Made by a program: the position numbers and the translations under genes
In this document: piece after piece, positions 1-43,807 of the stretch
Position numbering within the stretch: the stretch's first letter is position 1
How the letters are laid out: each line of letters starts with the position of its first letter
The notes under the pieces: model-generated
Seen by the model: only the letters and a program-made list of their open reading frames with translations
The model's database searches: none
Told to the model about the DNA's origin: nothing
IMG/VR virus record: IMGVR_UViG_3300032225_000976
Location: 1-43,807 of that record
Strand: one strand, 5' to 3'
Source of the DNA: a virus
Lineage: Duplodnaviria > Caudoviricetes
Length of the DNA: 43,807 nt

Positions 1-123
1 CGCAACGAGATTGATGACGCGTTCTCCGGCAACGGCGCAGCGCGAAACACCATCACAGATATCGTCGAGGAGATCACGAGCCGACGCGCGTTTCTGCGCG
101 ATATTGCAGAGGGAGCCGCAGGC
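1..123. repeat. Terminal direct repeat, copy 1 (identical to 43685-43807); indicates a circular assembly
   Basis: cgcaacgagattgatgac...gggagccgcaggc is present at both ends, and an ORF reads in frame across the junction. Confidence 0.95.
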
Positions 124-315
124 GAAATCGACATCCACCAAGCAGTCCGCGACGCGATCAGCAACGACGGCGATATCGTGCGCGACGCGCTCGACATCGA
201 CGAAATCGCGGAAAGCGTGCGCAAGGAACTCGCGAATGACGAGGACCCCGACACCGAAGAACTCGCGCGTGCGGTCATCACGCGTCTCGCAGACATGATC
301 GGGGGCGTGCGATGA
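1..315 (+). CDS. 3' part of an acidic hypothetical protein (about 156 aa) that starts at 43529 and spans the circular junction
   Basis: Frame 1 is open (RNEIDDAFSG...LADMIGGVR*), its TGA overlaps the next ATG (ATGA at 312), and it is in frame with ATG 43529 across the repeat. Confidence 0.75.
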   Translation, partial: RNEIDDAFSGNGAARNTITDIVEEITSRRAFLRDIAEGAAGEIDIHQAVRDAISNDGDIVRDALDIDEIAESVRKELANDEDPDTEELARAVITRLADMIGGVR

Positions 316-557
316 CGCACCACTACCCCCAGGCGGAGATTGACTCGCGCACGCGCCGCATCGCGCAATGCGCGACCAACGCGCAACGCGCCGCGATGGC
401 GATTCCCGATGCGGGAATCGCCGCGCGCGTCGCGACGCTCGCGGGCGAAGTCTCGGCGCTTGCCGCGCACAGTCACCCGGCAGCGCTGTACGATCTTGAA
501 ACCGTAGCGTTTGCGTTGGTGCGCGCGACCGTCGCGCAGGCGGAGGGAGAGCGATGA
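312..557 (+). CDS. Hypothetical protein, 81 aa
   Basis: ATGA coupling on both sides; upstream GGGGG RBS-like sequence. Confidence 0.7.
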   Translation: MTHHYPQAEIDSRTRRIAQCATNAQRAAMAIPDAGIAARVATLAGEVSALAAHSHPAALYDLETVAFALVRATVAQAEGER

Positions 558-1540
558 ATCTTGCACTTCCTCAGCTTGAACGCCGCGCGGCGCTTCCCGC
601 GCTCGACTCCCCCGCATGGCGCGCGGACCTCGCGCGCGGAATCCGCGCAGCGCTCGGAGCCGAGGGTACGCAACCTGCGTACCTTCGGCGCGCGCTCGGC
701 GCGATGCGCGAGGCGCTCGCAGGCACGGACCTCTACGAAGTCGCGGCGCCGCACCAGTCGGCAAATGGGAAACTTGCGAAGAACGCCGCGACCACACTTT
801 CCTACACGGGCGCGCCCGACCTCAGCAGCGGCGCGTACTCAACCTGCGCAGCGAGCACCGCAGGATGCCGCGCGGTTTGCGTTCTCAGCAATGCGTGCGG
901 ATACGCAGCGATTGAGGAGCGCGCGGGACTCGGATCGATCATGCGCGCTCGCGCGCGGCGCGTGATCGTGCTACGCGAGCACCCCGTAGCGGCAGGCGTT
1001 GAACTGGTGCGCGCCGCAGCTCGCGCGGCACGCATCGCGAGGGCGACGCAAACGCGCGCAGTCGCGCGTTTGAATGTGGGAACGGACCTCGCATGGGAAG
1101 CGATTCCCGAAACTGATTCCATGCTCGGGCGCTTCGGCATCGCATCCTACGCGTACACGAAGCGCCCCGGCGCAGTACGCGCGGCGCTCCAGCATGGCGG
1201 GCGAGTCGGGCGAACGCGGATTGTGTATTCTTGGAGCGAGTGTGCTTCGGAGTCGCTTGCCTCTGAGTACCTCGGAGCGGGCGGGACGGTCGCAGTCGTG
1301 TTCGCAGGTCTCGGCGCAGGGCAGTACAAACGACCGATGCCGCGCGCGTTCACGCTCGGCGGACGGGCATGGCGTTGCATCGACGGTGATGCGACGGACG
1401 ACCGAACGCGCGACCCGCGCGGAATCGTCGTCGCGCTGCGAGGCAAGGGACCGCTCGCATCAATCGACTCGGCACGACTCGCGAAAGCGAACCGCTACGG
1501 CTTCGCAATCGACCCAGACGACCCGCGCGCGGTTTGGTAA
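554..1540 (+). CDS. Gp88-like phage protein (Cys-cluster, radical-SAM-like)
   Basis: NGKLAK, C-x6-C-x3-C (CAASTAGCRAVC), RLNVGTD, YAYTK and IDGDATDDRTRDP..VVALRGKG motifs; GGAGGGAG RBS. Confidence 0.7.
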   Translation: MNLALPQLERRAALPALDSPAWRADLARGIRAALGAEGTQPAYLRRALGAMREALAGTDLYEVAAPHQSANGKLAKNAATTLSYTGAPDLSSGAYSTCAASTAGCRAVCVLSNACGYAAIEERAGLGSIMRARARRVIVLREHPVAAGVELVRAAARAARIARATQTRAVARLNVGTDLAWEAIPETDSMLGRFGIASYAYTKRPGAVRAALQHGGRVGRTRIVYSWSECASESLASEYLGAGGTVAVVFAGLGAGQYKRPMPRAFTLGGRAWRCIDGDATDDRTRDPRGIVVALRGKGPLASIDSARLAKANRYGFAIDPDDPRAVW

Positions 1541-1566
1541 GCCTCGGGAACCCTTTGTAGCTTGAA

Positions 1567-1599
1567 CGGCGCGCCTCGCAACGGCGCGCCGCTTTCTTT
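1567..1599 (+). terminator. Rho-independent terminator
   Basis: cggcgcgcc-tcgcaac-ggcgcgccg 9-bp stem followed by ctttcttt, just after the stop at 1540. Confidence 0.75.
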
Positions 1600-2271
1600 G
1601 GTGCTTTGGGTAGTTGTTTGATTGACTCGGCGCGCGTGCCGCGCGTATCGTCACGGTAGCGAAGCGGAGGAAGGAAGGACGGCGTGGTGCCTTCCGGCAT
1701 GGCGGGCAGGCAATGCGAGGGCAATGCAAAGGCGAACACGCTCGGCAACGCGCGCCGCTCGGGCGCTCGCCCACTCGACTCATGCGCGAGGCGGATGCGC
1801 GACACCCACACACACGGCACACGGGGAACAGCGATGGCGACTCGCGGCGCGTCTACCTTCGACCGATGCTAGACGGCGCGCGAGGCGCTGCAACGGGGGC
1901 GACTCGATTGCCCTCCCCCACTACTCCTCCTCCCCGCGGAAAGACCCCCCTGAAAGTCCCGTCTGTAACTTGTTTGGTTACTTATGGATGTGCGTGGGAG
2001 GTCACGCCAAGCGCGTGATTCCGATTCTGGGAGCTCGACCCCTGGGTATGTGAAAATTCGCCGGCTGAAAGTTCCCGTTGGTCTCTTGTTTGGTCAGACC
2101 GCAAATGTATTTGCGCTTTCACCCGAACAACTGGCGAACAAACGGGGATTATGGGTGACTTTGCGGCGTGTGTGGGTACGGTGGGGTGCATGACCCCTGA
2201 TCTCGAAGGCATCTACGAGGTTGCGATGGTTCTGGTGGAGGAATTGGACGGCGAATGCCGCAGGAGAGTCC

Positions 2272-3699
2272 GTGGTAGGTGAGCTGACGCTAGAGGAGTT
2301 CTGGTACGGGTGTCGCGAGGCGGCGCATTGGTTCTGTCCGTACCTGCTTGGCGTTGAGAATGGGCAGTTGCACGACGACTTGCATTTCATGCTGGACGAG
2401 TCGAAGGACTGCTATGTGGAGCTGCCGCGTGGCCATGGCAAGACGAGCAACATGGCGGCTCGTGTGGCATGGGAGATCGGGCGGAATCCAGAGCTGCGAG
2501 TCAAGATCGTGGCTTCGACGGACGACGAGGCGGCGAAGACGGTGACGATGATCAGGAAGCTGGTCGAGAGCGAGGAGTACCGCAAGGTGTTCCCCTCGAT
2601 CGAGCCTGACGACCATTCGACTTGGGGCAACACGGCGTTCACGGTGAAGCGGGCGAAGTTGATTCGCGACCCCACGGTGGAGGCGGTGAGTGTGTTCGGT
2701 CGTGCCGGCGGACGATCGGACTTGCTGATTGCGGACGACATCTGCGACCTGCGGAACTCGGTCCAGCAGCCGTCGATGCGTGAGCAGGTGAAGGAGAGCT
2801 GGAAGACGATCTGGATGCCGACCTTGGACCGTTCGGGACCGAACCCGAGGGTCTGGAAGTTCGGCACGCCGTACCATGTCGCGGACGCGACGGCTGAGTG
2901 GCGCGCGTACCACGACGACCGTGGCGGTCTGTTTCGGCGACCCGTGAGGGGCTACGAGGGACCGTGGCCAGAGGTGTTCACGCCTGAGATGCTTGAGGAT
3001 CTTCGGGCGAAGCTGGGACCGATCGCGTATGCCCGCAGTTACGAGCTGTCGCCTGTTTCGAGCGACCAGTTGGTCTTCGACCATTGGTGGCTGGATCGGG
3101 CGTTCTACGAAGGTCAGGTTCCCGAGGCTGTCCGCGTCACGGGTCAGCCGATCGCTGCGACCGACTTCGCGTTCTCCGAGAAGACGATCAAGAAGGGCGA
3201 TCCCGACTACTCGGTGCTTGTGACGGGCTACCGCAGCATGGACGGCTACTGCTATGTGGACAGGGTTGTCCGCGCGCGGGTTCCGTTCCCCGAGTGGCTG
3301 CGGATCTGTTCGCGCGAGTGCAAGGCGGCGGGCATCTCGGTGCTGATGGCTGAAGGCAACGGTCCGCAGGCTGGTCTTGTCCAGCAGTTGCAGGTCGCCT
3401 GCTCGGAGACGAGCGTGGTGAGCATGATCCGCACGCAGGACAAGCTGACTCGCGCGAGCGAGAAGCAGTCGTTCGTGGAGAGCGGTCGGCTCAGGCTTCG
3501 CGGCGACCACGGCAAGGTGTGCCGCGAGCACGCGATTATGTACGAGGAGATGACGACATTCCCCGCCGGCGACCACGACGACACCGTGGATGCCGTGGTG
3601 GACCTGATGGAAGCGTGCACGCGCGCCGGCTACGGGCTGACCGCGAAGCCGCAGATCACGACAAGTGGACGGAACAAGCTTTGGAGGCTCTATGGATGA
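2272..3699 (+). CDS. terL: Terminase large subunit
   Basis: Walker A LPRGHGKT, Walker B LLIADD, C-terminal nuclease DHDDTVDA; GTG start at 2272 after AGGAG (the ORF track extends to 2221). Confidence 0.93.
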   Translation: MVGELTLEEFWYGCREAAHWFCPYLLGVENGQLHDDLHFMLDESKDCYVELPRGHGKTSNMAARVAWEIGRNPELRVKIVASTDDEAAKTVTMIRKLVESEEYRKVFPSIEPDDHSTWGNTAFTVKRAKLIRDPTVEAVSVFGRAGGRSDLLIADDICDLRNSVQQPSMREQVKESWKTIWMPTLDRSGPNPRVWKFGTPYHVADATAEWRAYHDDRGGLFRRPVRGYEGPWPEVFTPEMLEDLRAKLGPIAYARSYELSPVSSDQLVFDHWWLDRAFYEGQVPEAVRVTGQPIAATDFAFSEKTIKKGDPDYSVLVTGYRSMDGYCYVDRVVRARVPFPEWLRICSRECKAAGISVLMAEGNGPQAGLVQQLQVACSETSVVSMIRTQDKLTRASEKQSFVESGRLRLRGDHGKVCREHAIMYEEMTTFPAGDHDDTVDAVVDLMEACTRAGYGLTAKPQITTSGRNKLWRLYG

Positions 3700-5806
3700 G
3701 TTGATGAACGAAGGCGACAAGGACATCGAGATCCCCAAGGAGCTGCGCGCTCCGATCGCGATGCCGATCGAGATGCAGCGCACCTTCTACGCAAGCATCG
3801 CAAAGATCCTCCGCAATCCGTCGCTGGCGTACCGCAAGGACCGCCAGTTGATGAAGCAGATGAGGAACGACCCCGACTGCATGGGTCCGTTGCTCCAGCT
3901 CCAGGTGTCGATCGCGGGTCTTGAGTGGCAGGTCAAGCCGTTCGACGCGCGCGACCCGATGCAGGAGGAGATCGCGAACCGCACCGCCGAGATCATCGCG
4001 CGCATCCCTCGCTTCGCCGACATGATCCGCCACCTGCTCGACGCGGTGTGGTACGGGTCGAGCGCGCTCAACATCATCTACGAGCGCAAGCCGAGCGGTC
4101 TGATCGCGCCGGCTGACTGGCTTCCGTTCCATCCCGACACGCTGATCACCCACGAGGACGGTCTGCCCGGCATCAAGGTCGGTCCGCGCTACTACGCCGA
4201 CTTCGACGGCACGGGCGGCGAGACGCAGCAGGGCTTCGACTCGCGCGTCCACATCTTCACCGACATCGAGCGCCGCGCGGTCGTGTGGCATCGCTACATG
4301 GTGCATGGTCCCGACTTCGACGATCCCTACGAGACCGCGTACTCGTACATGGGCAAGGGAACGCGCGATGTCGTGTGGTGGTACTGGAACCTAAAGCAGG
4401 CGGTGCTTCAGAACTGGGCGACCTTCTCCGAGCGTTACGCGCAGGGCATCCGCATCGGCTACTACCCGATGGCGCAGAAGGGCGGCAAGGAGGAGATGGA
4501 GAACATCCTCCGCAACATGGTCGGCGATGTGAGCGCCGTCGTGCCGCGCAGCGTTCCTGGGCAGAAGGACTACGAGATCGAGATCCTCGAGCCTGCCGCC
4601 GCGCGCGCGCAGGTGTTCGCCGACCTGACCGAGTGGCTCGCCAAGAACATCAAGGAACTCATCGTCGGTCAGAGCGCGACGAGCGAGGCGGTCTCGACTG
4701 GCCTCGGTTCGAGCGTCGGTGCGGAGCATGGAAAGACCTTCACCCGCCAGATGAAGTTCGTTGCCGAGGGTCTCGGCGAGACGATCACGCATCAGCTCGT
4801 GAAGGAGATCGTGGACATGAACTTCGGACCGCAGGAGATCTATCCGAAGTTCGAGTTCAGCGTCGAGGCTCCCGAGATGCAGAAGAAGCTGGAGGCGATC
4901 CGCATCTTCGTCAACGAGCTTGGCGGCACGGTAAGCGAGGCGGAGACGCGCAAGATGCTTGGTCTCGCGATCCCCGATGTGGACGAGCCTGTGCTGACGG
5001 GCAAGATCAAGGATGTGCTTCCCGACATCGCGCCCGAGGACCAGTTCATGGACGACTTCGAGGATGACGGCGAGGTGCAGCCAGACGAAATCGATGGCGA
5101 GGAGGACGGCGACGGCTCTTCGGACAAGGTTCTGTCCGCGAAGCAGGCGTTCTCGAAGATGTCCGACAAGCAGCTTCAGCGCGAGGCCGTGCGCCGTCGC
5201 CGGCGCGGCAAGCCGAAGGGCAACTGCGGCAACGGCTTCGGCGGCTTCACCGATGGCAACGGCTGCGCGAGCGGCAAGCATGTCTACCCGAAGAACCGCA
5301 AGAGTCCGTCCGGCAGCACGAAGCAGAAGAACGCGAAGGAACTCGGCGACTGCGTGATCGCGAAGCACCGAGTCCTGATCGGCGAGGGCTACAGCGACGA
5401 CCAGGCTTGGGCGATCGCCTACGACATGTGCGGCGAGAGGAAGAAGAGCGAGAACCGCCGTCGCCCGCAGCACGCGACGGACGCGCTGGCGCAGAAGGAC
5501 CGCGCTGGCGAGCTTGTTCGGAAGGGTCTGAGCGTCGAGCAGGCTGTCCATGCGGCTGTTCGCGAGACGATCCACGCGGGCGGCGATGTCGCGCGCGGCG
5601 ACGCGCACATCTTCACGAAGGAGCACGAGGTCACCGACGACATGGTGAACGCGGTCCGCGTCCGCGCGCAGAAGGAGTTCGAGCGCCGCAAGATGAAGGG
5701 CGACCTTGAGGTGTGGATCAACGGTCGCGTCGAGGAGCTGCGTTCGTTCGCTCGCGGCGAGAAGGAAGACTGCCGCGACAAGGATCTCTTCGAGGTCGAT
5801 GAATGA
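3692..5806 (+). CDS. Portal protein (DUF935/Mu gp29-like) with a long C-terminal extension
   Basis: Follows TerL; LLDAVWYGSS, WATFSERYAQGIRIGYYP and IKELIVGQ motifs; ATG 3692 after GGAGG. Confidence 0.85.
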   Translation: MDELMNEGDKDIEIPKELRAPIAMPIEMQRTFYASIAKILRNPSLAYRKDRQLMKQMRNDPDCMGPLLQLQVSIAGLEWQVKPFDARDPMQEEIANRTAEIIARIPRFADMIRHLLDAVWYGSSALNIIYERKPSGLIAPADWLPFHPDTLITHEDGLPGIKVGPRYYADFDGTGGETQQGFDSRVHIFTDIERRAVVWHRYMVHGPDFDDPYETAYSYMGKGTRDVVWWYWNLKQAVLQNWATFSERYAQGIRIGYYPMAQKGGKEEMENILRNMVGDVSAVVPRSVPGQKDYEIEILEPAAARAQVFADLTEWLAKNIKELIVGQSATSEAVSTGLGSSVGAEHGKTFTRQMKFVAEGLGETITHQLVKEIVDMNFGPQEIYPKFEFSVEAPEMQKKLEAIRIFVNELGGTVSEAETRKMLGLAIPDVDEPVLTGKIKDVLPDIAPEDQFMDDFEDDGEVQPDEIDGEEDGDGSSDKVLSAKQAFSKMSDKQLQREAVRRRRRGKPKGNCGNGFGGFTDGNGCASGKHVYPKNRKSPSGSTKQKNAKELGDCVIAKHRVLIGEGYSDDQAWAIAYDMCGERKKSENRRRPQHATDALAQKDRAGELVRKGLSVEQAVHAAVRETIHAGGDVARGDAHIFTKEHEVTDDMVNAVRVRAQKEFERRKMKGDLEVWINGRVEELRSFARGEKEDCRDKDLFEVDE

Positions 5807-6711
5807 AGGCGATGTCTACGGTCGAGCAGGACATGAGGCGCGCATGGATGCGCGGCCTCGCGTCCCGCAACTGGACTCGGATGCAGTCCGAGGTGTCGAT
5901 GTCGCTCGTGGGCGCATTCGACCGTGGTCGCGGTCTGTTCCTTCCCGCTGGCGACAGCGCGGTGGACATCGCCGTGTTCCACGAGCGCGCGCGCGAGATG
6001 TCGATGCGCGCGATGCGCGAGGTCGAGTCGCGGTACGAGCGCGCAGCCATCAGGACGGGCGACGAGATGCTGTCCGCGATCTACCTGCTGTTCTTCGATG
6101 AGAACGACGATGTCATGCGTCCGATCCGTCGCGGCGTGCCGGCGAGGATCGCTCGCCGCGCGGCGCACTACGATGTCCCGATCATCGTCGCGCGCAACGC
6201 GCAGGAGATCCTGTCGCAGGACCGCGAGATCCGAGACCTTGTCCGAACCGTGCCGAGGACATCGGTGCTTGTCGCGCAGGACGAGGTGCGCCGCGCGCTC
6301 AACATCGGCATCGCCGACTCGGCGGCGAACGACGGGAGGCGCGTGTCCGTGTCGGAGAACCCGACCCAGCCGGCGAGTCCGTCGCGCGATTCCGTCCACC
6401 CGCTGTGGGAGATCCGCGAGGTCATGGACCGCCGCACGCGCGGAAATCCGTCAGGCGACTTCCCCGAAGGCTCGCATTGGCAGGTCAACGGGTACATAAA
6501 TACCATTGACGAGATCATCAGGCAGGATTGCGTGCCGCCATGCGGTCGCAACTGCCGAGCTGCGCTCGTGCCTGTCTCTGCGCGCCGCGCGATGTCCCTT
6601 GGACTGGTCGATGTCACGGGCAGGATCGACTATTCCGCTCTCAGGAACTACAACAGGCTCCGCCAGACATACATCGACATGGGTCTGTATCCCGATCCTG
6701 GCTTCCGCTAA
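5803..6711 (+). CDS. Minor head/morphogenesis protein (Mu gpF/SPP1 gp7-like)
   Basis: Position after portal; PPCGRNCRAALVPV resembles the PPxxxNCRC motif. Confidence 0.75.
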   Translation: MKAMSTVEQDMRRAWMRGLASRNWTRMQSEVSMSLVGAFDRGRGLFLPAGDSAVDIAVFHERAREMSMRAMREVESRYERAAIRTGDEMLSAIYLLFFDENDDVMRPIRRGVPARIARRAAHYDVPIIVARNAQEILSQDREIRDLVRTVPRTSVLVAQDEVRRALNIGIADSAANDGRRVSVSENPTQPASPSRDSVHPLWEIREVMDRRTRGNPSGDFPEGSHWQVNGYINTIDEIIRQDCVPPCGRNCRAALVPVSARRAMSLGLVDVTGRIDYSALRNYNRLRQTYIDMGLYPDPGFR

Positions 6712-6810
6712 TTGTTAGCCTATTGGGCTAAGTCAAGCGGGAATGTCATAACAATTAGAAGTTTTTATCGACCAATAGGTTGCATTAGGGGTCTATATGG
6801 TGCGGAATGT
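6712..6810. promoter_or_regulatory. AT-rich intergenic region upstream of the head assembly genes, with inverted repeats
   Basis: ttagcc...ggctaa hairpin; cctattgg (6719) and ccaatagg (6772) inverted pair. Confidence 0.4.
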
Positions 6811-8005
6811 GTCCATGACGGGTTCCCATGCCATCGACGAGCAGGACGACAAGGTCGTGATCAAGCGGCTGGAGTTGTTCTCTGGGTTCGATCCGACCAT
6901 TGACGATGGCACGGACACCGAGATCAAGAAGTTCGACCGCAAGAAGGTCGAGAAGATCGTGAAGCGCACGAAGCAGTTCATCTCGCGCAAGCAGCATCCT
7001 CGGATCGTGGTCCTTCATTCGCAGGAGGACCACAGCGAGCCGAAGGAAGCCGTTGGAGCCGTGACGAATGTCGAGATGGAGGAGCGCAACGGCGTTCCGT
7101 TCATCGTCGGCGATGTCGAGATGTCCCGAGAGGACTTCGCCTCCTACATCGCGTCCAACAAGTTCCCGCGCCGCAGCGCGGAGATCTGGTCGGACGACCA
7201 TATGAGCGAGGTCGCCCTGCTTGGAAGGGACACCCCACGCAGGCCATTGCCTGACACGCGCTTCGCCAAGCAGGGCGAAAAGACCGTCTTTGCTATGGAA
7301 TGCTCCTCCTGTTTCGAGGCCGCGCCTGGAGTGGGCAATGTGTTCGTACCCGGCGCGACCGGCACCAAGAAGGAGACTCACATGGCTGACGAAGCCAAGG
7401 TTGGCGAGAAGGACGAGATGGCGAAGCTGATCGCCGAGAAGGACGCTGAGATCGCCCGTCTCAAGGAAGAGAACCGCAAGATGTACAACCAGACTGCGGT
7501 TCACATCGATTCCGATGCCCACAAGGGCGAGGAAGAGGATGAAGACGAGGACGAGGACGAGGGCGACGAGGACAAGAAGGAGAAGGACATGAAGGACACG
7601 AACCTTGGCAAGACCAAGAACTCGAAGTCCGCCTTCGCCCGCGAGAAGGAGCGTTTCGAGCGCCGCATCGCTGCCCTTGAGCAGGAGCTGGCGAAGGAAC
7701 GCTTCTCCCGCGAGATCGACTCGATGCAGACCGATGGCTACTCCGTCGATTGCTGCCGCGAGGAGATGATCGAGGAACTCGTCTTCGCCAAGGATCCGCA
7801 GAAGAAGATCGCATTCTGGCGCGAGAACTTCCGTCGCGACCCAGTCGGCATTCGTGTCGCTGCCGCCGCGCCGCGCTCGGGCATGAAGAACGATCCGACC
7901 AACAACCTCAACCGTGAAACCGTTGCAAAGCTCGTGGCTGAAGCCGCCGGCGATGCTGAGAAGTTCAAGACCCTCATGGCGCGCGCAAAGAGCGGCCAGT
8001 TCTAA
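6797..8005 (+). CDS. Prohead protease/scaffold (Mu gpI/Z-like); start may be 6815
   Basis: N-terminal VVLH...RRSAE...EVALLG protease-like region, acidic/coiled-coil C-terminus, lies before the decoration and MCP genes. Confidence 0.75.
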   Translation: MVRNVSMTGSHAIDEQDDKVVIKRLELFSGFDPTIDDGTDTEIKKFDRKKVEKIVKRTKQFISRKQHPRIVVLHSQEDHSEPKEAVGAVTNVEMEERNGVPFIVGDVEMSREDFASYIASNKFPRRSAEIWSDDHMSEVALLGRDTPRRPLPDTRFAKQGEKTVFAMECSSCFEAAPGVGNVFVPGATGTKKETHMADEAKVGEKDEMAKLIAEKDAEIARLKEENRKMYNQTAVHIDSDAHKGEEEDEDEDEDEGDEDKKEKDMKDTNLGKTKNSKSAFAREKERFERRIAALEQELAKERFSREIDSMQTDGYSVDCCREEMIEELVFAKDPQKKIAFWRENFRRDPVGIRVAAAAPRSGMKNDPTNNLNRETVAKLVAEAAGDAEKFKTLMARAKSGQF

Positions 8006-8020
8006 GAAAGGCAACCAGAC

Positions 8021-8443
8021 ATGAGTTCGTTCTCCGATACTCCGTCGCTCGTGGCGCAGACCACCATCCTGCCCTACTCGGCGGTCAAGGTCACCTCCGC
8101 TGCCGGCTACCTCCGCAACGCTGGCGCTCCGGCGGCCAGCCCGACTGCCGATTTCGTGATCGGAGTCGCCGATGGCTCCACCCGCAAGTTCGACAGCGCC
8201 AATCACGCTGAAGCTGGCGACACCATTCAGCTTCAGAACGGCGACATCGTTCTCGCCAAGTGCGATGGCTCCAGCACGGCAGTCGTTGCCGGCGATCTTC
8301 TCAAGGTCACGACGGACGGCGTGTTCGTCAAGGCTGCGTCTGGAACCGCCGCGCGCGTGTTCGCAATCGCGCTTGAGCCCTCTGCTGCCGCAGGAACGCT
8401 CATCCGCGCCAAGCTCCTTCCCGCGCCGTACATCCAGGCTTGA
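8021..8443 (+). CDS. Head decoration/cement protein (DUF2190-like)
   Basis: 140 aa, Ala/Gly-rich, FVIGVA...AGD..VVAGDLL..TTDG..AIALE pattern, immediately before MCP. Confidence 0.7.
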   Translation: MSSFSDTPSLVAQTTILPYSAVKVTSAAGYLRNAGAPAASPTADFVIGVADGSTRKFDSANHAEAGDTIQLQNGDIVLAKCDGSSTAVVAGDLLKVTTDGVFVKAASGTAARVFAIALEPSAAAGTLIRAKLLPAPYIQA

Positions 8444-8477
8444 TTCATTCCGTTCACCCAACACGAGGTAACCAAAC

Positions 8478-9524
8478 ATGGCAGAAGTTTCAATCGGTGG
8501 CGGACTGAACACCTTCGTCCCCACCTTCTCCGAGGCAACTGGTCTCATCCAGACCGAGTTCACGCGCAATGTCAAGTCGTTCGCGCTGAACCGCTACACC
8601 AAGCTCGTCCCCGTCACCACCACCAGCGGCTACTACCTCAAGATCAACTCGGACGAAGCCGTTCGCGTGGTCAACGAGGCTGACTTCCGCTGGGCGTATG
8701 GCGAGGATCGCCCGACCGGCATCAACAACGACTTTGAGTTCGTGAGCTTCTCGACCAAGCGGTACGAGAAGGGCTTCCACATCCCCTACGAGACCGCCAA
8801 GGTCGCGGCGTGGGACATCGTGGCGCAGCACGCTCGCAGCCGCGCGGCTCAGTTGATGACGCTCCGCACGCAGCGCGCGCTCACCGTCCTGACCACGGCT
8901 GGCAACTGGACCAGCGGCACGAATTACTTCGTTGACTTCGACACGCTTACTGGTCTTACTACGACCAACGGCGTTGCTGATGGAACTGCGACGAGCGCGC
9001 CTTACGCAGCGCGTCTCTTCCAGACCGCGACTGAGAAGCTGATGATCAACACGGGCGGCGCGATTCAGATGAGCGACATCGTCGCCGTCATGTCGCCGAA
9101 GACCGCGTTCCGCATGTCGCGCACCGAGGAAATGAAGGATCTCATCAAGTACACGCAGGGCGTGGACCTGATGAAGGGCGAAGGCAACTTCTCCCGCTAC
9201 GGTCTTGCTCCTGCGCTGTTCGGCATCGGAGACATCGTCATCGAGGACGCTGTCAAGGTCTCGACCGCGAAGGGCGTGACCCGAGCTGCCGACTACATCC
9301 TGAGCGAAGGTCAGGTCGTCTTCGTTTCCCGTCCGCAGGGTCTCGTCGGTGTCGAGGGTGGCTCGAACTTCGCGACCATCTCGAACTTCGTGTACGAGGA
9401 CATGACCGTTGAGACCTTCGATGACCCGATCAACCGCCGCACGCGCGGCTCGATCGTGGACAACGGCACTTTCGAGCTGACCGCTCCGCTTGCCGGCATC
9501 TATGTCGCCAACATCTTCGCCTGA
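8478..9524 (+). CDS. Major capsid protein
   Basis: 348 aa, strong codon bias, GAGGT RBS, canonical position, followed by a stable hairpin. Confidence 0.85.
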   Translation: MAEVSIGGGLNTFVPTFSEATGLIQTEFTRNVKSFALNRYTKLVPVTTTSGYYLKINSDEAVRVVNEADFRWAYGEDRPTGINNDFEFVSFSTKRYEKGFHIPYETAKVAAWDIVAQHARSRAAQLMTLRTQRALTVLTTAGNWTSGTNYFVDFDTLTGLTTTNGVADGTATSAPYAARLFQTATEKLMINTGGAIQMSDIVAVMSPKTAFRMSRTEEMKDLIKYTQGVDLMKGEGNFSRYGLAPALFGIGDIVIEDAVKVSTAKGVTRAADYILSEGQVVFVSRPQGLVGVEGGSNFATISNFVYEDMTVETFDDPINRRTRGSIVDNGTFELTAPLAGIYVANIFA

Positions 9525-9545
9525 TCAGACCATCTCTCTTTTCGT

Positions 9546-9576
9546 GGGGGGATGGGGGCTTCGGCTCCCATCCCCC
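9546..9576 (+). terminator. Stable cUUCGg hairpin after MCP (mRNA stabiliser or weak terminator)
   Basis: gggggatgggggc-ttcg-gctcccatccccc; no U-tract follows. Confidence 0.55.
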
Positions 9577-9589
9577 TATCGGAGCATCG

Positions 9590-10081
9590 ATGCCAGTTCC
9601 ATACGCCACAGTCGATCAGTTCAAGTCGTCGGTGGACGAGCGCCTGCTCGCGGAGCTTGGCATCGATGCCGAGGAGGATGGTGTCGTCGATTCGAGCAAC
9701 ACGATCATCATGGCGGCCCTCATGCGGGCGAGCCATGAGGTCCAGTCGTTCGCTTTCCGTGGCGGCATCTACAGCGAGTCGGATCTCGACGCGCTTCAGA
9801 CTGCCGAAAACTGGCTGCTCATCGGAATGACCTGCGACATCGCGCTGGCGATCCTGCTGGCGCGCCGCGGCGGTCCTTTCGGAGATGCGGTCCGAGACAG
9901 GCTTGACAGGGCTAACGCCTCTATGGTCGATCTGCGCGACGGTAGGCGCGTCTTCCCTGTCGCCTCGAACATCGATGCGTCCAAGCCGGCGCTGTCCATC
10001 ATCAGTCAGGTCCAGCGAGGGAACCTGGGCATGGTCGCCGACAGCGATTTCTTCCCTCGCAGGAAGTACACGGCATCGTGA
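9590..10081 (+). CDS. Head-tail connector (Mu gp36/DUF1320-like)
   Basis: YATVDQF...ALMRASHEV...CDIA pattern; position after MCP. Confidence 0.7.
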   Translation: MPVPYATVDQFKSSVDERLLAELGIDAEEDGVVDSSNTIIMAALMRASHEVQSFAFRGGIYSESDLDALQTAENWLLIGMTCDIALAILLARRGGPFGDAVRDRLDRANASMVDLRDGRRVFPVASNIDASKPALSIISQVQRGNLGMVADSDFFPRRKYTAS

Positions 10082-10626
10082 ATCAAGCGCGCCGCCGCGT
10101 ACTGGAACCGCTCATCGTCCAGCGCATCGCGCTTGCGATGAAGGACGCATTGCAGCAGAACCTCGCCCAGTCGATCGGCGCGGACGACGCTCCGCTTGCC
10201 CCGCTGAATGTGTGGGATCGCGCGATGTTCCGTTCCTACGAGGACGGTCGCCGGCGCGAGAAAAGCCCAGACCGCAGCAACTCCGACACGCCGCTCGTTG
10301 ACACGGGCAGGCTTCTCAACTCGATCAGCGTCTCGACCGTCGATGGCAAGGCTGGCACGAGCGATGGTCGCCCAGGTCGGTCGTACAACATCGAAATCGT
10401 CGCGGCTGATTATGGACTTGAGCAAGCCCGTGGTGGTACATTCCACAATGTGGTGCTTGGTCGCACGAAGGCGATCCGCGAGTCACGAAGCTTCGAGGGG
10501 CGCGAGGGTTACGACTATGTCGTACTTCCGTCATTGAAAGTTCCTGCCCGACCGTGGAATCAGGTGAGCAGGGTCCGACTACAGAACCTAGCCAATGATG
10601 CCGTGAACAGCATCACAGGAGCATGA
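10078..10626 (+). CDS. Neck/virion morphogenesis protein (Mu gpG-like)
   Basis: PLVDTGRLLNSI and VPARPW motifs. Confidence 0.7.
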   Translation: MNQARRRVLEPLIVQRIALAMKDALQQNLAQSIGADDAPLAPLNVWDRAMFRSYEDGRRREKSPDRSNSDTPLVDTGRLLNSISVSTVDGKAGTSDGRPGRSYNIEIVAADYGLEQARGGTFHNVVLGRTKAIRESRSFEGREGYDYVVLPSLKVPARPWNQVSRVRLQNLANDAVNSITGA

Positions 10627-10627
10627 C

Positions 10628-11149
10628 ATGGCCGACTCATACCAGGACTTCCATGTAAATGGACCGACAGTCATCAAGTGGGGCGCGACCACCGCGTCCA
10701 CGGAACTCGGGATGACTGACAACGAGGATCTCATCCGCATCGTCGGACGGGATCACTACCGCACCTTCACGCGCAACGACACGGGCGACATGATCGCCGA
10801 AGCCGTGTACGCGGGAACCTCGTGGACCATCGACTTCACGATGGTGTCTTGGAACCAGACTCAGCTCGAAGCATTGCTTGGTCGGGTCCGATCTGGAGCT
10901 GGTGGCGGCGACGAAGGCACGATGGCGAATGTCGGTGGAACGCTCTTCGACGGAAGGGCGATCGCGCTTTCGATCGAGGGAACGAACGACGGCTCGATAA
11001 CCTATACCTTTGCCACGGTCATGCTTGCAAGCGGCCCCGAGTACATCGACTTCGGCAACACGGTGAAGCGCATCGCGCTTTCGTTCGTGTCGGTCTTCTC
11101 CGGCAAAGATTCGACTCCGCCGTCGTTCACGGCGAAGCTGCCCGCGTAA
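10628..11149 (+). CDS. Putative major tail tube protein
   Basis: 173 aa, beta-rich, directly upstream of the frameshifted chaperone pair; AGGAG RBS. Confidence 0.6.
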   Translation: MADSYQDFHVNGPTVIKWGATTASTELGMTDNEDLIRIVGRDHYRTFTRNDTGDMIAEAVYAGTSWTIDFTMVSWNQTQLEALLGRVRSGAGGGDEGTMANVGGTLFDGRAIALSIEGTNDGSITYTFATVMLASGPEYIDFGNTVKRIALSFVSVFSGKDSTPPSFTAKLPA

Positions 11150-11172
11150 TCACAACAGAAAGAGAGAACTGA

Positions 11173-11433
11173 ATGGCTGGACAACGCATCGACATCGGCA
11201 ACGACGACTGGAATGTCACCTTCGTGAAGGGCGACAAGGAGTACCGCATCGACTCGCTCGTGTACACGAGCCTTCTGCTTGAGAAGCACAAGGGAGATGC
11301 CGAGCCTCCGCGCGAGGTCGTCGTGGACTGCATGAAGCAGTCGATGAGCGACCACGAGGGTCTGACTGAACACGAGATCTGGGCGATGAGCGTTCGTCTG
11401 GCGAAGGCGATGAACAAAGCGGGAAACGCCTAA
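11173..11433 (+). CDS. Tail assembly chaperone (gpG-like)
   Basis: Ends in ...AGNA* with slippery G GGA AAC just before the stop. Confidence 0.75.
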   Translation: MAGQRIDIGNDDWNVTFVKGDKEYRIDSLVYTSLLLEKHKGDAEPPREVVVDCMKQSMSDHEGLTEHEIWAMSVRLAKAMNKAGNA

Positions 11434-11702
11434 AGGCGGCGGCAATCTTCGCTGCCGCCTATGGGTTCCCGCCGTCTTCATGCAGGGATGAGGAGGAAGC
11501 AATGGGTCTCTTCCAGAACATCAAGCTGGCGATGGCGATCCAGAGCGCGATGCTCGCCCGTGGTGTCGCCGCGTGCCTGTCGGCGGAAGCCAACGCGGAG
11601 CTGCTGAAGGACTGTGGCGCGCCTGCGAAGGATGTCGCCAAGATGAAGCTCGATGCCATGCGGCAGAAAACGGCGATGCACAGGCAGGGGATGCACCGAT
11701 GA
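11421..11702 (+). CDS. -1 frameshift extension of the tail chaperone (gpGT-like)
   Basis: XXXYYYZ heptamer GGGAAAC at 11421-11427 in the correct phase; the -1 frame is open to 11702. Confidence 0.75.
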   Translation, partial: GKRLKAAAIFAAAYGFPPSSCRDEEEAMGLFQNIKLAMAIQSAMLARGVAACLSAEANAELLKDCGAPAKDVAKMKLDAMRQKTAMHRQGMHR

Positions 11703-12499
11703 TCCTTGCTACCCAAGATCAGGTCTACCGCGCTCTCAGGCAGCGTCTTGTCGATTCGCTCGACCTGCCTGAGAGCCGCGTCTACCTGACGCAGGAACCG
11801 AAGTTCACCGAGGCGATGGACTTTGCCGTGCAGATCTCGCCTATCGCCGCCGGCGCGCAGAACGACTACAACCGCAGCGGTCTCGGCTTTATCACCGAGC
11901 GGTTCTCCGTCACGACATTCGTCAGGACGGCTTCCGACAACGATTTCAAGCAGTCGCGGCAGCTTGCTGGTCTTGACCACGGCGTGCTGATGCGTCAGGC
12001 GAAGATCAGGAAGGTTCTGATTCAGGATCTGCTTGACGGGCTTCTACAGGTCGCCATCCGATTCGTGTCGAGCGGTCCGATCAGGCAGGAGCCGCGCGCG
12101 CAGCTCTACATCTCGTCCACCGATGTGTTCACCTGCTCATACGCCACGCCGTGGCCGTATGCGGGGTCGTTCAAGTACGGCTTCAAGGCTACGCAGCCGG
12201 CGTGGACTGACCTGACGGGTGTGAACAACTACCGAGGCAAGATCGACCTCACGCTGACCAAGGTGCGCTCCACGAGCGATTCCGAGTACTTTTGGTTTGC
12301 GTTCCCGCAGGAGCTGCACGACCTTGGCGTGCAGATCAAGACGACCGCTGGTCTGGAGCCGTTCTACCGAACGGGATTCCCGTCTGACAGCGGACCGAGC
12401 ATCGGGACCATCGTCGAGGATGGCGTGACCTACCAGCTCTACCGTAGGGCATACCCGACCGTGTCCAGCTCCCTGACCTACAGGATCAAAGTCACATGA
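11699..12499 (+). CDS. Putative tail completion/terminator-like protein with an extra C-terminal domain
   Basis: ATGA coupling; QVYRALRQRLVDSL..RVYL start resembles tail terminators. Confidence 0.5.
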   Translation: MILATQDQVYRALRQRLVDSLDLPESRVYLTQEPKFTEAMDFAVQISPIAAGAQNDYNRSGLGFITERFSVTTFVRTASDNDFKQSRQLAGLDHGVLMRQAKIRKVLIQDLLDGLLQVAIRFVSSGPIRQEPRAQLYISSTDVFTCSYATPWPYAGSFKYGFKATQPAWTDLTGVNNYRGKIDLTLTKVRSTSDSEYFWFAFPQELHDLGVQIKTTAGLEPFYRTGFPSDSGPSIGTIVEDGVTYQLYRRAYPTVSSSLTYRIKVT

Positions 12500-13965
12500 G
12501 CAGCATCCCGACCAATGTCATCACGGTCAATTTTCCCGACGATGGCGGCGGTGGTGGTGGTGACTCGAATGCCGACATCCGTTCGATCATGGAGACGCTG
12601 CGTCATGTGCAGGCTCACATCGCGTCGATCAACACGAATGTGCGGTCGATCCTCGAGACTTTGCGTCGATGCTGTGCGCGCGGCGGGATGCGACCTGGCG
12701 GAGGCGGCGGTGGAGGCGGTCGTGGCGGCGGTATGTCCGAAGCAGAGCGTTCGATGCGCGGCAATCTAAACCGCTCGTTCGGCGCGGCGATGATCGAGGC
12801 TCGATACACCTCGCGCATGAACCCGCGCATGACCACGCGGGACATCCTGCATCCGACGCACTACAACCTGCTTGAGCGGTTCATGTCGGATCCCTCGGAA
12901 CTGAGTGCAAGCGAGCAGGCTCGTGGCGCTCGTCTCAGGGCTTTCGACTTGAGCGTCCGAGCGCGGAACCTTGGCGAAGCGGGACGCAATGCTTCTGCTG
13001 GAGCGCGGATTGCAGCTCGTCAGCAGGCTGCTGCGGCTCGTCAACAGGCGGCGGCAGCCCGCCAGCAGGCTGCGGATGCAGCGGCTGCGGCAGCGGCGGC
13101 TACGGCGGCAGCAGGACGGCGTATGCAGGGCGGCATGGCTGCGCGCATCGACGAGCTGCGCCGGCGTGCGGCGATGCCTGGAGCGACCGTAGCGTCGCTT
13201 GGGCTGACCGCAGAGGAACAGGCTGTCCTGTCGGGTCAGGCGAGTCCTTCGGGGCTTCCCGGCACGCGCGCGCACGCCCGAGCCGTTGCAGGAGTCGTCG
13301 CAGGCGTTCAGGATGCGAACGCGCCGCAGCAGGGCGGTGGCGGAGTGATGGCGATGGTCACGGGCATTGGTCGCGTCGTCGCCACGATGAATCTCATCGT
13401 CGGTCTGATCAAGACGGGCATCGATGCCATCATGTGGGGATCTCGGCAGACTCGCTCGAACATATCCGGCTTCTCAAGGCTGGATCCGTTCATGGCCAAG
13501 CTGAACACGGGCATGATGCTTTCCGACATGTTCTCCGAGATCCAGACCGCAAGGGATCCCAATGTCAGAACGGCGATGAGCAAGTATGCGAATGCCCAGA
13601 TCTCGAACACCGCTGCGTTCCAGGGAATGAAGAACTGGTGGACGCAAGAAACCGCTGAGATCGGCAAGTTTGGAACTCAGATCGGAACATTGGGATCCAT
13701 TCTTGGCGGTGGCGCTGAGAACATGTCCCACATGGATCAATGGCAATATCTTGGATCGTTCTTCTATCCTTGGGGAGAAGATGTCCGAGACAAGATCGAC
13801 TCCAAGTACGCCACGCAGCGGATCGCCGAGATGCGCGGAGCTGGAAACGCCATGTTCCTCAACGACCTCAACGCGATGACGGGCGGTCGATTCCAAGCCG
13901 ATCTATCCGCGACGGTCAGCGGAGGCGGAAGAAACAACTGGTGGACAGGTAGAGGCAATTACTGA
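12496..13965 (+). CDS. Tape measure protein (short, 489 aa)
   Basis: Ala/Gly-rich and helical, (AARQQAA)x3 repeat, hydrophobic segment, downstream of the chaperones. Confidence 0.65.
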   Translation: MSSIPTNVITVNFPDDGGGGGGDSNADIRSIMETLRHVQAHIASINTNVRSILETLRRCCARGGMRPGGGGGGGGRGGGMSEAERSMRGNLNRSFGAAMIEARYTSRMNPRMTTRDILHPTHYNLLERFMSDPSELSASEQARGARLRAFDLSVRARNLGEAGRNASAGARIAARQQAAAARQQAAAARQQAADAAAAAAAATAAAGRRMQGGMAARIDELRRRAAMPGATVASLGLTAEEQAVLSGQASPSGLPGTRAHARAVAGVVAGVQDANAPQQGGGGVMAMVTGIGRVVATMNLIVGLIKTGIDAIMWGSRQTRSNISGFSRLDPFMAKLNTGMMLSDMFSEIQTARDPNVRTAMSKYANAQISNTAAFQGMKNWWTQETAEIGKFGTQIGTLGSILGGGAENMSHMDQWQYLGSFFYPWGEDVRDKIDSKYATQRIAEMRGAGNAMFLNDLNAMTGGRFQADLSATVSGGGRNNWWTGRGNY

Positions 13966-16052
13966 TGTCGTACACCAAGCTGACATACAACGGGATTGAA
14001 CTCACGAATGTCAACATCGTGGAATATCGGATTGACAACCTGTCAACTCCCGACAATCCCTCGACATCGCTGGTGAAGCACACGCTTGCCGGCGAGGCTC
14101 TCGTCTACAACCAGACTGGCTACGGAGAGGATGAAAGCTCCAATCAGGCGTTCCTGTACAAGATGCAGTCCGCGCTGAACCAGCCTGGTAAGTCATTGTG
14201 GGCGCAGATCGAGATGCAGGGCGACAAGACCACCATCTCGATGGAGAAGGACGAACTGCATGGTCCGTACTTCTCGGCGAAGGTCAATCAGATCACGGGT
14301 ACGAATGCACTTATGGTGCAATTCACGGCCGAATGGAACGAGAAGCCTCGTCTTGCCGATGGCGGTCCATCGAGCAACAACCTGATCTCGTTCTACTGCA
14401 ACGCTCGTTTCTCCATCGACGCGATGGGCTTGACGACGATCAGGAAGACTGGATCTCTTCATGTAAGGTCCACCAACGCCAACGCGAATGCGCTTCTCTC
14501 TGGTGTCGCTGGTCTGGCAAACGACCTCGTCGGCACGAAGGACACCGCCGAATGGGATAACCCATATCCCGGCGGAGATGGATCGCGCAACGATGTCATC
14601 GTCGATTTCCTCAGTCCTGCCGTGGGCAACTACTACGCCGACTTCTTCCGGCGCTACATCAGCGGCAACCTGTATCGCGGATTCCGCCGAATGCATCAGG
14701 AGTACGCGATCGACGAGAGCCGCACGCGGCTCCTGTTCGACATCGTCGATCAGGAATTCGTGCGCGGTATTCCCGCACCTGCGCGCGTCGGCGACTGCTC
14801 GTACACATTCGAGCGTTCCATCGAGGACTCAAATGTCATCGGCATGAAGCACTTCATCGCGTCGGTGAAGGGCGACAGAAATGTCGTCCCCGGCGCGCTT
14901 CTCACGCTGTGCATCAGGCTTTCCCAGAACAGGATCGACTACGCGGAAGACACGATCCTCAAGGTGCGAGTCTCCGAGGAAAACATGCTTTCCGAGAACG
15001 CGATCACCTACGAAGTGATCGCGCGTGCCGATTCCTCGCAGTCTTTCTCCCCTGGAGCTGGAAACGGCGCTTCGTCTGGAGCGACCAACGACGGAAAGAC
15101 TCCGTTGCAGAGCGCGGGTACGGGAACGGTCGCATACGACAAGATGATGCTCAAGAACATCCTGTCGTCGATCAAGACCGCCGATGGAACCTTTGAGTTC
15201 TTCCCCGCGCAGCAGCCCGACGCATACGGTTCCGCGCTCATCGTGCATGTGACTCCAGGCGTGTTCCGTCCCGCCAACTACCCGACTGGAGCCGAAGCGC
15301 AGTTCAGTTACCCGACGACCTTGCAGCTCGGAAGCGAGAATCCCGTCATCTACTCGTTCCCCAAGGGGACATTCGACGCGGCTCCTGGTCAGGAGACGGA
15401 CGCGATCAATGTCTATCTCCCGAAGAACCACGCGGCGGTCCCGACTGGTCCGAACGCAGCCGACCTCCTGAAGAACAGAACGCGCGCCATCGCCACCGAG
15501 CGGAAGTTGAATCCTCCGCAGAAGTCTACTGGTCACCGAAGCCTGTCGATCAATTCAGGCATCAAGGTTGCTCATTCCACAAGCCCGAGCGCGGCTGGAG
15601 TTCCCGTGCAGCTTCATGCGCCTTACGCCGACATCACGGAGACCGTCGAAGGCGAGAAGAAGAACCAGGCTCCGAATGTCGATCCGCAGACGAGGAAGGA
15701 CAGTTCGGAAGGAACCACTTCCACAAAGCCGTTTGCGCTGCTTCATACCGAGAAGCACATGCACAGCGGACGACCTGACTTGCACGGCAACAGAAACATG
15801 ACGGCAAAGCACAAGCAGACGACGCGGCACTTCTGCCCAGGCGACATCCCGCACGGCGGAACATCTCCGACCAATAGCGCCTTCTCAAGCGTCACTACGC
15901 CGAGCAATGGGCAGAACTACCAGTTCATCCAGTACTTCGAGGCGGAACACGATGTTCCCTACGATGAGACTCAGGGTACGGATCAGGCAACCTTGAACGG
16001 ATCGACTGGCGCGCTGCGCTACAACTTTGGTTCCAAGCCGAGGCTTACATGA
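13965..16052 (+). CDS. Tail tip/distal tail-like structural protein, 695 aa
   Basis: Follows tape measure; starts LTYNGIEL; coupled start/stop. Confidence 0.6.
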   Translation: MSYTKLTYNGIELTNVNIVEYRIDNLSTPDNPSTSLVKHTLAGEALVYNQTGYGEDESSNQAFLYKMQSALNQPGKSLWAQIEMQGDKTTISMEKDELHGPYFSAKVNQITGTNALMVQFTAEWNEKPRLADGGPSSNNLISFYCNARFSIDAMGLTTIRKTGSLHVRSTNANANALLSGVAGLANDLVGTKDTAEWDNPYPGGDGSRNDVIVDFLSPAVGNYYADFFRRYISGNLYRGFRRMHQEYAIDESRTRLLFDIVDQEFVRGIPAPARVGDCSYTFERSIEDSNVIGMKHFIASVKGDRNVVPGALLTLCIRLSQNRIDYAEDTILKVRVSEENMLSENAITYEVIARADSSQSFSPGAGNGASSGATNDGKTPLQSAGTGTVAYDKMMLKNILSSIKTADGTFEFFPAQQPDAYGSALIVHVTPGVFRPANYPTGAEAQFSYPTTLQLGSENPVIYSFPKGTFDAAPGQETDAINVYLPKNHAAVPTGPNAADLLKNRTRAIATERKLNPPQKSTGHRSLSINSGIKVAHSTSPSAAGVPVQLHAPYADITETVEGEKKNQAPNVDPQTRKDSSEGTTSTKPFALLHTEKHMHSGRPDLHGNRNMTAKHKQTTRHFCPGDIPHGGTSPTNSAFSSVTTPSNGQNYQFIQYFEAEHDVPYDETQGTDQATLNGSTGALRYNFGSKPRLT

Positions 16053-18418
16053 GCAGCACCAAGTGCGGCGCACTCACGGAGATCAGCATCACCCGATGGG
16101 ATCCCGGCATCAGCGACTTCAGGTGGGGATACGCCCGCCTGCTCACGCCTGAGTTCGAGGAGATGATCCGCCAGCACAACATCGACACGACCGACATCAA
16201 CAGCATGAAGTGGCCGCTGTTCGGTCTGTCTCGCCACGCGACATGCAAGCTGCTCGTCACGAAGCAGGATCTCATGGAGCTGATCGTCGCAAGGGATGCG
16301 ACCGAGTGGGGCGATGGAGCCGACTCGCTCGATGGCGCTCCGTTCACGATCTCGTTCAACACGGGACACATCGATGCCCTCGACAGTTGCACATATCCGA
16401 GGATGTGGCTTGCGGACCTGATCCCGCTGATGACGGCGGAGATGGGTCTCGTGCACACGCATCTCGTCACGGACGAAGCCGGCGATCCCGTTCTCGATCC
16501 GATCACGGGTGAGCAAGTGACGGAGTCAAGGACGGAAGGCATCGCGATGTACATCGCGGTGTTCAAGTGCAGCCGATGGAAGTTCGCAGGTCGCCGCGCG
16601 TTCGGGATGAACAGCGACCAAGGCTCGATCTCGTGGCGTGACGACACGATCCTCCAAGACAATCGCGCGACCACGAAGGAGCTCGTGGAATACCTGCTCA
16701 AGGGATCGTGGAACACGCAGGGCGGTCTCGGAAGTGATGGGGATTTCTCGAGACTTCAGAACATCAAGTCGTCTCTGTTCTTGAACCAAGTGACGGTCGG
16801 CGACTCGGTGATCGGCGACGAGTACGATCAAGACTTCTCTCCGTCATCGCTTGATCCGACCGATGCCGACTGCTTCGGCAAGTACGAGTGGGAGAACACC
16901 GTACCTGGAGCCGATGCGATGGCTCACCGTCCTGTCGGAGAGATCATCGATTGGCTGCTGATGAAATGCGGCGCGGCCATCGTCTACGAGCCAATCGGGA
17001 GCGGCGAGTACGGCACATACTCGTTCACGATCATCTGCGTGGGCAAGCGCGTTCCCACCGATCCGCAGTTGACGCAGCACTACTTGGACGACAACCGCTG
17101 CCTTGCGTATCTGAACCAGAACAGCGCCGACATCCTTTCGGGATGCCGCAAGACTGGAACCGAGGACTGGGAGGCGAACTCGCTGACCAACCGATACCAG
17201 CGGCGCATCATCAACGCCTCGCCGATCTTCAACGCGACCTATCCGTTGTTCCGCATCGACATCAAGGGCGCGAACCTTCCTGACGGTCGCCCGCCAGATG
17301 TGTTCAAGACCGATCTCCCGCAGAACACGGTCGCGACCAGCCGGCAGAGTTACAAGTTGCCTAACCCGTTCTCGCAGACCGATCAGTTCAACGCGCACTC
17401 CGACCTCAACTACAGGCATGGGCGCGACTATTGCATCCAAGCAGACTCGCGGTATCAGAAGACGATCGAGGACACGACTGATCAGGAGTCCCACAGAGAC
17501 CGCAAGACCAGTCCGATGACATTCGGGAACATGAACAGCCCGACGACGGCTGGAAATGAACCCCGCCTCGCCGGCACAGATGTCCAGATCAGGCGGTACG
17601 AGTTCCTGCGCTTCGAGGCGTACCGCCGTCACGGAGGCATCAGCGACCTGTGGTTCCGTGGCTGGTATTCGCCGACCGCAAAGTTGACGAAGGTCTCCGA
17701 TCCGAGCGCGGGCGGTGACGGCACGACCGTCATCAACATCCCAGGAACCATCTGGTCAGGCGGATCGTGGATGGAGCTGCGCCTTCAGACAGACCGCAAG
17801 GGCTTTGGGTTCCCGACGACTCGCGTCTACGGCGAGCTGGAGGATCCGATGTTCTGCCCGCAGGCAGACGACCGACCGCTGGAGATCAAGACCAGCGGCA
17901 TCGCCAAGTCGTGGCGCGCCTCGGACGGCAAGATCAACATCCATGTCCCGCAGCCGTTCGGCATTCCTTGCCTGATCAAGATCGTCGCCAACGACGGTCC
18001 CTTCAACACGGGTGTCAAGGCTTGGTCCTACCTCGCCAAGGTCATGTTCAAGGCTCGCTCGTTCGACGCGACTACGGGGCAATATCCCGCCCCGCCCACG
18101 GGATCCACATGGCCTGGTCAACTCAAGGACTTCGAGAAGATCGATTCCTCGTGGGAAGACCTGACAATCGTCGCCTACAACCTCGCCGAGCTGGCGAACA
18201 CCTCCTCGTTCGCTGCGCCGGGCTACAAGATGCCGCTCGATCAGGCGGGCTTCGACATCCTGCCCATCGGCAAGGACCGCGACGGCAACCAGAACGAGGT
18301 CATCGTGCAGGCTCACCTGTACATGAGCGACGGCTTCGACTCAAACGACACGAACCCCGCCGACATGCCTGTCGCCTACTTCTGCCTTGCCAACGCCATC
18401 GATGGCGCTTGTTCTTAG
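16049..18418 (+). CDS. Large tail/hub-like structural protein, 789 aa
   Basis: Position, length and ATGA coupling. Confidence 0.6.
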   Translation: MSSTKCGALTEISITRWDPGISDFRWGYARLLTPEFEEMIRQHNIDTTDINSMKWPLFGLSRHATCKLLVTKQDLMELIVARDATEWGDGADSLDGAPFTISFNTGHIDALDSCTYPRMWLADLIPLMTAEMGLVHTHLVTDEAGDPVLDPITGEQVTESRTEGIAMYIAVFKCSRWKFAGRRAFGMNSDQGSISWRDDTILQDNRATTKELVEYLLKGSWNTQGGLGSDGDFSRLQNIKSSLFLNQVTVGDSVIGDEYDQDFSPSSLDPTDADCFGKYEWENTVPGADAMAHRPVGEIIDWLLMKCGAAIVYEPIGSGEYGTYSFTIICVGKRVPTDPQLTQHYLDDNRCLAYLNQNSADILSGCRKTGTEDWEANSLTNRYQRRIINASPIFNATYPLFRIDIKGANLPDGRPPDVFKTDLPQNTVATSRQSYKLPNPFSQTDQFNAHSDLNYRHGRDYCIQADSRYQKTIEDTTDQESHRDRKTSPMTFGNMNSPTTAGNEPRLAGTDVQIRRYEFLRFEAYRRHGGISDLWFRGWYSPTAKLTKVSDPSAGGDGTTVINIPGTIWSGGSWMELRLQTDRKGFGFPTTRVYGELEDPMFCPQADDRPLEIKTSGIAKSWRASDGKINIHVPQPFGIPCLIKIVANDGPFNTGVKAWSYLAKVMFKARSFDATTGQYPAPPTGSTWPGQLKDFEKIDSSWEDLTIVAYNLAELANTSSFAAPGYKMPLDQAGFDILPIGKDRDGNQNEVIVQAHLYMSDGFDSNDTNPADMPVAYFCLANAIDGACS

Positions 18419-18471
18419 TGTTGTTGGTGCGGTAAACATTGACTTGCACGAAACATATGGTTAGATAAGCC

Positions 18472-18840
18472 ATGCCCCACACCGAGCCAGTACTACCTAT
18501 TGGGGTTCCGATCGCGCCCACCCAGCCCGAGGACACGAACCCCACGCACATCGCGGAATATGGGCGCGGCGGTCTCATGTCGGTCGCGACGACGACGGTG
18601 CGGGATGCCATCCCGAGCGGTCGCAAGAAGGTCGGAATGCTGGTCTTCGTGCAGGCTGACAGCAAGTACTACACGCTCACCTCGACTCCGAACACATGGA
18701 CGGAGTTCGTTGGCTCAGGCACTTCGCCCACGGCGGACATCGCCACCGCATCGACGCAGGACCAGATCCTTGCGGAGGTCGAGTCTCTGTCTGCAAACCT
18801 GACTGGTGGTGTCTACGGTGGAACCTGGGTGAACCACTAA
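18472..18840 (+). CDS. Tail-fibre-associated protein, 122 aa
   Basis: RDAIPSGRKKVGMLVFVQADSKYY resembles fibre-module motifs. Confidence 0.6.
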   Translation: MPHTEPVLPIGVPIAPTQPEDTNPTHIAEYGRGGLMSVATTTVRDAIPSGRKKVGMLVFVQADSKYYTLTSTPNTWTEFVGSGTSPTADIATASTQDQILAEVESLSANLTGGVYGGTWVNH

Positions 18841-19907
18841 TGCTGATTCCGTACACCTACAGCCCTACGACGCAGGACTTGTGGTTGTACGAAGACTACA
18901 CGGCTACCTATTCGGGTGGCTCGGTCGCCACGAAGCGTCCGATCGCGTGGAATCCGAACAGCCCGCTGTACGGCTACCGCAACTCCATCCAAGGCATCTC
19001 GACGCGGCTGCGCGTGTTCAACAACTACTGCGGCAGCTCGCTCGCCACGCATTTCGGGTCATACAACAACGCCGCTCTCGACGCGAACAAGCCCGTCTTC
19101 TACAACTCGTTCCCGATGCACTTCGTCCTCGTGAGCGACCTGTTCATGTTCGGATGCCTGCATTGCTATGGGCAGTCCGGCGCTAGGAGCGCGACCGAGT
19201 TCTATGTCGGCAACGGTGGCTACGGGGTGAACTCGATCTTCGATGTCACGACGATGTTCCGCTGGCTCGACGGCGACGACAATGTGATCGAGACTCGCAG
19301 CCCTTCGAGCGTGCTGCGCGGATTCACGAGCCATAGCGGCTACACGCTGCAATGCCGCAACGACCTGTCGCTGTTCGAGCTTCCGTCCGCATCGTCGGTC
19401 CCGCCTGTCGTCGTCGTCGATCCGCGCACGATCGGCTACGGGGCGACGGCATGGATGCTCGACTCGAACCACAAGATCGTGCGCCTCTCGCATAGGAACT
19501 CCTATGTCGAGGCAGGCGTGGACAAGTATTCGTTCCAGGCCGTGAAGCCTGACGGAACGGCGCTGCCCGAGAGCGTGCAGATGTTCAGCGGGGACTCCCA
19601 GTCCATCGTGCTTGTCGAGATCCATCCTCCGTCCGATCCGAGCGCGGGAGATGGCGTGCTTGGTGTCGTCTCCGCGCATGTGATGAATCCAAACGAACTT
19701 GCCGTGGCATCGGACATCCGCGCCGGCTATGGCGACATCACGGCGGAAGGCACGCTTGCCAACAGCGCGACCTCGCTCACGCATCTCCGCGACTACTGCT
19801 CCGCCCGAGGCAGCGCGATGCCGAACCTACAGCGAGCCGCGCGTCAGGGCGAGATCGCGACCGAGACCAAGGAACAGCAGATCCTGACCATTCTGCAAGG
19901 ACTTTGA
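18840..19907 (+). CDS. Tail-module protein with trypsin-like serine protease motifs
   Basis: FVLVSDLFMFGCLHC / NDLSLFEL / FSGDSQS in His-Asp-Ser order; ATG overlaps the upstream TAA. Confidence 0.55.
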   Translation: MLIPYTYSPTTQDLWLYEDYTATYSGGSVATKRPIAWNPNSPLYGYRNSIQGISTRLRVFNNYCGSSLATHFGSYNNAALDANKPVFYNSFPMHFVLVSDLFMFGCLHCYGQSGARSATEFYVGNGGYGVNSIFDVTTMFRWLDGDDNVIETRSPSSVLRGFTSHSGYTLQCRNDLSLFELPSASSVPPVVVVDPRTIGYGATAWMLDSNHKIVRLSHRNSYVEAGVDKYSFQAVKPDGTALPESVQMFSGDSQSIVLVEIHPPSDPSAGDGVLGVVSAHVMNPNELAVASDIRAGYGDITAEGTLANSATSLTHLRDYCSARGSAMPNLQRAARQGEIATETKEQQILTILQGL

Positions 19908-19908
19908 C

Positions 19909-22188
19909 ATGACGATCACAGGACCAGTCGTACCCAAGTTCTTCAGCACGACATCGTCGTCCGCCAACGAGCCGTCCATCGCCCTCGATGGATCGCAGTT
20001 CGATGAAGGCGAGATCTTCACCGACCTCCAGACAGGTCGCATGTGGATGCTTGGATACAACGGGACATCCGCCGTCTTTCGTCCCGTGCTTCCGTTCGTC
20101 CGCAACAACGGAAGCCCGAGCGTCGTCGCCACGCAGGTGGTCAACGACAGCGGCATGATGAAGGTGCAGAACGCGCAGACCTCAACTGCCGGCGCGTTCA
20201 ACGCCTTCGACAAGTTCAATGTCACGACCGCTGGCGCGACGGTCACGAGCGGAACATACATCTCGAATGTGAACGAAGCGCAGCTCCACATCGTCCGCAA
20301 GGCGACCGCTGGAACGATCACAAAGGGTCAGGTCGTCCGCGTCGTCGGCTCGACTGGCTCGCACCTGACCGTCGAGCTTGCAGACGCATCCGTCGAATCC
20401 ACGGCGAAGACGACCATTGGTGTCGCAGCCGAGACGATCACGAACAGCGCCGATGGCTACATGATGACATCGGGAGAACTGACGGGGCTGTCGAATGTCC
20501 CGTCCACTTCATTCGACGATGGCGATCAGTTGTGGCTCTCCGAGACGACTGGCGCGTTCACCAAGACCCGTCCCACCCAGCCGGCGCACGGTGTCGTCGT
20601 CGGATGGGTGATCTCGGCGAGCAACGGCAGCAACGCCCGCATCTTCGTGAAGGTGGACAACGGTCAGGAGCTTAATAAGATCCACGATGTCCTGATCACC
20701 TCCGTCGCGGACAAGGATCTCATCCAATGGGACAGCGCGACATCGCTGTGGAAGAACCGTTCGCTTGCCAATGCGGGCATCGCGGCGGCATCGCACACCC
20801 ACACCGCATCGCAGATCAGCGACTCGACGACGGCTGGGCGGGCGCTTCTGACGGGCGCAGACGCTGCGGCACAGCGCACTTCCCTTGGGCTTGGCACGGC
20901 GGCACAGAGCGCCACGGGTGATTTCGCCGCTGCGTCCCACACGCACACCGCATCAGCCATCAGCGATTCCACGACGGCTGGACGCGCCTTGCTGACAGCC
21001 GCTGATGCTTCGGCTCAACGGACATCCCTTGGACTCGGCACGGCCGCCACAAGCGCGACGGGTGACTTTGCAGCCGCATCCCACACGCATTCCCTGTCTG
21101 CCCTCACGCAGTCGGGCGCGACGAATGGTCAGGTCGTGGCATGGAACGGATCCGCATGGGCGGCGACAACCGCATCGGTATCTGGAACCGTCACTTCGGT
21201 CGCGAGCGGAACTGGTCTGTCCGGCGGACCGATCACGACCACGGGAACCCTGACCGTTGATTTCGCCACAAGCGGAACCAGCAGCTCCACGAAGGCGGTT
21301 CGCGCCGACGACACCCGCCTGTCCGACGCACGCACGCCGAGCGCGCACAAGTCCACCCACGCCACGGGCGGTACGGATGCGCTTACGGCAAGCGACATCG
21401 GCGCTGCGGCTACAAGCCATTCCCACGGCAACATCACAAGCGCGGGTGCAATTGGATCGACATCTGGTCTTCCGATCATCACGACGGCAAGCGGTGTCCT
21501 GACCGCAGGTTCGTTTGGAACTACATCGGGAACATTCTGCGAAGGAAGCGATTCTCGCATTGGCAAGGTCACCGATGCGAACTACGGCGACATCACCGTA
21601 AGTTCAACCGGCACGGTGTGGACGATCAACGGCGGCGTTCACCAGTATCCGAAGGTCGCGCCAATTGCGACCATCGACTACACATCGCAGTTGAACACCA
21701 CGACGATGGCGACTTTCGCCTTGACTGCTTCAAGGTATTGGATGGCTCCATTCGTCGCTCCATCTGATTTCACGGTGGCGAATCTTCGTGCCTATATCAC
21801 TACGGGCGTGACGGGCGCTCAGGTCTATTTGGCCGTGTACGCATCATCTGCAACAAGCGGATACCCGACAGGTGCTCCTCTTGTCTCAAGCGGAGCAATA
21901 GCAGCCGCTACCACTAGTGCCTACGCGACATTCGCCACATCGCTGGCAATGACCGAGAACACGCAGTATTGGCTGATGATCGGATCAATGGCAACTCTTC
22001 CAACCGTAAGGTCTGGATCCGTTGCGAATGCCGCGAATCTAGGTTGCCTTCTGAGCGGAACGGCAAACTACAATGTCATCACGAATACATGGACCGCTGG
22101 AACCTACCGCAACTTCACTTCAAGTCCCGTTGTGGCGGCTGATGTTGCAAACGCCACTTCCGTTCCGCTGGTAGCGATCACGATCTGA
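19909..22188 (+). CDS. Tail fibre protein, 759 aa
   Basis: Thr/Ala/Ser-rich; ASHTH repeats; GTVTSVASGTGLSGGPITTTGTL and DTRLSDARTP fibre motifs. Confidence 0.8.
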   Translation: MTITGPVVPKFFSTTSSSANEPSIALDGSQFDEGEIFTDLQTGRMWMLGYNGTSAVFRPVLPFVRNNGSPSVVATQVVNDSGMMKVQNAQTSTAGAFNAFDKFNVTTAGATVTSGTYISNVNEAQLHIVRKATAGTITKGQVVRVVGSTGSHLTVELADASVESTAKTTIGVAAETITNSADGYMMTSGELTGLSNVPSTSFDDGDQLWLSETTGAFTKTRPTQPAHGVVVGWVISASNGSNARIFVKVDNGQELNKIHDVLITSVADKDLIQWDSATSLWKNRSLANAGIAAASHTHTASQISDSTTAGRALLTGADAAAQRTSLGLGTAAQSATGDFAAASHTHTASAISDSTTAGRALLTAADASAQRTSLGLGTAATSATGDFAAASHTHSLSALTQSGATNGQVVAWNGSAWAATTASVSGTVTSVASGTGLSGGPITTTGTLTVDFATSGTSSSTKAVRADDTRLSDARTPSAHKSTHATGGTDALTASDIGAAATSHSHGNITSAGAIGSTSGLPIITTASGVLTAGSFGTTSGTFCEGSDSRIGKVTDANYGDITVSSTGTVWTINGGVHQYPKVAPIATIDYTSQLNTTTMATFALTASRYWMAPFVAPSDFTVANLRAYITTGVTGAQVYLAVYASSATSGYPTGAPLVSSGAIAAATTSAYATFATSLAMTENTQYWLMIGSMATLPTVRSGSVANAANLGCLLSGTANYNVITNTWTAGTYRNFTSSPVVAADVANATSVPLVAITI
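20782..21090 (+). repeat. Tandem 144-bp (48-aa) repeat within the tail fibre, about 2.1 copies
   Basis: AAASHTHTASxISDSTTAGRALLTxADAxAQRTSLGLGTAAxSATGDF starts at 20782 and 20926, with a partial copy at 21070. Confidence 0.9.
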
Positions 22189-22212
22189 ATCACGACATCA
22201 TCAGGTGCTTCC

Positions 22213-22410
22213 ATGACCTTCGACCAGTTCACAACGATCATCACGCCCATCGCCGCGATCCTCGGAGCTGCGACATGGCTGCACAACTCTCTCAACCGCC
22301 TCGCCATCAAGGTCGAGGTGATGAATTCCAAGCTCGACGACTACGGCGAGCGCATCCGACGCATCGAGCACGAACTCGATGAACTCAGAAAGGTGAACCG
22401 CAATGGCTGA
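22213..22410 (+). CDS. Small membrane protein (N-terminal TM plus coiled coil), lysis-associated
   Basis: IITPIAAILGAATWL followed by a heptad pattern. Confidence 0.65.
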   Translation: MTFDQFTTIITPIAAILGAATWLHNSLNRLAIKVEVMNSKLDDYGERIRRIEHELDELRKVNRNG

Positions 22411-22609
22411 TACCACCACCGACACCACCGTCAAGCCCGGCTACAAGACGACCGAGTTCTGGCTGTCCCTCGCAGCATCCGTCATCGGATTCGCCTTCGC
22501 ATCGGGCGTGTTCCCTGCCGAGAGCGGCGGCGACAAGGTGCTCGGTCTCGCGGCCGTCGTGCTGTCGTCCATCGGCTACACCGTGTCCCGAACCGTGGTG
22601 AAGAAGTGA
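22403..22609 (+). CDS. Putative holin (2 TM)
   Basis: KPGYKTTEFWL motif, two hydrophobic helices, basic C-terminus. Confidence 0.7.
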   Translation: MADTTTDTTVKPGYKTTEFWLSLAASVIGFAFASGVFPAESGGDKVLGLAAVVLSSIGYTVSRTVVKK

Positions 22610-22610
22610 C

Positions 22611-22817
22611 ATGGTCGAGCGAATCGTCGCCGCCGTGTGCGTCGCGCTGCTCGGCTGGCTCGACAAGCGCATCGCTCAGAGCGCGGTTGCCGTTGATGCT
22701 GACGCTGATCGCGAGCATCTTCGCCGTGCTGGTGATCGGATTCGCGAGTGGGTGCGGGCGAACGGTACTCGTGACCGAGGACAGCCCGATTCGAGTGGGA
22801 CCGTCAACAAAGGCTAG
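22611..22817 (+). CDS. Putative i-spanin-like membrane protein
   Basis: N-terminal TM IVAAVCVALLGWL; overlaps a lipoprotein ORF in another frame. Confidence 0.5.
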   Translation: MVERIVAAVCVALLGWLDKRIAQSAVAVDADADREHLRRAGDRIREWVRANGTRDRGQPDSSGTVNKG

Positions 22818-22929
22818 GGTCTACACGCTCAACAACGGCGAGTGGACGCTGTCAGGAAACACCGTCACGATCCCCGAGGGGTGGTACTGCGTGCCGCCAT
22901 CCTTCGTACACGAAGAGACAGCCAAATGA
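22696..22929 (+). CDS. Putative lipoprotein (o-spanin-like)
   Basis: Signal-like MLTLIASIFAVLVIGF with lipobox ASG-C; overlaps 22611-22817. Confidence 0.6.
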   Translation: MLTLIASIFAVLVIGFASGCGRTVLVTEDSPIRVGPSTKARVYTLNNGEWTLSGNTVTIPEGWYCVPPSFVHEETAK

Positions 22930-23798
22930 CTCCAATCGACCGAACGCAGGTGTTCAAGGCAGACAAGTCGGTCCTCCGCATCGACTACCGCCCAGCCAAG
23001 GCATCCGACCCCCTGTGGTTCCTGCTTCGGTCCGACGCGCATCACGACAACGCGCACACGGACATCGCGATGGAACGCGCGCATCTTGACGAAGCGAAGC
23101 GCAGGGATGCGCTCATCCTTGACAACGGAGACCTGCATTGCGCGATGCAGGGCAAGTGGGACAAGCGCGCCGACCGTTCGGCGATGCGTCCTGAGTACCA
23201 GTACGGCAACTACCTCGACAAGATCGTGGACGAGGCGGTCAAGTTCTACTCGCCATATGCCCGCAACTGGTGCATGATGGGTCTCGGCAACCACGAGACC
23301 GCGATGCTGAAGCACCACGAGACGAACCTGACCGAGCGGACGGTCGAGCGGCTCAAGCTGCAAGGCGCGACCCATCTCCAGTCGTGCGGCTACGCCGGCT
23401 GGATCCGCGTGGTGATCTACGCTCCGAACACCCGCAAGATGGCGAGCCTGTGGATGTACCACCACCACGGCTACGGCGGCGGCGGACCCGTCACCCGTGG
23501 AACCATCCAGACGGCGCGCATGGCAGTCTACCTGCCCGACGCGGACATCGTGTGGACGGGTCACACGCACGACCAATGGATCGTCCCCATCGAGCGGTAT
23601 CGCGTGACGAGCGCCGACCGCCCGTACCTCGACCGCCAGACCCATGTCCGAACCCCAGGCTACAAGGACGAGTTCAGCCCGCAGGAAGGCTGGCACACCG
23701 AGCGCGGCGGCGCTCCAAAGCCCCGTGGCGCGCTTTGGATGAAGGTCTGGATGACGAACGACGCTATCGTAGAGTACGAACTAACGGAGGCTAGGTAA
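22926..23798 (+). CDS. Calcineurin-like metallophosphoesterase
   Basis: SDAH, NGDL, GNHE, HHG and GHTH motifs. Confidence 0.9.
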   Translation: MTPIDRTQVFKADKSVLRIDYRPAKASDPLWFLLRSDAHHDNAHTDIAMERAHLDEAKRRDALILDNGDLHCAMQGKWDKRADRSAMRPEYQYGNYLDKIVDEAVKFYSPYARNWCMMGLGNHETAMLKHHETNLTERTVERLKLQGATHLQSCGYAGWIRVVIYAPNTRKMASLWMYHHHGYGGGGPVTRGTIQTARMAVYLPDADIVWTGHTHDQWIVPIERYRVTSADRPYLDRQTHVRTPGYKDEFSPQEGWHTERGGAPKPRGALWMKVWMTNDAIVEYELTEAR

Positions 23799-23803
23799 CC
23801 ACC

Positions 23804-24166
23804 ATGGCAGCAGGCATCTACAACTTCTCGATCGAGCAGGGAACGACCTTCGTCCGCAACTTCGCATACAGCGATGCCAACGGGGATCCCATCGACCTGA
23901 CGGGCTACACGGCGCGGATGCAGGGCCGCGCGTCCTACTCGTCGACCAGCACGGTCTTCACCGTCTCGACCCCGACGCTGTCGCCTGGAACTGGTCTCAC
24001 GATCCCCACGCCGGCAAACGGCACGGTGGTCCTCACGATGTCCGCCACGACGACTTCCGCGCTCCCGTGCGGCGGCGTGTACGACCTTGAGATCATCAGC
24101 TCGGGCGGCGATGTGACCCGCCTGCTTCAGGGAACCTTCACGCTCGTGCCGGAGTCCACGCGATGA
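23804..24166 (+). CDS. Baseplate/fibre-adaptor-like beta protein (BppU N-terminal-like)
   Basis: IEQGTTF...PIDLTGYTARMQ...VYDLEI...RLLQGTF pattern. Confidence 0.65.
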   Translation: MAAGIYNFSIEQGTTFVRNFAYSDANGDPIDLTGYTARMQGRASYSSTSTVFTVSTPTLSPGTGLTIPTPANGTVVLTMSATTTSALPCGGVYDLEIISSGGDVTRLLQGTFTLVPESTR

Positions 24167-24981
24167 ATGTGACCATCTCGAACGCCGACACGCGCAATGT
24201 GACCGTCACCGCCGATGCCGTCATCGGGAACATCGCTCGGTCGAAGTCCTATCCCTCGTACATGAAGGAATGCGACTTCACTTCTTCAGCGGAACCATTT
24301 ATGGTTCGCGCAACTAGCGGGGCGAACATCGAGGATCCCACGGCGGCATTGTGTTTGGTCACGATGTCAAACAGCAATGGTGTGATCGGACAAGCCCAAC
24401 TCGGCATTTCTTCTGGGAAACAGTATCCAAGAATTGGAATCTACGACGCAGCTCGCGATGCCTCGATCCTGGAAACTCCAACCAGCGGAACAGTCAACAC
24501 ATCGCTTGCGTTTGGGTATGGAGAAATGGAATTCTCCGCGCGACTTCTTCCGACGCTGATCAGTTCATCCAGCATGTTTGTTGGAGTTGGGTACAGCCTG
24601 ACTCATGCTGGAGCGCATAGCGGCCATACTGGACTTGCTTCCAAATGGCAAAATGCATGTTGCTTCGGATTCACATCCCTGTCATCGAACTGGTATGTCA
24701 TTCACGGCAGCGAATTTTCCATTTCCGGCATTGACACGGGAGTATCGGCTACCGATGCCATGCACTTCTTGTCCATCAATGTGAGCGCCGATGGAAACAC
24801 GGCCAAGTTCTACATCGATGGCAATCTCGTTCAGACGCTCACCGATCCCGGCGATGAAAGCGTGTTTGCAAGGGATGACATGCGCGCTTGCATTGAGTTC
24901 CGAGACGCGCAAGCGACATCCGTTGTCGGATCGGTTCATGTTGATTACATGCGTAACGCCATCTACAAGGCTTCCCGCTAA
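24163..24981 (+). CDS. Putative receptor-binding/lectin-like tail protein
   Basis: Beta-rich; HFLSINV..AKFYIDGNLV..VDYM; lower GC. Confidence 0.55.
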   Translation: MNVTISNADTRNVTVTADAVIGNIARSKSYPSYMKECDFTSSAEPFMVRATSGANIEDPTAALCLVTMSNSNGVIGQAQLGISSGKQYPRIGIYDAARDASILETPTSGTVNTSLAFGYGEMEFSARLLPTLISSSSMFVGVGYSLTHAGAHSGHTGLASKWQNACCFGFTSLSSNWYVIHGSEFSISGIDTGVSATDAMHFLSINVSADGNTAKFYIDGNLVQTLTDPGDESVFARDDMRACIEFRDAQATSVVGSVHVDYMRNAIYKASR

Positions 24982-24990
24982 GGAGACCAC

Positions 24991-25725
24991 ATGGAAATCC
25001 TAGTCACCGAGAACGCGACATCGAACATGGTCTCCATCACCGACTCGGGGATCATCGCGACTCCCGCGTATGTGACGCGCACCTATGACCCGCGCGTGCT
25101 GTGCCGGCAGTTCACCGATGGATTCGACAAGGGGCAGTTCACGGAAACAACCTCTCTTTCTGGCGGCATCAACTACACGACAAATAGTCGTTCTGGACTC
25201 GCTCAGCTTACTTCGGCGGCAGGAACCAACAACAGCAAGGCGGAGCTTGCTTCCCTTTCCGTGGCCAACATCCCTCTCGCTAGCGGAGAGCTGCATTTCT
25301 CCGCTCTTGTTCAGGTCTTGTCACCGCAGACAAACACCACATTCAGGATGGCCGTTGGATTCTTTGCATCGTCAACACCGGCTCCATCGGCACATGCTGG
25401 ATTCAGGCTTGGGACATTCACATCATCCACCGTCGCCAACTCCTCTTGGTGGATCTCCTACATGTCCACCAGCGGTTCCGATGTGTGGGTGAACACGACG
25501 GCTGATCCGACATCGACGAATATCCTTGGGGTATCGTCCAACTCCAATGGAACCGAGTTTTACTTCAGCGTGAATGGAGCGGTTGTCCTCACGGCGACCG
25601 ATGTTGAGACGGATTCGGGCAATTGCAAGGCTGGAGCCTTTGTTACTTCGGTTGGAACTGGATCCGTTAGCCCAAGCAACCTTCAGCTCGACTACATGAT
25701 CTGCGACCAGTACCTCAGCCGCTAA
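24991..25725 (+). CDS. Putative receptor-binding/lectin-like tail protein, paralogue of the previous gene
   Basis: GELHFSA..FYFSVNGAVV..LDYM; AAGGAG RBS; lower GC. Confidence 0.55.
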   Translation: MEILVTENATSNMVSITDSGIIATPAYVTRTYDPRVLCRQFTDGFDKGQFTETTSLSGGINYTTNSRSGLAQLTSAAGTNNSKAELASLSVANIPLASGELHFSALVQVLSPQTNTTFRMAVGFFASSTPAPSAHAGFRLGTFTSSTVANSSWWISYMSTSGSDVWVNTTADPTSTNILGVSSNSNGTEFYFSVNGAVVLTATDVETDSGNCKAGAFVTSVGTGSVSPSNLQLDYMICDQYLSR

Positions 25726-25736
25726 GGAGCGAACCC

Positions 25737-25988
25737 ATGGCGCGCAAGAAGGAAGAGCCTGATGACGACATCACTCCCCTGTACATCGCCGAGAAGGCGG
25801 CGCGCGAGTTCGTCGAGCAGATTGGAGCCGACGCGGTGGTCATCCTGTGGACGGTGCAGAACAAGCGCATGACCAAGTTCTGGCGGCATCAGATCGGCAA
25901 CGGCATCCTGTGCAACGCGCTGATCGAGAAGACCGCAGAGGAGCAGCAGGAAGCCGAGATCGAGGAAGAGGAAGAAGAGGACGACTGA
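25737..25988 (+). CDS. Hypothetical protein with acidic tail, 83 aa
   Basis: AAGGAG RBS; EEEEEEDD C-terminus. Confidence 0.75.
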   Translation: MARKKEEPDDDITPLYIAEKAAREFVEQIGADAVVILWTVQNKRMTKFWRHQIGNGILCNALIEKTAEEQQEAEIEEEEEEDD

Positions 25989-27908
25989 ATGCTGACGAGA
26001 TGCTGTCAATCGTGCTGCACATGGGGTGATTGCCTGCACGGACCGAACATCGAGGACGGATGCTGCCATGCGTGCGACATGCTCGCGCTGTGGTGCAAGC
26101 GCCCTGCGGTGTCGATCCAGCAGCACTACACGCTCGGGATGCCTGTCAACTGCGAGACCTGCTACACCGAGTCGTTCGCAGAGATGCCGCCCGTGCAGGC
26201 GCTCTACAGGTACTACAAGTCGTTCTACCGCTGCGTGTTTCCCGATCCAGCCGGCGGAATCCTGTCGCTGCTCGACAACCTTCCCGACGAACCATGTCCC
26301 GATCCCGCGTGCGAGACGGGGTACGACGACTGCTGCGACAAGAACTTCAACAGCTTCGACTGCCAATGCAACGGCTGGTTCGCCGATGGCATCGGCGGTC
26401 TCTCGACATGGCGGCGCGAGCAGTTGTGGGCTGACGACGCAAGCAAGTGGTTCATCGAGTCGTTCTGCTTCGCGAATGGCCTGTCGCTCGGTGGATCGGC
26501 ATCGCTTGGTCGCCTGAGCGGACAGCTCCTCGCCATCGTCTATTTCGAGCGATGGTGGAAGATCGCCGAGGACTGCGGCGAGGCAAAGATCGTTGTCCCT
26601 GATTGCCCAGGCGGCGAGTGCGGCGGCGTTCCGTACCAGACCGACGACCTCGTGCCGCGCTGGTGGATCTACGCCTGTAGCGGCGTTCCGCTCTACGATT
26701 TCGAGATCGACGACGCTGTGCGCTTCGGCGTTATCACCGCGAAAGATGCGGAGATTCTCCGCATCGACATCTCGATGCGCGTGCAGCCCGACCAGATCGT
26801 GCTGAAGAAGCTCGCGGAGGCTGGATACCTCCAGGCGCGCGACTGGCGTGCCGAGCAGCGGCAGGCGTACATCGACCTCGACACGCGGTTCCCCGGCGCT
26901 GGCTACGACGCTTGCATCGAGAATGTCGAGGACATGCACACGCTTGGGCCGTTCCGCAAGCGGCTCACCGAGCCTGTGGTCGGCACGAGCGTCGATCCGC
27001 TGATGAAGAAGAGCCACATCGTCACGGAGTCAGCCGCGCTGCAAGCCGACTGCTTCATCCCGTACCCTGGCAGCTCGACCGATCAGACTGACTACGACTA
27101 CTGGTCGGAGCGTCAATGGGTCTACTTCCGTGGCGTGCCGGGCGGATGGACATGGGCGGGTTGGAACGCTCCGTCCGATGGCGACTGCCTTGGTCTCGGT
27201 CTCAACGAGGAGGACGCGATCCTTCGAGGCTGCGGGCGCAACGACCAGTCGTGCATCGAGGCGTTCAAGGGCAACCCGCGACCAAGCCCCACATGCGCGC
27301 CATGCTCGACCATCAATTCCGCGCTCACGCCGTGCAACCATTGCACGGGCGGATGCGACGAGTGCGGCATCACGGCTGCTGTTCAATGCGCCGACGACAA
27401 CACTCCCGTGACGACGAAGTGCCAGAACTTCACCATCGTGCCGTCATGCGAGGGCATCCGCTTCATCTACGCCGAGTACAGGGTCAAGAACGAATACACC
27501 TTCAACATCGGATCTGGAGAGTTCGAGCAGACCCACAAATATGTCTGCTACCAGTCCGTCGCCTCGTACCTGACCGAGGTGAAGCGCAGCGTGAACTCGT
27601 GGGACAGCGCGATCCCGTTCCAATGCCGCACGGAGTCGCCCGCGCTGCCTGCGTTCCATGCATGGGACGAGATCGAGGGCGGGCATGTCGGTCATTCGGG
27701 CATCTGCAACCCGCTCTCCGCCGGCGACTTCTCCCAGTACACGAACGCGGATCTGTGCGCGGGCGGCATCTGCTACGCGGAGGAGTTCTGCCCGATCCCA
27801 TGGCCGCTGACTGGCGAGCGGAACAACGCCGCAGCGGACACCGACTGCCCGCCGCATTCCACGACAGAGCAGGTCGCGTGCATCGGGCATACGATCGACT
27901 GCCCGTAA
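25989..27908 (+). CDS. Cysteine-rich protein, 639 aa (about 46 Cys), function unknown
   Basis: Long ORF with phage-typical codon usage, GAGG RBS, CC/CxxC/CxC clusters. Confidence 0.85.
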   Translation: MLTRCCQSCCTWGDCLHGPNIEDGCCHACDMLALWCKRPAVSIQQHYTLGMPVNCETCYTESFAEMPPVQALYRYYKSFYRCVFPDPAGGILSLLDNLPDEPCPDPACETGYDDCCDKNFNSFDCQCNGWFADGIGGLSTWRREQLWADDASKWFIESFCFANGLSLGGSASLGRLSGQLLAIVYFERWWKIAEDCGEAKIVVPDCPGGECGGVPYQTDDLVPRWWIYACSGVPLYDFEIDDAVRFGVITAKDAEILRIDISMRVQPDQIVLKKLAEAGYLQARDWRAEQRQAYIDLDTRFPGAGYDACIENVEDMHTLGPFRKRLTEPVVGTSVDPLMKKSHIVTESAALQADCFIPYPGSSTDQTDYDYWSERQWVYFRGVPGGWTWAGWNAPSDGDCLGLGLNEEDAILRGCGRNDQSCIEAFKGNPRPSPTCAPCSTINSALTPCNHCTGGCDECGITAAVQCADDNTPVTTKCQNFTIVPSCEGIRFIYAEYRVKNEYTFNIGSGEFEQTHKYVCYQSVASYLTEVKRSVNSWDSAIPFQCRTESPALPAFHAWDEIEGGHVGHSGICNPLSAGDFSQYTNADLCAGGICYAEEFCPIPWPLTGERNNAAADTDCPPHSTTEQVACIGHTIDCP

Positions 27909-27920
27909 GGAGAGACCACG

Positions 27921-28319
27921 ATGGGAGAGTATTACCGAACGAACAAGGTCCACGGCGCGCGCGACTCGAAGAAGATGGACGCGCCGAAGGCGAAGCTGAC
28001 CGTCGAGAATGTCGGCAGTTACCTGAGCGCGGAAGCAAGCCTGCAATTGCGCGGTCCCGTCTCGGACGAGGTCTTCGAGCTGCGGAAGGCGCAATGCGTG
28101 GCGTGTCCATCGCGCGCGCTCTCGGACAACCTTCCCGACGAGATCGGCTACTGCAAGTCGTGCGGCTGCGGCGTGAGCGAGCGCGCACGCCTGACCGTCA
28201 AGCTGACGATGCCGAAGACCAAATGCCCGCTCGGCAAGTGGGGCGAGGCGGAGGGTCGTCGCCCCAGCACGATCGAGCAGGCGAAAGAATGGATCGCAAA
28301 GAAGATCCTAGGCGCTTGA
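27921..28319 (+). CDS. Cys-motif protein (CxxCP...CxxCGC...CPLGKW; DUF6171-like)
   Basis: CVACP, CKSCGC and KCPLGKW; AAGGAG RBS. Confidence 0.75.
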   Translation: MGEYYRTNKVHGARDSKKMDAPKAKLTVENVGSYLSAEASLQLRGPVSDEVFELRKAQCVACPSRALSDNLPDEIGYCKSCGCGVSERARLTVKLTMPKTKCPLGKWGEAEGRRPSTIEQAKEWIAKKILGA

Positions 28320-28344
28320 CACCATCAAACGAATCACATACAGT
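28316..28344 (+). promoter_or_regulatory. Sigma70-like promoter
   Basis: TTGACA-17 nt-TACAGT at the start of the recombination/replication module. Confidence 0.7.
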
Positions 28345-28359
28345 TCCGACCGAGCCACC

Positions 28360-28404
28360 ATGAACGCAGTACGGAACACCCCCCGCCTCTGTCACCGCCT
28401 GTAG
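28360..28404 (+). CDS. Possible 14-aa leader peptide MNAVRNTPRLCHRL
   Basis: GAGCCACC-ATG; runs over the 5' strand of the RNA stem. Confidence 0.3.
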   Translation: MNAVRNTPRLCHRL

Positions 28405-28462
28405 CCTCACGGCTGGGTGGCTCCTCGCTATGCGTTCCAGCGCGGTGACAGAGGCGTTTCCG
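28372..28462 (+). ncRNA. Candidate structured regulatory RNA (C4/CI-like architecture) carrying an anti-RBS segment
   Basis: Perfect 15-bp stem 28384-28398/28442-28456, inner hairpin agcc-tcac-ggct, single-stranded GGTGGCTCCT at 28416-28425. Confidence 0.6.
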
Positions 28463-28476
28463 AAGAGAGATCAGAC

Positions 28477-29292
28477 ATGTCGAAGGTAGAAATCGTCAGG
28501 GGAATGCCCGCAACGCAGTATCACTCGCTGCGCGCCGCATCGTCGTCTCGCCTCAAGGCGATCCTCCGCAGCCCGGCACACCTCAAGCACATGGACGAGA
28601 ACGGTCTGACCGCCGACGCGCTCGCTCTTGGCGAGGCTGTCCACACGGCGGTCCTCGAGCCTCACCGCTTCAAGGACGACTACGGCGTCGCTCCCCGCGT
28701 TGACAAGCGCACGAAGGAAGGCAAAGCGGCGTGGCAGATGTTCGTGGACGCGAACCCCACCGCCACGATCATCAACGAGGACGACTGGCTTCAGATCACG
28801 GGCATGGCTCGTGCGATCCAGTTGCACCCGTCCGCGATGGATCTCGTCAACGGTCGCACCGAGACCGAGGTCAGCCTGTTCTGGAATGAACTCGGGATGC
28901 GCTGCAAGGCGCGCCTCGACGGCTACAACCTCGACTCGCGCTGCCTGATCGACATCAAGACCACGCAGGACGCGAGCCGCGACGGCTTCTCGAAGTCGAT
29001 CGCCAACTTCGGATACCACATTCAGGCGGCGTGGTACATCGACGCGGCGCGCGCCGCCGGCTTCGATGTCGAGGGCATGGTCTTCGTCGCCGTCGAGAAG
29101 ACCGCGCCTTACGGCGTGGGCGTGTACCTGATCGACGACGCATCCGTCGATGAGGGTCGCCGCCAGCTTGCGCGTGCGCTCCCGCTCCTCGCAAACTGCG
29201 AGGCTACGAACACCTGGCCGTCCTACGACGATTCCGTCCAGACCATCTCGCTGCCCCGCTGGGCTGTGCGAGGAGAGGAGATGTCCCTTTGA
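28477..29292 (+). CDS. recE: RecE/exonuclease VIII-like PD-(D/E)XK nuclease (DUF3799)
   Basis: SSSRLK...GEAVHTAVLEP...CKARLD...IDIKTT...YHIQAAWY...FVAVEK; next to Bet. Confidence 0.88.
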   Translation: MSKVEIVRGMPATQYHSLRAASSSRLKAILRSPAHLKHMDENGLTADALALGEAVHTAVLEPHRFKDDYGVAPRVDKRTKEGKAAWQMFVDANPTATIINEDDWLQITGMARAIQLHPSAMDLVNGRTETEVSLFWNELGMRCKARLDGYNLDSRCLIDIKTTQDASRDGFSKSIANFGYHIQAAWYIDAARAAGFDVEGMVFVAVEKTAPYGVGVYLIDDASVDEGRRQLARALPLLANCEATNTWPSYDDSVQTISLPRWAVRGEEMSL

Positions 29293-29585
29293 GTGAATTC
29301 AAGGATCATTTCCGCGAAGCGAAATCGAACCTGATGAAGGGCTACATCAAGATCGACATCGATCAGGATTCCGAGCATGGGGATGTTCTGTACGCACACC
29401 TCAACACGGATTCCTTTGGAGTCGATGACGAACCACGCATTGAGCTGATGACGAGGGATCAGGATGACGCGGATGGATGCGATCGTGTTTGGATCGTGAG
29501 CGTGAGCATGTTGCGGAAACTTTGCGATGCCGTAGAGGCGCTCCATTCCGCAGCCAACATCAACTTCAAGAAGACGGGAGCCTGA
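29289..29585 (+). CDS. Hypothetical protein, 98 aa
   Basis: GAGGAG RBS; coupled TTG start. Confidence 0.65.
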   Translation: MSEFKDHFREAKSNLMKGYIKIDIDQDSEHGDVLYAHLNTDSFGVDDEPRIELMTRDQDDADGCDRVWIVSVSMLRKLCDAVEALHSAANINFKKTGA

Positions 29586-29586
29586 A

Positions 29587-29802
29587 ATGACGATTAAGAC
29601 GAAGATGGAGACTCTGAAGAACGCCGATTGGGACCAGCTTGAGAAGGATGTGGTCATTCGCATCAAGGCGCTTCGGGTGCTTGTTGCCAAGACGGATTCC
29701 GATGCCGTCAACGATGCGATTGCCAATGACCTGATTCTTCCGAACATCTCGCTTCTCGCCGAGTTCTGCGAAAGCATCGACATCGATGGAGGTGGCAATT
29801 GA
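29587..29802 (+). CDS. Hypothetical protein, 71 aa
   Basis: GGGAG RBS; operon context. Confidence 0.7.
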
Positions 29803-30704
29803 GCCAACTCGCAACCATCAATCTCGACGACACCAAGGTCGCGCTGATCAGCCGCACCATCGCAAAGGGCTGCACGCCCGACGAACTCGAACTCTTCATC
29901 GCGATCTGCAAGCGGACGGGACTTGATCCCTTCGCCCGGCAGATCTACGCCATCCGCCGCTGGGACAGCCGCGAGCGCCGCGAGGTCATGCAGACGCAGG
30001 TCTCGATCGACGGTGCGCGCCTCGTGGCGCAGCGGTCGGGCGAGTACGCGGGGCAGGACGGTCCCCATTGGTGCGGCGAGGACGGCGTGTGGAAGGATGT
30101 GTGGCTGCAATCGAAGCCGCCCGTCGCCGCCCGCGTCGGCGTCGCCCGCCGTGGCTTCGTCGCCCCGCTCTACGCCGTGGCGCTGTTCTCCGAGTACGCC
30201 CAGCGCGGCAAGGAAGGGCAGTTGACGGGCATGTGGGGTCGGATGCCCGTGGTGATGATCGCCAAGTGCGCCGAGATGCTTGCCCTCCGCAAGGCGTTCC
30301 CCGCCGAGCTGTCGGGTCTCTACAGCGCCGAGGAGATGTCGCAGGCGGACAACACGCCCGCCGCTCCCTCGTTCCATGCCCTGCCGACCGCCCAGGAAGC
30401 CCCGCAGGGCGATCCTGAGATCGACAAGGCTGAGGAGGAGGCGATCCGCGCCGAGGCGGCAGAGCGAATTCCTGAGCCGAAGGCGGCGAAGACGCTGACC
30501 AAGGCGGAGGCGACTGGGCTGATGAAGGCTCTTGCCGCGAAGGCGATCCCGTTCGAGGATCTCGTCGCCGCCATGAACAAGGCTGGGCTTGCCGGCGGAC
30601 CCGAGGTGACCTCGTGGCCCGCCGAATGGAAGCCCCGCATCCAGTCGTGGCTGAAGGGTCAGAAGTCCCGAGCGCCCGAGGCGAGCGTGGACGAGACCGC
30701 CTGA
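29799..30704 (+). CDS. bet: Bet/RecT-family single-strand annealing recombinase
   Basis: [41 protein letters not shown] and [16 protein letters not shown]. Confidence 0.92.
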
Positions 30705-30720
30705 AATATTTCTACCTCTG

Positions 30721-30753
30721 TGCGGTGTGGGGGGAAACCCCTGCACCGCATTT
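30721..30753 (+). terminator. GAAA-tetraloop hairpin, probable terminator after bet
   Basis: tgcggtgtggggg-gaaa-cccctgcaccgca followed by ttt. Confidence 0.65.
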
Positions 30754-30835
30754 CACCGTGAGTCCTGACGCCTACTGAAGATACAGAAGGCGATGTCAGA
30801 AACCCCATAAAAACATGGGTTCGCATCAAGGGATA

Positions 30836-30872
30836 TTGCCACTAATGGAAAAACTTCTACCATTAGTGGTAA
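30836..30872. promoter_or_regulatory. Inverted repeat (operator or origin) overlapping a putative promoter of the RepL-like gene
   Basis: ttgccactaatgg...ccattagtggtaa; TTGCCA-16-TACCAT lies inside it; AAGGAG follows. Confidence 0.6.
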
Positions 30873-30882
30873 AGGAGCGGAC

Positions 30883-31308
30883 ATGCGAAAGCAGATCGTC
30901 AATCTCGATGCCAGCACAGGGCAGATTATGGACGGCATCGTCGCCTACATTCAGCCGAGGCGACAGAACGCTTTTGAAGGATGGGTAGCCGTGGCACAGA
31001 CCGCATTGCAAGAACTGGCGAAAAGCCATCTGACTGGGACCGACTTCCGCGTACTCATGGCGTGCCTCGCGCGTCTTGAGTGGAAGAACATGCTTCCGAT
31101 GCACCAGACCGCGATGGCGCAAGAACTTTCACTTTCTCCAAGCCATTTCAATCGGAGCTTGAAGAAACTGATTGACTTCGGAGTCATTGAGAAGCAAGTT
31201 GACTCTGGCGTTCGTCTGTATAGACTGAACCCGCACTTCGGATGGAAGGGCAGCGCCAAGCATCATCGCGAGGCTGTGTCCGGCAGACTGAGGCTGCACC
31301 AACCCTGA
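30883..31308 (+). CDS. repL: RepL-like winged-helix plasmid replication protein
   Basis: STGQI, WVAVAQ, QTAMAQEL..SHFNRSLKKL HTH and YRLNPHFGWKGSAKHH; lower GC than the genome. Confidence 0.7.
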   Translation: MRKQIVNLDASTGQIMDGIVAYIQPRRQNAFEGWVAVAQTALQELAKSHLTGTDFRVLMACLARLEWKNMLPMHQTAMAQELSLSPSHFNRSLKKLIDFGVIEKQVDSGVRLYRLNPHFGWKGSAKHHREAVSGRLRLHQP

Positions 31309-31363
31309 TCTTTTCCCCCATGTCCCTGTCGTGCTAGTTGCGCGGCGGGGATTTTCTTTCGCC

Positions 31364-32086
31364 ATGACCGAACTAGCACTTACCAATGTCGAAGTGAACC
31401 GCCTCGAATCCCTCGAAGAGATGATCTCTCGTGGGGCCAAGGCGTTCTTCGAGGTAGGCATCGCCCTCACGGAGATCCGCGAGAGCAGGCTCTACCGCGC
31501 CCAGTACGACACCTTCGAGCAGTACTGCCTCGAACGGTGGAACTTCACCGCCGCACGCGGTCGCCAGCTCATGGGCGCAGTCGAGGCGATCGCATCGCTT
31601 CCCGACGAGATGCCGAAGCCGTCGAACTCCGCCCAGGCATCCGCGCTAGCCGGCGTACCTGAGGACAGGCGCACCGATGTCTGGAGCGAAGCCGTCCGCA
31701 TGGCTTCCGACGAGAACCGAGCGCCGACCGCGCGCGACATCAGGGAAATCGCGGAATCGCTCGAGGATTCCTCGGAAGTTGACGAATGGTCCGACGGCAT
31801 CTCGATCGGCGAGGCGAACATCAATGTCGTCAAGCCGATCGTGAAGCAGCTCATCGCCGTACTCAAGGAAGCGACGGATCTCGCCGATGGACTCTCGAAG
31901 ACCAGCGCGAAGGAATGGATGCTCACGGGAGGCTCGTCGCTGCTCAAGCACATCCGCGATGCGCGCGACCATGTGAACGCATCCAAGCCGGCGGGAATCT
32001 GCCCAGAGTGCAGCGGCAACGGATGCCGCAAGTGCTTCGACACGGGATGGCTCAACGCAACCCGTATGTCTATGCTGAAGAAATGA
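31364..32086 (+). CDS. DUF3102-like protein with C-terminal Zn finger
   Basis: FFEVGIALTEIRESRLYR..YDTFEQYC..RW motif; CPEC..GCRKC. Confidence 0.7.
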   Translation: MTELALTNVEVNRLESLEEMISRGAKAFFEVGIALTEIRESRLYRAQYDTFEQYCLERWNFTAARGRQLMGAVEAIASLPDEMPKPSNSAQASALAGVPEDRRTDVWSEAVRMASDENRAPTARDIREIAESLEDSSEVDEWSDGISIGEANINVVKPIVKQLIAVLKEATDLADGLSKTSAKEWMLTGGSSLLKHIRDARDHVNASKPAGICPECSGNGCRKCFDTGWLNATRMSMLKK

Positions 32087-32340
32087 ACACTCTGACGATC
32101 CTGGCGCGCGTACACGAACGCCTGTCCGTCATGTACGGGCATCCGATGCCGTATGAGATCGCGGAGATGAAGAGGATCATCGTCGTCGGTCTGTCGAGGG
32201 AACTCGCGGATGCCGACTTCGACCATATGTCGTCCCTGACATGCGAGACACCCGAGGAGGTGCAGCGCATGTGGAGGCAATGGCGGCACATGGCTGTCGA
32301 TGTCAGGAACTTTTGGATCAGGCTAGTCACCGAGCAATAG
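32083..32340 (+). CDS. Hypothetical protein, 85 aa
   Basis: ATGA coupling; fills the gap before the helicase. Confidence 0.65.
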   Translation: MNTLTILARVHERLSVMYGHPMPYEIAEMKRIIVVGLSRELADADFDHMSSLTCETPEEVQRMWRQWRHMAVDVRNFWIRLVTEQ

Positions 32341-32349
32341 GAGCCACCT

Positions 32350-34014
32350 ATGAAGCTGAGGCCGTATCAGGACGCGGCGGTGCAGGGCATCTGCGACCGA
32401 CTCCGCGAGAACCGTTCTACCGTCGCCGTGCTTGCCACGGGGCTTGGAAAGACCGTCATCTTCGCCAAGGCGATCGAGATGTCGTTGCAGATGCCAGGTC
32501 GCCGCGCCATCGTCCTCGCCCACCGCGAGGAGCTGATCACGCAGGCTGCGAAGAAGGTCGAGCAGGTCACGGGGCTGGGTGTCGCCATCGAGATGGCTGA
32601 CCTCCGCAGCATCGAGGACGGCTTCAGCCGACCGTCCGTGATCGTGTCGAGCATCCAGACGCAGAATGCCGGGCGAGGCGACTGGCGGCGGATGCATCGG
32701 TTCAGCAACAAGCACCCGTGGTTCGTGGTCGTGGACGAATGTCACCACGCCGTCAGTACATCGTACCGACAGGTCATCGACCACTACATGGCGCACCCGC
32801 AGTCGCGGATGCTCGGCGTGACCGCAACGCCAGACCGCCTCGACAGCAAGGCGCTCGGTCAGGTGTTCGACAGCGTGGCGTACCAGTTCGATGTATCCAA
32901 TGGGATACGCGAGGGCTGGCTCGTCCCCGTCAAGCAGCGGTTCGTCACCTGCGACCATCTCGACTTCAGCGCGGTCGGCAAGTGTGCCGGCGACTTCAAG
33001 CTGAACGACCTTGAGGAGGCGCTGGAGAAGTCGTTGCAGGAGATGGTCGTGCCGATGGTGCAGATCGTCGGCAAGCGCCGCACGCTCGTGTTCGCCGCGA
33101 CGGTGAAGCACGCCGAGCGCGTGTGCGAGATCCTCAACCGTCCCGGCATGAACACGGGAGTTGCGGCGATGGTCCACGGCGGCACGCCGAAGGAGATCCG
33201 CCGCGACATCTTCCGAGCCTACGGAGAGGGCAAGTACCAGTACCTCGTGAATGTCGCCGTCGCGACCGAGGGCTGGGACGATCCCGCGATGGACGGGCAG
33301 GGCGTGCAGGTCATCGCCATGATGCGACCGACGCAGAGCCGCGCGATGTACTGCCAGATGCTCGGGCGGGGAACGCGAACCCTTCCAGGCGTGATCGACG
33401 GCATCGACGACGCGCGCGAGCGCCTTGCCGCCATCGCGTCGAGCAACAAGAGCCACATCCTCGTGCTTGACTTCCTCGGCAACAGCGGTCGCCACACGCT
33501 CGTCCACGCGGGCGATGTGCTTGGCGGCGACATGTCCGAGCCGGCGAAGAAGCGGTACAAGAAGGAATCCGAGAAGAAGGGGGTTCCCGAGGAGATCGAT
33601 GTCCTCGCGGAGCTGGACCATGCCGAGATCGAGCAGAAGAAGGCGGAGGAGGCGAAGCGCCGCCTGCATGTCGTCGGCAAGGCGAAGTTCTCGTCGCAGG
33701 AGATCGACCCCTTTGAGGCGCTCGGCATCGTGCCGAAGAGCGTTCCCCATTGGCAGCGCCGCATCCCCGCGTCGGAGAAGCAGCGCGGGATGCTCGAACG
33801 CTCGGGGCTGAAGCTGCCGAAGGATCTCGACACGGGCCGCGCAAGCCAGTTGATCGAGGTGCTGATGTCGAAGGCGACCGACAAGCAGGCATGGGTGCTT
33901 CGCAAGGCTGGCATCGACCCAGCGGGTCTTGACCGCAAGAAGGCGAGCGCGGTGATCGACCTCATCAAGAAGGGCGATCGAGAAAGCGCAAGCAAGCTTG
34001 CAGCAACCCGTTGA
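32350..34014 (+). CDS. SF2 DExH helicase (ResIII/YejH-like)
   Basis: LRPYQ, ATGLGKT, DECHH, TATP and QMLGRGTR. Confidence 0.93.
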   Translation: MKLRPYQDAAVQGICDRLRENRSTVAVLATGLGKTVIFAKAIEMSLQMPGRRAIVLAHREELITQAAKKVEQVTGLGVAIEMADLRSIEDGFSRPSVIVSSIQTQNAGRGDWRRMHRFSNKHPWFVVVDECHHAVSTSYRQVIDHYMAHPQSRMLGVTATPDRLDSKALGQVFDSVAYQFDVSNGIREGWLVPVKQRFVTCDHLDFSAVGKCAGDFKLNDLEEALEKSLQEMVVPMVQIVGKRRTLVFAATVKHAERVCEILNRPGMNTGVAAMVHGGTPKEIRRDIFRAYGEGKYQYLVNVAVATEGWDDPAMDGQGVQVIAMMRPTQSRAMYCQMLGRGTRTLPGVIDGIDDARERLAAIASSNKSHILVLDFLGNSGRHTLVHAGDVLGGDMSEPAKKRYKKESEKKGVPEEIDVLAELDHAEIEQKKAEEAKRRLHVVGKAKFSSQEIDPFEALGIVPKSVPHWQRRIPASEKQRGMLERSGLKLPKDLDTGRASQLIEVLMSKATDKQAWVLRKAGIDPAGLDRKKASAVIDLIKKGDRESASKLAATR

Positions 34015-34039
34015 CGGCGTGCAGCACGACACATACAAT
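34011..34039 (+). promoter_or_regulatory. Sigma70-like promoter
   Basis: TTGACG-17 nt-TACAAT. Confidence 0.75.
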
Positions 34040-34058
34040 GCTCAAACAGGAGCGGACC

Positions 34059-34256
34059 ATGGCGAAGAAACTCGTTGCGAAGCGGAACTACACGGCGGTC
34101 ACCATCGATCTTGAGTCCTATGCGTTGCTCACTCGGATCGCCGACGAGGTGTCGAAGGAGTGGGGCTACCGCGTCAGCCGCAGCGACATCGTCCGCATGG
34201 GAATCACGGCGCTTCAGACGAGGCGCTTGCACACCAAGAAGGGAGCCACCAAATGA
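34059..34256 (+). CDS. Ribbon-helix-helix DNA-binding protein
   Basis: TAVTID-ESYALLTRIA-SRSDIVRMGI; AGGAG RBS. Confidence 0.7.
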   Translation: MAKKLVAKRNYTAVTIDLESYALLTRIADEVSKEWGYRVSRSDIVRMGITALQTRRLHTKKGATK

Positions 34257-34363
34257 GGAAAGAGTACGAGATCGACAGGATCGTTAGGAACCTGATCACG
34301 GCGATATGCGTGACCAGCGCGGTCGCATGTTTCCTTCTGGGCTACATCGTGGGGAGGTGGTGA
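34253..34363 (+). CDS. Small membrane protein, 36 aa
   Basis: GGGAGCCACC RBS, ATGA coupling, TM segment. Confidence 0.55.
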   Translation: MRKEYEIDRIVRNLITAICVTSAVACFLLGYIVGRW

Positions 34364-34450
34364 ATGGAGATGGCTCTGTTCATGTTCATCTGCGGCGTGA
34401 TGGCGACATCGTTGGCTTTCGCGATCTTCAAGGAAGGTGACGACGAATGA
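34364..34450 (+). CDS. Small membrane peptide, 28 aa (MEMALFMFICGVMATSLAFAIFKEGDDE)
   Basis: GGAGGT RBS; stop overlaps the next ATG. Confidence 0.5.
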   Translation: MEMALFMFICGVMATSLAFAIFKEGDDE

Positions 34451-34704
34451 CCGCCAATTCACCTGGCAGGAACCACCCGTGGCGCATGAAGGCGAAGCCT
34501 GTCGTGCCGGATGTGACGGGAATGAAGTTCACCGCGCCGCGAAAGCCGTCGATGACTTCGGTCATCCGCATGGGCCTGCGTTCGATCGCCGCCACCCATA
34601 CGCCGCGTGACAAGAACGAGCGCAGGGCGTTGCAATGGATCAACGAGACCTGCGATCACGCTGTGCGCGTGAAGGTCAAGGAGAAGATCAATGCCAAGCG
34701 ATGA
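34447..34704 (+). CDS. Hypothetical protein, 85 aa
   Basis: Coupled in operon; NHPWR motif. Confidence 0.65.
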   Translation: MTANSPGRNHPWRMKAKPVVPDVTGMKFTAPRKPSMTSVIRMGLRSIAATHTPRDKNERRALQWINETCDHAVRVKVKEKINAKR

Positions 34705-34969
34705 CATCGTGGCGCGGCTGCGTGCCCTTCTTTCCAAGTGCTGTATTGCTCCCGCTATGGGAGTTTGGTCGCGAGATTTGCGCGAAGCCGCCGACGAGAT
34801 CGAGAAGCTGCGCGAGCGGATCCTCGACCTTGAGGCGATGCAGAAAGGCTTGTATGCGGAAGTCGTCTACCTTCGCTCTGGTCTGAAGGACATCGCCGAC
34901 AACGAGTACAACGAGCCGCTGTCGGCTGAATTTGCACGGGATGTGCTGAAGGGACCACATGCCCAATAG
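34691..34969 (+). CDS. Hypothetical protein (DIVARLR...EAADEIEKLR type)
   Basis: Common small phage protein motif; AAGGAG RBS. Confidence 0.7.
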   Translation: MPSDDIVARLRALLSKCCIAPAMGVWSRDLREAADEIEKLRERILDLEAMQKGLYAEVVYLRSGLKDIADNEYNEPLSAEFARDVLKGPHAQ

Positions 34970-35156
34970 CGACGACATCGTCTACCTCCGCGCCCGCGTC
35001 TGTTCCCAGTCCGAGCAGGAGTTCGCCGGCAAGCAATGCACGCTCATCGAGCCTGTCAGCAAGTCGGGCGCAGCGATGCAGGGCGGCTGGGTGTTCTTCG
35101 TTCCGACCGAATGGCTGATCACCCTTGACGACATGAAGAAGGCGGTGAAGCGATGA
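34959..35156 (+). CDS. Hypothetical protein, 65 aa
   Basis: Operon coupling. Confidence 0.6.
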   Translation: MPNSDDIVYLRARVCSQSEQEFAGKQCTLIEPVSKSGAAMQGGWVFFVPTEWLITLDDMKKAVKR

Positions 35157-35443
35157 CCGTGGTTGAAGTCGAGCTGTCGAACGAGCCGAAGGCATTCGGA
35201 CTGGTCCGTGACGCGGTCCATGAGATCTCGGGTACTCCGAACGATCCCTACGGCGACAAGGAATGCCGCACGAGGACAATCATCACCGTTGACTCCGAGG
35301 ACCACAGGTCGGTGGTGATCTTCATGCATGTGTGGGACACCAATGCGTGCGAGTGGATCGAGTTCGCCTCGCAGGTCGTCTATTGCTACGAGCTGCGCGC
35401 CGCTCTCGATGCCGCCGTCCGAATGAAGGAGGCGAACGAATGA
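35153..35443 (+). CDS. Hypothetical protein, 96 aa
   Basis: ATGA coupling at both ends. Confidence 0.65.
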   Translation: MTVVEVELSNEPKAFGLVRDAVHEISGTPNDPYGDKECRTRTIITVDSEDHRSVVIFMHVWDTNACEWIEFASQVVYCYELRAALDAAVRMKEANE

Positions 35444-36564
35444 AGAAGATGGGATCGCTCTTCGCCGGCATTGGCGGCTTCGACCTTGGATTCGAGCGCG
35501 CAGGCTTCGAGGTCGCGTGGTGCGTGGAGAAGGACAAGAACGCGCAGGCGGTTCTTCGGAAGCGTTTTCCGAACGCCAAGATTTACGGTGACATCACGCA
35601 GGTCGATCCTGACACGCTTGAGCGCGTCGATGTGATCTGCGGCGGATTCCCGTGCCAGGATCTCTCCGTGGCAGGAAAGCGCGCTGGTCTAGCCGGCGAA
35701 AGGTCAGGTCTGTTCCATGACGCAATGCGGATTGTTCGGAGACTTAACCCCTCCGTCCTCGTACTCGAAAATGTCACAGGACTGCTGTCAAGCAATCGAG
35801 GACTCGACTTCGCCGCCGTCGTCCGAGAAGTGGGCGAAGGCTGGGATTGTGAGGAGGTCGCGTGGAGAGTTCTTAACAGCCAGTACTTCGGAGTGGCCCA
35901 GCGACGGAAGCGTGTCTTCATTGTTGCAAGCTCTAGAATCGGATGCTCCGAGCAAGTACTTGCTCTCTCCGAAGGCATGTGCGGGGATCCTGCGTCGTTC
36001 AAGCAGGCGGGAGAATTCACTTCCGAAGACGCTCGAAAATGCTTTACGCCAAGTGGCGAGTCGGATGTAGTTGTCGGAGCGATCGATTGCGACATTCCGA
36101 AGCAACGCGCACAGAACGCACGGCAGGGTCATTACATACCAGTCTCGATCCAAGGCAATCTGATCGGTCGTGACAAGGGCGGTCCATGGGGAGTCGGAGC
36201 ATCGGAAGGCGGTCCCATGTATACGCTCACCAAGAACGATGTACATGCCGTAGCCTTCCGCAAGTCGAAGCGCGCTCAGTCCAACACGGATCACGAGACA
36301 TGGATCGACGATGGATTGTCGAACACGCTGAACGGGTTTGATACTGGAGACACTAGAACGACTCACATCGTCGCCACGCCGATGGTCGTTCGCCGGCTGA
36401 CACCAGTTGAATGTGAAAGACTCCAGGGATTTCCCGATGGATGGACCGACATAGGAACTCCGCAGAAGCCAACGGCGGATGGACATCGATACAAGCAGCT
36501 TGGCAACGCGGTCACCGTCAATGTCGCGGAATGGATTGCCAGGAGGACGGCACAATGCCTGTAA
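35440..36564 (+). CDS. dcm: C5-cytosine DNA methyltransferase
   Basis: SLFAGIGG, GGFPCQD, ENV, QRRKRVF, RRLTPVECERLQGFP and YKQLGNAV. Confidence 0.95.
   Translation: MKKMGSLFAGIGGFDLGFERAGFEVAWCVEKDKNAQAVLRKRFPNAKIYGDITQVDPDTLERVDVICGGFPCQDLSVAGKRAGLAGERSGLFHDAMRIVRRLNPSVLVLENVTGLLSSNRGLDFAAVVREVGEGWDCEEVAWRVLNSQYFGVAQRRKRVFIVASSRIGCSEQVLALSEGMCGDPASFKQAGEFTSEDARKCFTPSGESDVVVGAIDCDIPKQRAQNARQGHYIPVSIQGNLIGRDKGGPWGVGASEGGPMYTLTKNDVHAVAFRKSKRAQSNTDHETWIDDGLSNTLNGFDTGDTRTTHIVATPMVVRRLTPVECERLQGFPDGWTDIGTPQKPTADGHRYKQLGNAVTVNVAEWIARRTAQCL
35717..36070 (+). CDS. Alternate-frame ORF nested in dcm (possible second MTase polypeptide)
   Basis: 117 aa; SSLLQALE..PSKYLLSPKACAGILRR..LP..LENAL. Confidence 0.55.
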   Translation: MTQCGLFGDLTPPSSYSKMSQDCCQAIEDSTSPPSSEKWAKAGIVRRSRGEFLTASTSEWPSDGSVSSLLQALESDAPSKYLLSPKACAGILRRSSRRENSLPKTLENALRQVASRM

Positions 36565-36821
36565 ATCACGCTCTGCGAGAGCAGGTGTACGAACGATTCG
36601 ATGACATGAAGCTCATCGACGATGCCGATCAATGCATCGTCGGAGTCGGGTGCGTCGTCGATGGTCACAGGATCATCTATGACCATGAGTTGCTGGTTCA
36701 GCACTTCATGTCGGACGGCACATCGCGGGAAGATGCCGTCGAATGGATCGACTACAACATCGTCGGCGCGAACGACCCCAGTTACCCGATCGTGATGTTC
36801 TCCGTGAAGGACTTCACCTGA
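36555..36821 (+). CDS. Hypothetical protein, 88 aa
   Basis: AGGAGG RBS; EDAVEWIDYNIVGA motif. Confidence 0.75.
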   Translation: MPVNHALREQVYERFDDMKLIDDADQCIVGVGCVVDGHRIIYDHELLVQHFMSDGTSREDAVEWIDYNIVGANDPSYPIVMFSVKDFT

Positions 36822-37681
36822 TGGCTCACATGACCCTCGTCGAGTCGCGCACGGGCGAGGTCGTGTTTGCCGGCGTTCGCGTCACGCCTCGGAACTCCTG
36901 CCCCGTATGCGGGCATGGCTCGTGGTGTCTCGTTGACGGATCCCGAGGGCTGGCGATCTGTCCCCGCGTCGAGAGCAAGAAGGCGATCGGCGAGGCGGGA
37001 TGGATGCACAGCCTTGGCGGCGACATGCCGCAGGCACAGAAGTTCACGCGACCATCGACCGAGGTCGAGCCTCTCGAAGGCGCAGAGACCATGCAAGCCC
37101 GCTTTCTCCGACAAGCGGGCGGCAGGCTCTCCCTCCTCGCCCTGTCTCTGGGCGTGTCCCTTGAATCCCTCGAACGGCTTGGAGCTGGATGGAATGGATC
37201 CGCGTGGACATTCCCCATGCGAAACCACGCTGGCTACATCGTGGGGTTCAGGACACGCCTGGAGAACGGGCAGAAGCTCGCGATCAAGGGAAGCCGTTCT
37301 GGTCTGTTCATTCCGCAGGGCGCGAGGAAGGACGAGGTATGGATCGTCGAGGGACCGACCGATGTAGCGGCAATGCTCGACATGGGGCTAAATGCAATTG
37401 GCCGTCCTTCGTGCCGAGGGAGCGAGCAGGAGATCGCGAGATGGACAAGAAACGCGAGGATGGTGGTGATCGTCGCCGACAACGACGAGGTTGGGATCGC
37501 GGGCGCTCACGCCTTGGATCGGACAATTCGTGGGTCGGTCCAGCAGAGCCTGATCGTCGTCCCCCCGATGCGGATGAAGGACGCGAGGGAAGTAGCCAAC
37601 CACGGTGGAACGAAGTCCGACTGGATGGCTCTTATTGGGCATACAAGAAGCCCGAGGAATTCCAATGGCCTCCAAGCGTAA
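36821..37681 (+). CDS. DNA primase (Zn finger plus TOPRIM)
   Basis: CPVCGHGSWC..C, WIVEGPTD and ADND..G..GA. Confidence 0.85.
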   Translation: MAHMTLVESRTGEVVFAGVRVTPRNSCPVCGHGSWCLVDGSRGLAICPRVESKKAIGEAGWMHSLGGDMPQAQKFTRPSTEVEPLEGAETMQARFLRQAGGRLSLLALSLGVSLESLERLGAGWNGSAWTFPMRNHAGYIVGFRTRLENGQKLAIKGSRSGLFIPQGARKDEVWIVEGPTDVAAMLDMGLNAIGRPSCRGSEQEIARWTRNARMVVIVADNDEVGIAGAHALDRTIRGSVQQSLIVVPPMRMKDAREVANHGGTKSDWMALIGHTRSPRNSNGLQA

Positions 37682-37717
37682 GACTGACGGGACACGAGGG
37701 ACCGCGCGACCTGGAGA

Positions 37718-37881
37718 TGCTCCACTACATCGCGACGGCGGGCGAGATCGACATCCACATCAGCAGGATCAAGTTCGGCAAGGGGTGCGCCCCAGCGATG
37801 TCGTGCCTGATCAGGATGGGACACCCGATCGAGGAGGTCCGCCGGCAAGGACACAGGCGGTGGCGGTGGATCGGGGAGTGA
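37718..37881 (+). CDS. Small hypothetical protein (start uncertain, may extend upstream)
   Basis: Fills the gap; stop overlaps GTGA of the next gene. Confidence 0.4.
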
Positions 37882-38420
37882 ACCTGTGGCTTCCGCAGGA
37901 CGGAGCCGACCTGTCGATCTACAAGAGGATGCTCATGTCGGGCGCGATCAAGCCGTTCGAGATGCCCAAGGGCATCGAGCAGCTCGCGCAGCATGTCATG
38001 CAGATGATGGAGATGGCGCAGGCGAGCGGGCGCATCCGAGACGCGATGAAGTGCGCGGAGATCCTGCGCCACCTCGCGGCGGACAACCGATCGATGGCCG
38101 TGGAGATCGACCGCATCGACCGACTCGACGCGGGCAAGCCCACCACTATCTCGTCGCAGGTGTCGCCCGATGTACAGGACCGCATCAAGCGGATCGTCGC
38201 AACGCAGAAGGCACGGTCCGTCTCAGCGAATACGGAGGCAGCGTCAAATGAGCGAGGTCACGCGGACGGTTCGGGCGATCCTCTTGGCGCAGTCATGCGT
38301 CGAGAGCAATCAGCCTCTCAAGCCAGCGGTGGTGTCGATCCTGCTGGACGAGATCATGCGGCTGCGGAGGCAACTACAGGCGAGCGAGCGTCGGATAGCC
38401 CGACAGGAGCCGCAGGATGA
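37878..38420 (+). CDS. Helical hypothetical protein, possible displaced terminase small subunit
   Basis: GGGGAG then GTG; RLDAGKPTTISSQV tail; the function is a guess. Confidence 0.55.
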   Translation: MNLWLPQDGADLSIYKRMLMSGAIKPFEMPKGIEQLAQHVMQMMEMAQASGRIRDAMKCAEILRHLAADNRSMAVEIDRIDRLDAGKPTTISSQVSPDVQDRIKRIVATQKARSVSANTEAASNERGHADGSGDPLGAVMRREQSASQASGGVDPAGRDHAAAEATTGERASDSPTGAAG

Positions 38421-38424
38421 GTGA
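38248..38424 (+). CDS. Small coiled-coil protein overlapping the 3' end of the previous ORF
   Basis: GGAGG RBS; LLDEIMRLRRQL. Confidence 0.5.
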   Translation: MSEVTRTVRAILLAQSCVESNQPLKPAVVSILLDEIMRLRRQLQASERRIARQEPQDE

Positions 38425-38857
38425 ATGGTTCTTCACGGCGAACGCCGTCCCCAAGGCGCAGCCCCGCGTCCGAGCGACCGCCTTCGGTGGCAAGGCTCGG
38501 ATGTGGACTCCCGCGACCGCAGACGGCTTCAAGCTGGCGGTCGGGGTCGCCGCGCGCACCGCCGTGCCGGCGGACATCCTGCCCATCCGAGGCGGAGTCG
38601 CGCTCGCCATCGCGTTCTACTTCCCTCGCCCGCAGCGCCTCGCACGCCGCGCTGGAGGCGCTCGGGAGACGATCCCCTATGTCTCCCGCCCCGACATCGA
38701 CAACCTGTCCAAGGCGGTCATGGACGCGCTCGTTGACTGCGGTGTCCTGCACGACGACGCGCCTGTCTTCCATCTTGCGGCGGGCAAGTACTACGCGGAG
38801 CCTGACGGTCTGCCTCGCGCCGAGATCTACCTGACCGCGAATACGGAAACCCCCTGA
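38417..38857 (+). CDS. rusA: RusA-family Holliday junction resolvase
   Basis: PKAQPRVR and RPDIDNLSKAVMDAL..LHDDAPV. Confidence 0.92.
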   Translation: MSEWFFTANAVPKAQPRVRATAFGGKARMWTPATADGFKLAVGVAARTAVPADILPIRGGVALAIAFYFPRPQRLARRAGGARETIPYVSRPDIDNLSKAVMDALVDCGVLHDDAPVFHLAAGKYYAEPDGLPRAEIYLTANTETP

Positions 38858-38860
38858 CCA

Positions 38861-39139
38861 ATGGCACGATTCACCGAGCAGCTCCGACAGATCCTCCACT
38901 TCTATGCCCGCGCCGGCGCGACGGATGTCTCGCAGACCGATATCGCCGATGCGCTGTCCCGCAACCGCGCCACGATCCACGCCCATTGCGCGCGGCTCGT
39001 TGACCTGAAGTACCTCGCGCGGCTCGACTACGGTCGCTACGAGATCACGGCTGCGGGACGCTCCGCGCTAGAGCGCCGCGCCGGCAGCGCCGCCAAGTTC
39101 GTCAAGTGTCCCGACTGCGGACGCAAGATCTTCCTCTGA
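38861..39139 (+). CDS. Winged-HTH DNA-binding protein with C-terminal CxxC
   Basis: SQTDIADALSRNRATIHAHCARL..YEITAAG; KCPDCG. Confidence 0.75.
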   Translation: MARFTEQLRQILHFYARAGATDVSQTDIADALSRNRATIHAHCARLVDLKYLARLDYGRYEITAAGRSALERRAGSAAKFVKCPDCGRKIFL

Positions 39140-39826
39140 GCAGATCCTGCGGACGGTCATGGGCGACAGCCGAGAGCAGCCGCGCCCTCGGATGCCCTCG
39201 CGCGCCAACGCCTCGCCAATGCGGCGGAACCCCAAGCCCTCGGCCCGAAGCTGGCGCGCCCGAGCGATTGCTGCCTGCTCGCCCGCGTCGGCGACCAGAG
39301 TCTTGCGCTTCCTGCCGTCCACGATGGTCACGCACGCCACGCGGAAGCCGAACGGAACATCGCCGCCTGTCTTCTCGCCGCGCCCGCGCTTCGCCCGCAG
39401 CGCCGCCGTCGTGCGCGCGCGGATCATATCGCGCTCGTAGCCGGCGAACAGATCGACGATGCCCCGCATGACCCGCGCCATCGGATCGTCGGAGTCGGTT
39501 CCCTCGCCTGCGGCGGACACTACGCGACCGCCCTTGCGCTGCGCCTCCAGGTCGATCCATCCTGCGATCATGTAGTCGCGGGCGAGTCGGTCGCGCTTCG
39601 CCACGATCAGGCAGTCGCCCTTGCGGATGGCTTCAAGGGCATCGACCAGTCCGGCGCGCTCGGCGACGGGAGTCGATCCGCTGATGCCCTCATCCGCGAA
39701 TACGGAGAACTCGGATGCCCCGAGCGCCTTCGCCTTCGCCATGCACGCCGCGCGCTGCGCCTCCAATCCCAGCCCGCTGCTTGCCTGCTCCTCGGTCGAT
39801 ACGCGGAGATAGATGATCGCCTTCAT
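39068..39826 (-). CDS. Serine recombinase (resolvase/invertase family)
   Basis: IIYLRVSTEEQ, DEGISG, KRDRLARD and C-terminal HTH-like region. Confidence 0.92.
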   Translation of the reverse strand: MKAIIYLRVSTEEQASSGLGLEAQRAACMAKAKALGASEFSVFADEGISGSTPVAERAGLVDALEAIRKGDCLIVAKRDRLARDYMIAGWIDLEAQRKGGRVVSAAGEGTDSDDPMARVMRGIVDLFAGYERDMIRARTTAALRAKRGRGEKTGGDVPFGFRVACVTIVDGRKRKTLVADAGEQAAIARARQLRAEGLGFRRIGEALAREGIRGRGCSRLSPMTVRRICSEEDLASAVGTLDELGGAAGAAL

Positions 39827-40137
39827 TAGTTGCTCCCGATGTCTCGGATGATGATGCCCATGATGTCCACGCGATCAATCGATTTGTAGACGGGATTGTC
39901 GAGCTGGCCGTTGACCCACTCGGAATGGGACTCGGCGCTGCCGTCCGACTGCGCGATGCCGATGCTCACGAAGCCGTCCGCATCCTCCCAAGCTGCGTAG
40001 ATCGATCCGCCGAAGTCGTTGGGGATCTTCGTCATGGCAACGATCTCGCGCGCGGTCTTCAGCGTGCCGTCCGGCATGATGAACCGCACCGCAGGATCGG
40101 TGAGCAGGAAGTTCTCCCGCAGGGTGAGACCCGTCAT
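39826..40137 (-). CDS. Hypothetical protein, 103 aa
   Basis: GGAGGTG RBS; coupled. Confidence 0.7.
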   Translation of the reverse strand: MTGLTLRENFLLTDPAVRFIMPDGTLKTAREIVAMTKIPNDFGGSIYAAWEDADGFVSIGIAQSDGSAESHSEWVNGQLDNPVYKSIDRVDIMGIIIRDIGSN

Positions 40138-40445
40138 GCAGCACCTCCCGCGCGAATACGGATGCCGCGCCCCGCAGACTTGTGCCGGCGCTCCGCCTTC
40201 GTGAGAATGTCGAGGATGGCGAGGTAGATCGCGCAGCCGATCTGCGCCTGACGACCGTAGGAATAGTGCAGCACCGACGCGCGCGACGCGATGCCGTTCT
40301 CCTCGACTTGCAGCGCCAGCCAGTACCAAGAATGGTCGATGCGCGCGAGGCGCTTGGTCACGGCATCGCGTGCCTTGTCGGCATACGCGGCGAGCTCGGG
40401 CTTGGCGGACGGGGGATTGACGATGGGGTTCTTGCGCTTAGGCAT
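40134..40445 (-). CDS. Putative HTH (XRE-like) DNA-binding protein
   Basis: SWYWLA..IASRASVLHYSYG..IGCAIYLAILDIL. Confidence 0.55.
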   Translation of the reverse strand: MPKRKNPIVNPPSAKPELAAYADKARDAVTKRLARIDHSWYWLALQVEENGIASRASVLHYSYGRQAQIGCAIYLAILDILTKAERRHKSAGRGIRIRAGGAA

Positions 40446-40452
40446 GGTGTTC

Positions 40453-40551
40453 TTAGCAAATGGCGGTCGGGGGAATGTGCGTAGTGATTCGGATGCGCGG
40501 CGTGAGCAGCAGTCCGAGGACGATGATGGCGTAGCCGGCGGCGCGGATCAT
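40453..40551 (-). CDS. Small hydrophobic peptide, 32 aa
   Basis: MIRAAGYAIIVLGLLLTP...; GGAGG RBS; ATGA coupling. Confidence 0.45.
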   Translation of the reverse strand: MIRAAGYAIIVLGLLLTPRIRITTHIPPTAIC

Positions 40552-40841
40552 TCGTCGTGATCCTCCCAAGGGTCGATGCCCTCGTCGACCGCGTCATCGG
40601 TTTCCATCCACGCATCGGTGTTCCCGGCGGAGCAGACCGTACCGCACGGCGCGATCTGCACGGGCGTATGGCAGTCCATATCGTCGGACGCGCCAACGAC
40701 CGCCGTGATCCGCAGATCGCCGTAGCGGTCACGCTTGACGATCGGATAGCGGTCCCACCAGTCGGCATCGACCCAGTCGAAATACTTGCCGCCGATGCAC
40801 GATTCGGGGTTGTCTGCAATCTTGATTGTTTTGGTCTTCAT
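40548..40841 (-). CDS. Hypothetical acidic protein
   Basis: AGGAGCCACACAATG start motif. Confidence 0.75.
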   Translation of the reverse strand: MKTKTIKIADNPESCIGGKYFDWVDADWWDRYPIVKRDRYGDLRITAVVGASDDMDCHTPVQIAPCGTVCSAGNTDAWMETDDAVDEGIDPWEDHDE

Positions 40842-40855
40842 TGTGTGGCTCCTAA

Positions 40856-41206
40856 TCAACCCGCGTCTGCCTCGTCTTCGCAAGCCTCGGCGATGGCATC
40901 GCCGTATGATGCGGCAACATGGCGAAGCTTGATCGATCCTTTGACCTTCACCGCGTCAAACGGAACGAACAGCCGCCAACCCAACGCAACACCCGCGCGA
41001 TTTACGGCGACGGTTGCGACTGCGGCGTAAACATCGTCTTCCAAAAAGAGCTGAGGCGATTGGAGCGACTCGTTGTCGTCAACCGAGGCCGTGCGGCAGA
41101 TGAACACGATGGATCCAGCAGGGATCACCATATCCTCATCGCGAATGGTGCGGTCGAGAATCGCCTCGGCAACGATGCGGTTGAGATCAAACGGCTTATC
41201 CGGCAT
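40856..41206 (-). CDS. Hypothetical protein
   Basis: AGGAGCCACACAATG start motif. Confidence 0.75.
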   Translation of the reverse strand: MPDKPFDLNRIVAEAILDRTIRDEDMVIPAGSIVFICRTASVDDNESLQSPQLFLEDDVYAAVATVAVNRAGVALGWRLFVPFDAVKVKGSIKLRHVAASYGDAIAEACEDEADAG

Positions 41207-41297
41207 TGTGTGGCTCCTATTCGGTCCGTATTCGTTCAGGGCGACGGTCGCCCGCACCGCGCACGGTCGCATCGTGCGCGTAGCGGAGGATCGGCGG

Positions 41298-41915
41298 TCA
41301 GCGGGCATTGCAGAGCAGCGTGACGAGTCGGTCGAACGCGCTTGCGTGCGATTCAAACGCGCGCGCGTCGGGACGATGGTCCGTTTCCTCGGCAAGTCGG
41401 TCGCATTCATCCTGCGCCCACGAAGCAGCCTTGCGAAGCTGGTCGGCGAGATCGCGCGGCATCGTGATGACGGTCTCAGGTTCGGCATCTCCGGCATCGT
41501 CATCGCCGTCGTTGCCAAATGCCTCGCTCGACTCCCAAAGCCCAGCTTCGTGCAGCGCGTCGGCGAACGCCTGATCGGCTTCGTCCATCGCACCGACCAA
41601 CGACACTACACGGTGACAGCCGACCGTGTACACGACGCGGAAACCCCCGGCACGCAGCGTCACGCCGAGCGGCTCATCGTCTGCGTGCGCGTAGTACTCG
41701 GTATCGGTCTGCGACTCGGCAAGGGCTATTAACTCGACCTCGCACTCGGCGCGATGGCGCAGCCATCGCCAGTATTCGATGATGGCGAAATGGGAAGGGA
41801 TGATGTTCATCTCGGCCTCCAACGGAAACAGGCGAGAGATAGCCGCGTCAACGCGGTCATTGGTCTCTACACCAATGTTTGTGGGGTCGCAGAGATCGAT
41901 TGTGCGGATGATCAT
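41298..41915 (-). CDS. Hypothetical protein, 205 aa
   Basis: GGAGCCACACAATG start motif. Confidence 0.75.
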   Translation of the reverse strand: MIIRTIDLCDPTNIGVETNDRVDAAISRLFPLEAEMNIIPSHFAIIEYWRWLRHRAECEVELIALAESQTDTEYYAHADDEPLGVTLRAGGFRVVYTVGCHRVVSLVGAMDEADQAFADALHEAGLWESSEAFGNDGDDDAGDAEPETVITMPRDLADQLRKAASWAQDECDRLAEETDHRPDARAFESHASAFDRLVTLLCNAR

Positions 41916-42118
41916 TGTGTGGCTCCGTTGGCGTTGATCAGAATCGAAGAGATCTGATCAAAAGTCTTGGCGAATCCTGCGTGCATTTCCGAATTGATCG
42001 GAGATGTAAATCGCAGGCAAAAGGCGTGATATTCGGAATAGCCCTTTGCGTACTCCGCCGCCTTTTGCAGGGCATTTGCCAGCTCTACTGGAATGGTGAT
42101 CGTCACATTGTCTTGCAT
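41912..42118 (-). CDS. Hypothetical protein, paralogous to the C-terminus of 41298-41915
   Basis: AGGAGCCACACAATG start; VTITIPVELANALQKAA versus TVITMPRDLADQLRKAA. Confidence 0.75.
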   Translation of the reverse strand: MQDNVTITIPVELANALQKAAEYAKGYSEYHAFCLRFTSPINSEMHAGFAKTFDQISSILINANGATQ

Positions 42119-42142
42119 TGTGTGGCTCCTCTCGGGGTTCAA

Positions 42143-42349
42143 TCAATCGGCGATCAGGTCAACGCGCTCAAGCGATCCATCGGGATGCTCGACGCACCAA
42201 ATCTTTCCAAGCTGCTTGGCGGGCAGGTCATGCGCGCCGCGAATTCCGGCATCGTGGGCAAGGATGCGGATCGCCTCGTCAACTGACGGGCGAATGGAAA
42301 ACTTCTCCGTGTACAGCTCTGCGAAATGCTTGAGTCGGGCAACAGTCAT
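42143..42349 (-). CDS. Hypothetical protein, 68 aa
   Basis: GGAGCCGCCATG start. Confidence 0.65.
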   Translation of the reverse strand: MTVARLKHFAELYTEKFSIRPSVDEAIRILAHDAGIRGAHDLPAKQLGKIWCVEHPDGSLERVDLIAD

Positions 42350-42728
42350 GGCGGCTCCAATCTGCGACCGAGTCGCGGTGTTGGGAAGATAGCAACACTA
42401 TCGACGCAGTCAAGTACTACACTTGAGGGAATCTGTAGCGAATTCGGTCCGTATTCGCGTATGCGCGGGCATGGCAGGGACTTACGAGCAGCAATAAATA
42501 TTGCGCCGATCCGTGAACGCTCCAATCGGCTTGCAAATCCCACTAGGCGCGCCCGTAGCCGGCGCGGCGCTCGGCGGCGGCGTGATCATCGGCAACCGAG
42601 CGTGTGCGTGCGGCGCGCCTATACACGCGCTCGCGTATGGGGGCGCACCCGCGCGCAGCGGCAGCACGCAACGCACGCGCCCGCGCGCGCCCGCACGGAA
42701 ATCCTGAGCTCGACATCCGCGTCTCTGG

Positions 42729-42798
42729 AGACAATGTCTTCAGAGACACGGACCTAGCGGTCAGAGTCTGCAAAGACAATGTCTTCAGAGACACGGAC
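42729..42798. repeat. 25-bp direct repeat (42729-42753, 42774-42798) with an internal palindrome
   Basis: agacaatgtcttcagagacacggac twice. Confidence 0.9.
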
Positions 42799-42854
42799 TC
42801 ACAAATCCGAGATCGGAGCCGAGCCGATGAACTTTCGCGCATCGGTGCCGGGAT

Positions 42855-42876
42855 TGAAAGTTCTCGAGAACTTTCA
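42855..42876. repeat. Perfect 22-bp palindrome
   Basis: tgaaagttctc|gagaactttca. Confidence 0.9.
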
Positions 42877-43387
42877 CGGCACGCGGCGGAACTTGAAAGA
42901 TAAGAGCGGGCGAAACATTCACGCGCGCCGGCTCGGCATGAAAGTTTCGCCAGCGCGCATTCTGTAAATTCTCGAGCGATCTTTGACGGTTTGCATTCTT
43001 TCAGGTTTGCGCGCGATATTGACGGTTTGTGCGCTCGGCTCGGCGCACCCTAACAACGCACGCTCAAACCCCTAACGGAAGCCGAGTATCGACGCTAAGG
43101 CGCCTAGGATCCTATTAGAGACCTTCGGGCCTCGGATGGTCCCCTGACCCTCGGCGCGCGTTGGAACGCCTCCTGCGCAAAAGCGCCTTTTTTGTTCTAG
43201 ATTGACAATTGAATTTGCACGAATTGGAGCCGAGCGCCCTTCATTGTCAAATTCACGCCAGAAAGTTTCTAGATCCAAATCGCTCGGAATTGTGCAGACG
43301 GCTACACAGCGAGCCGATGGCAAGTATCATCCTACTAACCGACCGCGTGAGTCGGAACGCAAGATTCGCACCAGCAGGAGACACACA

Positions 43388-43507
43388 ATGGAACGCCGCA
43401 ACTTCACCCGCTCGCAAACCGACCGCATCACCTGCGCCATCTACGGCGCGCTCGCCATCGCCGCCGCCACGCTCGGCGGATTCCTCGCGCTCTACCTCGC
43501 CCTCTAA
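43388..43507 (+). CDS. Small membrane protein, 39 aa
   Basis: AGGAGACACACAATG start; C-terminal TM. Confidence 0.65.
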   Translation: MERRNFTRSQTDRITCAIYGALAIAAATLGGFLALYLAL

Positions 43508-43528
43508 CCCCATACAGGAGACACCCTC

Positions 43529-43807
43529 ATGCAGAACGACAACTACCCGTCTAACCCCAACCCGCTCGCACCAATCGCCTCAGCTCTCCTCGCGATCATC
43601 GCGGAACCGCTTCGCGAACTGGTGCGCGCCGAGATTCGCGCGGCCTCGATCGCGATCGACCACGAGCAGGTGCAAATGATCGTGCGCAACGAGATTGATG
43701 ACGCGTTCTCCGGCAACGGCGCAGCGCGAAACACCATCACAGATATCGTCGAGGAGATCACGAGCCGACGCGCGTTTCTGCGCGATATTGCAGAGGGAGC
43801 CGCAGGC
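43529..43807 (+). CDS. 5' part of the junction-spanning hypothetical protein (continues to 315)
   Basis: AGGAG RBS; open to the end of the window. Confidence 0.75.
   Translation, partial: MQNDNYPSNPNPLAPIASALLAIIAEPLRELVRAEIRAASIAIDHEQVQMIVRNEIDDAFSGNGAARNTITDIVEEITSRRAFLRDIAEGAAG
43685..43807. repeat. Terminal direct repeat, copy 2
   Basis: Identical to 1-123. Confidence 0.95.

Follow-up and report, generated by a model that had tools for sequence, protein, structure and literature searches.

A conserved stem-loop ahead of phage recE carries a loop complementary to a tag at the start sites of non-structural genes

The stretch of DNA analyzed here (the window) is the whole 43,807 nt of IMG/VR record IMGVR_UViG_3300032225_000976, a circular record with a 123-bp terminal repeat and a G+C content of 61%. 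Structural genes extend from the terminase (2272) through 28319 and are followed by rightward genes that include recE, recT, a helicase, a methylase, a primase-like gene, and rusA. Then comes a leftward operon of small ORFs whose last gene encodes a 252-aa serine recombinase, with a resolvase domain as the only domain detected, and the operon's own sigma-70-like promoter suggests that it is expressed early. The element described here occupies the gap between recE and the last structural-side gene, and its parts and principal neighbors are as follows.

28316..28344 (+): sigma-70-like promoter, from a scan; promoter-like hexamers in 10/10 elements
28352..28359 (+): a1, tag copy in the leader (GAGCCACC) that complements the loop core; GCCACC invariant in 10/10
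28362..28368 (+): b1, second leader element GAACGCA, complementary to b'; cognate matches across lineages
28376..28381 (+): conserved ACACCC linker preceding the stem, in 9/10 elements
28384..28398 (+): long stem, 5' arm; perfect 13-18 bp stems (G-U allowed) in 10/10
28403..28414 (+): small inner hairpin, from the fold; missing in four short-loop lineages
28416..28425 (+): a', core GGTGGCTCC(T), complement of the start-site tag; 9 nt invariant in 10/10
28431..28437 (+): b', second antisense segment TGCGTTC, complementary to b1
28442..28456 (+): long stem, 3' arm, from the fold
28477..29292 (+): recE-like exonuclease (exonuclease VIII, DUF3799), first gene after the element; phrog_412, E=6e-87; PF12684
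32350..34014 (+): helicase gene; phrog_16
42386..42413 (-): sigma-70-like promoter of the leftward operon, from a pattern match

An earlier note, made from the letters of this DNA, had described a TTGACA-17-TACAGT promoter driving a leader that folds into a perfect 15-bp stem. Both features hold up: the promoter at 28316-28344 matches the consensus at 10/12 positions and is the only such site in 27000-30500 (0.5 expected), and folding recovers the stem at 28384-98/28442-56 (z = -3.0; 1/200 shuffles as good). Promoter-like hexamers lie 6-9 nt upstream of GCCACC in 10/10 elements and the start site is predicted at ~28351-52, so the transcript would begin at a1. The reported leader matches to the two unpaired segments are likewise present, at 28352 and 28362, and GGTGGCTCCT is found at 28416-25. 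This last segment had been described as single-stranded; its position is right, but it is not predicted to be fully unpaired, a UGGCU loop closed by GG/CC pairs being predicted within it. In the predicted stem-loop fold, 2-5 pairs close the UGGCU loop, the third of them kept as A-U, G-U, or U-G in 9/10 elements, and UGGCU is the sole open part of the core in most relatives. Unpaired probability along the window's core ranges from 0.0 to 1.0, with 0.4 across most of the middle, and opening the core is predicted to cost 3.0-6.2 kcal/mol. The idea that the TCC of the core has no partner in cis was dropped, the CC of the core supplying closing pairs in cis, and the CACC of the ACACCC linker is able to pair with the core GGUG. 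Only three U follow the 3' arm, with the recE start 20 nt later, and at least five U occur within 8 nt after the stem in only 2/10 elements, making the stem a poor intrinsic terminator; no intrinsic terminator was listed on the plus strand. A 14-codon ORF (28360-28404, +) begins right after a1 in the window and terminates within the stem-loop; a leader peptide at this position was rejected as not conserved, most relatives having no ATG behind a1. No tRNA or tRNA-like gene was found by ARAGORN (0 hits) or by Rfam, and a T-box, a tRNA mimic, and a Chi-like site were all rejected, their remaining parts being missing.

Searches with RecE led to a clade with DNA available, at 51-60% identity. The element precedes recE in all nine distinct relatives found and was present in 12/12 close loci first examined, to which L351 and L355 add near-duplicates, giving 10 distinct element versions with the window included. 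In all 10, recE lies 13-21 nt downstream of the stem and the core GGTGGCTCC is invariant. Stems of at least 13 bp occur in 10/10 distinct close upstream regions compared to 2/133 distant ones, counted after dropping loci with <260 bases upstream and collapsing duplicates. Anchored at the outer end, the 5' arms are on average only ~48% identical, with that of the window 40-60% identical to the others at best register, yet every stem pairs; these statistics come from our own script and carry some uncertainty in register. Because arms this divergent always pair while the core does not change, the stem is kept as structure and the core as sequence. RNAalifold, run on MAFFT alignments, missed the stem, as the arms are too diverged for alignment. 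Our covariance model (R1) has just 6 pairs and little power in distant searches, and it finds no homologue in the 80 listed loci searched out of the 120 in viral contigs that carry an a'+b' pattern. A leader+loop pattern matches 64 viral loci, with L152, L174, and L185 the only true members among the matches listed, and a promoter pattern matches six, comprising four members and two tRNA-like genes. In the tRNA-like genes (L352 10001-10113 and L353 10001-10112), the acceptor stem GCCACC / GGTGGC followed by TCCA has the letters of a1 and the core, which is probably a coincidence.

No integrated copy of a close relative was seen among the relatives found. One close relative sits in an actinobacterial genome bin (G002), in which no 16S gene was found; its contig is a terminally repeated circle, and 61 genomes around this bin gave no match except that contig. 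Helicase relatives at 40-53% identity occur in 8/301 genomes of the class to which a bin titled Phycisphaeraceae belongs, and these matches, taken with the circular form of the actinobacterial-bin relative, weakly suggest that the window phage infects Phycisphaerae. A 16S match was found in 208 of these 301 genomes, and the 30 tails read from this likeliest, putative host class were all canonical (30/30); the unpublished genome G295, part of the 301-genome draw, is counted in these host-class tallies only.

The leader and loop of the element appear to be matched to one another within each lineage. Six lineages have a long interior, and in all six b1 finds a 5-7 nt cognate match in the second segment, whose lineage-specific letters follow those of the leader. 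The other four, which lack b', have a short interior, and there the a1:core helix is lengthened by 3-5 pairs instead. Cognate leader-loop combinations score 70 compared to 49.5 +/- 4.5 in 200,000 permutations that ignore relatedness, and cognate pairing is also favored in each of the two groups taken separately (p=0.022, 720 permutations; p=0.042, 24 permutations). Duplex energies for whole leader against whole interior did not favor the cognate pair in most rows. When the RNA is truncated before the 3' arm, a1 is predicted to fold onto the core in 10/10 elements, and in the predicted full-length fold the a1:core helix is gone in 10/10; only nested structures were scored, a pseudoknot with both helices lying outside the scoring. 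This covariation supports pairing between leader and loop in cis.

The complement of the loop is a short tag at ribosome-binding sites (RBSs), found in the window at the following places.

29577..29582 (+): short tag GGAGCC before a 71-aa ORF at 29587, from the start-site count
32339..32348 (+): helicase RBS tag, the most conserved candidate target, in 8/8 lineages
34242..34250 (+): tag before a 36-aa ORF at 34253, by match
38406..38413 (+): wobble tag GGAGCCGC before rusA (38417), by match
40845..40852 (-): tag before leftward ORF 40841, by match
41210..41217 (-): tag before leftward ORF 41206, by match
41919..41926 (-): tag before leftward ORF 41915, by match
42122..42129 (-): tag before leftward ORF 42118, by match
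42351..42358 (-): wobble tag before the first leftward ORF (42349), by match

The exact complement of the loop at the helicase RBS (32339-48), the further start-site matches, and the wobble sites at rusA and 42349 are thus all where the earlier note had placed them. In the genome-wide count that it had proposed, GGAGCCAC occurs 7 times in the window against 1.95 expected (1/100 shuffles), with six copies directly before ATGs (32350, 34253, 40841, 41206, 41915, 42118) and the seventh being the loop itself on the other strand. In an unbiased count over eight records (G005 left out as a duplicate of L267), with genes called by our own simple gene caller, GGAGCCAC was the top 8-mer, present at 21/193 non-structural starts but 0/182 structural starts and found in all eight records. 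Among GGAG-led starts in nine records, GGAGCC is used at 35/128 non-structural and 1/79 structural starts; for the window by itself the figures are 9/20 and 0/9 (p=0.027), or 6/20 and 0/9 for the full tag (p=0.14). As the records are related, pooled p-values are overstated. Full tags number 1-6 per record, and G001 has only one among its 20 non-structural calls. The helicase is tagged in all eight lineages for which its start is available (the L271 and L273 sequences do not extend to the gene), once as the G-U variant GGAGCCAT, and the helicases of G007 and G008, both without the recE region, are tagged in addition; among 10 distant helicase loci, the tag was present in 0/8 with an aligned start. 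The RBS of recE itself has GGAGCC in three lineages. Leftward tags read GGAGCCACAC, with a ninth base that mismatches the loop in every lineage. Given the canonical 16S tails, the CCAC of the tag is not accounted for by rRNA pairing, and a motif that reaches beyond 16S pairing and stands at non-structural starts is a start-associated sequence in the sense used in the part of Pope et al. drawn on here (PMC3203893). Two further observations concern individual sites. The helicase RBS of the window (32337-32351) can fold into a 5-bp hairpin, with AGCCA as its loop, over the Shine-Dalgarno sequence and part of the start codon; G001 and G006 have a hairpin of this length in different letters, and the other lineages one of 1-3 bp. 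In the terminal region of contig C349 of G002 (L378-L380), AGGAGCCGAACC stands before the starts of three rightward small genes and AGGAGCCGACAC before that of one gene; both are tag variants with a shorter match.

Several comparisons bear on whether the loop acts on these sites in trans. Relatives keep the stem, the loop, and the helicase tag together; a stem retained without loop/RBS complementarity, which the earlier note had named as evidence against its proposal, was not seen. Its suggestion of looking for covariation between loop and RBS motif yielded no compensatory change, since core and tags are both invariant, which makes covariation impossible. By hand tally, 8/16 core-flanking positions pair with the helicase site, where ~6 are expected. 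In the 14 nt upstream, 7/19 tags and 12/111 controls have a match of at least 5 nt to the segment on the 3' side of the core (p=0.005 in this post hoc comparison), and for such upstream b-type matches cognate RNAs had no advantage over non-cognate RNAs (p=0.068 and 0.35). Of 61 window starts, the seven that rank highest as predicted partners all belong to tagged genes, a ranking that is partly circular as it largely restates the sequence match; class-wide duplex-energy tests were not significant (p 0.05-0.40). In four genomes, the predicted-partner rank of the helicase tag is 1st, 1st, 2nd, and 5th. The proposal of an anti-Shine-Dalgarno RNA with many targets is partly supported: the tag is confined to non-structural starts, but the covariation seen in cis does not extend to lineage-specific pairing at the trans sites. 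The argument for trans action is one of parsimony: the parts that pair only in cis (stem, b, and the extension of a) change freely, unlike the nine bases with a match in the tag. These data point to a conserved RNA element with good comparative support, for which a multi-target role is plausible.

We favor, with a probability of roughly 0.55, the reading that the element gives rise to a self-masked leader RNA, resembling P4 CI and P1 C4, that represses the tagged genes. The promoter at the head of the recE-recT-helicase run would most likely fire early, and in the nascent RNA the 5' end (a1, plus b1 or a longer a1) would mask the core. Completion of the long stem would then expose the UGGCU loop, as the fold predicts, and with the leader displaced or cut off, a stem-loop of 50-75 nt could accumulate. 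Pairing would begin between the loop and AGCCA, the GG/CC pairs would open, and a duplex of 8-11 bp over the Shine-Dalgarno sequence and spacer would block translation. In this way the helicase and the early genes of the leftward operon would come under delayed negative feedback, a timer in lytic growth, with immunity only a side effect, given a carrier state. Intergenic hairpins (30704-30883 and 31308-31364) and promoter-like sites (30836 and 31199) lie between recT and the helicase, and given these the transcript of the element may not reach the helicase unbroken.

Among the alternatives, the strongest holds that the element works in cis only, as a folding switch or attenuator of the recE operon, and that a phage RNA-binding protein reads GCCAC at early RBSs and in a1; the loop would be invariant because a1 must remain a binding site for that protein. 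Every covariation found does lie in cis, the two folds are mutually alternative, the AC-rich tail, kept identical among the leftward tags, is not explained by the loop, and Pope et al., in the part covered, allow the reader of such sequences to be RNA or protein (PMC3203893). We nevertheless judge this account unlikely: a1 lacks the GG of the tag in 10/10 elements and its GA as well in four, the loop matches the tag over its full length, the stem with its few trailing U would terminate poorly, and both an extra putative protein and a second mechanism are required. Less probable still is that the helicase RBS is the single real target, making the element a close analogue of C4 and CI, and that the other tags are copies that recombination has spread between small early genes and that are complementary only incidentally. 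The universality of the helicase tag alone (8/8), its high predicted ranks, its 5-bp mirror hairpin with letters that differ between the window and G001/G006, the single identical 14-mer shared by the four window leftward tags, and the scarcity of tags in G001 would all fit; against this, tags precede different leftward ORFs in G002, G004, G006, G007, and G008, four relatives are tagged at rightward genes other than the helicase, and structural starts are free of the 8-mer (0/182). That the tag is simply a Shine-Dalgarno style preferred by host or phage, with the loop match following from a1 as an old leader-peptide RBS, we consider very improbable: phage RBSs are generally GGAG plus an AC-rich spacer, and a1 precedes the 14-codon ORF in the window, but structural genes avoid the tag, the 16S tails are canonical, and most relatives have no ATG behind a1.

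The earlier note saw no clear CI repressor gene; the window does contain a candidate, a winged-helix ORF at 38861-39139 (+) that matches Pfam MarR_2 with E=1.2e-5, below cut-off. This ORF is conserved at 51-62% in 6/10 records searched, is convergent with and overlaps the recombinase gene, and has just upstream of it one copy of an operator-like or stoperator-like repeat, CGAATACGG, which occurs six times in the window against 0.29 expected.

38227 (+): CGAATACGG repeat
38838 (+): CGAATACGG repeat
39697 (+): CGAATACGG repeat
40153 (+): CGAATACGG repeat
41226 (-): CGAATACGG repeat
42449 (-): CGAATACGG repeat

Its 8-nt core is present in 5-8 copies in each of four relatives, some inside coding regions, and is palindromic in the leftward region as well as occurring just before the conserved winged-helix gene. 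A half-site or palindrome also precedes some leftward starts and the leftward promoter, and the sequence is unrelated to that of ESAS, the inverted repeats found upstream of a subset of start-associated sequences. The gene and its repeats look like a protein repressor with operators, so the RNA need not stand in for a repressor, and we read the element as a candidate for delayed feedback rather than as the main immunity system.

C4 (Rfam RF01695) has two short antisense segments with upstream copies, labelled a1 and b1, and the element resembles it in having two such segments, although b' is missing here in 4/10 lineages. C4 acts on icd and ant, whereas up to nine starts are tagged here. The likeness to C4 and CI proposed in the earlier note is apt as to layout and does not extend to membership of an Rfam family: covariance models for C4 and CI gave 0 matches at E<=1 over the whole window, and at E<=10 the interval 28250-28550 gave only three chance matches, all unrelated. 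As in those systems, a complementary site lies upstream in the same transcript, as seen in the covarying leader-loop pairing and the nascent fold, and another lies downstream in the same operon, the helicase tag, on what would be a single transcript. In the portions of the literature consulted, P1/P7 C4 is an RNA that acts in trans to repress genes of the operon it belongs to (PMC8546580, PMC10695390), the names of the c4-a1b1 motif are given (PMC2864571), the C4 precursor is an RNase P substrate (PMC4919922), and P4 CI RNA lies in the leader of a replication-gene operon with complementary sites up- and downstream (PMC4825925). The element is like P4 CI, with its seqA and seqC, in lying in the leader of a replication-gene operon with sites on both sides in the transcript. 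P4 CI causes premature termination of its own transcript, whereas here the downstream sites are RBSs, lie up to ~10 kb off, and occur also in a second, oppositely transcribed operon. Host small RNAs such as RsaE and 6C/B11 pair through an exposed C-rich anti-Shine-Dalgarno loop with many RBSs; their loops mimic the 16S tail, whereas the loop here would pair with a tag private to the phage and be covered by the 5' end of its own RNA. Antisense RNAs of P1, P4, P22, and lambda act on one gene or operon in the literature consulted, and a 2025 review of phage small RNAs describes no such case in the part covered (PMC12197685). Our literature search found no description of an RNA like this one, nor did the supplement of PMC10690425, files 1, 2, and 4 aside, hold a match. 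If the favored reading is true, a phage RNA that reads a shared tag over two operons would represent regulon-level control without a protein, and its self-masking 5' end suggests a built-in delay that could be useful in designed RNA switches.

The tag also resembles the start-associated sequence (SAS) of cluster K mycobacteriophages and cluster EF Microbacterium phages, which the parts of the two accounts used here describe as an RBS-position motif with AGGAG, confined to non-structural genes and extending beyond 16S pairing (PMC3203893, PMC7302621). Both are RBS-position motifs at non-structural genes that reach past 16S pairing (judged here against the tails of a putative host class), and the cluster K consensus likewise contains GGAGCC; the tag differs in being 8 nt rather than 13, in having fewer copies, and in the presence of a conserved complementary hairpin. 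As the reader of SAS is called unknown in the relevant parts of papers from 2011, 2024, and 2025, this clade offers a candidate RNA with comparative support for that question. Pope et al., in the part covered, note one reverse-orientation SAS in four K1 phages (PMC3203893). The right part of Anaya has 16 forward copies and one reverse copy (L390 34871-34883; record 59870-59882), the latter forming the 10-nt loop of an intergenic hairpin, and this interval has matches in 186 phage records. In 10 records examined, the anti-SAS loop was kept in three (Anaya, Validus, and LilPharaoh), divergent and C/U-rich in three, and absent from four. The reverse SAS of Adephagia, examined separately (L448 886-895), lies in the gap between genes 92 and 93, where late transcription appears to begin, according to the part of the published account used here (PMC11373665). 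The parallel is real for four K1 phages rather than cluster-wide, and the K1 anti-SAS loop also resembles the 16S tail. A broader proposal, that a private RBS code over a gene class is read by one self-masked hairpin RNA, with the K1 reverse SAS as an independent case and thus the missing SAS reader, is tentative and somewhat doubtful. The K1 parallel brings the SAS question into a laboratory host, Mycobacterium smegmatis, and existing RNA-seq from it puts late transcription in that gap. The cluster K interval itself (L390 34730-35000, L398-L406) is a conserved multi-hairpin region with invariant blocks, folding with z = -6.2 in Adephagia, and is possibly an undescribed late-leader RNA.
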